Source of the DNA: Bdellovibrionales bacterium
GTDB taxonomy: Bacteria > Bdellovibrionota > Bdellovibrionia > Bdellovibrionales > JAUICD01
Assembly: GCA_965262715.1 (NCBI GenBank)
Contig: OZ253553.1
Location: 96,001-160,000 of the forward strand
Reading direction: 5' to 3'
Length of the DNA: 64,000 nt
Shown piece by piece: positions 1 to 64,000 of this stretch. Position numbers and translations under genes: made by a program. Each line of letters begins with the position of its first letter. Position 1 is the first letter of the stretch. Below the pieces are notes generated by a model that ran no database searches, had not been told where the DNA came from, and saw nothing but the letters and a program-made list of their open reading frames with translations.

Positions 1-418
1 AATGCACTTCACTTAACCATCTCTCCGGCATCTTACCCAAAATAGCTCTAACTTCTTGAAGTATTTCTGAAGAAGAATGTTCCCTACTTTCTTCAACAGC
101 AAGTATTAAAGACTTCTGCTGTCCATTTGCTAAAAAGGAAACATCATAAATATGATAACAAGTATCATTGAAAGGTAGTTCTTCCGGTATATCAATATCA
201 CATGCATACTGCATTCTTATATCTTGTAAAAAGTATCCAAGTGTCAAATCTGCCACAAATAGAGTATATAACTCTCTTGTTCTTATGTTTGATTCACCGA
301 CATGTTGTGCCTCCATCAGTTTGGACAACTCCGGGTCTATTGCCTCTTAAGCAAAAGTAGGTAAAGCAAAGCTATAAACAAATAAACTAAAAACCAAAAT
401 ATTTCTAAAAAGTTTCAT
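1..418 (-). pseudogene. Secreted hypothetical protein with an in-frame TAA right after the signal peptide (runs off the window edge)
   Basis: GAGGTG RBS then ATG at 418. Reads MKLFRNILVFSLFVYSFALPTFA, TAA at 349-347, then the same frame stays open (EAIDPELSKLMEAQ...) to base 1. Confidence 0.6.
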
Positions 419-844
419 AATTTTCACCTCTAATAAATTCATAAAATATGATTGCTAGATTTCTATTCAAAAGAATCTCATTCAAAAGAACCTCTATAAA
501 TAACAATGATGTCATATACAGGCAATAAGTTATACACTCCAAAACCTATCTTAAATATCAACGATCAACAATAAGGCCTTGAAAAACCACATGGTCAAAT
601 AAGTTCTCGTGTATGAGGTATACAACCATAAGAGTCAAGAAAAATCTATAAAAATGCAATACGCCGATAGTCATTTTAGTCAATGTTTCCATGATTTCCT
701 CCTGTTTTTAAAAATCTGTGTATATTCTTTATGATTTTATGCTCTCTTAATGCCCTTAAAATAGAGCTTTTTGACCATGAAAATTGAGTGAGTCCTCAAT
801 ATCACGAGTGGAAAGTTTAAGATCAACATAAAGTTTTAAGTAAA

Positions 845-994
845 ATTCTAGTGGTTATTTCTGGAATATTAAGAAAATGTGTAATAAATGTAGAAGCAGA
901 TATGAATGCTATAAATGGAGATGGCAATAAACCACTTATAGAGGTTATGAATAGAAACAATGTTCATGAGATAACAGTAGCTTTAATAAAATAA
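845..994 (+). pseudogene. Ankyrin-repeat gene remnant
   Basis: Manual translation ...NVEADMNAINGDGNKPLIEVMNRNNVHEITVALIK* resembles one ankyrin repeat. No proper start or RBS. Confidence 0.4.
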
Positions 995-1084
995 AAGAAG
1001 ATGAGAATAGAAATAAACCAATTTGTTATGACCGTCTCATGAATTACTTTTATGCCTGTGATTGATAGCAAATGAAGGAATGTT

Positions 1085-2065
1085 ATGATCAGTGAAGCAG
1101 ATATTATTCATCGGATAAAAAACAGTTTTCCAAAGTATATTGGTCATGATACAGCAGAAATCGATGTGCCAACAGATTCATGTTGTGTTGTGACTAAAGA
1201 CCTTTTAATTGATAATATTCATTTTTGCACAAACTATGTTGAACCAAAGAGTTTGGCTTATAAAGCTCTGCATGCAAATTTAAGTGATCTGGCAGCGAGT
1301 GGCACACAACCTAAATTTATTATACTAGGACTATCTATTCCTAAATCCAAAGAGACCTATGTTTATGAATTTATAGATCACTTTCTAAGACTTTGTAAGT
1401 CTGAAAAAGTAGACATTATTGGAGGTGATACCACTGCAAGTCAATCCAGTTTATTCATCAGTATCACAGCTATTGGCTATACCCAAAAAGGTCATAGAAA
1501 AATAAGGTGCGGTGCTAAAAAGAATGATTTGATCTGCATTACAGGACCCATAGGCAAATCACATTTAGGTTTTTTAGCACTGGAAAATAAAGTAAATGGA
1601 TTGCTTGAATTTAAAAAGAGCTTTCTTTTCCCAAAAGCAAAGGTACAAGAAGGTATTTGGCTTGGAAAACACAGTACTGTCACGAGTATGATGGATATCT
1701 CTGATGGGCTTTTTATTGATTTAAAGCGTTTAGCAGAAACTTCAAAAGTTAGGGCAGAAATCAATTTGAACAAGTTGCCATTATCAGAGCCATTTATAAA
1801 GGCTTGTGAATTTTTGAAACTTAACCCTTTTAATATATTACTTATTGGAGGTGAGGACTATGGCTTGTTGTTTACAATACAAAAAGAGTATTTCACAAAA
1901 GTATCTCATCAATTTTTTAACACATTTGGTTATCAAATTCATTGTATCGGTAAAGTTGAGGATGGTGATGGTATAAATATTAAAAAGTGTGGTAATAAAA
2001 TTAACTTACCTTTAAAGCCATTTTCTCATTTTGGAGAAGACTTGGACTTACAAAGTCTAAAATAG
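1085..2065 (+). CDS. thiL: Thiamine-monophosphate kinase
   Basis: Motifs IGHDTA, NLSDLAASG, IIGGDT, MMDISDGL, GGEDYGLLFT. Confidence 0.93.
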   Translation: MISEADIIHRIKNSFPKYIGHDTAEIDVPTDSCCVVTKDLLIDNIHFCTNYVEPKSLAYKALHANLSDLAASGTQPKFIILGLSIPKSKETYVYEFIDHFLRLCKSEKVDIIGGDTTASQSSLFISITAIGYTQKGHRKIRCGAKKNDLICITGPIGKSHLGFLALENKVNGLLEFKKSFLFPKAKVQEGIWLGKHSTVTSMMDISDGLFIDLKRLAETSKVRAEINLNKLPLSEPFIKACEFLKLNPFNILLIGGEDYGLLFTIQKEYFTKVSHQFFNTFGYQIHCIGKVEDGDGINIKKCGNKINLPLKPFSHFGEDLDLQSLK

Positions 2066-2261
2066 AACTTTAAAAAAATTATTTATACCTCTTTTTTTAC
2101 TAAATTTTTTAGTCTTTAAATTTTGTAACTTCAAATCGCAAGTGCAACACTTTTGTGTTTATAGATATTTTTAAAAGTTGTATCATTTTAGGATTAATAT
2201 TCCAACAAAGTTTTAATTACCATGAAAGATTATTGTAAATTATTTAATTTGAATGAATGTA

Positions 2262-2342
2262 TTTTGATATTTATGGCAAAGTCTCGTAGTCCTCGAGCTA
2301 AAGCTCTGTGTAAGAACGATCCTTTGCCATAAACATCAAGAT
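2262..2342 (-). repeat. Palindromic repeat family B, short diverged copy in reverse orientation
   Basis: ttgatatttatggcaaag...ctttgccataaacatcaa stem. Its reverse complement shares the internal ctt.c.caga-hairpin-tcgaggact.cgag pattern with the 54301 and 61865 copies. Confidence 0.6.
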
Positions 2343-2525
2343 TTACTTACTAAAAACTGTAATACCACACCACAGTATGAATATAAAAAAGATACATAGC
2401 TGAAGTCATTAGTGGAGATGTCCAATATTTCAGCTACTCCACCAGTTTTTCTAAGAATTGGAACACCTGACTTTTTTAATGATAAGCAAGAGAGCGTGTT
2501 ACCTCATAATAAATTATTATGATAA

Positions 2526-2602
2526 GGTTTTGTTGACTATTTTCTCATATTTCTCTAACCTTTATTATATACATATTCTTTAAATCTTTCTGCAACAAAG
2601 CT
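2526..2602. mobile_element. Degenerate mini-MITE with IS903-type ends (family C)
   Basis: ggttttgttga... and ...taaatctttctgcaacaaagct resemble the terminal IRs of the IS at 45055-46376. Confidence 0.5.
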
Positions 2603-2856
2603 ATAAGGAATTATTATTAGAAGCCATCTCAAGAATAACGTTTTATAATATTTAAGAAGTCGAATTGTAAGAGGTTGTTTTGAAAACGTGAGCAAGTGAG
2701 TTTTCTGGCAAGTTCTTCTGATGACCGAAATCTCTTTTAATTCTCTTCGCCGTCAGCCTCTAACACTACTCTACTGGTATAGGGCCATCGCCTGAGGTTT
2801 ACCTGGATTCAGTTTGCGATTCTGCGTTGCCGTTGTTATCATCAGAGAGAACATTT

Positions 2857-3771
2857 TCATCGGATAGTAATATCCCATCTATTATCTGGTACATCTTCCG
2901 TTGTTTCGGCATTCGCTCTTGTATCATTACCAAATCTGTTACGTACTTCCACCTCTGAAGTTACTAATTCATTTCTTATATCCATGATCTGTTCTGTATA
3001 GTCTACAGGATTTGTTCTAAGAACTAAATCATTGATGTTCTGATATATTGCACTCAAATCATGAATCATATCCCATAATATACTTGCAGTGATCGTCACT
3101 TCAAATGTTTGTGGTGTGTATTTTAAACCATTAAACGCACTGACTCGAGCTTCTATGAGTTCACACAGATCAATATTAGCATTTGGACATAGCTGATCGA
3201 ATAAGTTTCTTAAATCATTAAAGAGGCTGAATAGCCTGTTTAAAATACCTACAGTGAGATCATCTTCATTAAAAGGGGTTTGTCCTAGTTTTTTCCATCT
3301 ATCGCTTATTTCCTGTAATGCAGCCTCCATCTCATCAACTACTTCAGGATTGCTTTCATTTTGAATTCCTTGTGCTATTCTGTTTTGAGCTTGCTCATAT
3401 TCTTCTTCGACAAGGTTGTTCCATCTGTAGCTTGCTTGTTGTAGTTGGCCATACATAGCTTTATCTAATTCCCATAAAACAGCATAAGGAGTTTGACCAG
3501 CATCATTGACAGCCAATACGTTCGCGTCTTCCATAATAAGAGCCGGAGCATACATATTTTGAGTGTTAGCAACCGCAACATACAAGGGGGTTGTGGGTCG
3601 TCCGTTTTCATCAAGACAATCTTGGTTGACATCCCATCCACGTACATAAATACCTGTATGTATCTGAGAGGTTACAATATTTTGCCACAGGCTAGGATCA
3701 CAAAAATCTGCTTTTACACTTTTCACACTAGAAAAACTACAAACAATAAATAAACATATGAAATATTTCAT
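2857..3771 (-). CDS. Secreted protein with a short ankyrin-like segment and a helical C-terminus
   Basis: Signal peptide; WDVNQ...TTPLYVAVAN...ANVLAVNDAGQTP is ankyrin-like. A possible terminal frameshift exists (the alternative frame reads ILLSDENVLSDDNNGNAESQTESR*). Confidence 0.7.
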   Translation of the reverse strand: MKYFICLFIVCSFSSVKSVKADFCDPSLWQNIVTSQIHTGIYVRGWDVNQDCLDENGRPTTPLYVAVANTQNMYAPALIMEDANVLAVNDAGQTPYAVLWELDKAMYGQLQQASYRWNNLVEEEYEQAQNRIAQGIQNESNPEVVDEMEAALQEISDRWKKLGQTPFNEDDLTVGILNRLFSLFNDLRNLFDQLCPNANIDLCELIEARVSAFNGLKYTPQTFEVTITASILWDMIHDLSAIYQNINDLVLRTNPVDYTEQIMDIRNELVTSEVEVRNRFGNDTRANAETTEDVPDNRWDITIR

Positions 3772-4149
3772 GGTTTTATAACCCCTCTTAGGAATTTATG
3801 ATTGTGATTCCAGAATCACACCTTGCACTTTTAGAGCAATTATCGTTGAAGGTCAAGGTTTTTAAAGCCCAATGAAAACTTTTCATCATCTTACATAAAG
3901 ACTTAAATTTACTTTCTTTTTCTGAGTGTATTTATTGATAAATGAGGATAAATAAGCCTATAAAGCCTTTTTAATTTAACTTTATTTTCTTCAGGGCTTA
4001 ATTCTATTGGATTAAAAGTGACCTGAAGATGAGAATTTATTGATGAGCATTTATATACCAATTCTTTCCCATTAAAAATCTTTCTAAAGATACTTTCATG
4101 CTCTGTAGAGCAACAATTAAATACATTGTAAGTATTGTCATAAACCTAT

Positions 4150-4300
4150 CCTTCATGAAGATTCTCTTTTCAAATAAACAGCAAGTGACAGTATCCTTTC
4201 AACGACTAATGAACATAAAAAATGCGTTTATCTACATTTCTAAAGATCGTTGAAGTTTTTTTCAAATGCCATAGTCACCATCATAGATAATGACTGATCA
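4150..4300 (-). pseudogene. Possible decayed DCC1-like (DUF393) thiol-disulfide oxidoreductase
   Basis: Reads SVIIYDGDYGI* (4297-4262), which resembles the YDGDCGxC motif with both Cys codons mutated. It lies directly downstream of a TIGR01777 gene, a typical neighbour. Confidence 0.35.
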
Positions 4301-4312
4301 TTGTTTTAGGGT

Positions 4313-5254
4313 TTAACTTTTAAAAGAGCTTACTAAATTTTTAACTGCGCTTTCCCAGCTTGAAAATTCAAATTTAAAACCCAAATTAATCAGTTTTGTT
4401 GGAACAACTCGACGGCTTTTTAAAATAAGCTCTGTATCTGTTCTTAAAAAAAATGCACCAACTTCTGCCATCCATCTGGTTGCTGGAAGTCCTATTCTAA
4501 TGCCCCATGCTGATCTTAGTGATGCCATAAAGTTTAATTGCTTTATAGGCTTAGGAGAGGATAGGTTAACTATGCCTTTTATATCCTCTTTTGTAATAAA
4601 AAATTCTATAGCACGTATAAAGTCACTAGCATGTATCCATGAGACATATTGTTGTCCGCCGTTAATAGCTCCACCTAACCTCATTCGAGTCAATGAAAGG
4701 AGTACATTAAAGACTCCTTTTTTGCTTGTACTCATAACCATTGCTGTTCTCATTATAATTTTTCGAGTAAATGGTGTTTTAAACTTTATAAGGGCTTTTT
4801 CCCATGCTTTAGCTATTTCAATACTATAACTCCAGTAGTCAGGAACATTTGGTTCATTACCACCAATAATACCTGTGTATTCATCGTTATCTTTATCAAA
4901 AGAATGAGCATAAATAGTTGCGGTACTCATTTGAAGCCAAAGCTTAGGAGGCTTCTTTGCTTTTGAAATTGCTTGTCCAAGAATATGAGTTGAATTCACT
5001 CTGGAATCCATCATCTCTTTTAAATTTTTACTGTGATATCTACAATTCACGCTTCTTCCAGCAAGATTTATAACAACATCGCTACCATCAATTTCATTTT
5101 GCCATTTTCCTAAGGTTTTTACGTTCCAAGTTATATATGGTAGAGATACACTTTTGGACCTGGTTAATACTCGTACCTCATGTTTTTTAGTTTGAAAATG
5201 TTGAAGAAGTATATCTCCAAGGTGACCACTTCCTCCTGCAATAATAATTTTCAT
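4313..5254 (-). CDS. TIGR01777 family NAD-dependent epimerase/oxidoreductase (DUF1731 C-terminus)
   Basis: IIIAGGSGHLG Rossmann motif, VINLAGRSVNCRY, QYVSWIH, LKSRRVVP. Confidence 0.9.
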   Translation of the reverse strand: MKIIIAGGSGHLGDILLQHFQTKKHEVRVLTRSKSVSLPYITWNVKTLGKWQNEIDGSDVVINLAGRSVNCRYHSKNLKEMMDSRVNSTHILGQAISKAKKPPKLWLQMSTATIYAHSFDKDNDEYTGIIGGNEPNVPDYWSYSIEIAKAWEKALIKFKTPFTRKIIMRTAMVMSTSKKGVFNVLLSLTRMRLGGAINGGQQYVSWIHASDFIRAIEFFITKEDIKGIVNLSSPKPIKQLNFMASLRSAWGIRIGLPATRWMAEVGAFFLRTDTELILKSRRVVPTKLINLGFKFEFSSWESAVKNLVSSFKS

Positions 5255-5296
5255 AAAGCCTCCATATCATTATACTATAAATTAAATTTTTTATTT

Positions 5297-5998
5297 TCAC
5301 TTATCTTCTATATTGTTATTTTTTCCTGAATCTGGCATAAAATCTTCTAAAACTGATAAGGTTTTTTTCCTAAGAGGAGCCATAAATGGGTTTTGAAAAG
5401 TTTGATTTATTAAACTTATCAGTTGCACTGTTTTATTGATGACTTTGAAAGTTTTTTCCGAATTTTCAGAGTTATCATAAATCTAAAATAAAATGATTCC
5501 CATTTGATAAAGCCATAAATAGTTAGGTAGTATTTTTTTTAATTTGGGATGTATTTTTTCCTGACATCCTTTGACAACGTCTTCAAATATTTTTAGAGAT
5601 TTGAGCTTTAGTTGTTGAGATTCTTTACTCCATGGAGAAAGTGAGCTTTGAGGATTGGCTGCTATTTGATAAAGCGCACGTGCCATTTTCTTGTAGGGTT
5701 GTGCAACTTCAATTTTAGTGGTTAGTACTTTTTGAAGTCTTTTTTCAAATGCTCCTTCATTTTCTAAAAAATTACCAAGTGCTTTTATATGTTCATCATG
5801 GGATTGTTTATAATATTCATAAACAAAACTTTCTTTACTTTCAAAATAATAATAAGTCGTCCCTAATGCTACCCCTGCTTCGGATGCAATAGCTCTCATA
5901 GTTGTGTTTTTGAATCCTTTCTGTGAGATCATTCTAGTTGCAACTCGAAATAATTTTTCTTTGGTTGTTTCTGTTTTATGGGTTGTATATTTGTGCAT
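5297..5998 (-). pseudogene. TetR family regulator with a premature TAG
   Basis: N-terminal HTH (TTMRAIASEAGVALGTTYYYF). The TAG at 5485-5483 sits where Trp is expected (GIILF*IYDNSE), and the frame continues 61 more sense codons to TGA at 5299-5297. Confidence 0.8.
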
Positions 5999-6008
5999 TT
6001 AAACTACC

Positions 6009-6082
6009 TTTTGAACATGTTCAAAAAAGTGATAGCATATGACATTATTAAAATGCAAGACATTTTTTGAACATGTTCAAAA
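6009..6082. promoter_or_regulatory. Two perfect 18-bp palindromic operators TTTTGAACATGTTCAAAA (6009-6026, 6065-6082)
   Basis: Identical perfect palindromes directly upstream of the tetR start, typical of TetR autoregulation. Confidence 0.85.
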
Positions 6083-6624
6083 TAATGCTATACCACCTAA
6101 CTTTTTGTTATAAATAGGGTTTTTCTAATCGTGAGTTTGGCAGTTGAAAAAAAATAAAGTTGAGTAATTTTAATTATTTAAAGATTATTAATTGGTAGAG
6201 ATAGATAAAAGGGTATCCAAATCTCAAAAGGTTTTATCTCAAATAAGAAATAGATTATGATATTGACAATTAGCTTATTTGAAGTAGACATAGAATATGG
6301 ATAAGGTAAAACCTTTAAAGAGAGTAAATAAACGATCTCTCTATACTTGTTTTTAAATCGATAAACTTTAAAAAGCAAGTGAGCTATGAAAAATTTACAA
6401 GATTGTTAAAAACTCTAACTAGCAGTTTGTAAAATATACGCTTTTGGTTTATAATTGCCCTTAGTCCAAATTCGAAGTTAAATTGAAATATGAAAAATTA
6501 AAGAAGAAAACAGAAAAAGCACCCATAAAGAATTTTTCATTTATTTTACCAATTTTATAATCCCTTAGAATTATGAGATGAAAAAATTTGGAGATTTATA
6601 AAATTACTATATTGGAAATTTAAT

Positions 6625-8397
6625 ATGTATTTTAAAACTTTATATATCATTACTTGTATTTTGTTGTGTATAGGATGTAATCCTAAAAAAGATAAGCCTC
6701 CCATCAATACACCCCCCTCTGGCAATAATAAAAGCTTACAGGGAGGTGGTAGTTCAGGCAATAATGAAGGGTCACAAAAAGGTAGCAGTACAATCTATGC
6801 TGGGGTAGTACTAAATGAAGCTGAAGTTCCAGATGAGTTTTTAACAGCTCTTATTCTTTTAGATGCGGAAACTGTATCAAGTCATTTAAACAATGGAATT
6901 AGTTCAAATGATAGAATAGATAAAAGATATAATGATGACGAGCCAGGTATAACAGCTTTAATGTTATCCACTATAACACCCTATTTTATTATTGAAGATC
7001 CATCTCAAGATATGGAAGAAGCTACTTCCTCTTTATCTATAGATGAGAGAAGAGAAGAAGTATTAAATATTTTGATGAATAATGATGCAGATATAAATGC
7101 AAAAAATCGCTTTGGTCAAACTGTTTTAATATTTTTTATTGATCTGATGATAAATCATCATAGTTTTGGTTATGTAGAAGACACAGTTCTATCTGTATCA
7201 CCACTAAGCCTTAAAAATGAAATAGAAAAACCAAGTGATGAATTATTTAGAGATAGTAGATATACACCTCCTATATTATTGGACGACGGAATGGTAATAC
7301 ACCATGACCATATCCTTCAAGCAAGGACATTTCAATACCTCATTGATAGAGGTGCTGATGTAAATGCTACAGATAAAAATGGTCTAACGGCTCTCACATA
7401 TTTCTTTAAAGAAGTAGAAGACAGGAATTTTTTTGATAACGATAATTATCATTCAACCCAGATAAGGATATTACAAATACTTATCGATAAAGAAGTTAAT
7501 GTGGATGCTACAGATGAAGATGACTTAACACCTCTAATAAAAATATTTATACAAGCTGAAAGAAGAAAGGATCATCTTGACGAAGTATATCTGAAAACCC
7601 TTTCGCAAATATCAGAGCTGTTGATTGGAGCAGGAGCTGATGTGAATGCTACAGATCAACAAAGGCGAACAGGCTTGATAATAATAACAGAACTTATGTC
7701 ATATCTTGCTCGTCGCGATATAGTATTGGAAGAGGGGCCTTTTATACTAAATTTAGTTGGAGGAAGAAGCGCAATTAATCCCAGTGGTAGTAGAAATAGA
7801 AATTCTGGGAGTAGTAGTACAGGAAGTAGTGGATATGGAACCTCTGCAGGAAGTGGTAGTACGGGAGGTGAAAGACTTGGAAGAGATTATATTGGTAGTA
7901 GTACATCCTTTATACAATTATTTATAGACGCTAATCGATTTATTGACTTATCTAATTTACTAGATATAGTAAACAGCTTGATTGCAGCAGGAGCTGCTCT
8001 GGATGTTACAGATGAAGATGGTAAAACAGCTTTAATACATTTATTAGAATTAGCTAGTGAAAGATCAGATTTTGATATTTTAAAGATAGTCCAAGCGTTT
8101 GTTGCAGCAAATGCAAATATACATGCTGCGGATAACAATGGCAATACAGCATTGACACTTACTATTGAAGCTGAAAATCTAGATATAGATAAAAAATTAG
8201 ACATTATAAAGATACTTCTTTGTTCTGGAGATGCTTTAATTAACCAACAGCAAATTGAAGATCAAGTCAGGAATCAAATTGAACATTTATTACAAACAAA
8301 ACAAGCATTATCATTATCATCCCTACCAATATTTATTCAGTTGTGGAATGTTTTCCTTTTTAGTGGTCAACCTACGATAGAAGACCTTTGTAGATAA
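6625..8397 (+). CDS. Ankyrin-repeat lipoprotein
   Basis: Lipobox-like LCIGC; repeated GADVNATDxxGxTAL units; Ser/Gly-rich inserts. Confidence 0.85.
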   Translation: MYFKTLYIITCILLCIGCNPKKDKPPINTPPSGNNKSLQGGGSSGNNEGSQKGSSTIYAGVVLNEAEVPDEFLTALILLDAETVSSHLNNGISSNDRIDKRYNDDEPGITALMLSTITPYFIIEDPSQDMEEATSSLSIDERREEVLNILMNNDADINAKNRFGQTVLIFFIDLMINHHSFGYVEDTVLSVSPLSLKNEIEKPSDELFRDSRYTPPILLDDGMVIHHDHILQARTFQYLIDRGADVNATDKNGLTALTYFFKEVEDRNFFDNDNYHSTQIRILQILIDKEVNVDATDEDDLTPLIKIFIQAERRKDHLDEVYLKTLSQISELLIGAGADVNATDQQRRTGLIIITELMSYLARRDIVLEEGPFILNLVGGRSAINPSGSRNRNSGSSSTGSSGYGTSAGSGSTGGERLGRDYIGSSTSFIQLFIDANRFIDLSNLLDIVNSLIAAGAALDVTDEDGKTALIHLLELASERSDFDILKIVQAFVAANANIHAADNNGNTALTLTIEAENLDIDKKLDIIKILLCSGDALINQQQIEDQVRNQIEHLLQTKQALSLSSLPIFIQLWNVFLFSGQPTIEDLCR

Positions 8398-8498
8398 TAA
8401 TAAAAGAAAAAATAGTTATCAAAGCATCATAAAAGAGGTATTAATAAAAAAATATATTTGAATACTAAAAATCTCACTTTTATGATAAGTGAATATCT

Positions 8499-9788
8499 AT
8501 GAAAAATTTAGTTCCTCTTCTTCCTACTTTAATTATTTTTCCAATAGGAGTTTTATTTTTTGAAAGTCCAGTGACAAAGCTTGTTTGGGCCATATTGGGA
8601 CTTCTATTTTTACAGAAAGTTAGTTCTCTAGTTCGGAATATTCAGTCCTCTCTTCCTATGCCAAGAGCATGGGGATGGCTTGCTTATTTATTTTTGTGGC
8701 CTGGAATGCGGCCAGAGGTTTTTACTAAACATTCACCGAATAATAAACCCTTGGGATATGTATTTGTCACAGGATTTTTATTTTTTATCCTCGGCTTTGG
8801 AACTCAAATCATTCTCTTTTTATATTGGGATTACCTCCCTACATTTATACGACCTTATTTGGGGTTGTTTTCCTTCTTGATTTTAATTCATTTTGGTTTT
8901 TCTTCTATTCTCTTTGTTGTCTTTAGAATTTCTGACTGGAAAGTTGAACCTCTTTTTATGTCACCTTTATTGAGCACCTCTCTTCGAGACTTTTGGAGCT
9001 GTCGATGGAATCTTGCTTTTGTCGATATGAATAAACGTCTTTTCCTTCCATTTTTTTCAAAAAAATTACCAAAAATGATAGGCTTTATTGGCATTTTTCT
9101 CTTATCAGGAATATTACATGAAATAGGAATTAGTTATCCAGCAAATGGTGGATGGGGAGGACCATTCTTGTACTTTTTTATTCATGGTGGACTAACCTGT
9201 ATAGAATCCAAAATTCCAATATTAAAGTTACCTTTATATGGAAGAATTTGGCTTTGGACTTGTATTCTTATTCCTCTACCTCTTTTATTTCACCAGCCAT
9301 TTATAGATACATTTATAGAGCCATATTTCATGTTTGGGTATAACTTTGTAAATTCATTAGAATTTGCAGAGATTCTTGAATGGGCCATTTTTATTTCTGG
9401 TTTTGGACACCTTATCATTTTGATAGCAAGTTTTCAGGTTCCAAAAAAATTAAATTGGAAAGAAGAACTCTCAAAATTAAGATCCTTTAACCAAAAGATC
9501 TTTTGGACCTACGGAGGCTATATAGTCTTTTGTATTATTTCTTTTGCCTTAGTGGATATTTTCAGCGCAACAGCTATTTTAGAAGCACATTCCAGTTCTC
9601 TTGCAATTGCGCTATTTATTGCTCTTTTTTGGACAATAAGAATAATTGTTGATCTTCTTTATTACAAACATACAGATTGGCCACCGGGAGAGGAATTTAT
9701 CGTAGGTCATATTTGTTTAACCACACTCTTTTGTATTTTAGCACTGACTCACTGGAGCCTTGTTTTATGGCAGATAGCTTTGATGTAA
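8499..9788 (+). CDS. MBOAT_2 (wax-synthase-like) membrane O-acyltransferase fused to a C-terminal 4-TM domain
   Basis: SLRDFWSCRWNLAF, FLLSGILHEIGISYP, YFFIHG; multiple TM helices. Confidence 0.8.
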   Translation: MKNLVPLLPTLIIFPIGVLFFESPVTKLVWAILGLLFLQKVSSLVRNIQSSLPMPRAWGWLAYLFLWPGMRPEVFTKHSPNNKPLGYVFVTGFLFFILGFGTQIILFLYWDYLPTFIRPYLGLFSFLILIHFGFSSILFVVFRISDWKVEPLFMSPLLSTSLRDFWSCRWNLAFVDMNKRLFLPFFSKKLPKMIGFIGIFLLSGILHEIGISYPANGGWGGPFLYFFIHGGLTCIESKIPILKLPLYGRIWLWTCILIPLPLLFHQPFIDTFIEPYFMFGYNFVNSLEFAEILEWAIFISGFGHLIILIASFQVPKKLNWKEELSKLRSFNQKIFWTYGGYIVFCIISFALVDIFSATAILEAHSSSLAIALFIALFWTIRIIVDLLYYKHTDWPPGEEFIVGHICLTTLFCILALTHWSLVLWQIALM

Positions 9789-9827
9789 AATTGAAACTAT
9801 GCTCCTTAAGCAAAGGAAAAAATCTAC

Positions 9828-11174
9828 CTAATGTGATGTCTGTTGTTGGATATGTTTTTGCCATATCTTGGCTTCGTGTATGGTTTCTGTGACATCGATT
9901 GTTTTGAGGTTTCCTTCTTGCAACACACGACGTCCTGCCACCCACACCTCTTGGACGTGACCACGTGTTGCTGTGTACACAATCTGAGAAATAGGATTAT
10001 AGACCGGTTGTGTATCTGGTCCACGAAGATCAATAGCCACAATGTCTGCTGCTTTCCCCGGCTCAAGTGATCCAATCTGATTTTCAAGTCCGAGACTACA
10101 AGCTCCACCAAGGGTCGCCATATGTAGTATCTCTGTAGCCGAGTTGGCTATTGGATTGTTGGCCTTGAATTTGCCAAGGAATGCTGCTGTACGCATCTCT
10201 CCTAGCATATCCATGTCGTTATTGCTTGCTGCTCCATCTGTTCCAATTGCAACATTGACGCCAGCTGCTGTTAGTTGAGGGACCGGGCAAATACCGCTTG
10301 CTAGTTTGAGATTTGATTCTGGACAGTGCAGGACCGATGCGCCACTACAAGCTAGCATCTCGATTTCCTCTGAAAGTAGCTGTGTCATGTGAACAGCAGC
10401 AAGCCGTTTATTGACAAGGCCAAGCCTGTCTAAGGTTGCAAGAGGACGTTCTCCGGTTTTATTTACTGCGTCTGCAACCTCTTGCTGTGTTTCCTGTAGA
10501 TGGATGTGTACCGGCAAATCAAATTGAGCAGAAAGCTCCCTTACTTGCTCTAAAGCTGGTTCATCGACCGTATAGAGTGCATGGGGTGCAAGTGCAGTTG
10601 TGATCATAGGATTGTCAGAAAAGGCACTATGTACTTCAAGTCCTCTTGAAAAGTACGATGCTATATCCTTTGCCCAAACAGTAGGTGTGTTCATGACTAT
10701 GAGACCGAGTACAGCACGAATACCCGCTAAATTGGCAACTTCACCTACTATATCAGGAAAGAAGTACATGTCGTTAAAGCAGGTTGTACCACTTTGCAAC
10801 ATTTCTGCAACAGCCAAGCGTGTTCCTGAACGTACAAATTCCTCTCTAAGGAACTGAGCTTCCAAAGGCCAAATGTATTTAGTCAACCAATCATAGAGAG
10901 GTATGTCATCAGCAATGCCACGAAACAAGGTCATTGGAGCATGAGTGTGAGCATTAACAAAACCTGGCACCAAAGCATGACCATTAAGATGTATTTTCTC
11001 TTTAGGGATAAACTTTGCCTCCAGTTCCTGTGGAGTTCCTAGAGCGACAATTGCTCCATCACTCACTGCAATTGCGTGGTCGTTGAAAACACATCCGACA
11101 GGCTTGACAGGAATGATCCACGAAGCATCCAGTAGGAGATCTATAGGCTCTTTTTCTTTAATGTGTGATTCCAT
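9828..11174 (-). CDS. mtaD: TRZ/ATZ family amidohydrolase (5-methylthioadenosine/SAH deaminase-like)
   Basis: PGFVNAHTH, APHALY, HIHLQET, HCPESNLKLASG, IGTDGAASNN. Confidence 0.85.
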   Translation of the reverse strand: MESHIKEKEPIDLLLDASWIIPVKPVGCVFNDHAIAVSDGAIVALGTPQELEAKFIPKEKIHLNGHALVPGFVNAHTHAPMTLFRGIADDIPLYDWLTKYIWPLEAQFLREEFVRSGTRLAVAEMLQSGTTCFNDMYFFPDIVGEVANLAGIRAVLGLIVMNTPTVWAKDIASYFSRGLEVHSAFSDNPMITTALAPHALYTVDEPALEQVRELSAQFDLPVHIHLQETQQEVADAVNKTGERPLATLDRLGLVNKRLAAVHMTQLLSEEIEMLACSGASVLHCPESNLKLASGICPVPQLTAAGVNVAIGTDGAASNNDMDMLGEMRTAAFLGKFKANNPIANSATEILHMATLGGACSLGLENQIGSLEPGKAADIVAIDLRGPDTQPVYNPISQIVYTATRGHVQEVWVAGRRVLQEGNLKTIDVTETIHEAKIWQKHIQQQTSH

Positions 11175-11329
11175 ATTTTATGCACTTTCTAAGCTAAAAA
11201 CTTCAAGAAAAAACATTCCAAAATAACTCAAAAAATAAAAGTAAGGTGCTGTTTAACGCTTCCATTTTAATAGATGTTTGCTATTTAAGTAAGTCTTTTT
11301 TGCTGTCTGAACATTTTTTTGTTACCAGT

Positions 11330-11746
11330 TATTTTTGATCTGATGTCTTCATTATTCCTATATTGCCATCTTTAATGATGGGATGACCATCAGCGTCTAC
11401 TTTAGGAATTAGACCTGAATACATCATATGTTCATAATTTTAAGATTGTTTTTGATAGTAGCAGTCACCAAGATGATTTAACTTGTATAGTTCTGCTAAG
11501 CCTTCTTCAATGCTGAGAATCTCTTTAGTTTTTTGTTTCTTGCTGTGTTGAATCATCTTTTTTTGTCTTATCTTCTACCTTATCTGTAGCCATATCTCTT
11601 TCTATTTGATTGACTCTATCCTCGTTTTTTTCTTCCACTTTTTCTATTTCACCTTTTATCGTCTCTAAGGCATTTAAGCTATTTTGATATTGAGCTTCAG
11701 CTAAGGTGGCAAATAAAAAACAAACTAATAAAAAAATAATTTTCAT
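11330..11746 (-). pseudogene. Secreted hypothetical protein, frameshifted and with nonsense codons
   Basis: The signal-peptide ORF 11746-11525 ends just after an A6 run. The shifted frame continues KEILSIEEGLAELYKLNHLGDCYYQKQS*NYEHMMYSGLIPKVDADGHP... Confidence 0.5.
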
Positions 11747-12052
11747 GATAACTTCCTTAATTTATTCTTTGTTAGAAACCTAATTACATTATATCAAACT
11801 TTTGGTTCATGACAAGCTTAATAGGAAGCTATTTACTGTTTAAGTGACATCTAGTACTAAAGTGGCATTGCTTTCATTTGGACATTGCTATTAGTTCATT
11901 AATCTTGTTGATTTTCTATGATTGTTTCAAAAAACCCCTTCAGATTAAAAGTATCTAGAGATTTTTACTTTTCTATTCTGCAATCCATATCATTTGTCTT
12001 AATTAAAAAAACTATGTATATATTTTATAGAACTGATTAGGAATAAAACAAG

Positions 12053-12454
12053 ATGGGTTTGAAATTGAATTTAAGAATTATTGATGGAAGTTATTCTATT
12101 TGTAGATTAGATGCTTCATCTAAGATACCTGATTGGGCTTTGAAAGGTGATTTCTACTCAATGGTAAAAACTAAAGACGAACTATCAATCGTCTGTGAAT
12201 CTAAAAATGTACCTACTGTTAAAAGCAGTACTGCTAAAATAGAAGAAGAAAAGAAATGGGGTCTAATAAAAATTGAAGGTCCTCTAGATCTTAATTTGAC
12301 CGGGGTTTCAGCATCATTACTAACTCCACTTGCAAAAGGGAAAGTAAATATTTTTGCAGTTTCAACTTATGACACTGATTACTTATTAGTAAAGATAGAA
12401 AAACTACAGGTTGCAAAACAAATTTTAGAAAAATCGGGCTTTAATTTTGTTTGA
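12053..12454 (+). CDS. ACT domain protein (ACT_7/CASTOR-like)
   Basis: SMVKTKDELSIVC, GPLDLNLTGV, IFAVSTYDTDYLLVK. Confidence 0.88.
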   Translation: MGLKLNLRIIDGSYSICRLDASSKIPDWALKGDFYSMVKTKDELSIVCESKNVPTVKSSTAKIEEEKKWGLIKIEGPLDLNLTGVSASLLTPLAKGKVNIFAVSTYDTDYLLVKIEKLQVAKQILEKSGFNFV

Positions 12455-12593
12455 TTAAAAAATTGATTTGAATAAAATTTTTAGTTGTATCCATAGTTTC
12501 ACAGATTAAGTAAGACAGTGATACAACTTTTTTTACCTTATTTATCTTATACTTTTTTATTATTTAAATTGGGCTATATATTGCCATTTTCCT

Positions 12594-13052
12594 TTATTCT
12601 AAAGCCGTACCCCACTGGCGTGCCAGTTCAACAGCTTGCCTTCTTCTATCTATGAAACGATTTAAGGCTCTACGATTTATGTCTACCTGTCTCGCAGCTT
12701 CATTTATTCCCACACGATCTGCAAAATCAGTTACCCCAACTATATAAGTTGGAGAAAGAAATGCAACAGAGCCACTTTTTACTTTATTCCCATTTTTTTC
12801 TGCCAACATTCTTTCATGTTGATAAATCCAATGAAGGACTTTTGGATAAGGAATTTCTAAACTTTCGACAACTTTTGTAACTTCTTCTTCATAAGAAAGC
12901 TTAACAACGGCATCTATATCTTCTTGAGAATAAGAATCCAAAGTATCACCACAACTATTTAATGAAGTTAAAGGACTTGCTATTAAGTGGATTGATGGAA
13001 TTGACAAACTTAAAATAAATATGGATAAAAATATGGATATTAAAACCTTCAT
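12594..13052 (-). CDS. Secreted protein with two HTH-like repeats
   Basis: The true start is probably the ATG at 13052 after AAAGGAG. Signal peptide, then YSQEDIDAVVKL...VVESLEIPYPKVLHWI and GINEAARQVDINRRALNRFI. Confidence 0.6.
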   Translation of the reverse strand: MKVLISIFLSIFILSLSIPSIHLIASPLTSLNSCGDTLDSYSQEDIDAVVKLSYEEEVTKVVESLEIPYPKVLHWIYQHERMLAEKNGNKVKSGSVAFLSPTYIVGVTDFADRVGINEAARQVDINRRALNRFIDRRRQAVELARQWGTALE

Positions 13053-13117
13053 AAAAAGACAGGCTCCTTTATTGTGATAGAGATGGTATAAAGTACTAGT
13101 CTCTATGTCAAATGAAA

Positions 13118-13696
13118 TCAATAATAGTAGCGAAGGCCTCCTAATTCTTCTAAGAGATCATCACCATCCTTAATCAGCATTTCTGCAATATCATGATGAC
13201 CATTTGCACTAGCATGTGCTGAAGCTGTTATACCATTTTTATCTTTTCTATCTGTAAGAGCAAGTACACGGACTAGATTAATAACATCTGCTTTATGGCC
13301 ATTTTTAGCTGCATGCATTAAAGCCGTCATACCGTTAGAATCAGTTTCATTTACGTAAAATGTAAATATAATTTGTACTCCGACCACATCTAAAGGCAGC
13401 TTGAAAGCATGTCTTCTCGCAAGCCTTAATACAGAATTGACATAACCACTTTGAGCGACTTGTATTAAATCTGTTTCATCTTGTTTACCTGTAAATTCTA
13501 TGCCATTACGTTGTGCTTTTAGTTTTTCAAAGGCTAATTGTATTGATTCTTTTATTGATTTATTTCTACTTATAGATGTTGTTAAAGCTATATGACATCG
13601 TTTGATTATATCGAATATACCTCCATTTGCAACAGAAGCTCCAAAGGTTAGGCTCGTACAAAGAGTAACGACCAAGAAAAAATTCAGATATTTCAT
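13118..13696 (-). CDS. Secreted ankyrin-repeat protein
   Basis: Signal peptide; DSNGMTALMHAAKNGH, DKNGITASAHASANGHHDIAEML. Confidence 0.85.
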   Translation of the reverse strand: MKYLNFFLVVTLCTSLTFGASVANGGIFDIIKRCHIALTTSISRNKSIKESIQLAFEKLKAQRNGIEFTGKQDETDLIQVAQSGYVNSVLRLARRHAFKLPLDVVGVQIIFTFYVNETDSNGMTALMHAAKNGHKADVINLVRVLALTDRKDKNGITASAHASANGHHDIAEMLIKDGDDLLEELGGLRYYY

Positions 13697-14084
13697 AACT
13701 TACCTTCTTTGTTAAGTTTGTTAAGGATTGAATATAATTGGATATAGAATAAAGATTAAAAAAATCAAATCAATTCACTTCTTAATAGAAATTCCTCATC
13801 AGAAGTATACAAACTTTAACTCATTAAAGTTGAATATTACACAATTCATCTTAAAAACTATTGTATTGCGTAAACTACTCTATAAGATATATAGCGATGT
13901 GTTATTTGTGAAATCAATGAGAATTATGTATAAGGTTTTATAAAGCTTTTAATACTTGATAATTTAGATATTTTATTTACCTCTTTTTCTAACTTGGTGT
14001 GTTATCTTGTGTTACCTCGCATTACGTCAGAATAAAATACAAGATCTATTTGTGAGTTTTTTATGCTTATGCTATATCTCCTGA

Positions 14085-15030
14085 ATGCGATTTTTCTTTA
14101 AGCCTTTTTTAATAACTCTTATTTGTATTTTACCCTATAAAGCCAAAAGCTATACAGAGGGTTTTAACCCAGAGGCTTGTAAAGAGGCTTTATTGAGGGG
14201 TAGAAGTGATTTTTTACTAGAAGTATTCAAGGCTATAGAGCCAGATGAGTTAGAGCATTTCTTAAAAGAACAAAACTATCAGGAAAAAATGCAATGGGAT
14301 TTACAAAATAATGTCGAAGTTTTCTTTTATTATGCAATCATCTTAGGTAAACCAGAGTCCATTCAAACTCTTGTGTCTGAATTAAAGCTTGATGTGAATA
14401 TAAGAGATTCAGAAGGTAGGACACCCCTGCATTATGCTGCCTTAAACAAAGATCCATTATCCCGGTTGGATACTATTTATGCTTTAATTAAGTTAGGGGT
14501 TAATCCAGAAACCACAGACCACTTAGGTAATCCTCCGTATTTTTATGTAGAGAAAGGAAAGAGACCGTTATATCCTAAAGAGCAAAGATTAAAAGGTGCA
14601 GAGTTAGCTTTACCCCCTTATGATATTATAGGTTGGCCTTATTTACTTGGATTATTTCAAACAAGTTCAAACTCTCTAAAAAGATGGATTAAAGAGTATA
14701 GAGAAGAAAATAATATGCCGGTAGAAAATAGCTTACCTTTACCCTAGAACTGTTAGAGCAATTGAGATATTTAACCAAGGAGTAACTGTTCCAAAGATTG
14801 CTAGGAGACTTGATATACCCCAATGGAGGGTCTTAGAATTGGTTGACCCAGAGGGTGCAAATAATAGTCAAGGTGACAAAGACTTAGCCCATGTTTATCG
14901 TAGTCCAAATTTAAAAGAGGCTGTCAGGAAAGTCTTAGAGGAAGGTATGTCTGTTCAAGAAGCGGCTGAAGGCCAATTTTTTTCTGAAGAACTTTTAGAA
15001 GTGAGAGTGAGAGAAGCTCGATATCGATAA
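14085..15030 (+). pseudogene. Secreted ankyrin + tandem HTH protein split by a +1 frameshift near 14724-14744
   Basis: ORF 14085-14747 has a signal peptide and DSEGRTPLHYAA. The +1 frame continues PRTVRAIEIFNQGVTVPKIARRLDIPQWRVLELVDPEG and joins ORF 14839-15030. Confidence 0.7.
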
Positions 15031-15057
15031 ACTTCAAAGATCAAAAAAAGAAAAATG

Positions 15058-15144
15058 AGTTGTGAAAAGCTTAAAATCTGGAAATGAAAGCTTATTTCTT
15101 TAAAGATTGTTTCGCTAAAGAAGAAGCCTATGATGGGAGTTATT
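15058..15144 (+). repeat. 87-bp direct repeat, left flank of IS1634-family element 1
   Basis: Identical to 17065-17151. Confidence 0.95.
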
Positions 15145-17064
15145 CCTGACTTCGACGGTTTATGTTCGGTATTGGTTTTGTAACATTGATGGTTATAGGA
15201 TTTTGGAGTAAGTTTTCGATGTAGTGCCTAGTAACACACCATGTCAGATTATTTTTATTTTTATTTTGACTTTTTTTTTAATAAGCATTAAATTATTTTT
15301 ATGTTTGTAAGAATCAAAAGCACACCAAACAGTCCAAGGCAGTCAGTTCAGATCGTTGATTCTATCCGTTATGGCAATAAAGTTCGCCAAAAGATCATCC
15401 GTCATGTCGGAGTGGCTCAAGATGAGGATGAGCTATTTCGTCTTCAAGAGCTTGGAGAATTCATCAAAGCTAAACTAACAAATGAAAATCAATTATCTTT
15501 TTTTGCTCCGGAAGAGATTTCTAAACAAGTGATTGAGTCCAAGTTTCGTCATTGCAATAAACCCTTAAAAGTAGATCTTAAGAAACTAAGGGAAGATCAA
15601 AGAGTCATTGTAGGTATTCATGAGGTTTATGGAGCTATGTACAAGGAATTAGGTTTAGATCGCATTTTACCAGTGAGTCGTTATCATTCATCACATTGGG
15701 TTTTATTTCATACAGTGATGGCTCGGATAGCTAATCCTCAAAGTAAAAGAGAGAGCAGTCGATTTTTAGAAGAGGATTTTGGAGTTCATATTTCGTTAGA
15801 GAAGATTTATCGCATGATGGATCGTTTAGATAGCAAAAGGATAGATAAGATAAAGAGACTGGCAGGTCAAGTGGCACAAAAGGTTTTTAAAGAGCCTTTG
15901 AAAGTTTTGTTTTTTGATTGTACGACACTGTATTTTGAATCAATTATTGAAGATGATTTAAGACAAAGAGGTTACAGTAAAGATGCTAAGTTTAAAGAAT
16001 CTCAAGTGTGTTTAGCAGTCGTTGTGACCAAAGAAGGTTTTCCTGTCAGTTACGAGACTTTCCCGGGTGCTATCTTCGAGGGTCATACCTTAAATCCAGT
16101 GATAAAAGAGATGAAGTCTAAATATAACTTAGAACAAGCTATTTATGTCGCTGATAGAGGAATGTTAAGTGAAGATAATTTAAAAGCACTAGAAGATGAG
16201 AATCTTCATTATATTGTAGGAGCTAAGCTTAAGAAATTACCAAAAGTAAAACAAGAGCTTGTATTAGATAAGTCAAAGTACAAAATTGTCAGTAAACAAG
16301 AAGGTTTCAAGATTCAATCATTAGAAGATAAAGATAATAAGAGGAAAGTGATAGTTTGTTATTCTTATAAGAGAGCGGAGAAAGATCGACATGATCGTCA
16401 ACAAACTATAGATAGTTTAGTTAAGAAACTCTCAAAGGCTCAAGATGTGAAGACTTTATTAAACAATTACGGTTATAAGAAGTATTTAAAAGTCACAGGC
16501 AAGAAACAAAAGCTTTCAGTCAATGAAAATCGAGTCAAAGAAGATCAAAAGTGGGATGGTTTGTTTGGAGTCATAACAAACCTCAAAGATATGGATGATT
16601 TAGACATTATTAGCCAATATAAGGGGTTATGGCAAGTCGAAGAAACATTCCGGATAGCTAAGCATGATTTAAAAATACGTCCTATATTTCACTGGACATC
16701 AGATCGGATCAAAGCACACATAGCCATTGCTTTTATCTGTTTAGTCTGTATAAGACACTTAGCTTACAGAATTAAGATACAATACCAATCCTGTTCACCG
16801 GAAGTTATACGAAATGCTTTAATCCATGTACAGCATAGTTTATTAGTAGATCAAACCAATAACAGAAAGTACTCTATACCTTCAAATATAAGTAAGGAAG
16901 CTCTGAAAATCTATCAGATTATGGGACTTAAGCACTCTACAACACCTTATCTTATTGAATAAAAATACACTTAATACATAACTAAAAATCAATTGTAGTG
17001 CCTATGATGTAATGTATCATCCAATGATCCCAGTAACTTATAAGTTTAAACCGTCGAAGTCAGG
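15145..17064 (+). mobile_element. IS1634 family insertion sequence (1920 bp)
   Basis: Perfect 18-bp terminal IR CCTGACTTCGACGGTTTA; 553-aa DDE transposase; 87-bp target duplication. Confidence 0.95.
15301..16962 (+). CDS. IS1634 family DDE transposase
   Basis: FFDCTTLYFE, GYSKD, VADRGM, LWQVEETFRIAKHDLKIRPIFHW. Confidence 0.95.
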   Translation: MFVRIKSTPNSPRQSVQIVDSIRYGNKVRQKIIRHVGVAQDEDELFRLQELGEFIKAKLTNENQLSFFAPEEISKQVIESKFRHCNKPLKVDLKKLREDQRVIVGIHEVYGAMYKELGLDRILPVSRYHSSHWVLFHTVMARIANPQSKRESSRFLEEDFGVHISLEKIYRMMDRLDSKRIDKIKRLAGQVAQKVFKEPLKVLFFDCTTLYFESIIEDDLRQRGYSKDAKFKESQVCLAVVVTKEGFPVSYETFPGAIFEGHTLNPVIKEMKSKYNLEQAIYVADRGMLSEDNLKALEDENLHYIVGAKLKKLPKVKQELVLDKSKYKIVSKQEGFKIQSLEDKDNKRKVIVCYSYKRAEKDRHDRQQTIDSLVKKLSKAQDVKTLLNNYGYKKYLKVTGKKQKLSVNENRVKEDQKWDGLFGVITNLKDMDDLDIISQYKGLWQVEETFRIAKHDLKIRPIFHWTSDRIKAHIAIAFICLVCIRHLAYRIKIQYQSCSPEVIRNALIHVQHSLLVDQTNNRKYSIPSNISKEALKIYQIMGLKHSTTPYLIE

Positions 17065-17151
17065 AGTTGTGAAAAGCTTAAAATCTGGAAATGAAAGCTT
17101 ATTTCTTTAAAGATTGTTTCGCTAAAGAAGAAGCCTATGATGGGAGTTATT
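17065..17151 (+). repeat. 87-bp direct repeat, right flank of IS1634-family element 1
   Basis: Identical to 15058-15144. Confidence 0.95.
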
Positions 17152-17192
17152 AAATCATTTGAACTTACGTCTTAAATAATCCCTTTAATATT

Positions 17193-18551
17193 CTAATTAG
17201 GAATTACCAGTCGTTTTCCTACATGAATTAAAGAACGGTTTTTGATAGAATTAACAAAAGCTATCTTGTGAATAGGTACTTGGTACCTTCTGGAGATATC
17301 AAATAGCGTTTCTCCTTTTTTTACAATATGTATAATTTTTTCATTTATTTTTTTTGATAAACTTGCTGTTTTACGGTTTGATCCTTGTCTTTGAGATTTG
17401 CGTTGAGGTATTCTTAATACCTGACCAGCTCTGATATGATAATCTGATCTTAAAGAATTCACACTTTTAATTTTTCTGGGTGTTGTCCTAAATCGTCTTG
17501 CAATGTGAGAGACTGTTTCTCCTCTTCTCACCTTATGGTATTTCTGATTGCGTGTAGAATGAATGCGCAGTCTTTTGTGACTGACATAACTTTTTGATAA
17601 AGCTGTCTGCAAATTATCTTCTTCATTTTGAACTGGCAGTTTAAGATATTGCTGCCTATCTGAAAAAACAGGCAGATAATGAGTTAAAGCACTTGGGTTA
17701 AGGCTTTTTAAAGTATCTCTTGAAATGCCACTGTGCTTAGCCATTAAGCTTAAATCTACAGGCTCATTAATAGGCACTTTTATGTACTCTAATTGAGGCT
17801 CATAAGTGATGTTTGTAAAACCATATTTTTCAGGATTTTTTGCGATCAAGCGCGCAGCTAAAAACTTAGGAACATAATTTGTTGTTTCAATAGGTAACTT
17901 ATGTTGATATGCTAGCTCCCAAAAATCTCTAGTTTGATTTTGCATAACAATACGTTTAATTTTATTTTCGCCGGCATTGTAAGCTGCCATACTTAAATAC
18001 CATGATCCAAATAAACTATAAAGACTTTTAAGATACTCTATTGCTGCAAGAGTTGAAAGCTCTGGATCCATACGTTCATCTACATACTGATTGATTTTCA
18101 AGTCGTATCGCAGCCCCGTTCCTTTAACAAATTGCCAAAAACCCATAGCAGCTGCATGACTTCTTGCCGTCCCACTAAATCCTGACTCAATAAAGACTAA
18201 GTAGATCAAATCTTCTGGCATTCCCTCTCTTTTTAGTAAAGAAGTCATAAGTTCTTGATATTTGCCCGACCGACTTAAATAGGTTTCCATGTATGTTCGG
18301 CCCCGACCTTGAAAGTAGTCTAGCCATTTTTGTACTGACATATTCATTGTTTCAGGTATGGGTTTAAAATTTAAGTCAGGGCTAGAAAGGGTATTCTGAT
18401 TAACTGAAGGTTTTTCTAAGTTTGAAACATCTGGTCCTTCTGGAAATAAATTTTCTACAAGTTTTTCAGGCGTGGTTTGACAACTAACCACTACAAAACA
18501 AGAAAGAACAAAAAATACGACCTTTATTATAGAAGCTCTAAAAAACGTCAT
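17193..18551 (-). CDS. mltD: Membrane-bound lytic murein transglycosylase D-like lipoprotein (SLT + LysM)
   Basis: Lipobox VVSC; IESGF, AMGFWQF, AAYNAGE, ETTNYVPK; two C-terminal LysM repeats. Confidence 0.88.
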   Translation of the reverse strand: MTFFRASIIKVVFFVLSCFVVVSCQTTPEKLVENLFPEGPDVSNLEKPSVNQNTLSSPDLNFKPIPETMNMSVQKWLDYFQGRGRTYMETYLSRSGKYQELMTSLLKREGMPEDLIYLVFIESGFSGTARSHAAAMGFWQFVKGTGLRYDLKINQYVDERMDPELSTLAAIEYLKSLYSLFGSWYLSMAAYNAGENKIKRIVMQNQTRDFWELAYQHKLPIETTNYVPKFLAARLIAKNPEKYGFTNITYEPQLEYIKVPINEPVDLSLMAKHSGISRDTLKSLNPSALTHYLPVFSDRQQYLKLPVQNEEDNLQTALSKSYVSHKRLRIHSTRNQKYHKVRRGETVSHIARRFRTTPRKIKSVNSLRSDYHIRAGQVLRIPQRKSQRQGSNRKTASLSKKINEKIIHIVKKGETLFDISRRYQVPIHKIAFVNSIKNRSLIHVGKRLVIPN

Positions 18552-19002
18552 TTAAATACCTCACTTTTTATAATATATTTATAATATGGCATCTAATTAT
18601 TGAAATAAACTTTAAATTTTTATTTACATCATCTAATGTATTTCATTTTCTTAATATAGTTTCCTCTACTATTATATATTATAACAACTTTTTATAGTAG
18701 ACTATTGTTTTAATTATATGTTTTAATTATAATACTCATTATTGGAATTTTAGTTTATTTGTTTCTTAATAATACACTTCGGATAGATATTAAAAAAAAT
18801 AACCCCCTTTAGTACGTAATTTTATTTTTACTACTTAAATATAGAACAATTCTCATCAGTTTTACCAACTAAAATCTTATTTAATTGATATACCTTCGTT
18901 GTGATCGCATAAACAGTGTATCAATCTCAATCATACTTGAGAACAAAAATAATGACTCTGTTTAAACCTATTAGGATATTTTTGCGAATGAAAGAATTGC
19001 TG

Positions 19003-19028
19003 TAAGAAATACCGCTAACATCCGATAG
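19003..19028 (+). promoter_or_regulatory. Putative sigma28 (FliA) promoter of the tad/hit operon
   Basis: TAAG-N14-TCCGATAG about 50 bp upstream of the start. Confidence 0.4.
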
Positions 19029-19079
19029 ACACCTATAAGAAGAATATATAAAATGTTTTATAAATAAAGAGGTTGGAAG

Positions 19080-21284
19080 TTGGCATTTCATCCAAAAAGT
19101 CACTTAATTGCTGTTGTTGGAGGTAAAGGAGGCGTTGGGAAAAGTGTTGTAGCTGCTAATTTAGCTGTCACTATCACAAAAGACTTACATAAAAAATCTC
19201 TGTTGATTGATGCAGATGCCTTATCTTGTGGTGATCAAAATGTCATTTTAGGGATCCGCCCTCAAAAAATACTTTCTGAACTTACAAAATTCACAGGACA
19301 AGTCAATGCTCAAACTGCCCCTTCTCTTGTAACAAAACATAGCTCAGGTATAAGTTATGTTGGAGCTGTAAGGTTTCCAGAGGAAACACTTAAAGTTGAC
19401 CAAGGGTTGGTGGAAAGACCTTTAAACGCACTGAGTCATTTATTCCCATATACTGTTGTAGATTTAGGTTCTACAATGACATCACTTCAACAAGAGATAT
19501 TGCAAATGGCCAGCATTATATTGGTAGTCACTTCTCCAGAGATGTTAGCTGTCAACCAAACTTCTCGCTTGATTAGCGATTTTACAGCAGCTTCTATACC
19601 TGGAGATTTGATTTATGTTGTGGTCAACAAGATTTCTTCTACAGGATTTCTGCCTCCTCAATCTATTCAGAAGATATTAAAAACTCCTATTATAGGTACG
19701 CTAATTCAAGATGATAAACTAGCTTTTGCGGCTCTACAGAGAGGGATTCCTTTTGTAAGCCTGCAACCTACAGCCAATATCACTGCGTCTTATCATGAGA
19801 TAGTTCGTCGGGTTACAGGTGGTGGATTATTAGATAAGCTCAAAAATATATCAAAGCCAAGTAACATTTCTTTAAATGCCAGAGCAGTAAAAGCAGATGT
19901 TGCTATTAAAGGGGCAGCCTCTTCTGATGTGATGCAAGGAGGAAGTAATAAGCCTATAAGCCGCAGAAACCTTCTCAAGTTAAGTATTCATAGAGAACTT
20001 ATACAGGCCATGGATTTAAGAAAAGGCGAAGCAGATACTAAAGGAGATGCTGAGAAAGAAAAAGCCTTAAGAAATAAAACGCAAGCCATGATTTCAAAAA
20101 TTATAGATAAGGAGCATAAAAACACTTCACGTGGTGAAAGAAATATTCTTATAAAAGAGGTATTAGATGAAGCTCTTGGGCTGGGTGCCTTAGAAGAGCT
20201 CCTTGCAAATGATGATATCAGTGAAATCATGGTTAATGGACATGATCAAATATTTATAGAAAATAAAGGAAAACTTTCTTTAAGTAAAGTGACCTTCACC
20301 TCCAATTTTTATCTTAAAAAAGTTATAGAAAGAATTGTAACTCCTCTCGGTCGAAGAATCGACGAAACCTCTCCATATGTTGATGCTAGATTAAAAGATG
20401 GTAGTCGAGTCAATGCAATAATAGAACCTATTGCCATTGATGGACCTTCTATCACAATAAGAAAATTTTCTAAAAAACCATTTACCATCAACAATTATTT
20501 GCAATACAAATCTATCACAGAACCCATGATCAATTTTTTAAAAATCTGTGTTGAAAATGGAATGAATGTATTGATCTCTGGAGGTACAGGATCTGGTAAG
20601 ACCACTCTTCTTAACTCCTTATCTGGTTTTATTCCTGCAACAGAAAGAATTGTAACCATTGAAGATGCTGCTGAACTGCAACTGAAACAAGAACACGTGG
20701 TTCGTCTTGAGACAAGACCTGCTAACTTAGAAGGAACAGGCTCTGTAACTATTAGAGATTTAGTCAAAAACAGCTTAAGAATGCGCCCAGACCGTATCAT
20801 TGTGGGAGAATGTCGTGGAGGTGAAGCTTTAGACATGCTTCAAGCAATGAATACAGGACATGATGGTTCTATGACCACAGTACATGCTAATAATCCTACA
20901 GAAGCTATAGGACGTGTAGAAACTCTGTGTTTAATGTCGGGCATGGATCTTCCAGCAACAGCCATTCGAAAACAAATTGCCAGTGCAGTTCATCTTATTG
21001 TGCAAATATCCCGATTATCTGATGGCAGTCGAAAAATCAAAAGTATTACTGAAGTGGTAGGTATGTCAGGAGAAAATGTCACATTAACAGAAATTTTCCG
21101 ATTTAAAGAGGAAGGTTTCGATAAAAATAGAAAAATCATAGGTGTATTTCAACCTCTAGGAAGAATTCCTACATTTATCGAGGAATTTGAAAAACGTGGT
21201 ATCAAAATACCACGTACTCTTTTTACTGGAGGTTCCAATCAAAAAAGCTCAACACCTACTACTACTAACAAAAGGGCAAGTTAA
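19080..21284 (+). CDS. tadA: Tad pilus assembly ATPase, CpaE/MinD-like domain fused to CpaF/TadA
   Basis: N-terminal GGKGGVGKS deviant Walker A; C-terminal GGTGSGKTT, LRMRPDRIIVGECRG, AMNTGHDGS. Confidence 0.92.
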   Translation: MAFHPKSHLIAVVGGKGGVGKSVVAANLAVTITKDLHKKSLLIDADALSCGDQNVILGIRPQKILSELTKFTGQVNAQTAPSLVTKHSSGISYVGAVRFPEETLKVDQGLVERPLNALSHLFPYTVVDLGSTMTSLQQEILQMASIILVVTSPEMLAVNQTSRLISDFTAASIPGDLIYVVVNKISSTGFLPPQSIQKILKTPIIGTLIQDDKLAFAALQRGIPFVSLQPTANITASYHEIVRRVTGGGLLDKLKNISKPSNISLNARAVKADVAIKGAASSDVMQGGSNKPISRRNLLKLSIHRELIQAMDLRKGEADTKGDAEKEKALRNKTQAMISKIIDKEHKNTSRGERNILIKEVLDEALGLGALEELLANDDISEIMVNGHDQIFIENKGKLSLSKVTFTSNFYLKKVIERIVTPLGRRIDETSPYVDARLKDGSRVNAIIEPIAIDGPSITIRKFSKKPFTINNYLQYKSITEPMINFLKICVENGMNVLISGGTGSGKTTLLNSLSGFIPATERIVTIEDAAELQLKQEHVVRLETRPANLEGTGSVTIRDLVKNSLRMRPDRIIVGECRGGEALDMLQAMNTGHDGSMTTVHANNPTEAIGRVETLCLMSGMDLPATAIRKQIASAVHLIVQISRLSDGSRKIKSITEVVGMSGENVTLTEIFRFKEEGFDKNRKIIGVFQPLGRIPTFIEEFEKRGIKIPRTLFTGGSNQKSSTPTTTNKRAS

Positions 21285-21286
21285 AG

Positions 21287-22162
21287 ATGTTCATACTAAT
21301 GGAACCCATTATTTTTTACCCCATTATAGGAGCACTTAGCGCTTTTGCCTCTTATGCTTACTGGGACAGGATTGTAGTATGGTTTCATGACAAAAGTCTA
21401 GGGAACAGACAGTTCGTTTTAGAAAAATTAGAAACTATGTTCGTTGAAACAGATTCTAAAAAAGTGACATTAACAATGATTACTATCAGTTTTGGCCCAG
21501 GATTTTTAATTTTTTTCATTTTGTTGCCGAACCTTATATTGGGGATGATTTTTGGCGGTATTGTAACGATCTTAGGGTGGCAAGTTCCTAAGTATGTCAT
21601 ACAATACCTCTTTAAAAAAAGATCAGCTCTTTTTGTAACCCAAATGGTAGATGGTTTAACTCTTTTAGCAAATGGTGTAAGAAGTGGACTGACTGTTCCA
21701 CAATCAATGGAACGTGTTGTAGAAAACTTACCTGCTCCTATTAACCAAGAGTTTGGATTGGTTTTATCGCAGATGAGATTAGGTTTGAGTTTAGAAGAAG
21801 CCTTGAACAATTTGGGAGAAAGAATTCCTATGCCTGATGTTCAAATGTTTGTAACAACGGTGAATATTTTAAAAGAAACAGGTGGAGATATGTCAGAGAC
21901 ATTTTCTATTATTGTAGAGACAATCCGTGAACGACAAAAAGTTCAAAAGAAGATTGAAGCACTTACTGCACAAGGACTTATGCAAGGAATAATTATGTCA
22001 TTGGTTCCATTTGTTTTAATGGTAGGATTTCTTATTTTTGATCGAGATTACGTAATGCCTATGTTTTCAACAACCCTTGGTCTTATTATGCTTTTTATTA
22101 TGCTGATACTGCAAGTTATTGGAGGAGTTGTTATAAAAAGAGTTGTAACTATTAAAGTATAA
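21287..22162 (+). CDS. tadB: Tad pilus assembly protein TadB (T2SS F family)
   Basis: Follows tadA; LLANGVRSG, ETGGDMSE, ALTAQG; TM helices. Confidence 0.9.
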   Translation: MFILMEPIIFYPIIGALSAFASYAYWDRIVVWFHDKSLGNRQFVLEKLETMFVETDSKKVTLTMITISFGPGFLIFFILLPNLILGMIFGGIVTILGWQVPKYVIQYLFKKRSALFVTQMVDGLTLLANGVRSGLTVPQSMERVVENLPAPINQEFGLVLSQMRLGLSLEEALNNLGERIPMPDVQMFVTTVNILKETGGDMSETFSIIVETIRERQKVQKKIEALTAQGLMQGIIMSLVPFVLMVGFLIFDRDYVMPMFSTTLGLIMLFIMLILQVIGGVVIKRVVTIKV

Positions 22163-22202
22163 AAAATTTTTTGTTTATTTAAGGATTGTACTTAATAAAA
22201 AG

Positions 22203-23825
22203 GTGATTACTATGAAAAAGTATATTTTATTCATAATTATTTTTCCATCAATAAGCTACAGCTCTGTAGATATGAGGCTGGCAAACTATTTTGATTCATG
22301 GACAGATTTAGAAATTCCAGGAACAGGTTATAATTTAAGAGTGACAAGGACTTATAATAGCCGATCTTTATTTAATGGGATGTTTGGATTTGGCTGGTGT
22401 TCTGCTTTTGAAACAAAATTTGAAACGCAGGCTGATGGAAGCATCAAGCTTAAAGAGTGTGGTGATGGCCGTACAACACTTTATGTGCTTAAAAACTTTT
22501 CTGGTCGAAACACAAATAAGGCTGTAGGTCAAATCATTAGTAAAGTGAGAAAAAGCAGATCATTACCTCAGGCACAGGTTAAAAAATTACGAGCGCAACT
22601 CTTATCAAATTCTCAAATGCGACAGAATTACGCAAGACGATACAAGGTTTCATCTCGGATCCAGCAAGGAAAGATCTATTATGCTCTAGGAAATTCAATT
22701 GAAACACTTGTGCAAAAGGGAGCTTATTATGAAAGGGTTCTACCAGATGGAACAAAACAGAGGTTTAATAAACAAGGTCGACTTGTCTATCTTTACGATG
22801 CAAATGGAAATTATATTCAACTACTTTATAAAAACTCTTTAATCACTATCATTAAAGATAACACAAATAGACAACTTGCTCTAACTTATGGTTCAAACCA
22901 AAAGATACATTCAATAAGAGGTCCTGGTCGAGTAAAAGTTAGTTATAAATATGCTAATAACAATTTAATTGGTGTCTCCTCTGCATGGGGTAATCGTTAT
23001 ACGTATCAATATGATAGACTTCATAATCTCGTAAGAACAACTTACCCTGATAAAACATTTAAAAAGATTACCTATAATGCAAATAAGGATTGGGTAACAA
23101 GTTTTAAAGGTAGGACAGGTTGTTTAGAAACTTATAAGTATGGCTTTTCACCTAAAAACCCTAAAAATCACTATTGGGCAGATGTGGTTAAGCAATGTAA
23201 GAAAAAGATTGTTACAAAAGCTCGTTTTGAATATTGGTACGAATCTCGTAAATTAACAGCAGGTAAGTTTTTAGCAAGGACTCGTTTCAAAATCAATGAT
23301 GATACAAATGATATCTTTTATTCTGAAAAGTTTGCTCGTCCTATAAAAAACGTGTTTAATGGACAACCTACAGTTTTTGCATATTATCCAAATGGACTTC
23401 TGAAAACACGTAAGTTTGGTAATCAGCTTGTCGCTTTTAAATATAACCCAAAATTTGGTAAACCCTCAGAGGTTACAGTTGGAAAAGACAAGACAGTATT
23501 TTCTTATGATAAAAAAGGAAATATGGTGGTTGCTAGAAGTACAAGTGGACAAAGAGTGAACTTAGTTTATGATAAAAAAGGACGTATTCTCTCTCTTTCT
23601 GATCAAGCAAAACGCCAAGTGAAAATTAGATATGATGAACGTTTTGGAAAACCTAAAAGAATAGAACGTCCTGGAGTAGGCACTCTACATATTGCCTACC
23701 TCCCCAACGGAGAAATCAAGGCTGTTAAAAATACAGGAGGGCCCATTGTGGCAAGACAAGTTGCCTCTACATTCAATAATCTACTAGATGTAGTCTCTCC
23801 TGCAGGTATTGAATTAAACTTGTAA
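22203..23825 (+). CDS. Secreted DUF6531 + YD/RHS-repeat protein (Bd0109-like)
   Basis: RTYNSRSLFNGMFGFGWCS; YDxxGxL repeats; position after tadA-tadB as in Bdellovibrio. Confidence 0.85.
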   Translation: MITMKKYILFIIIFPSISYSSVDMRLANYFDSWTDLEIPGTGYNLRVTRTYNSRSLFNGMFGFGWCSAFETKFETQADGSIKLKECGDGRTTLYVLKNFSGRNTNKAVGQIISKVRKSRSLPQAQVKKLRAQLLSNSQMRQNYARRYKVSSRIQQGKIYYALGNSIETLVQKGAYYERVLPDGTKQRFNKQGRLVYLYDANGNYIQLLYKNSLITIIKDNTNRQLALTYGSNQKIHSIRGPGRVKVSYKYANNNLIGVSSAWGNRYTYQYDRLHNLVRTTYPDKTFKKITYNANKDWVTSFKGRTGCLETYKYGFSPKNPKNHYWADVVKQCKKKIVTKARFEYWYESRKLTAGKFLARTRFKINDDTNDIFYSEKFARPIKNVFNGQPTVFAYYPNGLLKTRKFGNQLVAFKYNPKFGKPSEVTVGKDKTVFSYDKKGNMVVARSTSGQRVNLVYDKKGRILSLSDQAKRQVKIRYDERFGKPKRIERPGVGTLHIAYLPNGEIKAVKNTGGPIVARQVASTFNNLLDVVSPAGIELNL

Positions 23826-23897
23826 TGAGGTACTTTATAGTTAAAAAGTTATTATAATTAAGGATTAAGTTTAGGAATCAAAAAACGAGGAGTATTT

Positions 23898-24128
23898 GTG
23901 AGATTATTTTTATTATTATTTATTATTTTCAGTTTTAATCTTTTGTCCTCTCAAGGGTTTGCCCAAGAGCAATCAAATGATGGTAGAGAGCAAAGAAGTG
24001 AGTCTGATACTTCTGCTCAGTCAGAAGGAGACTGTAACAGTATAGACGATATTGAATTGGGCACTGCTACAGCAGCTCTCTCTAATGGACCTTCTAATAA
24101 TACACAAGGACAAGGAAGAATCGATTGA
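23898..24128 (+). CDS. Small secreted disordered protein, probable Bd0108 (hit locus) orthologue
   Basis: GAGGAG RBS + GTG; signal peptide; polar low-complexity mature region with GDC and a C-terminal GxGR; synteny with the RHS gene. Confidence 0.65.
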   Translation: MRLFLLLFIIFSFNLLSSQGFAQEQSNDGREQRSESDTSAQSEGDCNSIDDIELGTATAALSNGPSNNTQGQGRID

Positions 24129-24159
24129 TGATATTTTTATCATTATACAAAAGTTTTAA

Positions 24160-24609
24160 CTAACTTTTAGATGTTGAATTTTTAAGTTCTTCAAAAACAT
24201 CATCTTGTAGACTCATCATTTCTTCTGCTTTTTGTGGATCTGATTCATGCTCATAACCTAAAAGATGTAAAATACCATGTAAGATAAGATATCCCACTTC
24301 ATCAATAAAACCATGTTGGTTCCTATCAGCCTGTATTTGAACAACCTGTACAGCAAGAACAATTTCACCTAATGATGTGGGTTCTATTGGGTGAAAACTA
24401 AGCACATCAGTTGATCGATCCTTAAGACGAAATTCTTTATTGAGCTTATGAACCTCTTTCTCGTCTTTAAAAACAACAGTAAGGCTTTTTATTGATGGAG
24501 ATAGCATAATCTTCCTCTTTATTAAAAGATGAAGAATTTGATTTACCAAAGAGATAATTTTATCATCTTTAACGACAACCGGTGAATGATTGAGTATATT
24601 TATGTCCAT
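24160..24609 (-). CDS. ybeY: rRNA maturation endoribonuclease YbeY
   Basis: LNKEFRLKDRSTDVLSF, LGEIV, HGILHLLGYEH. Confidence 0.93.
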   Translation of the reverse strand: MDINILNHSPVVVKDDKIISLVNQILHLLIKRKIMLSPSIKSLTVVFKDEKEVHKLNKEFRLKDRSTDVLSFHPIEPTSLGEIVLAVQVVQIQADRNQHGFIDEVGYLILHGILHLLGYEHESDPQKAEEMMSLQDDVFEELKNSTSKS

Positions 24610-24836
24610 AAAACTTTTACCATATTTCCTTAAAACTTATGGTTGGTGCCAACAATAGATTTAACATTTTATCCAAAGTTTTCGACGTTAAAAAAAGAAT
24701 CTGCCTTGACTTAACCTTTAAAAAGGTTGTACTAGTAAACCATATTTTAGTAAACAGGGGCTTACAAAACTTATCTTCTTAAAATTTGTTTTTCTAAAAT
24801 ATAACGCAAACTGTAAAATCATCAAGGAAGGTTTTT

Positions 24837-25712
24837 ATGGCGAGTTTAAAAGACTTTAGAGATAAAATTGCTAGTACACAAAAGACAAAGCAGACGACCA
24901 AAGCAATGAAGATGGTTTCTGCTGCGAAGCTCCGTCGCTCTCAAGAAAACATCTTCAATGCGCGCCCTTATGCTAAAAAGCTTTTAGATGTAATATACAG
25001 AATGGCTATGAATACGACTATTTCTCACCCATTTTTGAAAAGAGATCATGCTTCTCATGAAAAGCCAAAATTATTGCTTGTTATAGTCACTAGTGATAGA
25101 GGGCTTTGTGGCGGATTTAATAACGCTATATGTAAATACACAGAAAAATTCTTAAAAGAAGAAAAAGACAGCTATGAAAAGATTGATTTTATTTTCATTG
25201 GCCGTAAAGGTGCTAATTACTTTAAGCGAAAGGGCTTTACTTCTCAAAAAGACATCTTAAATTTAGCTAGAAATATAAATTACCAACTAGCTGCTGACAT
25301 TTCTGAAAACATCTTAGAAGCATATTCTAGTCAGGAGTACACTCAAGTCCATTTGATCTACAATGAATTTAAGTCAGCCTTAGCTCAAGATGTTGTTGAT
25401 GAACAAATTCTACCAGTTCAAAAAGAAGATGTTGAAGATACCCATCAAAGTTTTTCAGGAGATTTCATTTTCGAACCCAAAATAGAGGATATTTTAGACA
25501 CTTTATTAAAAAAACATTTTGCGATTCAAATTTATCGATGCCTGCAAGAAAGTGTCGCTTCTGAACATGGAGCTCGAATGAGCGCAATGGAAAATGCCAC
25601 TAAAAATGCTGGAGAAGTAATATCCAGGCTATCTTTAGAGTATAACAAGGCTAGGCAAGCGAAAATCACAACAGAGCTTATTGAAATCACTAGTGGTGCA
25701 AATGCTTTATAA
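24837..25712 (+). CDS. atpG: ATP synthase F1 gamma subunit
   Basis: TKAMKMVSAAKLRR, SDRGLCGGFN, SEHGARMSAMENAT, YNKARQAKITTELIEI. Confidence 0.97.
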   Translation: MASLKDFRDKIASTQKTKQTTKAMKMVSAAKLRRSQENIFNARPYAKKLLDVIYRMAMNTTISHPFLKRDHASHEKPKLLLVIVTSDRGLCGGFNNAICKYTEKFLKEEKDSYEKIDFIFIGRKGANYFKRKGFTSQKDILNLARNINYQLAADISENILEAYSSQEYTQVHLIYNEFKSALAQDVVDEQILPVQKEDVEDTHQSFSGDFIFEPKIEDILDTLLKKHFAIQIYRCLQESVASEHGARMSAMENATKNAGEVISRLSLEYNKARQAKITTELIEITSGANAL

Positions 25713-26645
25713 GGCTTCTTGTCTAGTTGATGGTACAGAAGCATTTGCAAGTATTTGTATGTCATCCAGTACGCTTAAAAAATTGGAAGCTATTTGTATT
25801 AATGTAGAAGGCCTAATAATATCCTCTGGTAATAAAGCATTATCCTCAAGTATTGTGATACCTCTGTTAGAAAAAAGCTCATTTAAAAGAATATTATTAA
25901 GATTTGGATCGTCTATTATAGCTCTGAGTACAACATTAGTATTTGCATTCATAATAGCAAGGTTTCTTTCCTCATGACCTAAGCTAAGATCGCAATGACC
26001 TAATTGATGAAATAAAGTAATGTATTTATTTATATCTCTTAACGCCGATCTGTATTCATCAGAGAATCTTTCTGCTACTGACCTTACATATCTTTCTCTA
26101 AACCGGGCTTTTTCTTCTTCATCAGACATGCTTTTATAGTCTAGCCATAACTCTCTGAATGCATCTGGTAATTGATTTATTACCCCATTAGAATAATCAT
26201 CTAATAAGGAAAACATGCTATCTATTTCTGATGGAAGAGGGTTAAACCAAGCATTTTCTTCTATAAATATAAAATTAAAACCTGGAAAACTCACTCCGCT
26301 TCTTATTCGATCTTCATGATCTACTGGAAGTTTTGATCTGTCATAAAAAAAGATTCTAATATGAGGATTTATAGGTGAGCTTTTTGCAGCTTCATATTCT
26401 GCAATATAAGGTAGAAAGTCATCATGAGTTTCCCTTTGTTGTAAGTTTCTTATTAAATCTGAGTATTCTATAAGTAGACTTCTCATAGTTGGTAGAACAA
26501 ATCTCCAGCTAGGATATTGGGAATAGTGTTGGATGATTGGTTCTAAATGTGTATCGTCTGGATAAGGCTGCTGAGCTGATGCGCTTTCCAACAATCCTAG
26601 GGTGGTAAAAAGACAAAAATAAATCAATGAGTTTTTGTATAACAA
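25707..26645 (-). CDS. Secreted zincin-like protein with an HQxxHxxxxxH variant motif
   Basis: Signal peptide; TLFHQLGHCDLSLGH followed by a Met-turn-like AIMN. Confidence 0.6.
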   Translation of the reverse strand: MLYKNSLIYFCLFTTLGLLESASAQQPYPDDTHLEPIIQHYSQYPSWRFVLPTMRSLLIEYSDLIRNLQQRETHDDFLPYIAEYEAAKSSPINPHIRIFFYDRSKLPVDHEDRIRSGVSFPGFNFIFIEENAWFNPLPSEIDSMFSLLDDYSNGVINQLPDAFRELWLDYKSMSDEEEKARFRERYVRSVAERFSDEYRSALRDINKYITLFHQLGHCDLSLGHEERNLAIMNANTNVVLRAIIDDPNLNNILLNELFSNRGITILEDNALLPEDIIRPSTLIQIASNFLSVLDDIQILANASVPSTRQEAL

Positions 26646-26826
26646 CTTTGCAGTCCTAAAAATTTGTATCTATGTAAGGGGATCTTTTAGAGGTCATTGA
26701 TTGTAAATTTAATTTACTCTTAATATAGTATAGCATTATTTAATGACAATCATGTCAATGATTTATATTGACATCCTTTTCTAAAAATATATTTGATATA
26801 AAAAAAAGCAGTTTAGTTTAAGAAAG

Positions 26827-27615
26827 GTGGTTTTAAAAATGAATAGAAATTCTGCATTGATTACGGGGGCTACAAGTGGTTTTGGCAGAGCCACTGCCTG
26901 TCTTTTAGCTCAGAAGAAATATAATCTTTTTATTACAGGACGTAGACAAAAAAGACTTAAGGACTTAAGTCAAGAGCTTTCTAAGAAACATAACATAGAG
27001 TGCACACCTCTTTGCTTTGATGTGTCTTCTCGAGAACAATCAGAATCTACGGTGAAAGATCACAAAGATCAACTCAATGGATTAAATGTATTGGTTAATA
27101 ATGCAGGGCTTGCTTGTGGAGTAGAGAAAGTGGATGAAGCCCATCTGGACGATTGGGATGTTATGGTCAACACCAATATTTTGGGCTTGATGTATATGAC
27201 ACGTCTTCTATTGCCATTCTTAAAAAAGTCGAGCTGGGGACATATTGTCAATGTAGGAAGTGTAGCAGGTCGTTGGAGTTATCCTGGAGGTTCAGTATAC
27301 TGTGCAACTAAGTTTGCAGTTCGAGGATTCAGTGAGTGTATACGTTGGGATTTAGATGGCTCTCGTATTCGTGTCACCAATATTGAGCCTGGGAGAGCGG
27401 AGACAGAGTTTAGTTTAACTCGTTATAAAGGTGATGTAGAAAAGGCCCGCAGTATTTACAAAGATAACCATCCTATTACAAGTGAAGATATTGCAGAGAC
27501 TATTTTGTGGTGTTTAAATCGTCCTCAACATGTAAACATTCAAGAAATCGTGATTTTTCCTACTGATCAACCAGGAGTTCCTGCTCTTTCTAAAGCAGTA
27601 AATAAAAAAACCTAA
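26827..27615 (+). CDS. SDR family NADP-dependent oxidoreductase (YdfG-like)
   Basis: TGATSGFG, NNAG, YCATK, IEPG, RPQHVNI. Confidence 0.9.
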   Translation: MVLKMNRNSALITGATSGFGRATACLLAQKKYNLFITGRRQKRLKDLSQELSKKHNIECTPLCFDVSSREQSESTVKDHKDQLNGLNVLVNNAGLACGVEKVDEAHLDDWDVMVNTNILGLMYMTRLLLPFLKKSSWGHIVNVGSVAGRWSYPGGSVYCATKFAVRGFSECIRWDLDGSRIRVTNIEPGRAETEFSLTRYKGDVEKARSIYKDNHPITSEDIAETILWCLNRPQHVNIQEIVIFPTDQPGVPALSKAVNKKT

Positions 27616-27733
27616 ACCAAGTCGTTTATCAAAAATTACCTTAAAGAGTCTAAGTTTTATTGGAAATAAAAAAGAAAAATCATCTGTGCTAAAATATGGA
27701 TAAAAAAACAAATATTTGAATTTACAATAACTT

Positions 27734-28483
27734 ATGGATAACGCATCTATTTTAATCAAAAGAAGGCCTTACATTCGATCAATGAAGTTGCACGTTATTT
27801 CCAGTGGAACTATTATTTGTCATGCCAATCAAAGCGCAAAAATATCTGATATCAATACCTTCGTATCTTCCAATAATATATGGATACAAAAACAAATGAA
27901 TAAATTAAAAAATTTAGCTAAAAAGTATCCTAATATATATTGGCATCCAAATATCCAAGTACCTTTTTTGGGACAATTCAAACCTTTAAAGACTTCTTTT
28001 GGAAGTTCTAAGAAAATTGTAGTTCACAAAGATATTATTGAAATTCATTTACCTCATTCTAAGGTTTCACAAACAGAATGGTCAGAGATTTTTAAGCAAC
28101 ATTATAAAAAATTAGGAATACATTTATTGCAATTAAGATTAAAAAGATGGTCTGATAAGATGTCTTTATTTCCTCAAAAAGTGACATTTAGAAAATATAA
28201 ATCTCAATGGGGAAGTTGCTCTCAAGATGGAAGTATTTGCTTAAACTGGAAACTTATTATAGCACATCCTTGTGTTATAGATTATGTGATTATTCATGAG
28301 CTATCTCATTTGAAACATCATAATCATTCTAAATTATTCTGGAATCTCGTTGATAAATATTCTGATCGGACCAAGGAGTGTCGCAAGTGGTTGAAAAACA
28401 ATCAATTTGCATTTGACTTTTTAGAGGATACCCCTGAACTTCATGCATCACCTTACTACAAATCCTCTGATAAAAATTTGTAA
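27734..28483 (+). CDS. YgjP/DUF45 zinc metallohydrolase
   Basis: WGSCS, LNWKL, DYVIIHELSHLKHHNHSKLFW. Confidence 0.88.
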   Translation: MDNASILIKRRPYIRSMKLHVISSGTIICHANQSAKISDINTFVSSNNIWIQKQMNKLKNLAKKYPNIYWHPNIQVPFLGQFKPLKTSFGSSKKIVVHKDIIEIHLPHSKVSQTEWSEIFKQHYKKLGIHLLQLRLKRWSDKMSLFPQKVTFRKYKSQWGSCSQDGSICLNWKLIIAHPCVIDYVIIHELSHLKHHNHSKLFWNLVDKYSDRTKECRKWLKNNQFAFDFLEDTPELHASPYYKSSDKNL

Positions 28484-28531
28484 ACTTTTTTTATGACTCA
28501 ATTTTTATCAGACAGAATTCATGTATTCAAC

Positions 28532-28606
28532 GACTTTATTGCATAAACATCGGTTGTAATTTCTTATATATACTCATTGGTCATTAAGTATTTGTGCAAC
28601 AAGACC
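28532..28606. mobile_element. 75-bp mini-MITE with IS903-type ends (family C)
   Basis: gactttattgcataaa...tttgtgcaacaagacc. The flanks gtattcaac / atattcaaa match at 7/9 positions, consistent with a decayed 9-bp TSD. Confidence 0.6.
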
Positions 28607-28818
28607 ATATTCAAACATAGTAATGGCTTAGGCCTGAATTTTTCTCATATTTAAGGCCTTCTATAGCTTACAGACTTGACTTACTATTTTAATCAAGTTA
28701 TAAATTCAATATCATAATGTCAAAATATCAAGTGAATATAAAAAATTTCAATACAATACAATTATGCGAATATTCATTCATATCTTTCTAAATCATCTTA
28801 AGTCTTATAGGTAAAGAC

Positions 28819-29745
28819 ATGTTTTTAAAAAGTAAAAACTCATCTAACACATCTAAAAAATCTTCTGACTTATCTTTTTCTGAAGATTTTTTAAAGCAAG
28901 TAAGATTATTAGAAATCAATACTAAAAGGATTGTGAGCTCATTATTTGCTGGAGAATACCAAACAGCATTTAAAGGGCAAGGGATGACCTTTGCTGAGTT
29001 TAGAGAATATGTCCCAGGAGATGATGTTCGTCATATCAGTTGGAGCCTTACAGCTAAAACAGGCAAGCCATATATTAAAACTTATGATGAAGAAAGAGAG
29101 CTAACTATGATATTAGTTATAGATGTGAGTGGTTCATCCGACTATGGGACTGGTTTTTATCTCAAAAAAGACATTATTACACAGCTTTCTGCTCTTCTTG
29201 CCTTTACGGCTATCAAAAATAAAGACCGTGTTGGGTTGCTTCTATTTTCAAACCAAGTAGAACACTTTGTACCTCCTAAAAAGAATCGCAAGTCAATTTA
29301 TCGAATTTTACATGACATTCTTTACTTTAAGCCTCAAAAAAAAGGAACTCATCTGACAGAATGTTTTGAGCATTTAATGAATGTCTTGAAAAAAAAATCA
29401 TCCTTATTTATTTTCTCTGATTTTTTAGATAAAGGCTTTGAAAAAAGCCTACGCCAATTAGCTCAAAAACATGATGTGGTAGCTTTACAAATAACAGATC
29501 CAACAGAAATAAACCTACCTCGAACAGGAATTACTCACCTACAAGACCCTGAAACAGATCAAGTGATCACAGTAGATACATCTGATCCTATTGTAAGGAG
29601 AACCTATCACAAGGAAGCTTTAAGCTTCAAAAACACACAATTAAAAACTCTTAAGCAAGCTAAAGTTGACGTGGTAGAAATCATTTCAGACAAAGATTTT
29701 GTTGCTCCATTAGTTGCTTATTTCAAAAGGAGATATAGGAGATAG
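28819..29745 (+). CDS. DUF58 domain protein (MoxR/Bat cluster)
   Basis: FKGQGMTFAEFREYVPGDDVRHISW, DVSGS, SDF. Confidence 0.92.
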   Translation: MFLKSKNSSNTSKKSSDLSFSEDFLKQVRLLEINTKRIVSSLFAGEYQTAFKGQGMTFAEFREYVPGDDVRHISWSLTAKTGKPYIKTYDEERELTMILVIDVSGSSDYGTGFYLKKDIITQLSALLAFTAIKNKDRVGLLLFSNQVEHFVPPKKNRKSIYRILHDILYFKPQKKGTHLTECFEHLMNVLKKKSSLFIFSDFLDKGFEKSLRQLAQKHDVVALQITDPTEINLPRTGITHLQDPETDQVITVDTSDPIVRRTYHKEALSFKNTQLKTLKQAKVDVVEIISDKDFVAPLVAYFKRRYRR

Positions 29746-29751
29746 AAATAT

Positions 29752-30744
29752 ATGGCAGAGCAAGTTTGGAATTGCCAAGTTTCTCGTAAAGCTAAAGAAG
29801 CTTTTCAAGATTTCATTAACGATTTAACTGTAGGCGAAAAATTCTATCTACAATGTCAAAATGCAGCAAGTATAAAAGATCATACAAAATCAAATCATAA
29901 AAATAACTTATCCTCCAAAGATATTCAACAAAATATGATTATTTTTTTCAAGCCACATACATGGCCACAATATGTGCTGAAACCTTTAAAAACTCTATCT
30001 GTATCTGATAATCACATTCTACTAGAGGTCACATCTTATACTCCTGGAAAATATAATACTCACCAAGGGTTATTTTTACAAAAAGCAGAGGATATCATTG
30101 CGCTTGAGGGATTTTCATGGCATATAAAATCTTCTCTTCCACAAGATTCACAGCAACAAATAGCTCAAATACAGCCTCATCCTATTCAGGGTTTTATAAA
30201 AATACCTTCACCTTATTTAGAAATAGCTTTTTGGATGACTGGCTTTTTAGCATTTTTAATCACTGTGATTTTTATATTTAGAAAAATTAAAAAACGAAAA
30301 GATGAATTCAGTGATATCAAAAATCTTAAAACGCTAAGGAGTCCTCTTTATGAATTTTACCATAACGTAAAAAGAATAGAGAGAAAATATCTAAGCCTCT
30401 CTAATAGATTAGATGATGAAGAAAAAGACAAGCCCTCTCAAAAAGACTCTCAAGAAGCTTTACGGTTTTTTTATAGAGACTTAAATCATACTTTCCGAAA
30501 GTTTTTAGCAGTGCAACTAGAGTTTCCAGCTCATATTTGGTCATCCCAAAAATCTTTAAGATATCTTAAAAAGCAATATTCTGATGCAGAAATCTTCAAG
30601 CGTATTAAAAGTACATTATATGAGTTAAATCAAATGGCATCCTCAAAAGGTCTTATCTCAGAGGAAGATTGTCATCAAAATCTATCCTTCTGCAAAGACG
30701 TAGCTAATCAGATAGTGCATTTACAAAAAAAGAAGGACTTCTGA
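29752..30744 (+). CDS. Membrane-anchored hypothetical protein of the Bat cluster
   Basis: Single central TM helix; lies between DUF58 and batA. Confidence 0.7.
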   Translation: MAEQVWNCQVSRKAKEAFQDFINDLTVGEKFYLQCQNAASIKDHTKSNHKNNLSSKDIQQNMIIFFKPHTWPQYVLKPLKTLSVSDNHILLEVTSYTPGKYNTHQGLFLQKAEDIIALEGFSWHIKSSLPQDSQQQIAQIQPHPIQGFIKIPSPYLEIAFWMTGFLAFLITVIFIFRKIKKRKDEFSDIKNLKTLRSPLYEFYHNVKRIERKYLSLSNRLDDEEKDKPSQKDSQEALRFFYRDLNHTFRKFLAVQLEFPAHIWSSQKSLRYLKKQYSDAEIFKRIKSTLYELNQMASSKGLISEEDCHQNLSFCKDVANQIVHLQKKKDF

Positions 30745-31748
30745 TGGAATGGTTTTCTCCTATTTGGTTTTTAGCTTTTATTCCCTTAATATGTCTTATT
30801 TTATTTTTATTTTACAAAAGAAAAAAGCAAAAAGCGACCTTACAATATAGCTACATAAGCCTTTTCAAAAATATCCCAAAAGGATTCCGTTCATACTTAT
30901 CAGGGTTATTTTTAGTTTTAAAAATTTTTTCTATGATTCTTATTATCCTAGCTCTTGCTAGACCCAGAGCCAGTGATATACGTACTTTAAGAGATGTCGA
31001 TGGCATTGATATCATGATTGTCCTAGATATTTCTGACTCTATGTTGATTGAAGATATGAGCTTAGATAGCCGATTAGAATCTGCAAAGAAAACTATTGAA
31101 GAATTTGTTCAAAATAGATCTTTTGATCGTATAGGCCTTGTGCTTTTTTCAGGCGAAGCCTTTACTCAAGTCCCTTTAACCCTAGATTATTCTGTTTTTC
31201 TAGACAGACTTAGAGAAGTTCAAACCATTCCACTCATCAAAAAAGGAACAGCTATTGGGGTTGCTCTAGCAAATGGAGTAGGACGACTTAGAACTTCTAA
31301 AGCTAAAAGCCGTGTAGTGATCTTGTTGACCGATGGAGAAAACAATAGTGGAACTATTGACCCTCAAACAGCACTTGACTTAGCGAAAGGCTATGGTTTG
31401 CGCATTTATACAATTGGAATTGGAAAAGATGGAATGGCTCAAATCCCTGTTTACTTTAGGGACATTTTTGGAAATAAACGTAAAAGTTATCAATCCATTT
31501 ACAGTAAAATCAATGATCAACTCTTAAACCATTTGGCTTCAGAAACAAATGGCAAATACTTTAGAGCAACTGAAGGTTTAGAACTCCAAGACATTTTTTC
31601 TGAAATCAACTCATTAGAAAAGTCAAAGATAGAAACCTCACAATTCAATCGTTATCAAGAACTATTTCAGCTATTCCTTAAATGGGCATTGTTGTTGTTT
31701 ATGTCATCACTTATTTTGAAACATATCTTATTGAGGACATACCCATGA
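30744..31748 (+). CDS. batA: BatA-like vWA domain protein
   Basis: ALARP, DISDSM MIDAS, GTAIG, LLTDGENN, N- and C-terminal TM. Confidence 0.88.
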   Translation: MEWFSPIWFLAFIPLICLILFLFYKRKKQKATLQYSYISLFKNIPKGFRSYLSGLFLVLKIFSMILIILALARPRASDIRTLRDVDGIDIMIVLDISDSMLIEDMSLDSRLESAKKTIEEFVQNRSFDRIGLVLFSGEAFTQVPLTLDYSVFLDRLREVQTIPLIKKGTAIGVALANGVGRLRTSKAKSRVVILLTDGENNSGTIDPQTALDLAKGYGLRIYTIGIGKDGMAQIPVYFRDIFGNKRKSYQSIYSKINDQLLNHLASETNGKYFRATEGLELQDIFSEINSLEKSKIETSQFNRYQELFQLFLKWALLLFMSSLILKHILLRTYP

Positions 31749-32773
31749 GCTTTCGATTTGAACACTTAGAAGCTTTTTATTATCTTTGGTTTCTTTTAGG
31801 CTTTATACCTCTGCTTTTGATTTTGAGATATAAGAAACAAAAAGACGTAAAAGCTCTTTTTGGAAAAACATTGCCTTTTTTAACAAGAACAACTTCTTTG
31901 ACAAAGCAAAACATCAAATGGATATTAGAGTGCTTTATTTTTATTTTACTTGTAGTCTCTTATGCAAGACCTCAATTTGGAGAAGATATTCAAAAAATTC
32001 AAAGATCAGGAATTGAGATGGTCTTTGTCATTGACACTTCATTGAGCATGTTGACCGAGGATATTAAGCCAAACAGATTAGATCTCGCCAAAAAAACCTT
32101 AAAGAGAATCTTAGATCAATCTGTAGGTCATAAAATAGGTCTTGTAGCTTTTGCAGGTTCAGCAGCTTTGATTTCTCCAATCACTTCTGACTACTCAGCT
32201 CTTAATATATATATAGATGCCATTTCAACTTCTTTAATTCAAAAACAAGGCACTTATTTTACTCAAGCCCTCCTTACAGCATCTGATAGCTTTAAAAGGA
32301 TTCAAGAAGAAACCCAAGATTCAAATTCCAGTCAAGTTATCATTATCATTTCTGATGGAGAAGATAATGAACCTGGGGCCTTAGAAGTAGCTAGAAAATT
32401 AACTAATGAAGGACTTCATATCTACACAATGGCAATTGGCACAAAAAAAGGAGCTCCTATACCTCTTAGAGATGATTTAGGTCAAATTCAAGATTACAAG
32501 AGAGATAAATCAGACAATATTGTTTTATCCCGCGTCCAAGATAAGTTATTAAGAGATATGGCAAGAATAGGAAAAGGTCAATTTGCTTATGCTAGTGTTG
32601 GAGGTAATGAAGTGAAATTACTGATTGATGATTTGAATCAACTAGAAAAAAGAAAGTTTGAAGAAGATCAATTTGTAAATCATCAAGAGCAATTTCAAAT
32701 TATTTTAGCATTAGCTCTTTTATTGATGTTTGTAGAAATATTGTTGTCTGAAAGAATTAAGCACAAAAAATGA
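31745..32773 (+). CDS. batB: BatB-like vWA domain protein
   Basis: ATG at 31745 overlaps the batA stop; ARPQFG, DTSLSM, ISDGED, GAPIP. Confidence 0.85.
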   Translation: MSFRFEHLEAFYYLWFLLGFIPLLLILRYKKQKDVKALFGKTLPFLTRTTSLTKQNIKWILECFIFILLVVSYARPQFGEDIQKIQRSGIEMVFVIDTSLSMLTEDIKPNRLDLAKKTLKRILDQSVGHKIGLVAFAGSAALISPITSDYSALNIYIDAISTSLIQKQGTYFTQALLTASDSFKRIQEETQDSNSSQVIIIISDGEDNEPGALEVARKLTNEGLHIYTMAIGTKKGAPIPLRDDLGQIQDYKRDKSDNIVLSRVQDKLLRDMARIGKGQFAYASVGGNEVKLLIDDLNQLEKRKFEEDQFVNHQEQFQIILALALLLMFVEILLSERIKHKK

Positions 32774-32883
32774 GATTAAATAGCAGTTTTTTGTGTTAAT
32801 TGATCTTACGCAATTTTTAAATTTTAAGAGATCTGTTATTTATTACCTAAGTTACACCATTGTTTAATATCTATCTTTTGAAA

Positions 32884-32964
32884 TCTGGCAGTCAGTCAAA
32901 CAAGGCAATCTGTATCAGGCAATTGGTATCCGTTTTTTGTTTCCTTAAAAGTGAACTAGTCTCT
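32884..32964 (+). repeat. GGCA-rich repeat (family D) followed by a truncated family A end
   Basis: ggcaatctgtatcaggcaat (32904-32923) is identical to 61187-61206. tgtttccttaaaagtgaactagtctct (32938-) resembles the family A start tgtatcactaaaaatgaactggcctct. Confidence 0.7.
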
Positions 32965-33200
32965 ATTTTTATTTCTCAATAATTCTTAGAGTATTAAAGC
33001 CATTCCCTGTAAATTTTACATCTAAGATGTTTTAAGCAACCCAAGTTATTATGTAAATATTACAATATATCTAACTATTATCACTATCGATTGATAAATA
33101 ATTAAATTCAGTATATAGTTACGCCTTATATGAATCGCGGAAAAAATGCTTGTATGAAGACAACTATATCAAGTATTTTTTATATTGGATAAATAATATA

Positions 33201-34292
33201 ATGAAAAAACTTTTTTTTATAATACCTCTGCTTACAACTCCTATGGATGTTTCAGCTAGTATAGATGCTTCAACTAGCAATGTAGAAGTAGAAAGTTTAT
33301 GCGCAGAACATCTACTTTTTTCTGGAAGTTACACTCCAACATCTTCCGCTTTAGAAACAAATGCATTTTCTAGAGCCTCTCAATCAGAAATTAACAAACT
33401 TAAAAATGAATTATGTCCAGAATGTGAGACCACTGAATTTAGAGCTAAATTGTACAAATATTTATCACGTTATAGTGAATCTTTCAATAAAGATAGTAAA
33501 AGATATTATGATGATTTGAAACGTGTTTATCCTGAAATAGAAGATATGTCTGATGCCGAATCTTCTGCATTTATAGATTCAAAAATCAATGAAATTAAAA
33601 GAGTAAGAGACACTTTAATATTAAACAACGCTTTAGAGAACGCTCATTTTCTTAATGGGGAGATTGAAGGAGATCCTGTATTTTTTAGTTTTTTAAAACA
33701 CACAAGTCCTAGGTTCCAAGGCATATATAATAGTATGTCTAAAAAAGAACGCAATGCTTTAAATACTTATCTTTCCAATGAGGTAAGAAATGAAAGTGGT
33801 GATCGGTTTAATGAATATTTATTTTCTAGTGTTAACACTGTATTTAGAAGTCTTGAAACAAATCAAATACCAATACCTTATAGAAATTATATGCAAATTT
33901 TGGAATCAGCTATCACAAAGCTACCTAGATATGCAGATACAGCCATACGTCGCCTGAAGTTATCACCTCAGGAAATTGCACAATACGAGATCGGAGAGAA
34001 TATTCAACTTAGAGGTATAACATCTGCTGGACCAGAGGATGTTCAAAGCTACGTACAGAGACTTTACGGCACTTATACAAATGTAGAGCTACATATAAAA
34101 TGTAATAACAAATGTTATGATATAGGTATTCCCAACAATCCAGGTGTAGTATACCAATTACCAGAGGTTCTTTTGATTCACGGAACCACAGTGCGAGTCA
34201 CTCGTATAATAGAAGGAAATAATAGCTCGCAAACTGTTATGAGAGAAGGAATACCAATAAGACCAACTGTGATTGAATTGGAAGTGCAATAA
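33201..34292 (+). CDS. Secreted ADP-ribosyltransferase (ARTC/VIP2-like exoenzyme domain) protein
   Basis: Probable start MKKLFFIIPLL at 33201. C-terminal LESAITKLPRY..AIRR...YEIGENIQLRGITSA...HI...YDI...PEVLLIHGTTVRVTRI follows the R-S-E ART pattern. Confidence 0.7.
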   Translation: MKKLFFIIPLLTTPMDVSASIDASTSNVEVESLCAEHLLFSGSYTPTSSALETNAFSRASQSEINKLKNELCPECETTEFRAKLYKYLSRYSESFNKDSKRYYDDLKRVYPEIEDMSDAESSAFIDSKINEIKRVRDTLILNNALENAHFLNGEIEGDPVFFSFLKHTSPRFQGIYNSMSKKERNALNTYLSNEVRNESGDRFNEYLFSSVNTVFRSLETNQIPIPYRNYMQILESAITKLPRYADTAIRRLKLSPQEIAQYEIGENIQLRGITSAGPEDVQSYVQRLYGTYTNVELHIKCNNKCYDIGIPNNPGVVYQLPEVLLIHGTTVRVTRIIEGNNSSQTVMREGIPIRPTVIELEVQ

Positions 34293-34321
34293 TAACCCTG
34301 ATTTATAACTACTTAAGCCCC

Positions 34322-34434
34322 TTTCTTTTCTGGGATCTGACAAACAGGCATTCGAGGCAATTGGGCAAGCAGTATCTGGGAACTGATCCCGGGAACCGAT
34401 TCCAGATTGCCCGACTGCCAGATCCCGGAAGAAT
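34322..34434. repeat. GGCA-rich long imperfect hairpin (family D)
   Basis: ttcttttctgggatctg...cagatcccggaagaa closing stem. The reverse complement contains atctggcagtc..ggcaatctg, as at 32883 and 61179-61195. Confidence 0.65.
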
Positions 34435-34493
34435 ATACATACCAATATTTCTGCAACAAAATATCATAAATATATCTTTTTGATCCATACCCT

Positions 34494-34520
34494 TTAGTTT
34501 CAATAATAAACATCCGAATA
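34494..34520 (+). promoter_or_regulatory. Possible sigma28-like promoter
   Basis: TTAG-N15-TCCGAATA upstream of the Cys-rich lipoprotein gene. Confidence 0.3.
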
Positions 34521-34796
34521 ATTAATAAAGATATATAATAATTGGAGACTTTGTTTTGAAAACGAATCTTTTTGAGACAATTTCAAGGATAGTGAAAATA
34601 AACAATATTAGTTTTCTTATTCTTTTATTGATGTCCACTTGCCTCATCTTTTTTACAAATTGCTCTATAACTGATGAACTTATTGATTCCAAAGATATTG
34701 GAAGCAGTAGTAGCGAAACTACTCCTTATAAATATACAGAGAATCCCCCTCCTGGCCAATTTCCTGATCCAGATGATCCTGAAACTAAAGATGACA

Positions 34797-36136
34797 TTGT
34801 ATCACCAGAGGGCCTGGATATAGTCAGTTGGACGAAAACATCTGAACTCATAGATGTTCAAATCAATACTGAAAACGGACAGATTTGCATCCCGCACACT
34901 AAAGCTGGTCAATGGAGTCCTACACAAAATGTAAATGCACCAAGTGCTGAAGACCCAGTAGAAGGTAATGCATGGATTGTTGTTCGATTAGATGGCAAGA
35001 GTTATGCTGCCCCTTATGATTGGCTAAGCTCTGGAGAGCCCTGTCATATGCTAGATGTAGAAACTCTTAGTAACTTGTACGAACAACTACCACAACGCAC
35101 AGGTGTAACTGAACTAGCTAGATGGAAGCCTCTATCTGGAGATAGAATTGGCTTTCTAGTGTCAGGGCTTGCTAAAAATGGCTTAGAAAATGTCAAAGAA
35201 AGATCAAATATGTTAATTGTAACACTTCCTGATGCAAATGGAGAGATACCTACAGAAGTGGAAGAGCCTTGTTCTCAAGATCCTGAAAGTTCATTTTGTT
35301 TAGAAAACTGCCATGTTCCAAATAAAATAGAAGTTATAAGTAGTATAGCAGAAAGAAATTCCGATTCTCTAACAAAAGCTCATCAACTTTATACAGATAG
35401 ACAATCAAATGGATCTGAGTCAATAGCTAATACAGATGAACGCTGGGAATTTATGGATAGAGTTGCTCAAGTACTTCACGGTATAGATGATCGCTTTGGC
35501 TATACATGTACGAATGGAAACTGCAGTGATATCTCTACATATCAGATTGCCTACAAATGTGAAGAAGACCCTGAAGTAGAAGACCCTGAAGTAGAAGACC
35601 CTGAAGTAGAAGACCCTGAAGCAGAAGACCCTGAAGCAGAAGGTTCTGAAGCAAGTGAAAACATTGCCACTGTCAGTATTCTTACACAAGACGGTGAAAC
35701 TCAATGGCAACTTGATGTCCTTCAAGATACAACTGCAACAACTACTACAACTGTTATAGCTGCAACGACGACAACTGTTTCAACGACCACAACAACTATA
35801 ATGACCACAGCAAGCCTGGATATTCATAGCTGGGTATACCCAAGAGAAGGATCTACAGATTACTTTGATTGTTTTTTCTTTCCAGAGTCATCTTCTTGCC
35901 AACCAACAGATGATGATGGTGACGGTGATGGTGATGGTGATGATGATCAAGGGTTGCTTGATACACCATGCACTCAGGAGCAAGTGGATGATGGCTATGG
36001 TAATCACTCTGAAAAGAATGAATGTCTTCCAAGATGTTTTTCTTTCGCACGGAGTAATGCAAATGGAGTAGAGACTGGAGAAGGTGATGAGTGTGACGAT
36101 ACTTCCAATTACCATATCCTACCTATACAAAACACT
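34797..36136 (+). repeat. 1340-bp direct repeat, left flank of IS1634 element 2
   Basis: Matches 38093-39432 (offset 3296); the ORF track gives identical translations for both copies. Confidence 0.95.
35564..35653 (+). repeat. 15-bp coding tandem repeat GAAGACCCTGAAG(T/C)A x5 plus one degenerate unit (also at 38860-38949)
   Basis: Read directly; encodes EDPEV/EDPEA. Confidence 0.9.
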
Positions 36137-38092
36137 CCTGAGTTTGACACTTAATTTGAATTTTCGTGATATTTTTTTCAAGGAATGTTGTATTTATAGT
36201 CATTAGCGGTTATTGTGTTTGTATTTTGGTCAAAAAGTGTAGTGTACTTATTTATCATACACTACGCGTCATATACCTTATTTTCTTTTATTTTTTATAT
36301 TTTTCTTGTAATGTATTTTTATGTTCATAAGGTCTACAAGAAATCCGAGAGGAGACATATATTATCATCTTGTTGAGAGCTACAGATTAGGTTCTCAAGT
36401 GAAGCAAAGGATTCTAATGTCTTTAGGTAAAGCCGCGGATAAGGAAGTTAACTTGAAGAAGCTTCTAGAAGTATTATCTAAAGAGTTAGAGATAATTCCT
36501 GCTAGTAAGTTATTAAAAGAGATTGATGTTAAAGACACTTTTATATTAGGTCCCTTACTTATAATAGATGCTATTTTCAAACAATTAAATCTCTATGAAT
36601 TATTAACAGATTTAAAACAAAAGCACCCTAAAGTACAATTTGATTTTGTTAAGATTATTTTTACATTGGTTATAAGCCGTTTTGTAGAGCCATGTTCTAA
36701 GCTTAAAGTATTTTCACACTGGCAGAAGTTATTTTACCCTGATTTTTTAGAAGAGGAGCTTCATCTTCAAGACATTTATCGTTCTTTAGATATTCTAAGT
36801 AAGCATAAGGAAGATATAGAGAAGACTCTTTATACACAAGGTAAGTCTCAGTTAAGTTTTTTCAATGAGTGTGATGTTATTTTGTATGATTTAACGACAT
36901 TGAGATTTGAGAGTACCCGAGAGGATTTAGATAATCTTCGAAGATTTGGTTATAGCAAAGAGAAGAGGAGTGATTGTACCCAGGTGGTATTTGGACTTTT
37001 AGTAGATAGAGAAGGTATGCCCTTAGGCTTTGATGTTTATCCTGGAAATACCTTTGAAGGTAAAACCATACCTTCAGTTATGGAGAAACTAAAAAAGAAG
37101 TTTAAGATCAGAAGATTTATATTAGTAGGAGATAGAGGTTTATTTTCTAATGAGAATTTACAATCTGTAAAAGCAAAGGGAGATGAATTTATAGTAGGAT
37201 TAAAGCTAGGTTTATTAAAGGATCGTCATTCAGAGATATACAATTTAAAGAATTTTAAATTTATAAATGAAGATTTAGCTATATACGAGACGAGTTATAA
37301 TGATAATCGTTGTATAATTACCTGGTCAAGAAAGAGAGCAGAACGAGATAAGAAAGTAAGAGAAGATATTCTATCTAAGTTAGAAGATAAGCTTTCAAAA
37401 TCGTCATCAAGCACAAAGGATTTTGTATCTAATAGCAATTATAAGAAGTATATTATTCATCCTAAGAGTAAAGGCAAGCCTACTTTAAATAAGTCAGCCA
37501 TAGAACAATCAGAGAGGACAGATGGTTTTTTTGGAATCATTACAAATACAGATAGTTTAAGTTCTGAAGAGATTATAACGAACTATAAGCAATTATGGAA
37601 GGTAGAGAATTCATTTAGAGAATTGAAAGGTACATTAAAGACACGTCCTATGTTCCACTGGACAGATAAGAGGATCTTAGGACATTTAGTTGTGTGTTTT
37701 TTATCTTACTTATGTGAGGCTTATTTTTCAAAGAAGTTACATCAGAGAAACATCACATTAAAAGATAAAGCAATTACAGACAAGAGAATAAAGTCAAGGC
37801 CATTGAGTGTGGCAGAAGCTATGTCAAAGCTGAAAGAAGTACGAGCTATACCTGTGAGGGTAAAGGATAAGACACTTTGGATCAGAACAGATATTAACGG
37901 TAACAATGCTGATGTATTTAAAGCTATAGGAGCAAAGATCCCATCAAAACAACTTAAAGTAGAATCTACTTAGACCTACAAACAATCTCTTAAATCTCTA
38001 CCACAAAATCAAAATGTAGTGGTACAAAATCACACATCCACTGTAACTAACTAAAATAACTTAACTTTATTTTCGCAACTGTCAAACTCAGG
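36137..38092 (+). mobile_element. IS1634 family insertion sequence (1956 bp)
   Basis: Terminal IR CCTGAGTTTGACA / TGTCAAACTCAGG; 550-aa DDE transposase; 1340-bp flanking duplication. Confidence 0.95.
36321..37973 (+). CDS. IS1634 family DDE transposase
   Basis: LYDLTTLRFE, FGYSKEKRSD, VGDRGL, LWKVENSFRELKGTLKTRPMFHW. Confidence 0.95.
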   Translation: MFIRSTRNPRGDIYYHLVESYRLGSQVKQRILMSLGKAADKEVNLKKLLEVLSKELEIIPASKLLKEIDVKDTFILGPLLIIDAIFKQLNLYELLTDLKQKHPKVQFDFVKIIFTLVISRFVEPCSKLKVFSHWQKLFYPDFLEEELHLQDIYRSLDILSKHKEDIEKTLYTQGKSQLSFFNECDVILYDLTTLRFESTREDLDNLRRFGYSKEKRSDCTQVVFGLLVDREGMPLGFDVYPGNTFEGKTIPSVMEKLKKKFKIRRFILVGDRGLFSNENLQSVKAKGDEFIVGLKLGLLKDRHSEIYNLKNFKFINEDLAIYETSYNDNRCIITWSRKRAERDKKVREDILSKLEDKLSKSSSSTKDFVSNSNYKKYIIHPKSKGKPTLNKSAIEQSERTDGFFGIITNTDSLSSEEIITNYKQLWKVENSFRELKGTLKTRPMFHWTDKRILGHLVVCFLSYLCEAYFSKKLHQRNITLKDKAITDKRIKSRPLSVAEAMSKLKEVRAIPVRVKDKTLWIRTDINGNNADVFKAIGAKIPSKQLKVEST

Positions 38093-39432
38093 TTGTATCA
38101 CCAGAGGGCCTGGATATAGTCAGTTGGACGAAAACATCTGAACTCATAGATGTTCAAATCAATACTGAAAACGGACAGATTTGCATCCCGCACACTAAAG
38201 CTGGTCAATGGAGTCCTACACAAAATGTAAATGCACCAAGTGCTGAAGACCCAGTAGAAGGTAATGCATGGATTGTTGTTCGATTAGATGGCAAGAGTTA
38301 TGCTGCCCCTTATGATTGGCTAAGCTCTGGAGAGCCCTGTCATATGCTAGATGTAGAAACTCTTAGTAACTTGTACGAACAACTACCACAACGCACAGGT
38401 GTAACTGAACTAGCTAGATGGAAGCCTCTATCTGGAGATAGAATTGGCTTTCTAGTGTCAGGGCTTGCTAAAAATGGCTTAGAAAATGTCAAAGAAAGAT
38501 CAAATATGTTAATTGTAACACTTCCTGATGCAAATGGAGAGATACCTACAGAAGTGGAAGAGCCTTGTTCTCAAGATCCTGAAAGTTCATTTTGTTTAGA
38601 AAACTGCCATGTTCCAAATAAAATAGAAGTTATAAGTAGTATAGCAGAAAGAAATTCCGATTCTCTAACAAAAGCTCATCAACTTTATACAGATAGACAA
38701 TCAAATGGATCTGAGTCAATAGCTAATACAGATGAACGCTGGGAATTTATGGATAGAGTTGCTCAAGTACTTCACGGTATAGATGATCGCTTTGGCTATA
38801 CATGTACGAATGGAAACTGCAGTGATATCTCTACATATCAGATTGCCTACAAATGTGAAGAAGACCCTGAAGTAGAAGACCCTGAAGTAGAAGACCCTGA
38901 AGTAGAAGACCCTGAAGCAGAAGACCCTGAAGCAGAAGGTTCTGAAGCAAGTGAAAACATTGCCACTGTCAGTATTCTTACACAAGACGGTGAAACTCAA
39001 TGGCAACTTGATGTCCTTCAAGATACAACTGCAACAACTACTACAACTGTTATAGCTGCAACGACGACAACTGTTTCAACGACCACAACAACTATAATGA
39101 CCACAGCAAGCCTGGATATTCATAGCTGGGTATACCCAAGAGAAGGATCTACAGATTACTTTGATTGTTTTTTCTTTCCAGAGTCATCTTCTTGCCAACC
39201 AACAGATGATGATGGTGACGGTGATGGTGATGGTGATGATGATCAAGGGTTGCTTGATACACCATGCACTCAGGAGCAAGTGGATGATGGCTATGGTAAT
39301 CACTCTGAAAAGAATGAATGTCTTCCAAGATGTTTTTCTTTCGCACGGAGTAATGCAAATGGAGTAGAGACTGGAGAAGGTGATGAGTGTGACGATACTT
39401 CCAATTACCATATCCTACCTATACAAAACACT
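38093..39432 (+). repeat. 1340-bp direct repeat, right flank of IS1634 element 2
   Basis: Matches 34797-36136. Confidence 0.95.
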
Positions 39433-40217
39433 TTTGAGGATAAATGTTGTAGGAGATATTCTAAAACCTCTTGTCCTCCTGGTCACAAGATACGTAATGG
39501 TATTTGTTACCCAACATGTCAGAAAGCAGCAGAACTAGCAGGACACACAATTAGAGCAACTGGCTTTACAGGCAACTACGTGCTTCATCAAAAACAAACT
39601 TTTGCCTTTGATTCAAACTGCAGAGCACTAGATGAATATGGCCCTAATGGGTATAATGACTGGCAGGATTTTAGTTTTTACGATCCTTATACATTTAAAA
39701 CTCGGCGAAATGATAGAAATACTATTTATAAGATAGTAGCAGATCCCAATGATGATTATCTCTGCTGTATAAGAGATATACCCAACATCACAAAAACTCC
39801 TACTTATAGACCAGATGGTTGGACTCAAGAAGAACGTGATCGTTTCCCTGCTACCACAACAACAACAACTTCTGGATCTAACAGTGATGAATGTCAAAAT
39901 AATAATGATTGTGCATCTGGTTATGAATGTAATGCAGGTGAATGCACATTCAGAGAAATAGGCCGGTAATGTAATTTTTACAAAATAGTGTATATTTTAC
40001 ATAATAAACTCTACATTTATTTACTTAGATCTTTTAAATTATTTTTTCTAGATATAAAATATCTTTACTTGTAAACCCAAAAACCTTCGGCAATTTGTCT
40101 TTAATCCAAATAAATTCAATACCTTATAATATTTAGTAAAATCATATCATACTTTAAAATCTCTATTTATATTCTTGTTAATATGAAATTTAAGATTTAA
40201 GTAACATGGTTTTAAGC

Positions 40218-40235
40218 TTGGTCTAAACCTTGCAT
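40218..40235 (+). promoter_or_regulatory. Putative sigma54 -24/-12 promoter
   Basis: TTGG-tctaaacctt-GCA, with GG-N10-GC spacing, 30 bp upstream of the Sel1 gene. Confidence 0.45.
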
Positions 40236-40263
40236 AGTAAATTTTTAGCAAGGAGTTTATTTA

Positions 40264-41125
40264 ATGAAGCGTATTATTTCTAACTTAAGTAAAAACTTAG
40301 GTAGTATAAGTTATTTACTTTTGATGACATTCATATCACTTTGCCTATTAAGATGTAGTCATCTTGAAACTTCTGATGAAGATGACATAAGAGGATATAG
40401 CAACCTTGGAGCTCTTGAAGCAAAACAAGGAAATATAAGTAAGGCTAGAGAGCTTTACAAAAAAGCTTGTGATGGAAATAAAGTGTTAGGATGTACTAAC
40501 CTTGGAGCTCTTGAAGCAAAACAAGGAAATATAAGGAAAGCTAGAAAGCCTCTTAAAAAAGCCTGTGATGAAAATGACATGCTAGGGTGTATCATCCTTG
40601 GAACTCTTGAAGAAGAGCAAGGAAATATAAGGAAAGCTAGAAAGCCTCTTAAAAAAGCCTGTGATGGAAATGACATGCTAGGGTGTATCAGCCTTGGATT
40701 TTTTGAAGAAAAACAAGGAAATATAAGCAAAGCCAGAGAGCTTTATAAAAAGGCATGTGATGGAAATGACATGCTTGGATGTACTAACCTCGGATATCTT
40801 GAAAGAAAACAAGGAAATATAAGCAGAGCTAGAGAGCTTTATAAGAAAGCTTGTGATGGAAATGAAATGTTAGGATGTACTAACCTTGGAGCTCTTGAAG
40901 CAAAACAAGGAAATATAAGCAAAACTAGAGAGCTTTATAAGAAAGCTTGTGATGGAAATCACATGAAAGGATGTACTAACTACTAACCTCGGATATCTTG
41001 AAGAAAAACAAGGAAACATAAGTAAGGCTAGAAAGCTTCTTAAAAAAGCTTGTGATGGAAATGAAATGTTAGGATGTACCAACCTTGGAGTTCTTGAAGT
41101 AAAGAAAAAAAATAAAACCAAATGA
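40264..41125 (+). pseudogene. Sel1-like/Hcp-type Cys-rich repeat lipoprotein (32-aa repeats), frameshifted by a 7-bp duplication
   Basis: 96-bp tandem repeats (NLGxLExKQGNISKARELYKKACDGNxMLGC). TACTAAC is duplicated at 40974-40987; removing it extends the ORF to TGA at 41123-41125. Confidence 0.85.
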
Positions 41126-41177
41126 TATATTTTATAGGTAACAAATTGAGGCATTCTCAATATAAGAATCTTTAGTT

Positions 41178-41795
41178 ATGAAATTCAATCCTCAGATATT
41201 TATTTTAATTTTTGCAGCTTGGCTGCTTTCCTTAACGAGCATCAGTTGTACACATTCTCTTCTTGAACAGGCTTTTGTTGTCAATGAATCTGTGTTGAAA
41301 AAAAGAGTCTTACAAACTCAAAGATTTGAGAATATAAATGAAAAACAGTTACTGTCAGCTATTATTGGACTTATGCAAGATTTGAACTTTAGACTCGACG
41401 AAGGAGATAAAGATTTAGGAGTATTTACAGGTTCTAAAAGGCGGTCTTTTATAAGGAATCTCCCTGTAACACGTATGGTACAGAGGTATGAAACACGCAC
41501 CCAAGTGATTAATGGCAAGATTGTTAGTAGGCCTGCTCTTGTAAATGTTCCTGTAACTGTTTTTGAACCATTTGTTTTTATTGAAGAAACTCGTATAGCT
41601 ATAGTCATTTATCCTGTATCTCAAAGAAAAGATCGAGTAAAAGGAAACTTTTTAGTAAGAGCAAATCTTCAAAAAATGACTTGGAATGAGTCAACAGGAG
41701 GAATCACTCAAGCAGGACCTTTTGGTGACTCTGCCTTCTATGAGAGTTTTTTCTCTATCCTTTCAAAATCAATATTTCTAGAAACCAACTTATAA
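41178..41795 (+). CDS. Hypothetical lipoprotein
   Basis: Lipobox-like SISC; LQTQRFE...MQDLNF...FYESFFSILSKSIFLE. Confidence 0.75.
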   Translation: MKFNPQIFILIFAAWLLSLTSISCTHSLLEQAFVVNESVLKKRVLQTQRFENINEKQLLSAIIGLMQDLNFRLDEGDKDLGVFTGSKRRSFIRNLPVTRMVQRYETRTQVINGKIVSRPALVNVPVTVFEPFVFIEETRIAIVIYPVSQRKDRVKGNFLVRANLQKMTWNESTGGITQAGPFGDSAFYESFFSILSKSIFLETNL

Positions 41796-41924
41796 AATTC
41801 TATCATTGTAGAACTAGCAAAAATAATTCTAAGATAATATAGTGGTATGCGCGGTTTGCTTTTAATATTAGATAAATGTATAAAGAATCCATAAACCTAT
41901 GATTATATCAAAAACTTTGTAGAT

Positions 41925-42830
41925 ATGAAAATATTCGTGATTTTTTTATTTATGGTTACAAGTATGATCTTAGAGGCAAATGAAGATATGCCTCTTAAAG
42001 ACTCTTTAACTTTATATGATACTTTTCAACACAATCGTATGATAAAAGATATAGAAAAGAGACAAGAAGAAATAAAGCAAGATTCAAAAAACCAACCACA
42101 TTCATCTTATATTCAAGAGTCTGAACACAAATTATTAGAAGGCTTTTTAGCAAAATACCCTGAAAATCTTTTTCTTCACTATAACTTTGGCATTTTTTGG
42201 ATATTTCAAGATATACAAAAAACTGTGACACAATTTTTATTTATACTGAAAAATAAAAAGACTGATGAATTAAGATTTAAGGCAGCCTTTAACTTAGGAA
42301 CTCTTTATGGTTATGATAAAAGATTAAATACTGAGGATGGTCATCATATAGATGAAGCCTTAAAGTATTATCAAACAGCTTTAGATATCAAACCAGACTC
42401 TTTAGAGACAAAGCAAAATATTGAAATGCTGTTTTTAACAAAACAAGCTAATAAGTCACAACAAGGTAAATCAGACCCAAAGCAACAAAGACAAGAAGGT
42501 CAAAACTCAGATCAAACAAAACAACAAGATGAAGATGAGCAAAAGTCTTCTAAAGATCAAGATGAGTCCATTGATGATCAGAATGCAGCTTATAAAGAGA
42601 GTAGAAAAAATCAAGGTGAACAAAAGTTTCAAGGCAAAGATTTAACAGAAAGAGATATACAAGATATCTTAGGAGAATTAAAACAACAAGAACAACAAAT
42701 CTTGGAAAAGCTAATCCAGGAAGAAGCCAAAAAACAAAATGCTAAAAATCAAGGAAAAACTCAATGGATGTTAGATGGCATTTTAAAAAATGAGACAACA
42801 AAAGATCAAGGATTAGACAAAGATTGGTAG
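41925..42830 (+). CDS. BatC-like TPR protein with a Gln/Asp/Lys-rich tail
   Basis: HYNFG, AAFNLG, ALKYYQTALDIKPD..TKQNIEML; Q-rich linker; ends KDW as BatC-like proteins typically do. Confidence 0.75.
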   Translation: MKIFVIFLFMVTSMILEANEDMPLKDSLTLYDTFQHNRMIKDIEKRQEEIKQDSKNQPHSSYIQESEHKLLEGFLAKYPENLFLHYNFGIFWIFQDIQKTVTQFLFILKNKKTDELRFKAAFNLGTLYGYDKRLNTEDGHHIDEALKYYQTALDIKPDSLETKQNIEMLFLTKQANKSQQGKSDPKQQRQEGQNSDQTKQQDEDEQKSSKDQDESIDDQNAAYKESRKNQGEQKFQGKDLTERDIQDILGELKQQEQQILEKLIQEEAKKQNAKNQGKTQWMLDGILKNETTKDQGLDKDW

Positions 42831-42911
42831 TATCTAGTAACAAAGCCATTTAGGTTTATGACTTTTTTTTCCTTGCATTAATAGGTCTATAAGTAGTAGG
42901 ATGCTTATAGT

Positions 42912-43925
42912 ATGAACCTAAAGAACCACCCCGTACAGATTCACGATATTCAAGAAGCACTGGGGGTTTTAAAAGGTCATATCCATAAAACTGATCTTAC
43001 CTTATCTCAACATATCTCACATCTCGCAGGATGTCCTATTTATCTTAAACATGAAAACGCCCAGCGTACAGGCAGCTTTAAAATTCGAGGAGCTTTAAAC
43101 AAACTCTCTACCCTTTCTGAAAAAGAGAAAAGTAAGGGTATTATAGCAAGCTCTGCAGGGAATCATGCTCAAGGCGTAGCTTGGGCTGCCAACATTTTCT
43201 CTATACCTTCTCATATTGTAATGCCTCAAACGACTGCTTTAGTTAAAATAAATGCCACAAAAGGCTATGGTGCCAACGTAATTTTAGAGGGACAAATATA
43301 TGATGAAGCTTATACTCATGCTCAGAGTTTAGTCCAACAAAAGGGTTATTTATTTGTACACCCTTATGAAGACCCTTTAATTATAGCTGGTCAAGGAACT
43401 GTAGGCCTAGAGATTGTGGAATGTTTAGAAGATGTATCTTCTGTTATTGTTCCAGTTGGTGGTGGAGGTTTAGCATCTGGTATAGCTGTTGCTATAAAAT
43501 CTCTTAAGCCTAAGTGTCGTGTGATTGGAGTACAAATGGTTTCTGCTCCTTCAATGACAGAAACCTTTCAAAAAAAACAAATTCAAGTGATTCATCCATG
43601 CTCTAGCTCACTAGCTGATGGGGTTAGCGTCAAAACACCTAGTGAAATCGTCTATAAAAACTACCTTTCTCGCTTATTAGATGATATAGTAACTGTTAAT
43701 GAAGATGAAGTCACCCAAGCTCTCTTATTCCTATTAGAAAGGAATAAGACTCTTGTAGAAGGGTCTGGCGCTTTAACTGTCGCTGCTGTTATTTATAGAA
43801 ACTTATCATTGAAAGGTAAAACAGTTGCTATTTTAAGTGGTGGTAATATTGACTTGAGCTTACTGGCTAAGTTAATTCAATTTCAACCAATTTCTCTCAA
43901 GCTTTCTAAACCTCCCTTAAAATAA
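42912..43925 (+). CDS. ilvA: Threonine ammonia-lyase (short form, no ACT domain)
   Basis: KHENAQRTGSFKIRGA, SSAGNHAQG, VPVGGGGL, SGGNID. Confidence 0.88.
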   Translation: MNLKNHPVQIHDIQEALGVLKGHIHKTDLTLSQHISHLAGCPIYLKHENAQRTGSFKIRGALNKLSTLSEKEKSKGIIASSAGNHAQGVAWAANIFSIPSHIVMPQTTALVKINATKGYGANVILEGQIYDEAYTHAQSLVQQKGYLFVHPYEDPLIIAGQGTVGLEIVECLEDVSSVIVPVGGGGLASGIAVAIKSLKPKCRVIGVQMVSAPSMTETFQKKQIQVIHPCSSSLADGVSVKTPSEIVYKNYLSRLLDDIVTVNEDEVTQALLFLLERNKTLVEGSGALTVAAVIYRNLSLKGKTVAILSGGNIDLSLLAKLIQFQPISLKLSKPPLK

Positions 43926-44100
43926 ACTTTTCTTATAATCTTTAAATTACTTATTGTTTCTAAATGAGTCACTATTAAATGTTAACTTTTTATATATCTT
44001 AAAATTTTTTAAGATTATTCATAAACTTAATGTAAGTTTAGTCAATTTTTGTTATAATCATATTAATAGTTCTTTCATGATATAACTTTGAGGCAAACAA

Positions 44101-44400
44101 ATGATTACAAGACTACACTTCAATGGAGGGTATTACAAAGTCACTCAATTAATAGAACCAAATATTATAGAAATTGAGGGTATTTGGTTTATAAAACTAG
44201 AAGGAGTTGATGAAGAAACAACAAAAGAAGAATTACTCCCAGAATGTTTAAAAATAGGCAATACAATCAAAGTTATTCCTTACCGTCGCACAGAAAATGC
44301 TCTCATTGTTTGTGATGTTTGGTTAGACGACATCCACATCAATAAAAAATTTTCTAATTATGTAGGAACAAAAGATCTCTTCAGAAGACAGGTCGGATAA
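44101..44400 (+). CDS. Small protein with a possible thermonuclease (SNase)-like OB fold
   Basis: KVTQLIEPNIIEI...IKLEGVD...DVWLDDIHINKK follows the SNase strand pattern but lacks the DGDT motif. Confidence 0.45.
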   Translation: MITRLHFNGGYYKVTQLIEPNIIEIEGIWFIKLEGVDEETTKEELLPECLKIGNTIKVIPYRRTENALIVCDVWLDDIHINKKFSNYVGTKDLFRRQVG

Positions 44401-44657
44401 ATATTGTTTCCTTTTCAAGGCATTATTACATAAATATTAAAATATAAGTTTAAATAGCAAGAACAACTCTTACAGAGGTTTGCAACTTATCTGAGAAAGT
44501 GCTTATTTATAATAAATCCGGTATTTTTTAAGATAGGAAAAAATGTTATCTCTTATATGTTTATTTTCCTAACATTTGTCGAAATATCTAACAGTTGTTT
44601 TAGCAAATCAAACCCCTGAACATATCTTATAATCTGTTTCACTTTGATTCCCAAGCT

Positions 44658-44675
44658 TAGGCCTTAAATTTGCTA
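44658..44675 (+). promoter_or_regulatory. Putative sigma54 promoter
   Basis: GG-ccttaaattt-GC (N10) upstream of the vWA lipoprotein gene. Confidence 0.4.
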
Positions 44676-45131
44676 CTTATAATAATATAAGGAAAGTATA
44701 AGGAGAAAAAGTTTGCAGACCAGAGCTTTATATAAAGCAATCCCTTTTATCCTTTGTTGTTTTCTATTATTCACAAACTGCAAAAGAGGCAATCTCAGTT
44801 CATCTCCGGGCGAAAGGACTCAATCAAGCAAACAGGAAGAACAAGTACCTTTCAATCAAGATCCTAATAATAAGAGTCATCAATTTTCTATCACACAACT
44901 TGCTTATGAAAATACAAAGGTAGACATTGTAATAGTAATGGATTCTTCACCTTCAATGGAAGATGATTTTATAGCATTAAGTCATCACTTTGACAGTTTA
45001 TTTAACCAAACTCTTGCATCTATAGATTGGCAGATGGCTTTTTTAGCTTCAGATGGCCTTGTTGCACAAAGATTTAAATAGTTTTTATTTTATTTATTTT
45101 TTAAGTAAGATTGTCATTTAATATTTTTTTA

Positions 45132-46118
45132 TCAAGCTGAAAGAGAAGAAGGCACAATCATCTGATTAAGGATTTTACATTTAATAAACACTTCATTTGC
45201 TTGACGATGAAATTCTCTAGAAGATAATTTATCACCTAATAAAGTTTTAAATCTATACATAGCTGTTTCTGATATAGACCTCCTGTGATATTTATGTTTT
45301 TTTTTCCACTTCTTTCTACCCATCTTCTTGATTTCTCTAATATAAGTATCTCTAAGAAGCGGCGATCCCCGACAATTTCCATGCCTCTTAATCACAGCAT
45401 TCTTTCTAGGTGGAGCAACCAATTTTATACTTCTATCACTTGTAAACTGATAACAATTCTTACAGTCATAAGCCCCATCAACTGAAACTTGGCCTATCTC
45501 ATCTTCATATCCTGTCAATAACTCTTCAAAAACCTCATTATCCTTTACAGAATTATCACTTAAAACAGATGCCTTAATCTGGGAATTTGACTCATCTACC
45601 GCTAAATGTAGCTTCTTCCATGTCCTTCTCTTAGAATACCCATGCTGACGGACTTTCCACTCTCCCTCCCCATAAACTTTAAGACCTGTGGAATCAATGA
45701 CAATATGAGGATTCTTGTGAGAAGATAGCTTTCTTTCTAGTTTTACTGATAACTTCTGTAATCTTCTGCAAAGAGTTGTATAATTAGGTATTTCTATATC
45801 AAGACCCATAAGTTCAACTAGGGATTTAGCAAAACCTTCTGTAGATCGCAATTTTAAACCAAATATGAATCTTAATATATTAAGAGTTTCAATAGCTTTA
45901 TCAGAGTAAACTTGTTGACCCCCTTGCTTTGAAGAACATTTTGCATACCAAGATTTGACGATATCTGCTGAAAACCAAAAAGTGATTTGACCTCTATTGA
46001 CTAGAGACTTATTATAAAGACTCCAGTTTATTTTTTTATTTTTACCCATCTCTAGCTCCTTCTGATTTAGTGATTGTGAAAGTTGGGGATGGGTAAATTT
46101 TATAATCATTAAAAACAA
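45132..46118 (-). CDS. IS5 family (IS903-like) DDE transposase (true start probably MGKN at 46049)
   Basis: NWSLYNKSLVNRG, IDSTGLKVYGEGEW, RRTWKKLHLAVD, DGAYD, YHRRSISETAMYRFK. Confidence 0.95.
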   Translation of the reverse strand: MFLMIIKFTHPQLSQSLNQKELEMGKNKKINWSLYNKSLVNRGQITFWFSADIVKSWYAKCSSKQGGQQVYSDKAIETLNILRFIFGLKLRSTEGFAKSLVELMGLDIEIPNYTTLCRRLQKLSVKLERKLSSHKNPHIVIDSTGLKVYGEGEWKVRQHGYSKRRTWKKLHLAVDESNSQIKASVLSDNSVKDNEVFEELLTGYEDEIGQVSVDGAYDCKNCYQFTSDRSIKLVAPPRKNAVIKRHGNCRGSPLLRDTYIREIKKMGRKKWKKKHKYHRRSISETAMYRFKTLLGDKLSSREFHRQANEVFIKCKILNQMIVPSSLSA

Positions 46119-46153
46119 AAAATCAAAGTAATAGATATATCAAACTCAGGAAA

Positions 46154-46376
46154 GATCTTATTGCATAAAAATTTAAGAATGAGATTTGTGAAAGACTTCT
46201 GAAATAGGACTAGGCTAGCGGCTTAGGGTAAATATCTCTTAAACTATTTTATTCTATAATAAAATCTTAAAATAATAGCAATACAAGGCGCGGGGGTTGC
46301 CTAGAGCCTATGGAAGATGCCTGACTTAATTCTCTAATCTTTTATATACTTCCTTAAATCTTTGTGCAACAAAGCC
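46154..46376. mobile_element. Family C MITE unit forming the outer end of the IS903-like element
   Basis: Degenerate inner IR gatcttattgcataaaaattta; the interior aligns with 59315-59558 and 63083-63290. Confidence 0.65.
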
Positions 46377-46556
46377 ATTTGGCTCTCAAAACAATAAGAT
46401 TATTTTTGATAATCCCCCAGAAAAAGGTACAAAAGTTGATGTTTCCTACAATTACCTAGATTCTAAATCTTAAATACTTCAACAATTTAACACTTACTGC
46501 TTGATTTTAATTTTTGTATATAAGTTGCAGTGTTTTTTAAGGTGATTCTATGAAAC

Positions 46557-48419
46557 TTAGGAATCTTTTATTACAGCTTTTATTGGTAACGTAATAATAA
46601 ATGTTGTACCTTTATTTTCCTTTGATTGTACAGTGATATCTCCACCATGTTTTCGAATAATATTGTAAGAAATACTCAAGCCCAATCCTGTTCCTTTACC
46701 TATTTCCTTTGTAGTGAAGAATGGATCAAAAATATAAGCAATTTTATCTTCATCAATACCCTTACCATCATCTCTAATTTCGATTTTTATATTAAGCTCT
46801 GTTTTTCTAACTGCAATCCATATATTGCCCTTATCCTCAATCGCCCCAGCAGCATTGGAGATAATGTTCATAAATACTTGATTGACCTGACCTGCATGAC
46901 ATTGAATTATTGGAATATCTTTTAAATCAAGGTGAACTTGAATGCGTGTCTTAATCTCGCCTGACAGAATATCCAGCGTGCTTTTTATATTTTCCTCTAC
47001 ATTATAATCTTGTAAACTACTACTATCTAAACGAGAAAAAGTACGCAACCCTGATACAATATCCATAAGTCTTTGTGATCCATCTTGGCACGACTTGATC
47101 AATTTTGGCAGGTCTTTAATAATGTAGTCATAATCTATATCCTGTTTAAACTCTGTAGCTTTCTCTGGAGACTTTTGCAGGACGTCCGCCAAAGCAATAA
47201 GGTTTTTAGAATATGTCTCTAAATGAGTCATGTTAGCATAAATAAAGCTAATAGGATTATTAAGCTCATGAGCCACCCCCGCTACTAATTGGCCTAAGCT
47301 AACCATTTTAGCAGAATGCACAAGTTGAGACTGCGTCTCTTGTAGTTCCTTATTAGTGAATTCTAATTCATGAATAGACTCTGCAATACGCAACGACATA
47401 TTATTGAATGTTTCAATGAGTTTGTTTATCTCCCTAGGACCACGAACAGTAGAAATTTGAGTTCCTAGTTTACCTACCTCAATTTCCCCAGTAGCAGTTA
47501 CAAGATTAGAAATAGGCCGAACAATGATACGACTGACCAAAATCCATATTACAATTAAAAAAAGAATAATAACTCCAAGACCTGTTAAAAGAGCCTTTGA
47601 TATCTTATTAATCATTGTATATTGATTGTCAGTTCTTACAGTTGTTACTCCTAAGTGTATGCGATCCCTTTCGGAATCAATAGATTCAACATGCAAGTTA
47701 TAAGGACGTATATGATCAGTAAAACTTTTAGATTTTGGATTAAAAAACCACCTATCTTGCAATAAAAGATCTTTATATGTAGCAATAACTGGTTTGTATT
47801 CATCATCTAGAACGACAATGTCAACATTGAGCATTTCTTTAAAATAATCTAAATCATGTTGATTAATATATCTCACTTCTTGAATAAACCCTTTTATTTT
47901 ATCTTCCACCAATATTTTAGAGTAAGCTATTAGTTCTATGCGATTTTTATATATATCACGAAAGGAAATATATTCCCTCGTTTGAAGCTCATTTTGAAGG
48001 TTTGATGGCAAATAAAGAACTTCTCTTTTTTGAATATTTTTATTAGCGTCTCTAAAAAGGATCAACTCAGAAGTTCCTTTAGCATCAAATAAAGATATTT
48101 GAGAGATGGGATAAACAGCCATCCAAGTTTTAAATAAGCTTTCAATTTGATTGGTAGAATTCGATGATAAGGCAGAAATAAGCTGAGGATCTTTAGCATG
48201 TTGCTGTGTATACAGTCTCAATTGATTTTCTGATATGTTAAAGGAAATAGCAACTTCTTTAAAATGAGACTCTAATCGCCTACGCTGCTCTTCATTAAAA
48301 ATAACTTGAAATTCAACAAGACTATAAGTAATCAATAAAAGCGGTATGATAGAGAATATCAAAAACCATAACGATAATATATAAAGTAAGCTTTTGCCTT
48401 TTTTTCTCTTATTTGTCAT
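46557..48419 (-). CDS. Sensor histidine kinase (periplasmic sensor, HAMP, HisKA, HATPase)
   Basis: LGQLVAGVAHELNNP, QVFMNIISNA, DDGKGI, FDPFFTTK, GTGLGLS. Confidence 0.93.
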   Translation of the reverse strand: MTNKRKKGKSLLYILSLWFLIFSIIPLLLITYSLVEFQVIFNEEQRRRLESHFKEVAISFNISENQLRLYTQQHAKDPQLISALSSNSTNQIESLFKTWMAVYPISQISLFDAKGTSELILFRDANKNIQKREVLYLPSNLQNELQTREYISFRDIYKNRIELIAYSKILVEDKIKGFIQEVRYINQHDLDYFKEMLNVDIVVLDDEYKPVIATYKDLLLQDRWFFNPKSKSFTDHIRPYNLHVESIDSERDRIHLGVTTVRTDNQYTMINKISKALLTGLGVIILFLIVIWILVSRIIVRPISNLVTATGEIEVGKLGTQISTVRGPREINKLIETFNNMSLRIAESIHELEFTNKELQETQSQLVHSAKMVSLGQLVAGVAHELNNPISFIYANMTHLETYSKNLIALADVLQKSPEKATEFKQDIDYDYIIKDLPKLIKSCQDGSQRLMDIVSGLRTFSRLDSSSLQDYNVEENIKSTLDILSGEIKTRIQVHLDLKDIPIIQCHAGQVNQVFMNIISNAAGAIEDKGNIWIAVRKTELNIKIEIRDDGKGIDEDKIAYIFDPFFTTKEIGKGTGLGLSISYNIIRKHGGDITVQSKENKGTTFIITLPIKAVIKDS

Positions 48420-48480
48420 AAATGAATAAACTTTTTTGTCTTGTGATTAAAGATTACTTTTTCGTATATTCTTTAGAGCA

Positions 48481-48921
48481 TTATTTTTTGATGATACCTG
48501 TGGTATTTTCTATTTGTTGCTTTACATCTCTTGAAGATTTTATAGAGTCTATAGTCCAAAGAATGTCTTGAGGCACTTTTTTAAAGATATTAAAAAAGAA
48601 CCCAACAAAGAATAAAACTCCAATAAAGGCAACCCCTATTACGAGAGTTGTCCATTTATATATTTTAAATAAATTAATCATTTTATCTAAAATAGATTCT
48701 TCTAATGGTATAGTTTTTAAGAAATCTGGAGGCATTTGAATTTGAGACATTGTTTGACTATAGTTTAGACCTTGCTTAAGAGATTGAAATTCTGTTTCTA
48801 ATTCAGGATACTCTTTAATGCTAGTCTCTACTGCTTTTGTTCTAGAAGCATCCAAATCTCCAACAACAAAATCATAGAGCATCTCACGACAAAGAAACTC
48901 ACTGAGCTGACGCTGTTTCAT
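48481..48921 (-). CDS. Membrane protein, anti-sigma-factor-like N-terminus
   Basis: CREMLYDFVVGDLD pattern plus one TM; overlaps the upstream sigma-like gene. Confidence 0.5.
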   Translation of the reverse strand: MKQRQLSEFLCREMLYDFVVGDLDASRTKAVETSIKEYPELETEFQSLKQGLNYSQTMSQIQMPPDFLKTIPLEESILDKMINLFKIYKWTTLVIGVAFIGVLFFVGFFFNIFKKVPQDILWTIDSIKSSRDVKQQIENTTGIIKK

Positions 48922-49450
48922 AGCTATTTGTTACTCCTATAAATTGAACTCCAGAAGGAGACATATTACCAAGACATCTTAAACCATATCCTAATCTGTA
49001 TTTAACGGTTCCTATGGATATTTTCATAGCTTTTGCAATATCTTCATCTTTAAACAAAAGAATTTTAGATAGAATAACAACAAGCACCACTTCATCTTCT
49101 GTTTCTCTTAGAAAATCACACCATGGTTCCAAATCAAAGGAAGGTGTAAAACTTACTTTATGAGCATCTCTTAAAGTCTGTTTATTTTTGTTTTTTGAAA
49201 AGCTATATTTTTGATATTTCTTCCAAATTTGCAAACAAGATGGAATCAATAAAGATATAACTTCTTGTCTTCTTTGTTGTTCTTGCATTTCTGAATAGAT
49301 AGGCTGACTTTGTATTGAGCTATTGGGAAGCTGAGTTGATAATTGCTTTTGTCTTTTCAAAACTTTACGTGTTGCCTTTAATGCTATTTTCTCTTCTAAA
49401 AATATATAATAAAAAAATAAAAATATGGATTTTATATAAGGCTCAAACAT
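48899..49450 (-). CDS. Degenerate ECF sigma-like protein (region 4 HTH)
   Basis: DEDIAKAMKISIGTVKYRLGYGLRCL. Confidence 0.55.
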   Translation of the reverse strand: MFEPYIKSIFLFFYYIFLEEKIALKATRKVLKRQKQLSTQLPNSSIQSQPIYSEMQEQQRRQEVISLLIPSCLQIWKKYQKYSFSKNKNKQTLRDAHKVSFTPSFDLEPWCDFLRETEDEVVLVVILSKILLFKDEDIAKAMKISIGTVKYRLGYGLRCLGNMSPSGVQFIGVTNSYETASAQ

Positions 49451-49466
49451 CCTACACCCTTAAAAG

Positions 49467-50534
<1,068 letters not shown>

Positions 50535-50733
50535 TTACTTTACAGTTATTCATATTAGAACTTCTTTTAACTTATATAGCTAGCATATTATGGTAATTAA
50601 GCTGAACCTTCAACCTATTTCTTTAACTTCAAAATCGCTGCTAAATTATGCATTTTTCACTCCATACTTCTTTTTGATTTTACTTTTTTATCATTTTGTT
50701 CAATATAATGTATAATGTCAAAATCCATGCTCT

Positions 50734-51045
50734 CTATGAAATAGCACTAAATAGAACTACATAATTTTTGAGAATATTTTTATGAAAAGATTGTGGAAGC
50801 CTAGCCCAATCAAAAATTTGAATTAAAATGGGGATATTGGACTCTTTAACAAGTTCTTCAAAGTCATTTATCTCTTTTATATCAATAGGACTCAAATCTT
50901 TTGCTCGTAAAACTAAATCTAAATCACTTGTTTCATGAGCTGTCCCATCCACGCGACTGCCATAAGCCCATATCTCTATTGGTGTTTTAAAAGCTTGAGC
51001 AGCAAGTTTTAATAATTGTTCTCTATCTCTTTCTCTAAGAATCAT
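50734..51045 (-). CDS. Minimal nucleotidyltransferase (MNT) antitoxin
   Basis: YGSRVDGTAHETSDLDL (GS-x10-DxD). Confidence 0.88.
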   Translation of the reverse strand: MILRERDREQLLKLAAQAFKTPIEIWAYGSRVDGTAHETSDLDLVLRAKDLSPIDIKEINDFEELVKESNIPILIQIFDWARLPQSFHKNILKNYVVLFSAIS

Positions 51046-51457
51046 TGAAAGACTCTATAATTTGAACTAATTTTTTAGCTTCTAAAATAAATTGAGGCAT
51101 TAGCGGTAATGTTTTTTCTGCTAATCCAGCTCCATAATCATGACTTGTCGAGTTGCGATTGTCTCTATATTCCAACCAACATTGAACTTCATCAACTGTG
51201 AGCAAACCATGATGTCCAGCATGTCTAAAAATATCTTTAAAAGTCAAATGATCAACTGCTCTGGATGAATGAAAGTAAGGCTTTAATCTCTTTTTAAGAA
51301 GTCTGCCCAATTGTTCAAGAATAATTTCAAATTCTTTTATCGTAGCTGAGCGGTATAGATCATAATCTAAACTATCTTTCTCTACTTGTTGCAATTGTCT
51401 GAAAGCCTTCTCTAAGGTCTGAATACATCTATTTACAAAAGCTGTGTCTATTTTCAT
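51035..51457 (-). CDS. HEPN / nucleotidyltransferase substrate-binding protein (HI0074 family), toxin partner
   Basis: IKEFEIILE, FKDIFR, RNSTSHDY (R-x4-H); overlaps the MNT gene. Confidence 0.88.
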   Translation of the reverse strand: MKIDTAFVNRCIQTLEKAFRQLQQVEKDSLDYDLYRSATIKEFEIILEQLGRLLKKRLKPYFHSSRAVDHLTFKDIFRHAGHHGLLTVDEVQCWLEYRDNRNSTSHDYGAGLAEKTLPLMPQFILEAKKLVQIIESFNDS

Positions 51458-51593
51458 TATATCTGCTTTTTAAATTATTTTTCTTAGTTCATAACTAGTT
51501 ATTAAGCTTTCTTTGTTCCAGAATTTAACTATTAAGCCAGCTGATATGCTAGTGGAATCACAAAATCTATACCAATCATTTGAATTTTTGCAT

Positions 51594-52010
51594 CTAAAAA
51601 ATTTCTGACCTATCAAAGAAAAAAGCAACTTCTCTGGCCGCGCTTTCCTTACTATCACTACCATGTATGGCATTTTCTCCTAAACTATCACCATATAGTT
51701 TTCTAATAGTACCTACTCCTGCCTCTTTTGGATTTGTTGCCCCCATAATTTCTCTTGCTTTTAAAACAGCATTCTTTCCAGATAAAACCATCAATAGAAC
51801 AGGGTGAGAAGATATAAAGCTGACAAGCTCTTCAAAAAAAGGACGTTCCCTATGCTCCCTATAAAATTCTCGACATTGCGCTTTTGTCAATAAAACTAAC
51901 TTTGCAGCTACAAGGTGTAAATGATTCTCCTCAAATTTTTGTATGATAGAACCAATCACATTTTTTTTCATAGCATTGGGCTTGATGATAGTAAAAGTCA
52001 ATTCCGACAT
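51594..52010 (-). CDS. ndk: Nucleoside diphosphate kinase
   Basis: TFTIIKPNA, MGATNP, GTIR, NAIHGSDS. Confidence 0.97.
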   Translation of the reverse strand: MSELTFTIIKPNAMKKNVIGSIIQKFEENHLHLVAAKLVLLTKAQCREFYREHRERPFFEELVSFISSHPVLLMVLSGKNAVLKAREIMGATNPKEAGVGTIRKLYGDSLGENAIHGSDSKESAAREVAFFFDRSEIF

Positions 52011-52026
52011 ATTCTCCTCCTTATTT

Positions 52027-52902
52027 TTATTTATCTTTCAGTGCTTCTTGAAGTGTTCTACCTAAATCAGATGGGCTCTTTGAAATGTGACAACCAGCTT
52101 GTTCAAGAGCCTTGAACTTATCCTCCGCTCGACCTGATCCTGCACTGATAATAGCACCAGCATGTCCCATGCGTTTTCCAGGAGGAGCTGTTGAACCTGC
52201 AATAAATGCAACAACAGGCTTAGTCATCTCTTCTTGAATATACTCAGCTGCTTGCTCTTCCGCGTTTCCTCCAATCTCTCCAATCAATATCACTGCTTCT
52301 GTTTGATCATCTACCTGAAATAATTTTAAGACATCAATAAAGTTTGTGCCATTGATAGGATCACCTCCTATACCTACACAAGAGCTTTGGCCAAGTCCTA
52401 TGTTGGAAACCTGCCAAACAGCCTCATAAGTTAAAGTTCCTGAACGAGATAAAATACCAATAGAGCCAGGCTTATGAATATTCCCTGGCATGATACCTAT
52501 CTTACATTGTCCTGGTGTAATAACTCCAGGACAATTAGGCCCAATAAGTCGAGTTGATCGATCTTTCATAAAGTTCTTAACCTTTAGCATATCTAAAATA
52601 GGTATGCCCTCAGTGATACACACGACTAAATCCAGGTCACTATCTACAGCTTCCATAATGGCATCTGCGGCATAGGCTGGAGGAACATAAATCATAGAAG
52701 CATTTGCGCCCGTCTCAGATACAGCCTCTTGAACTGTATTGAAAACAGGTAATTCTAAGTGTTTTTGCCCTCCTTTACCAGGAGTGATACCACCTACTAA
52801 CTTTGTGCCATATTCAATAGCTTGTTGTGAGTGAAAAGTACCGTGAGAACCAGTAAACCCTTGGCACAAAACTTTTGTTTTCGAATCAATCAGTATAGCC
52901 AA
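52027..52902 (-). CDS. sucD: Succinyl-CoA synthetase alpha subunit
   Basis: [28 protein letters not shown]. Confidence 0.97.
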
Positions 52903-52906
52903 CGCT

Positions 52907-54070
52907 TTACTCCTTTCCTTTTTCTATAGCCTTAATAATTTTGTCTGCTCCATCAGAAAGATCATTTGCAGGAATGATATCAAGGCCACTTGATTGAAGA
53001 AGCTGTTTACCTTTTTGCACATTTGTACCTTCTAGTCGTACAACTAATGGAACATGAAGTTTCAAGTCTTGAGTGGCTGCAATAATCCCTCCTGCAATGA
53101 TATCACACTTCATAATGCCTCCAAAAATATTGACGAATATCCCCTTTACCTTAGGGTCCTTTAAGATAATCTTAAAAGCTTGAGTGACACTCTCTCTACT
53201 TGCAGTACCTCCCACATCTAAAAAATTGGCAGGCTCACCTCCATGGAGTTTTATAATGTCCATAGTCGCCATGGCTAGTCCCGCTCCATTAACAAGACAA
53301 CCAATTTCTCCATCTAGCTTGATAAAAGCTAGCTTGTACTTACTGGCTTCTAACTCCATGGGGTCTTCTTCTGTCTCATCTTTTAATTGCAATATATCTG
53401 GATGGCGAAAAAGAGCATTATCATCAAAACTCATTTTAGCATCTAAAGCAATTAACTGACCATCTTGAGTGACCACAAGAGGGTTGATTTCTAAAAGGGT
53501 AGTATCAAAATGCATAAAAGCATCATACAGGCCTTTTAAAAGACGAGTGGTTGCACTAGTTGGAATGTGGAGCTTAAAAGCTAATTGCCTTGCCTGAAAA
53601 TCCATCAAGCCAGTGTTAATATCTATATAAATATTATGTATTTTTTCAGGGGTTTTAGCAGCCACCTCTTCAATATTCATACCTCCCTGATCGCTTGCTA
53701 TTACAGCTACTTGACCCTTTGCATGATTAACAACTAAACTTAGGTAATACTCTTTTTGAATTTGGCAACCTGATTCGATATAGACTTTTTCCACAAGTTT
53801 TCCTTGAGGCCCTGTTTGTAAGGTGACAAGATTCATTCCTATCATTTGTTGTGAGATGGTTTTTACTTCATCTAAAGAGCGAGCTAGTTTGACACCACCT
53901 CCTTTTCCTCTACCACCTGCATGTATTTGTGCTTTGACAACCCAGCTTATTCCATCTAAACGCTTTGCTACTGTGCAGGCTTCATCAAGAGTACGAGCAA
54001 TTCCCCCATCTAATATTGGCACTCCAAATTTCTTTAAGATTTCTTTGGCCTGGTACTCGTGAATATTCAT
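52907..54070 (-). CDS. sucC: Succinyl-CoA synthetase beta subunit
   Basis: [42 protein letters not shown]. Confidence 0.97.
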
Positions 54071-54088
54071 CTTTACTCCTTTGTTTTA

Positions 54089-54236
54089 CTGTATCACTAA
54101 AAATGAACTGGCCTCTGGCCATTTTTGGATAGTCAGCCTGACGATTTACATCGTCAGAAAATGCTGACTATCTCAAAAACCTGTTCATTTTTAGTAGGGA
54201 GACTCCCCTCGTTTCTTTACAGAATGTTAAGGAAAT
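54089..54236. repeat. Structured repeat family A (multi-stem hairpin plus two-hairpin tail)
   Basis: ctaaaaatgaac / gttcatttttag outer stem with nested stems; homologous to the 61003, 61587 and 61703 copies. Confidence 0.85.
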
Positions 54237-54300
54237 CGTCCTTTTGCTATGTCTCCTCTTTCTCCCTTACAAATCACTCCAAATCTTTTATGGCTAATAA

Positions 54301-54400
54301 AAAATTGATTTTTAAGCCAAAGACGAGATCTTCCGCAGATGAGATCGCTTTTTGGCGATCTTATCGAGGACTTCGAGGATTAGCTTAAAATATCAATTTT
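54301..54400. repeat. Structured repeat family B
   Basis: aaaattgatttttaagccaa...ttagcttaaaatatcaatttt; near-identical to 61865-61963. Confidence 0.85.
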
Positions 54401-54785
54401 CAGCTTAAGGAAAACTTCTATTTCCTTTACTATCCACTCTCCTCCTATGTTTTCAAATAATTAAGTTTAGGAAGTTATAAACCATTCCCTTAGCCAATTT
54501 ATGATAGTTTAAGAAGGTTATTTTGAATATTTTTTAATGACTGCGTTGTTAAAAAGATTACCCCTTACTCGATGAATTAGGTTAAGTCTATATGCCATTT
54601 AAAAGCAAGTAAAAGATATGACCTTTTATATTTTTTTATTCACGGATAAATAAGTAAAAATAAACCTTAAAACACCTACAAAGAGATACCTACTTTTGTC
54701 ATTAAAATGACAAAAATAGTCACTTTTAGCACTGCGTCAAATCCTCTCCCTTGCACTGTGATTGAAAAACGACTGTTTTGTGATA

Positions 54786-54801
54786 TGGCATTTTTCTTGC
54801 A
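54786..54801 (+). promoter_or_regulatory. Putative sigma54 promoter
   Basis: TGGCATTTTTCTTGCA, a close match to TGGCAC-N5-TTGC, upstream of the lipoprotein gene. Confidence 0.55.
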
Positions 54802-54871
54802 ACTTGACTCATGTTTTAAGCTTGTATCTTTCAATAATTTTAATTTTTTTATAATGTAAAGGAGTTCTTTT

Positions 54872-55561
54872 ATGAAACAATTTTTTAATCTAATAACTAT
54901 AACATGTTGTTTAGCGATAATAGTAGCATGTAGTAATGATAAACAAAGACCATTAATTCTCTTGATTGGCAATGATGCTTCAAGCAATGGTGCTTTAGGC
55001 AATGGTGCTTCAGGCATTAATGGAGTATTTTTTGATCAACCATCAATTAGAAAAGAGGCTTCATTTAAGTTTCATCATGAAATATCAGACGCATGTTTTA
55101 ATGCTGAACTAGAAGAAACACATCCAGAAAGGGCCAATAGTGGTTACAGTTATGTTCCGTATCGAATAGACGGAACTACTAATTTAAATATTATATTTAC
55201 TAACGAAGGAAATGTCAATATAGATGTGACAATAAACCCTAGTAACACTGCTTACGGGACTACGAATACTATCCTTGATAGTGCTCATATTTCTGTCAAT
55301 CAGACTGTGAGAGATTTTCTGGACAATTCGAGCCTTGAGGTTAACAATAGTCAGGTTACATGGTCAGACTCAGACACTAATTTGCTTCCACTGTTACAAT
55401 TAAACACTAAAAATGCAACAGTCGAGTTAGTAGAACAAAAAGTCGAAGGTGAGTCGGTATGGTTAACATTTGAAACAAACTATGTATCAACTGTTACATC
55501 ATCACCAGATTGTATGGATTCAAATTCAAAATCGGTTTTGGAAATTAAAACAGAGCAGTAA
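54872..55561 (+). CDS. Hypothetical lipoprotein inserted between mdh and sucC
   Basis: AAGGAG RBS; lipobox IVAC; opposite strand to the flanking TCA genes. Confidence 0.75.
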   Translation: MKQFFNLITITCCLAIIVACSNDKQRPLILLIGNDASSNGALGNGASGINGVFFDQPSIRKEASFKFHHEISDACFNAELEETHPERANSGYSYVPYRIDGTTNLNIIFTNEGNVNIDVTINPSNTAYGTTNTILDSAHISVNQTVRDFLDNSSLEVNNSQVTWSDSDTNLLPLLQLNTKNATVELVEQKVEGESVWLTFETNYVSTVTSSPDCMDSNSKSVLEIKTEQ

Positions 55562-55660
55562 TTTTCTTTCTAGTATAATGAAATAGATATTTAGAAAGAA
55601 ATCTATTACATCAATCTTAGAAATCAATAGCTCTAAATCTGCAATCTAGTCATTTAACTT

Positions 55661-55690
55661 AGGAGCCGGGACTTAAAATGCCGGCTTCCT
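55661..55690. terminator. Hairpin between the convergent lipoprotein and mdh genes
   Basis: aggagccgg...ccggcttcct GC-rich stem. Confidence 0.55.
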
Positions 55691-55737
55691 TGTTAATTCA
55701 TTAACTTGTTAACTTACTAACAAGAAAGCCTTTATAT

Positions 55738-56676
55738 TTATAAGTTTGATAATTGAGAGACAAGGCTTTTAACTGCATTTACAGAATGATCAAACTGTTT
55801 TTGCTCCTCCTCATTGAACTTAACTTCTATGACTTTCTCTAAACCATTAGCTCCTAAAACAGCTGGCACTCCAACAAAAAGATTTTGCACACCAAACTCT
55901 CCCTCTAAATAAGCTGTACAAGGCAGTATACGGTTTTCAGCCTTCAAGATAGCCTCTGCCATCTGAACAGCACTGGCAGCAGGAGCATAATAGGCAGACC
56001 CTGTTTTTAAAAGCCCTACAATTTCAGCTCCACCTTTTTGAGTCCTTTCTATCAACGCATCCACCCTACCTCGATCTAAAAGCTCTAAAAGAGGAACTCC
56101 CCCAACAGAACAGTGGCGAGGCATAGGCACCATGGTGTCCCCATGGCCACCCAAAACAAATGCATGCACATCCTTAACTGAAACAGATAGCTCCTTTGCA
56201 ATAAAAGCTTTAAACCGAGCTGTGTCTAAAACTCCTGCCATCCCCATAATGCGATTTCTAGGAAAATCAAGCTCCCTCTTAGCAATATAGGCCATAGCAT
56301 CTAAAGGATTAGAAACAACAATCACCACACTGTTAGGGCTATACTGTTTGATACCAGAGCAGACCTCTTTCATGATCTTAGCATTTACAGCTAACAGATC
56401 ATCACGGCTCATCCCTGGTTTGCGAGGAAGGCCTGCTGTTACAATGATCAAATCAGATCCTGCAGTATCAGCATAATCTTTAGTACCTGTTACCATACAA
56501 TCAAAACCATCCACAGGCGAAGATTCTAACAAATCAAGAGCTTTGCCTTTAGCTACACCCTCATTGATATCAAGTAAGATGACGTCTCCTAATTGTTTAA
56601 AAGCCAAAAGATGAGCACATGTTGCCCCAACAAAACCACTACCAATCACTGTAATTTTCTTTCTTTGAAACGTCAT
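55738..56676 (-). CDS. mdh: Malate dehydrogenase (LDH-like)
   Basis: IGSGFVG, TAGLPRKPGMSRDDL, VSNPLD, VLGGHGD, GSAYYAPA. Confidence 0.97.
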   Translation of the reverse strand: MTFQRKKITVIGSGFVGATCAHLLAFKQLGDVILLDINEGVAKGKALDLLESSPVDGFDCMVTGTKDYADTAGSDLIIVTAGLPRKPGMSRDDLLAVNAKIMKEVCSGIKQYSPNSVVIVVSNPLDAMAYIAKRELDFPRNRIMGMAGVLDTARFKAFIAKELSVSVKDVHAFVLGGHGDTMVPMPRHCSVGGVPLLELLDRGRVDALIERTQKGGAEIVGLLKTGSAYYAPAASAVQMAEAILKAENRILPCTAYLEGEFGVQNLFVGVPAVLGANGLEKVIEVKFNEEEQKQFDHSVNAVKSLVSQLSNL

Positions 56677-57010
56677 ACTTCCCCCTTTTATAACTTGTAA
56701 TATCCCTAGATCTCACTGCAAAGATATTTCCGACAGTTTGAGAAATAGTTTGCCAGTTGACCTAATGACTGACTTCCAGAAAAAATATGGAGAATCCCCT
56801 CTTCCTATGCTAATGAAGGTTTCCTCTTACTATTTTCTCTTCTTATAAATCACCCAACCCTTTATAGTAAGATCATCTATATATATCATCATTTATTTGT
56901 ATTTGTAATCTTATTTTAAAATGACTTTGGCAAAAACATAAATACTTGTGCGGTATGGTATACTCTCTACTCAAATTGACTGCCATACTCCCTTATGATA
57001 TAAGGCAAGT

Positions 57011-59089
57011 ATGCTGTCTTCTTCTGATTTGCTAACAGGTAAACAAAAAGCTCTAAAAAAACATGCTCAGTTAAAAAAAGAGATAGAAGAGCATAACTAC
57101 CACTATTACGCTTTAAATGAACCTGTTATTTCTGATAAGTCTTTTGATCAGAAACTTAAACAATTAGAAAGCCTCGAATCACAGTTTCCAGAACTTGTAA
57201 CAGAAGATTCCCCTACTCAAAGAGTTGGAGGATATGTTGCGCCTGAGTTTCAAAAAACAGCGCATAATAAGGTTATGTTAGGACTTTCTAATACCTATAA
57301 CCCTCAAGAGATTTTAGATTTTGATGCGCGTATTAAAAAACGTCTTCACATTGATAAAGATATCAAATGTCAAAATATAGAATACCTCTGTCAAGTAAAA
57401 TTAGATGGAGTTAGTATTAACTTAGTTTATGAAAAAGGTCTTTTAAAAAAAGGTATCACTCGCGGTGATGGTCAAATAGGAGAAGATGTCACTCAAAACA
57501 TCAAAACTATTAAAAGTATCCCTTTAAGACTAAGAATGAATATTCCTTTTATAGAAATTAGAGGAGAGTTATTTTTTTTACATCAAGACTTCTTAGATTT
57601 TAACAAAGACAGAGAAAAAACTGGCCTTTCTCTATTTTCTAATCCCAGAAACACTGCCTCTGGATCTATCAGGCAATTAGACGCGTCCATTACAGCTAGT
57701 CGCCCTTTATCTTTTATAGCCTACAGCTGTGGAGTTTTTAAAAAAAGTGATACTTTCCAAGCTCCTCAAACAGAAAATCAACTCAATCGTTTATTTTTGA
57801 AATTAGGGTTACCTTGCCTGCAAACATCATCATCCCTTCTTGATCTTAATCCTTCAAAAAGAGTTCTATCTTTTGCAGCGCGGTCTATTGAAGATGTCAT
57901 AGACTATTATAAAACTATCAATCAAATAAGGAAGAATATTCCTTTTGATATTGATGGTATTGTTGTAAAAGTGAACAACCGCAAACAACAGATGCAATTA
58001 GGAGAATTGCCTAGATTTCCCCGTTGGGCCATGGCCGCTAAATTTGAACAAAAAGTAGCTCACACAAAAATTAAAGATATCATTGTTCAAATTGGTAGAA
58101 CTGGAGCATTGACTCCCGTTGCCTTATTAGAACCTGTGATGATTGATGGAGTGACTGTTCAACATGCCACTCTTCATAATCAAGATGAAATCGATAAAAA
58201 AGACATCTGTATTGGAGATACCATCGTTGTACAAAGAGCAGGAGAAGTGATACCTGCTATTTTAGAAGTGATCAAAGAAGAAAGACCATCTGGCGCTCAA
58301 TGTTTTAAAATACAAGATACATGTCCTATTTGTCATACAAAGGCAATCAGAGACGAGAGTGAGGCCATACTTCGTTGCCCTAACCTTGATTGCGATGGGA
58401 GAGTTAAAGCAAGACTTAAGCACTTTATTTCAAAAAAAGCTATGAATATTGATAGAGTGGGAGAAAGCCTTATTGATCAATTGGTAGATAAAAAAATGGT
58501 TCAGAAATTTTCTGATCTTTACTTATTGAAAAAAGAGGACTTACTCAACTTAGATAAACAAGCAGATAAATCCACACAACATATTCTAGAGAGTATTGAA
58601 AAAAATAAACTAGTAGATCTGCAGCGATTTATTTTTGCGCTTGGATTTAGATATATAGGAGAACAAACTACAAAACTTCTTGTTCATCATTATCAAGATG
58701 TTCATTCTATACTTGGAGCTTCTTATGAATCTTTGATTTCAATAGAAGGTATCGGTCCTACTGTAGCTCAATCTCTTATAACAGAAATGCCAAAGATGGC
58801 CTTAGAAATAGATCAGCTTATTAAAAATGGTATAAATTTTAAAAATGTGAAATCCTCGCACCAAAAGACCAAAGGATCCATTGTCATCACTGGAACATTT
58901 TCCCAAAATAGAGATCAAATAAAAACTCTCTTAGAAAAGCACGGTTTTAAGATAATAAGTTCTCTTTCTAAAAACACAAATTACCTTTTAGTTGGAGAGT
59001 CTCCAGGCTCTAAAAAGGACAAAGCCAATCAATTGAATATACCAGTATTGACTTGGGAAGATCTACAAACTCTTATAAAAAAATCATAA
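57011..59089 (+). CDS. ligA: NAD-dependent DNA ligase
   Basis: KLDG, TRGDG, NPRN, DGIVVK, GRTGALTP, Cys4 zinc finger, BRCT. Confidence 0.97.
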   Translation: MLSSSDLLTGKQKALKKHAQLKKEIEEHNYHYYALNEPVISDKSFDQKLKQLESLESQFPELVTEDSPTQRVGGYVAPEFQKTAHNKVMLGLSNTYNPQEILDFDARIKKRLHIDKDIKCQNIEYLCQVKLDGVSINLVYEKGLLKKGITRGDGQIGEDVTQNIKTIKSIPLRLRMNIPFIEIRGELFFLHQDFLDFNKDREKTGLSLFSNPRNTASGSIRQLDASITASRPLSFIAYSCGVFKKSDTFQAPQTENQLNRLFLKLGLPCLQTSSSLLDLNPSKRVLSFAARSIEDVIDYYKTINQIRKNIPFDIDGIVVKVNNRKQQMQLGELPRFPRWAMAAKFEQKVAHTKIKDIIVQIGRTGALTPVALLEPVMIDGVTVQHATLHNQDEIDKKDICIGDTIVVQRAGEVIPAILEVIKEERPSGAQCFKIQDTCPICHTKAIRDESEAILRCPNLDCDGRVKARLKHFISKKAMNIDRVGESLIDQLVDKKMVQKFSDLYLLKKEDLLNLDKQADKSTQHILESIEKNKLVDLQRFIFALGFRYIGEQTTKLLVHHYQDVHSILGASYESLISIEGIGPTVAQSLITEMPKMALEIDQLIKNGINFKNVKSSHQKTKGSIVITGTFSQNRDQIKTLLEKHGFKIISSLSKNTNYLLVGESPGSKKDKANQLNIPVLTWEDLQTLIKKS

Positions 59090-59174
59090 GTTTTTCTTTT
59101 ATTCTCTAGGTTCTTTGAGAATGAATCATTTTTAAACAACTACAAACTCAAAGGCTGCAATCTTGTAATTTAAG

Positions 59175-59558
59175 AGCCTTGTTGCACAAATATTGACTTA
59201 TACTTAGTGTCACAGGTTGTGAACTAGTTGTGGTAAGCCACTTGTGGCGAGCCACCCCAAGTCAGAGTATTGTGAGATAAAGTTTTAAAAGAATTTTTAT
59301 TCTATAATTAATTAGGTCTTGTTGTATAAAATAAACATGTATAGGAGAGTTATGGTAGGCATCTGATCTAGTTGTGGCAAGCCACCTCAGGCCAGTACCT
59401 TATGAGACACCTTTTTAAAAGGATTTTATTCTATGTAAAATTATAAAGTCACAGTAGTACATGGCACGGGGGTCGCCTGCTAGCTAGTGAAGATGCCTAC
59501 CATAACTCTCTAACTTTTATATAAATGCTTCTTACCTTAATATTTGCGCAACAAATCT
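59175..59558. mobile_element. Compound family C MITE (partial unit 59175-59314 + full unit 59315-59558)
   Basis: IS903-type ends agccttgttgcacaaata / tatttgcgcaacaaatct; second left end at 59315; internal perfect 20-bp IR 59345-59364 / 59491-59510. Confidence 0.8.
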
Positions 59559-59647
59559 CTTAAAATTATAAAAATTACATAAAGTTAGTTATAAATTGAT
59601 TTAAAACGACCTGAATCTATTCCTTTATAAATTCACAAAATAATATT

Positions 59648-59674
59648 TAAGCATTTATCATTTTAAGCCGATAA
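59648..59674 (+). promoter_or_regulatory. sigma28 (FliA) promoter
   Basis: TAAG-N15-GCCGATAA, with a consensus -10 box and spacing. Confidence 0.65.
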
Positions 59675-59769
59675 ATAATGATATATGATAATTAAAAGAG
59701 GTTTCATAAGTTCCTTAGATCTTTAAGGATATATCAATAATACTACTAAGTTGACTGGTTATAATAAGT

Positions 59770-61002
59770 ATGAAAAAAAGTATAAAATTTTCTTCTCTCA
59801 TCTTTATAGTATTAATGCTCACTTTAACAATCTCTTATCAGAATTGTAATTTTGATAACAGTGGATCAACTCTTTCTACTTCACGATATGCTTTTAATGA
59901 ACAGATAAGCACTTCAACTTTCAAAGGGACTCTCGATTCTGATTGTATGACTTCATCTCAATACAATACTTGTCTCTTTTTAAAAAACCCTGTTGCTCAA
60001 AATGGAAGTCCATTTGATCCTCCTATTACATTTTCTACAGATCTATCATCTATACAAACTTATGGAGTTAACATCACAGATACTATAGGGGATTTTCTCA
60101 CAAATGAAACTTACAATATAGTTATTAACTGGGATGAGGCTCAAAGAACTCAAGTAAAAACAGATGGAACCTGGAAATTTGAATATGCAAATGACTCCAA
60201 TCATCATGTCGCGCAATTGATGGCTTATTATTGGTTAAATTATCAAATAAATTATATGCAGCAAAAGGCAAGATGGTATGCAGAAGATCAAAATATTCAA
60301 GTTGATGCCCTAAATTCTGATTTAGAAAATGAGGCCTACTTTAGTTCAAGTGAAAATAAAATTGCTTTAGGTTACTTTACCCTAAATGGAAAAGTTGAAG
60401 CTGCATTAAGTGCTGATATATTGCTCCATGAAGCCGCACATGCTTCATTTTATTACTCAAATCTAAGCAGAGCCACTTATAGTGATGCAACTCATAAATC
60501 TTGCTCAGAAGATAGAGCCACCTGTTGTAAGAGCTATGCAGGCTGTTTTAAAGCTATAAATGAAGGACAAGCTGACTTTCATTCACTTATTATCTTCTCC
60601 TCTTTAAATTCTTCTCTAACTCCGTTGATTGGAGATGGAGTCACCAATGAGCTAAGGTATGGGTTGGGAATTTGTATGCCTAGAAATATGGATTATCTCA
60701 GAAATCAATCAGTTACAGATGTGTACAACGGATGTGATTCAGAAAACGACTTACAAGGAGAGATTCATATGATGGGAGCATTATATGCCAGTATATGGTG
60801 GAATATTTATACACATCCCTCTGTCATTCAAGATGAAATTCTACAACTCTTTGTAGAACATCTACCTATTGTGTCTAGTGAAGATACATTTGAAAGTATA
60901 GCAACACGTATTTTAAACTTAGAAAATCAGAAGTTTAATGGAAAATATTACCAGATCATCTCGCAAGCCTTCACAGAAAGAGGTCTGATTCTCTCTCCCT
61001 AA
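59770..61002 (+). CDS. Lipoprotein gluzincin metallopeptidase (M4/M36-like catalytic domain)
   Basis: YQNC lipobox; NEAYFS, ILLHEAAH, INEGQADF, GEIHMMG. Confidence 0.8.
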   Translation: MKKSIKFSSLIFIVLMLTLTISYQNCNFDNSGSTLSTSRYAFNEQISTSTFKGTLDSDCMTSSQYNTCLFLKNPVAQNGSPFDPPITFSTDLSSIQTYGVNITDTIGDFLTNETYNIVINWDEAQRTQVKTDGTWKFEYANDSNHHVAQLMAYYWLNYQINYMQQKARWYAEDQNIQVDALNSDLENEAYFSSSENKIALGYFTLNGKVEAALSADILLHEAAHASFYYSNLSRATYSDATHKSCSEDRATCCKSYAGCFKAINEGQADFHSLIIFSSLNSSLTPLIGDGVTNELRYGLGICMPRNMDYLRNQSVTDVYNGCDSENDLQGEIHMMGALYASIWWNIYTHPSVIQDEILQLFVEHLPIVSSEDTFESIATRILNLENQKFNGKYYQIISQAFTERGLILSP

Positions 61003-61151
61003 CTGTATCACTAAAAATGGTCTGGCCTCTGGCCACTTTCTGGTAATGACCCTGAAGGCTCACGCCTTCAGCAAATAGGTCATTACCTAGAAAGCCTGAC
61101 CATTTTTAGGAGGGAGACTACCTTCGTTGTTTAACATCATGTTAAGGAAAT
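61003..61151. repeat. Structured repeat family A, copy with tail
   Basis: 61008-61117 is identical to 61591-61700; starts right after the peptidase stop codon. Confidence 0.9.
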
Positions 61152-61222
61152 GTTTCCTTAAAATACATCCGGCAAACCGGCAGTCTGGCAATCTGTATCA
61201 GGCAATAAGGATTCTGTTTTAA
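61151..61222. repeat. GGCA-rich repeat (family D)
   Basis: ccggcaaaccggcagtctggcaatctgtatcaggcaat enclosed by a weak stem; 20 bp identical to 32904-32923. Confidence 0.7.
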
Positions 61223-61235
61223 ATTTTTTCACCTA

Positions 61236-61285
61236 AAAAATTTCCTCCCAAGCCCTGGCGGGTTTTAATAAAGGAGGAAATTTTT
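61236..61285 (+). promoter_or_regulatory. RBS-sequestering 13-bp perfect stem
   Basis: aaaaatttcctcc (61236-61248) pairs with ggaggaaattttt (61273-61285), directly before the ATG. Confidence 0.75.
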
Positions 61286-61585
61286 ATGACGATGAAAAAA
61301 TTTAAAACTTATCAAGTAGCAGTTCAATTTTATCATAAATCTAATAGCTTAAAATTAAGAGAACCTCTTAGAAATCAATTTCAAAGAGCTTCTCTAAGTA
61401 TTGTTCTTAACTTAGCTGAAGGTAGTGCTAAGTTAACACCAAAAGATCGAAGAAAATTCTATAGAATTGCTTTTGGATCATTAAGGGAGGTTCAAGCTAT
61501 ATTAGATATCATCAACCATATTGAACTCATCAACGAAGCTGATAAATTAGGTGCTTACTTGTACAAATTATGTCAAAATACATAA
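61286..61585 (+). CDS. Four helix bundle protein (TIGR02436 / 23S rRNA IVP / Avd-like)
   Basis: LRNQFQRASLSIVLNLAEGS...RRKFYRIAFGSLREVQAILD. Confidence 0.92.
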   Translation: MTMKKFKTYQVAVQFYHKSNSLKLREPLRNQFQRASLSIVLNLAEGSAKLTPKDRRKFYRIAFGSLREVQAILDIINHIELINEADKLGAYLYKLCQNT

Positions 61586-61586
61586 G

Positions 61587-61700
61587 TGTTTCACTAAAAA
61601 TGGTCTGGCCTCTGGCCACTTTCTGGTAATGACCCTGAAGGCTCACGCCTTCAGCAAATAGGTCATTACCTAGAAAGCCTGACCATTTTTAGGAGGGAGA
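61587..61700. repeat. Structured repeat family A, copy identical to 61008-61117
   Basis: Starts right after the four-helix gene stop codon. Confidence 0.9.
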
Positions 61701-61702
61701 TG

Positions 61703-61851
61703 CTGTTTCCCTAAAAATAAACCTGCCTCTGGCAGTTTTTGGGCAGCCAGCCTGAAGACTTACGTCTTCAAGAAAATGCTGACTGCCTCAAAAATCCGTT
61801 TATTTTTAGGAGGGAGACTCCCTTCATTTCTTTACAGAATGTTAAGGAAAT
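61703..61851. repeat. Structured repeat family A, diverged copy with tail
   Basis: ctaaaaataaac / gtttatttttag outer stem; same architecture with covaried stems. Confidence 0.85.
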
Positions 61852-61864
61852 CGCTGAGAGTGAA

Positions 61865-61963
61865 GAGTTGATGTTTTAAGCCAAAGACGAGATCTTCCGC
61901 AGATGAGATCGCTAAAAAGCGGTCCCATCGAGAACTTCGAGGATTGGCTTAAAACATCAATTC
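61865..61963. repeat. Structured repeat family B
   Basis: ttgatgttttaagccaa...ttggcttaaaacatcaa; homologous to 54301-54400. Confidence 0.85.
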
Positions 61964-61975
61964 AAAGCTTTCTAT

Positions 61976-62007
61976 AAAAAAAGGGTTGGCACTTAAACCA
62001 ACCCTTT
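61976..62007 (-). terminator. Rho-independent terminator of the 63073-62033 gene
   Basis: aaagggttgg / ccaacccttt stem followed by a T-run on the minus strand. Confidence 0.75.
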
Positions 62008-62032
62008 ATAATCAAATTTAGATTTGACCACC

Positions 62033-63073
62033 CTAATAATATTGATCTTCGCAAAAACTCCAATCTTTCTCAGTAATCTCTCCGCTCACAATGTCAGGCA
62101 GCCTGCTCTTTAACTCCTCAAACATTGGTATGTAACTTGCGTTGTCTGTATAAAGATCACTTGTTGTGTCTGTTAGCTTATCTGATTTTTCATAAATCTC
62201 ATCAGGTTGCTCTATGGTTATTTCACCATGTGTGGTAGGATCTCTATCAAAACTGATCAACATATTACTCACCTCTGTCCCATTAATAATTCTTGCATTT
62301 GCAACATTACTAACATAATTATAAGCTGCATGTGTAACTGAACTTAACACGCCTATGATTCCATAGTAACCCATACAAAAAGGATCATTTGGATTATAAT
62401 CACAAGATGCTGATAATGTTGCAGGTACTTCACCACCATCTTCATTAATACTTAATAATCTTCCAGGACCTCTTCTAAATATTGCCTCTTTAGCATAAGA
62501 ACTGTCACTGTTAGTTGATAACAGTCGTAGTTCCTCTGTTGATCCTCTTAAAAAATAGTGAACAGAACCACTATTAAGTGTCACTGTTTTGATTGATACA
62601 TATCTTTTTTCATCATAATAGGACTCACTGTCAGAAGTTTCTATGTTTACACAGGTTTGATTAGTATTTAAGTTTGTAAATAACAAATTCGCATCCACAC
62701 ACTTAAGACTCACACTAGCGATGCTACTAGAATGTTGAGAGCCTTCGGAAGATAAAGAGTCATGGTCTACATTAAACGTTCCGTCATCTCCCTCTTCTAA
62801 TACACAACCTCCATTTACTTTGCTCACGATGTCCTTGAAGTTACTTACTTTGCCCTTTAATCTATTTATTTTATTAAATGCTTGTTCTTTCTCCCGTCTT
62901 ACTTGTAAGGTAAGATTTTCCTGATCCTCTAAGTCCTCAAGACATTGTTGTAATTCGGGGGAATTATGGGATGAAGATACCGAAGGAATAAAAAACGATC
63001 CTAAAAATAAAGTCAATGTTGTCATCACAATTAAATTAATATTTATAAGTTTCCTAATAACGTCCATTTTCAA
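62033..63073 (-). CDS. Secreted/membrane-anchored hypothetical protein with an N-terminal coiled coil
   Basis: AAGGAG RBS; hydrophobic N-terminus; 346-aa ORF with its own terminator. Confidence 0.7.
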   Translation of the reverse strand: MKMDVIRKLININLIVMTTLTLFLGSFFIPSVSSSHNSPELQQCLEDLEDQENLTLQVRREKEQAFNKINRLKGKVSNFKDIVSKVNGGCVLEEGDDGTFNVDHDSLSSEGSQHSSSIASVSLKCVDANLLFTNLNTNQTCVNIETSDSESYYDEKRYVSIKTVTLNSGSVHYFLRGSTEELRLLSTNSDSSYAKEAIFRRGPGRLLSINEDGGEVPATLSASCDYNPNDPFCMGYYGIIGVLSSVTHAAYNYVSNVANARIINGTEVSNMLISFDRDPTTHGEITIEQPDEIYEKSDKLTDTTSDLYTDNASYIPMFEELKSRLPDIVSGEITEKDWSFCEDQYY

Positions 63074-63082
63074 GCTCCTTTA

Positions 63083-63290
63083 GGTCTTGTTGCACAAAGA
63101 TTTATGGAATATGTGTATACAAGATAGAGTTATGGCAGGTTTCTGGAATAGGCCTAGGCCAGTGCCTTAGGAGATAAGGCTTGTATAAAATACTTTATTC
63201 TATAATGGACTCTTAAAATAATAGAAATACAAGACACGGGGGAAGCCTGCTGCCTATGGAAGAAGCCTGCCATAACTCTAGGTCTTAAAT
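63083..63290. mobile_element. Family C MITE with a truncated right end
   Basis: ggtcttgttgcacaaagattta left IR; internal IR 63125-63144 / 63261-63280; aligns with 46154-46376. Confidence 0.8.
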
Positions 63291-63444
63291 CTCAGAGGGA
63301 GTACATCAGATATTTGGTAGCTCAGACATAAGCTTAAAGCTCTCATATCAAAATCTTTGGATACTTTCTTTTTATCATAGCACTAGATAACTTGCCATTG
63401 CCAATGTAGTACTAATTATGAGCTTAATTTAAAGAGGAATAGTG

Positions 63445-64000
63445 TTAGTGGACAATTGTAGAGAAGTTCTCTAAAATACTTCCGGACACACCCCCAACAA
63501 CCACACGTCTGACATCAGATTGGCTAAACCTCACATCAAATACCCATGCAAGCTCTTGAACAGAATTTCTTATAAAAAGTTGAGGTCTTTGATATTGTTC
63601 AGCATTGATTTGTGTGGTAGCAGATGAAAGTTCGCTTCTTAAGCGTTCCCATGCTTGTTCTCGATCGTAATTTAAATTTGTATTAAAGTTCTCTACATTT
63701 ATTTCTTTCATAGAATTATTTACATTAAAAACACTCTGACTATCTTGCAATACAGAGATCTGCAAACCCCCACTGTAAACTTCATAATCATCTATAACTT
63801 GTTTATAAAAATAATGCTTCACAGAACTTGTTTCTGTGACTGAAGAACCACCAATTTGATCTGCGCTTCCTCCAAAAAGGGGTGCCATCTCCTGTGCCAA
63901 CAATAAAACACTTGCAGTCTGACTTTCTGCATCTGGTAATGGAAGATTTTTTTCTCTATCATCAGAACCTACAGACATGACATCACCTAGGCCATTTCTC
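63445..64000 (-). CDS. Protein ending in FTP + PepSY propeptide-like domains (5' end outside the window)
   Basis: KHYFYKQVIDDYEVYSGGLQISV (FTP-like); REQAWERL...LAWVFDV...VVGGVSGSILE (PepSY-like). The frame is open to the window edge. Confidence 0.65.
   Translation of the reverse strand, partial: RNGLGDVMSVGSDDREKNLPLPDAESQTASVLLLAQEMAPLFGGSADQIGGSSVTETSSVKHYFYKQVIDDYEVYSGGLQISVLQDSQSVFNVNNSMKEINVENFNTNLNYDREQAWERLRSELSSATTQINAEQYQRPQLFIRNSVQELAWVFDVRFSQSDVRRVVVGGVSGSILENFSTIVH

Follow-up and report, generated by a model that had tools for sequence, protein, structure and literature searches.

Repeats of the REP, RPE, ERIC and Correia kinds are common, and the machinery behind their mobility is known for only a minority of them. 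REP and REPIN elements are reportedly mobilised by RAYT, a Y1 HUH transposase, while the Rickettsia palindromic elements (RPEs) are said to form a further such family. Correia/NEMIS and ERIC elements are MITEs bounded by terminal inverted repeats (TIRs), that is, non-autonomous intergenic repeats. Here, we describe a repeat family, family A, four copies of which lie in a 64,000-nucleotide stretch (the window; contig OZ253553.1, positions 96,001 to 160,000) from a bacterium of the Bdellovibrionales. It resembles the REP/REPIN elements in being short, intergenic, clustered, non-autonomous, present in hundreds of copies, free of target duplication and built of hairpins with compensated stem changes. 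However, these are 20-40-base hairpins or inverted doublets, whereas the family A unit is a 150-base three-way junction with asymmetric ends, whose arrays are mostly head-to-tail and co-oriented. REP/REPIN elements also come with a RAYT, whereas the single PF01797 gene of the present genome (G000, 1839505-1839864) encodes an IS200-like Y1 enzyme and is flanked by other GC-rich hairpins rather than by family A; a REP/REPIN-RAYT assignment was rejected on these grounds.

The likeness to RPEs lies in the length (100-150 bases for the latter), the palindromic build, the lack of a known transposase, the restriction to a lineage and the AT-rich, IS-rich and ankyrin-rich genomic setting. RPEs are known for in-frame insertion in protein genes, whereas among the 447 family A matches in the genome there are no such insertions and no convincing in-gene copies other than those breaking IVP genes. 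MITEs are likewise non-autonomous, intergenic and possibly co-transcribed, but they are TIR-bounded, whereas family A has neither a terminal inverted repeat nor a target duplication nor an insertion sequence (IS) with matching ends. Integron attC sites share the retention of unpaired bases, co-oriented arrays, the lack of target duplication, a bracketed cassette (here the IVP gene) and recognition by fold, which we propose for family A too; they operate with an integrase and distinct cassettes, whereas family A has no integrase and consists mostly of dispersed singletons. [quoted passage not shown] Such 23S IVSs share with family A heptamer tandem repeats just upstream of the ORF, complementary ends and the same gene family, but they lie inside helix 25 or 45 of the 23S rRNA and are cut from the RNA by RNase III (PMC4990558), whereas family A is intergenic and present in hundreds of copies.

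Full-text searches on palindromic and intergenic repeats, on Bdellovibrionota and endosymbionts, and on IVS/S23/Avd turned up no description of family A. It is a repeat of about 150 bases not described before, which behaves like mobile ‘junk’ rather than a single RNA gene.

The family A unit and its fold

The copies in the window, their parts and the neighbouring genes are as follows:

52907..54070, minus strand: sucC, with ATP-grasp_2 and Ligase_CoA domains
54089..54236, plus strand (element-forward): copy 1, the flagged copy, delimited by the information profile of flanks and filled/empty sites
54089-54095, plus strand: head of copy 1, CTGTATC
54096..54195, plus strand: three-way-junction core of copy 1, from the fold and pair-by-pair covariation
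54096-54108 paired with 54183-54195: outer stem P1
54109-54121: side hairpin P2, loop TCT
54122-54137 paired with 54163-54179: long stem P3, bulge at 54173
54138-54157: apical stem P4, loop TTAC at 54146-54149 (GUAA on the minus strand)
54196..54236, plus strand: sequence-conserved tail of copy 1, with GGGAGA...TCCC, the palindrome TTTACAGAATGTTAA (‘P6’) and GGAAAT
61003..61150, plus strand: copy 2, of another subfamily than copy 1
61286..61585, plus strand: IVP gene, 99 aa, four-helix bundle (PF05635 23S_rRNA_IVP, TIGR02436), between two family A copies
61587..61699, plus strand: copy 3, 98% identical to copy 2, without the tail, adjoining copy 4
61703..61850, plus strand: copy 4, head-to-tail with copy 3, with a C.A mismatch in P3

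The full unit spans about 150-165 bases and comprises a short conserved head (CTGTTTCACTAAAAAT), a junction of four stems tolerating almost any sequence provided that pairing holds, a side loop that hardly varies (TCT forward, AGA reverse) and a sequence-conserved tail ending in a palindrome plus GGAAAT. Its boundaries were taken from filled and empty sites and from the information content of unique flanks, 248 on the left and 318 on the right. These give a sharp 5' boundary and a fuzzy 3' end: the model ends copy 1 at GGAAAT, while its true end probably lies 10-20 AT-rich bases beyond. The extreme ends are not inverted repeats.

Copy 1 lies upstream of sucC, 18 bases from its start codon at 54070, and it is the element's reverse-complement strand that reads in the direction of sucC, in agreement with the proximity to sucC noted in the first-pass annotation. 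The spacer between mdh and sucC is 14 and 56 bases long in two relatives as against 1667 here; the flagged copy lies in an ancestral mdh-sucCD operon that has since been pulled apart. A candidate copy inside the sucCD operon of G001 was ruled out, for it sits beyond the terminator, in a convergent spacer.

Every stem that had been listed for the copies at 54089, 61003 (and its near-duplicate at 61587) and 61703 is present in them, and the compensatory change claimed from these few copies extends across the family. The core has 38-39 base pairs, with about 91-98% of the pair cells being Watson-Crick. In this genome, 9259 of 10179 cells at 39 pairs are Watson-Crick, and many pairs occur in three to four Watson-Crick types; two-sided change is seen at 28-29 of 38 pairs, both here and, independently, in the sister genome. 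For 53 copies from three genomes, 95.2% of the cells pair (83.4% in shuffles) and 344 cells show two-sided change as against 111 in shuffles, none of 500 of which reaches 344; sliding the partners leaves only 9-46 such cells. The 143 distinct copies of the sister genome give 97.6% pairing versus 81.0%, and 1028 two-sided cells versus 348. Here too, no shuffle and no slid control comes up to the observed counts. Moreover, the window copies fold better than their shuffles on either strand, with z of -5.7 to -9.3 as RNA (0 of 200 shuffles being as good) and -9.9 to -11.7 as DNA. Thus, in family A the fold is preserved and the sequence is not. The tail is another matter: the two further hairpins proposed for it show two-sided change at 2 of 4 and 0 of 6 pairs, giving no covariation support for its folding.

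The bulges, internal loops and asymmetric junction are kept across subfamilies and two genomes, extending an observation first made on the window copies, and the invariant single-stranded positions likely mark protein contacts. This persistence bears on the explanation that no selection acts on the fold and that the matched changes arise by a mutational process, such as intrastrand template switching that corrects quasi-palindromes or gene conversion from copy to copy, on an old palindromic repeat. Such a process would suit the almost purely Watson-Crick pairing with few wobble intermediates, as well as the homogenising arrays. It would also suit a finding from the arrays: at matching array positions, G000 and the contigs about 90% identical to it carry copies of different subfamilies, a sign that copies are replaced or evolve in concert and do not change where they stand. 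However, bulges, an asymmetric internal loop and a three-way geometry should not survive template switching, and their persistence disfavours homogenisation of this kind.

The pattern of substitutions with divergence speaks to the same point. Nearest-neighbour copies 1-3 differences apart show 19 changes in paired and 22 in unpaired columns, with no doubles, so that none of the 19 changed pairs is a one-step double. Copies 9-15 differences apart show 41 double changes against 6.3 expected, and those 16-30 apart show 187 against 42. At these moderate divergences, the stems change less than the unpaired columns (214 versus 395 and 706 versus 1082). Hence, we regard a purely mutational origin as very unlikely. 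The absence of doubles in close pairs and their abundance in distant ones point instead to selection on propagation and not on each copy.

The strand and a possible RNA role

The first-pass annotation had pointed to the minus strand, noting a GNRA apical loop and the one C.A mismatch, that in P3 of copy 4, which indeed reads G.U on that strand. On the minus strand, a G at the start and an A at the end of the loop are nearly constant, although strict GNRA loops number no more than 154 among the 261 unique copies of this genome and 73 among the 143 of its sister. G.T exceeds A.C by 275 to 198 cells and 201 to 140 events in this genome, and by 69 to 45 in the sister genome. The reverse-complement strand is co-oriented with the flanking genes at 71 versus 43 loci (62%, p=0.011). 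These three features, the G-closed and A-ended loop, the mild G.T excess and the gene co-orientation, point weakly to the minus strand, and the last could reflect function or RNA-level selection. Both strands fold equally well, however, and wobble pairs make up less than 3% on either strand, which suits pairing as DNA at least as well as RNA.

The same asymmetries could be accounted for if the copies were host-useful RNA modules that, when co-transcribed in the minus orientation, would stabilise mRNAs, provide processing sites or act as attenuators, with selection on the fold of each copy. The location of the flagged copy in the ancestral mdh-sucCD operon would fit such a role, as would a diverged copy that precedes the 23S rRNA gene by about 100 bases, in the sense orientation. 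Against this, the most recent differences hit paired and unpaired columns alike, with one half of them disrupting a pair, P2 and P4 lack the G.T bias or show the opposite one, 38% of the loci face the other way with respect to the flanking genes, and a high copy number, arrays and restriction to a clade are what selfish DNA typically shows. We consider this role improbable and favour a mobile repeat. A simple promoter scan of family A gave 2 promoter-like sites where 2.0 were expected, and the sole terminator-like site in a terminator scan was the weak 5-bp side hairpin.

Distribution, insertion and the search for a mobilising enzyme

An nhmmer search of the 2.94-Mb genome (GC 34%) recovered 447 matches, 308 of them near full length and 261 unique, together occupying 2.1% of the genome. 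They form 223 clusters, of which 128 are single copies and the remainder reach arrays of up to 16, mostly co-oriented. The placement is intergenic: 369 of the 447 are clear of any ORF of at least 80 aa, and the five that fall inside ORFs do so in spurious ones built of repeats. The consensus has one open reading frame, with no sign of its use seen. Partial copies, both 5' and 3', are many. Across the order, BLAST located family A in 3 of 61 genomes and a covariance model in 3 of 151, so that in these searches it is confined to one genus-level clade of uncultured Bdellovibrionales; a Reichenbachiellaceae contig fits the DNA pattern but fails the covariance model and was set aside as a chance match.

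Several sites record insertion. In one case the insertion has split a paralogue of the IVP gene, giving a clean filled/empty pair with a junction change of at most 2 bases and no duplication; two copies sit within another repeat that has at least seven empty copies; presence/absence differences separate the genome from the contigs about 90% identical to it; and the long mdh-sucC spacer contrasts with the short ones of the two relatives. No target-site duplication of 3 bases or more was found among 219 flank pairs (k=3-8, offsets 0-13), there being no excess over shuffled pairs. Some sites speak against a mobile repeat, namely one flanked by a duplication of about 21 bases and two at which 12-23 bases have been replaced rather than cleanly interrupted. 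Contigs of four sequencing runs break at the repeat and show repeat-inflated depth, and their joints held no empty site. The median distance from a copy to its nearest unlinked copy is 14 differences, which suggests that most copies are old and leaves current activity unproven. The head motif occurs 217 times with at most one mismatch; the 41 occurrences outside family A matches are related small repeats, variants with a GCCTCTCRAGGCRA microsatellite, or chance. A 52-base mini-element with this motif at both ends is found once here and once in G001.

Thus, the suggestion of a REP/RPE-like element is borne out by the hundreds of intergenic copies, the arrays and the insertion polymorphism, together with the lack of an Rfam match or a matching IS, while that of a single novel ncRNA, whether gene or motif, that serves the cell is not supported. 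The whole window has no Rfam match at the gathering score; the three weaker ones around the element (E 0.23-4.7; eukaryotic snoRNA, viral miRNA precursor) all lie outside it.

No IS or HUH gene with CTGTWTCMCTAAAAA ends, as the first-pass annotation had envisaged, was found, and none of the 14 multi-copy gene groups examined has IS ends matching family A. Nor does a TIR-bounded MITE fit, the ends of the IS30, IS4 (three groups), IS5, IS256, IS3, IS1595 and PD-(D/E)XK families being unlike those of family A. With IS200/IS605-derived PATEs, family A shares subterminal hairpins and the lack of TIRs and of duplication. Single-strand HUH transposons such as IS608 are reported to have a replication-orientation bias. 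The orientation of family A is unbiased with respect to the GC-skew replichores (115 versus 103 loci, p=0.46) and its left flank is without information content; it thus shows neither the tie to replication direction nor the conserved left-flank tetra- or pentanucleotide target of such PATEs. TnpB was not found in the genome. A search for IS110 transposases, the bridge RNA class, gave no match to PF01548 in this genome (92.7% complete). Among 20 inverted pairs of head motifs examined as ends of an autonomous element, the enclosed genes share no similarity.

Three reverse transcriptases are present (a group II intron type, a fragment and a retron type II-A). They bear on the idea of a SINE-like retro-mobile element, whose minus-strand RNA would be reverse-transcribed from its sharp 3' end (...GUGAAACAG), leaving a variable 5' end and flank duplications. 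The minus strand does have a sharp 3' and a fuzzy 5' end, and the many partial copies, the site with the 21-base duplication, and the loop and wobble asymmetries could be read in this way. However, none of the three genes is multi-copy or linked to family A beyond one chance neighbour, the partial copies are of both kinds, and most filled sites lack a duplication, making such an origin extremely improbable.

The IVP gene cassette

The IVP gene is found in 12 copies in G000 and 14 in the sister genome. Downstream of copy 2 in the window, a reverse-complement tail fragment is followed by CCGGCA-type heptamer repeats and then by the gene. All 14 IVP genes of the sister genome lie within 500 bases of a family A copy, and, measured in 30-column windows, the nine intact cassettes there show 87-99% conservation as against only 0-68% for the neighbouring family A copies. 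At least 6 of the 14, as well as the window's own cassette, start with the tail palindrome, which is repeated at the start of the opposite family A copy; this is what a crossover just past the palindrome would leave. Moreover, family A and the IVP gene are both present in G000 and G001 and both absent from G002 and G003. This strong link of family A to a multi-copy cassette for a four-helix-bundle protein (the 23S rRNA IVS protein) is new here.

These observations could be accommodated if family A served a cassette system as the folded site of its recombination, on the logic of attC sites or of the folded single-strand phage sites that Xer recombinases use, with the IVP gene as cassette or partner, the crossover at the tail palindrome and the arrays as rows of sites. 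The co-oriented arrays, the absence of target duplication, and the preserved bulges in a structure kept without its sequence would be in keeping with such a site. Yet no integron integrase is present: the two PF00589 genes, one full and one a fragment, are by their best NCBIfam match XerD/XerC-like and score 75 and 52 bits against integron-model cut-offs of 265-435. Further, dispersed single copies make up 128 of the 223 clusters; the arrays are spaced by identical tandem units and not by differing cassettes, the IVP gene being the sole cassette-like item; only 7 of the 12 IVP genes in G000 are near family A, in mixed orientation; and the co-occurrence comes from one clade alone. The outer stem also appears unlike the attC R-box consensus. 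We hold a cassette-site function to be unlikely. As to a possible dif-like role of the tail palindrome, 117 of 122 such palindromes are within family A, and the other 5 mark no clear terminus site.

A bolder proposal, and a doubtful one, is that family A and the S23p/Avd-like PF05635 cassette are the two parts of a single selfish system, related to the rRNA IVSs but free-living. The small nucleic-acid-binding protein of the cassette would read the folded junction or the tail palindrome and, with a host enzyme such as the lone Xer-like recombinase working on a single strand in its folded form, would drive site-specific insertion of the cassette and of gene-less repeats. The single 23S gene (3032 bases) is without a family A copy or another genomic repeat as an IVS.

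Taking these observations together, we propose, with a probability of about 0.6, that family A represents a mobile repeat, non-autonomous and restricted to its lineage, that is dependent on its own fold to spread. Weighing against this are the fruitless search for an enzyme or an IS with matching ends, the unbiased orientation with respect to replication, the age of most copies and the biased orientation with respect to flanking genes. One strand, as single-stranded DNA or possibly RNA, would fold into the junction, and a factor supplied in trans would read its shape along with a few invariant bases. This factor would copy or move the unit into AT-rich intergenic DNA without target duplication, often beside or into existing copies and the IVP cassette, giving rise to co-oriented arrays that would then grow and homogenise by unequal crossing-over. 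With only folding units propagating, new subfamilies would emerge through matched changes, while resident copies would decay neutrally. What the data show is the family itself, its fold and covariation, the intergenic placement, insertion at paralogous sites without target duplication, and the restriction to a clade; the fold as the recognition feature, the strand or molecule that is read, and the enzyme are what we infer.

The case is an unusually clean one: hundreds of copies in two complete genomes share a branched fold that matched changes at about 29 of 38 pairs have preserved, along with invariant single-stranded positions, and filled sites can be set against clean empty ones. For annotation, the family explains many contig breaks and many spurious ORFs as well as about 2% of the genome, and it shows how the ancestral mdh-sucCD operon was split. 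The association with the IVP gene offers a testable lead on what moves such repeats and on what the S23p-family genes do. If the two-part system were true, it would touch on the rRNA intervening sequences, whose spread was never explained.

Family A: fold and covariation

The first-pass annotation had described copies of a multi-stem repeat at 54089-54236, 61003, 61587 and 61703, and the sequence at these positions matches that description; grouping of repeats within the window places all four in one family (D5; 62-100% identity), here termed family A, and the family proves to be large. Folding predicts a common shape for each 148-base copy: 7 or 8 unpaired head bases precede an outer stem (P1) that closes a three-way junction, within the junction, P2 is a side hairpin of 5 bp with the loop TCT, and the long arm consists of P3, interrupted by a single bulge and an internal loop that is asymmetric, and of P4, an 8-bp apical stem with a 4-base loop; a 40-base tail follows 3' of the junction. 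The folding energies of the window copies lie far below those of shuffled sequences on both strands (z of -5.7 to -9.3 as RNA and -9.9 to -11.7 as DNA; equalled by 0 of 200 shuffles), so that energetics gives no choice of strand.

Across the 261 unique copies of the genome holding the window (G000), RNAalifold gives 39 pairs and 10,179 cells, comprising 9259 Watson-Crick, 275 G.T and 198 A.C (as read on the reverse-complement, or rc, strand of the forward orientation), 365 other combinations and 82 gaps. Many pairs occur in three or four Watson-Crick types, such as one in P1 (AT 90, GC 67, CG 57) and one in P3 (CG 102, GC 75, AT 43, TA 16). A further set of 53 copies, drawn from the window, from the sister genome of the same genus (G001) and from three contigs filed under a further relative (G004), combined all 3 tailed window copies with 50 near-full-length matches chosen from loci L020-L035. 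Here, two-sided, pair-keeping change is seen at 28 of 38 predicted pairs; with the two tail helices included, 95.2% of pair cells are paired versus 83.4% when shuffled, and two-sided cell changes number 344 versus 111, a value reached by 0 of 500 shuffles, with slid controls at 9-46. The tail helices themselves, with two-sided change at only 2 of 4 and 0 of 6 pairs in these copies, are unsupported. A covariance model built from this alignment and run on the 80 loci of a DNA pattern scan returned 150 matches, every one in G001; the 143 distinct copies show 97.6% pairing versus 81.0%, two-sided change at 29 of 38 pairs, and 1028 versus 348 two-sided cells (slid controls 32-99). Being fitted to the model, the G001 alignment favours the structure, a bias from which the MAFFT-based 53-copy result is free.

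We binned nearest-neighbour copy pairs by their number of differences and compared 78 paired with 78 unpaired columns. The 22 pairs that are 1-3 differences apart carry 19 changes in paired and 22 in unpaired columns, and of the former 10 break pairing and 0 are two-sided. The 52 pairs that are 9-15 apart show 41 two-sided changes versus 6.3 expected, 38 of them keeping the pairing, and the 85 pairs that are 16-30 apart show 187 versus 42 expected; paired columns change less than unpaired ones in both bins (214 versus 395 and 706 versus 1082, respectively). Since the young changes are even, whereas the older ones are matched and fewer in the stems, resident copies seem to decay freely while the multiplying lineages retain the fold. 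Such a pattern is the one expected if the fold is required for propagation.

Genomic placement and phyletic distribution

A two-round nhmmer census (E up to 1e-5) of the single 2,939,090-base contig (33.6% G+C), of which the window takes positions 96001-160000, recovered 447 matches to family A, which sum to 62,612 bases (2.1% of G000); 308 are near full length, and 261 of these near-full-length copies are unique. Of the 223 clusters that the 447 matches form, 128 are singletons and 52 are pairs, the others being arrays with up to 16 members. Within arrays the copies mostly share an orientation, and the period is fixed at 158, 231, 235, 257 or 431 bases. ORFs of at least 80 aa make up 79% of the genome, and 369 of the 447 matches overlap none of them; the 5 matches lying entirely within ORFs concern short or repeat-made ones.

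The flagged copy at 54089 lies in the spacer between mdh and sucC, the identity of sucC and sucD being confirmed with Pfam and mdh lying upstream on the same strand. The three genes are contiguous in two genomes of the same family (mdh products 73% and 70% identical to the window's), with mdh-sucC spacers of 14 and 56 bases; that in the window is 1667 bases long and contains the flagged copy and a second repeat. Two features bear on the placement of family A.

Window 54310-54406 and 61874-61970: second structured repeat family, D9, with 84 matches in the genome
G000 1042569-1042711, outside the window: diverged family A copy, its rc strand in the rRNA sense

Of the D9 matches, 34 follow a family A tail at 0-200 bases and share its orientation, versus 2 with the opposite one, so that the two often form a composite. 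The diverged copy precedes the genome's only 23S rRNA gene, itself free of the repeat, by ~100 bases, and its proximity and strand suggest that it probably belongs to the rRNA precursor.

BLAST finds family A in 3 of 61 related genomes, and the covariance model in 3 of 151 sampled across the order: G000, G001 and the G000-like contigs filed under G004. The model gave no match in G002, in G003 or in the other 146 genomes searched. The pattern was also scanned against 185,579 species genomes, a set that may leave out G000's own records; among the matches listed, 79 of 80 loci fall in one Bdellovibrionales MAG, and the remaining one, from an unrelated MAG, fails the covariance model and was rejected. 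The family is absent from description in the libraries searched. The small G004-filed contigs (C1, C4 and C11) are 85-95% identical to G000 over kilobases, whereas the SucC of G004 itself, which is filed in another genus, is only 62% identical; hence, they probably come from a close relative of G000 and were misbinned.

Insertion sites, candidate mobilisers and the IVP cassette

Information content jumps at CTGTTTCACT at the 5' boundary and fades past ATGTTAAGGAAAT into T-rich sequence on the 3' side, where filled and empty sites place the true end 10-20 AT-rich bases past GGAAA. The extreme ends are not mutual inverted repeats, and no flanking direct repeats of 3-8 bases were found at 14 offsets in 219 unique flank pairs. 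One copy splits a paralogue of the IVP gene, a 99-aa four-helix-bundle gene (PF05635, 23S_rRNA_IVP), homology to two intact paralogues breaking and resuming with 2 bases unaccounted for. Two copies occupy the identical point of another small repeat, of which at least 7 copies are empty, with 12 empty-site bases replaced or partly retained; one filled site has a ~21-base flank duplication, and another has ~23 bases replaced. Between G000 and the three G004-filed contigs, family A is differentially present at three places, and one array has 3 copies versus 4. Matching array positions hold different subfamilies (125-126 of 152 bases identical) beside a gene that is 94% identical, a mismatch that shows replacement or concerted evolution within the array and not change in place. 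Separately, mini-elements of ~50 bases (G000 2258388-2258439 and G001 locus L046 2670-2716) bear the head motif at both ends, inverted, around a short stem, and may be relics of a TIR-type ancestor.

G000 is IS-rich, with IS30-like (27 copies), three IS4-like (23, 11 and 4), IS5-like (15), IS256 (14), IS3 (10) and IS1595 (6) groups, along with several PD-(D/E)XK 'Transposase_31/PDDEXK_2' groups. None of these has ends resembling those of family A, and no IS enrichment is seen near it (IS30 0/27, IS4-like 2/40, IS5 1/15). IS110 was not found in G000, and family A orientation has no replichore bias by GC-skew (115 versus 103 loci). Several other candidates were set aside: the single Y1 (PF01797) gene is IS200-like with its own GC-rich flanking hairpins; TnpB was not found, a single weak zinc-ribbon match sitting within a 1343-aa ORF; the tyrosine recombinases comprise only one Xer-like gene and one fragment; and of the three reverse transcriptase genes, one is of group II intron type, one is a fragment and one is a retron II-A fusion.

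G000 2649241-2652813 (locus L042): NDT-like and retron-type RT fusion, 590 aa; best PADLOC models RT_II-A and NDT_II-A
Window 15301-16962 and 36321-37973: IS4-like transposase genes
Window 61286-61585: IVP ORF, 99 aa, PF05635 / TIGR02436 four-helix-bundle protein

The NDT-like domain of the fusion resembles nucleoside deoxyribosyltransferases, and the gene is directly followed by a family A copy. The window further holds three copies of a 94-base repeat, D6 (46240-46333, 59416-59509 and 63186-63279), which matches the left end of the 15-copy IS5-like element and whose copies probably represent solo ends or a MITE derived from IS5; a 3.3-kb direct duplication (34797-35096 / 38093-38392) containing 15-base coding repeats (GAAGACCCTGAAGTA); and a separate tandem array of ~8 96-base units (40271-41122).

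Of the 12 IVP gene copies in G000, 7 have family A no more than 300-500 bases away (p=6e-4, uncorrected for the 30 families tested), against a background of 14.9% of all ORFs within 300 bases and 418 of 2326 within 500. PF05635 has 14 matches in G001, all with family A within 500 bases, and none in G002 and G003, a phyletic pattern identical to that of family A, though over one clade only. In the nine intact G001 cassettes (the gene plus flanks), conservation per 30-column window is 87-99% over a stretch that starts ~95 bases before the start codon and ends ~25 past the stop, whereas the family A copies next to them reach only 0-68%; the cassette therefore spread recently, beside different residents. 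In G001, the family A copy met first within the gene or downstream of it runs antisense to the gene in 13 of 14 cases, and five cassettes are truncated by a copy of this kind, ending after residue 13, 69 or 75. Heptamer repeats of the CCGGGAT/CCGGCAA type flank the cassette on one side or on both. The cassette starts, in at least 6 of the 14 G001 loci and in the window, with an rc fragment of the tail palindrome (TTTCCTTAACATnnTGTT), which reappears where the family A copy on the cassette's other side begins. The G000 arrangement is mixed, with three cassettes lacking family A nearby and both orientations present.

The leader of the gene (window 61205-61290; G001 loci L197-L205) has a long predicted hairpin, conserved in both genomes, that engages the Shine-Dalgarno and start region (GGAGGAAATTTT) in pairing with AAAATTTCCTCC; it looks like a translational switch. 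CCGGCAA/CCGGGAT heptamers, variable in number, lie directly upstream. The closest published parallel that we found to the cassette and family A is the Coxiella IVS, described as a 428-base selfish element of unknown origin with a 28-bp terminal stem and an S23p ORF of a PF05635-type family preceded by heptamer repeats (PMC4990558). That element sits inside 23S rRNA, in contrast to the repeat-free 23S gene of G000.

Strand signals and the nature of the family

The rc strand has the lower alifold energy (-45.8 versus -32.3), and on it G.T outnumbers A.C (275:198 as cells; 201:140 as events between nearest neighbours, p=0.001; 69:45 in G001), an excess limited to P1 (70:29) and P3 (125:65) and absent or reversed in P4 (50:54) and P2 (30:50). 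On the same strand, the minus strand for the flagged copy, the apical loop is GNRA in 154 of 261 G000 and 73 of 143 G001 copies, the majority of the other loops (GTTA, GGTA, GATA, GACA) still having G first and A last, and the side loop is AGA in 243 of 261. Where a locus is flanked by two genes of one direction, the rc strand is co-directional with them in 71 versus 43 cases (p=0.011), and among singletons in 40 versus 21. These signals are concordant in direction but modest. Wobble pairs account for <3% on either strand, a small share by the standard of structural RNAs and one that fits DNA pairing no less well than RNA pairing.

Of the two interpretations offered in the first-pass annotation, that of a REP/RPE-like element fits and that of a novel ncRNA motif is not supported. 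The best reading of family A is that of a non-autonomous mobile repeat that depends on its fold, and the molecule read in its mobilisation would be single-stranded DNA or RNA. On this reading, it extends a familiar class of mobile repeats rather than representing a new RNA gene.
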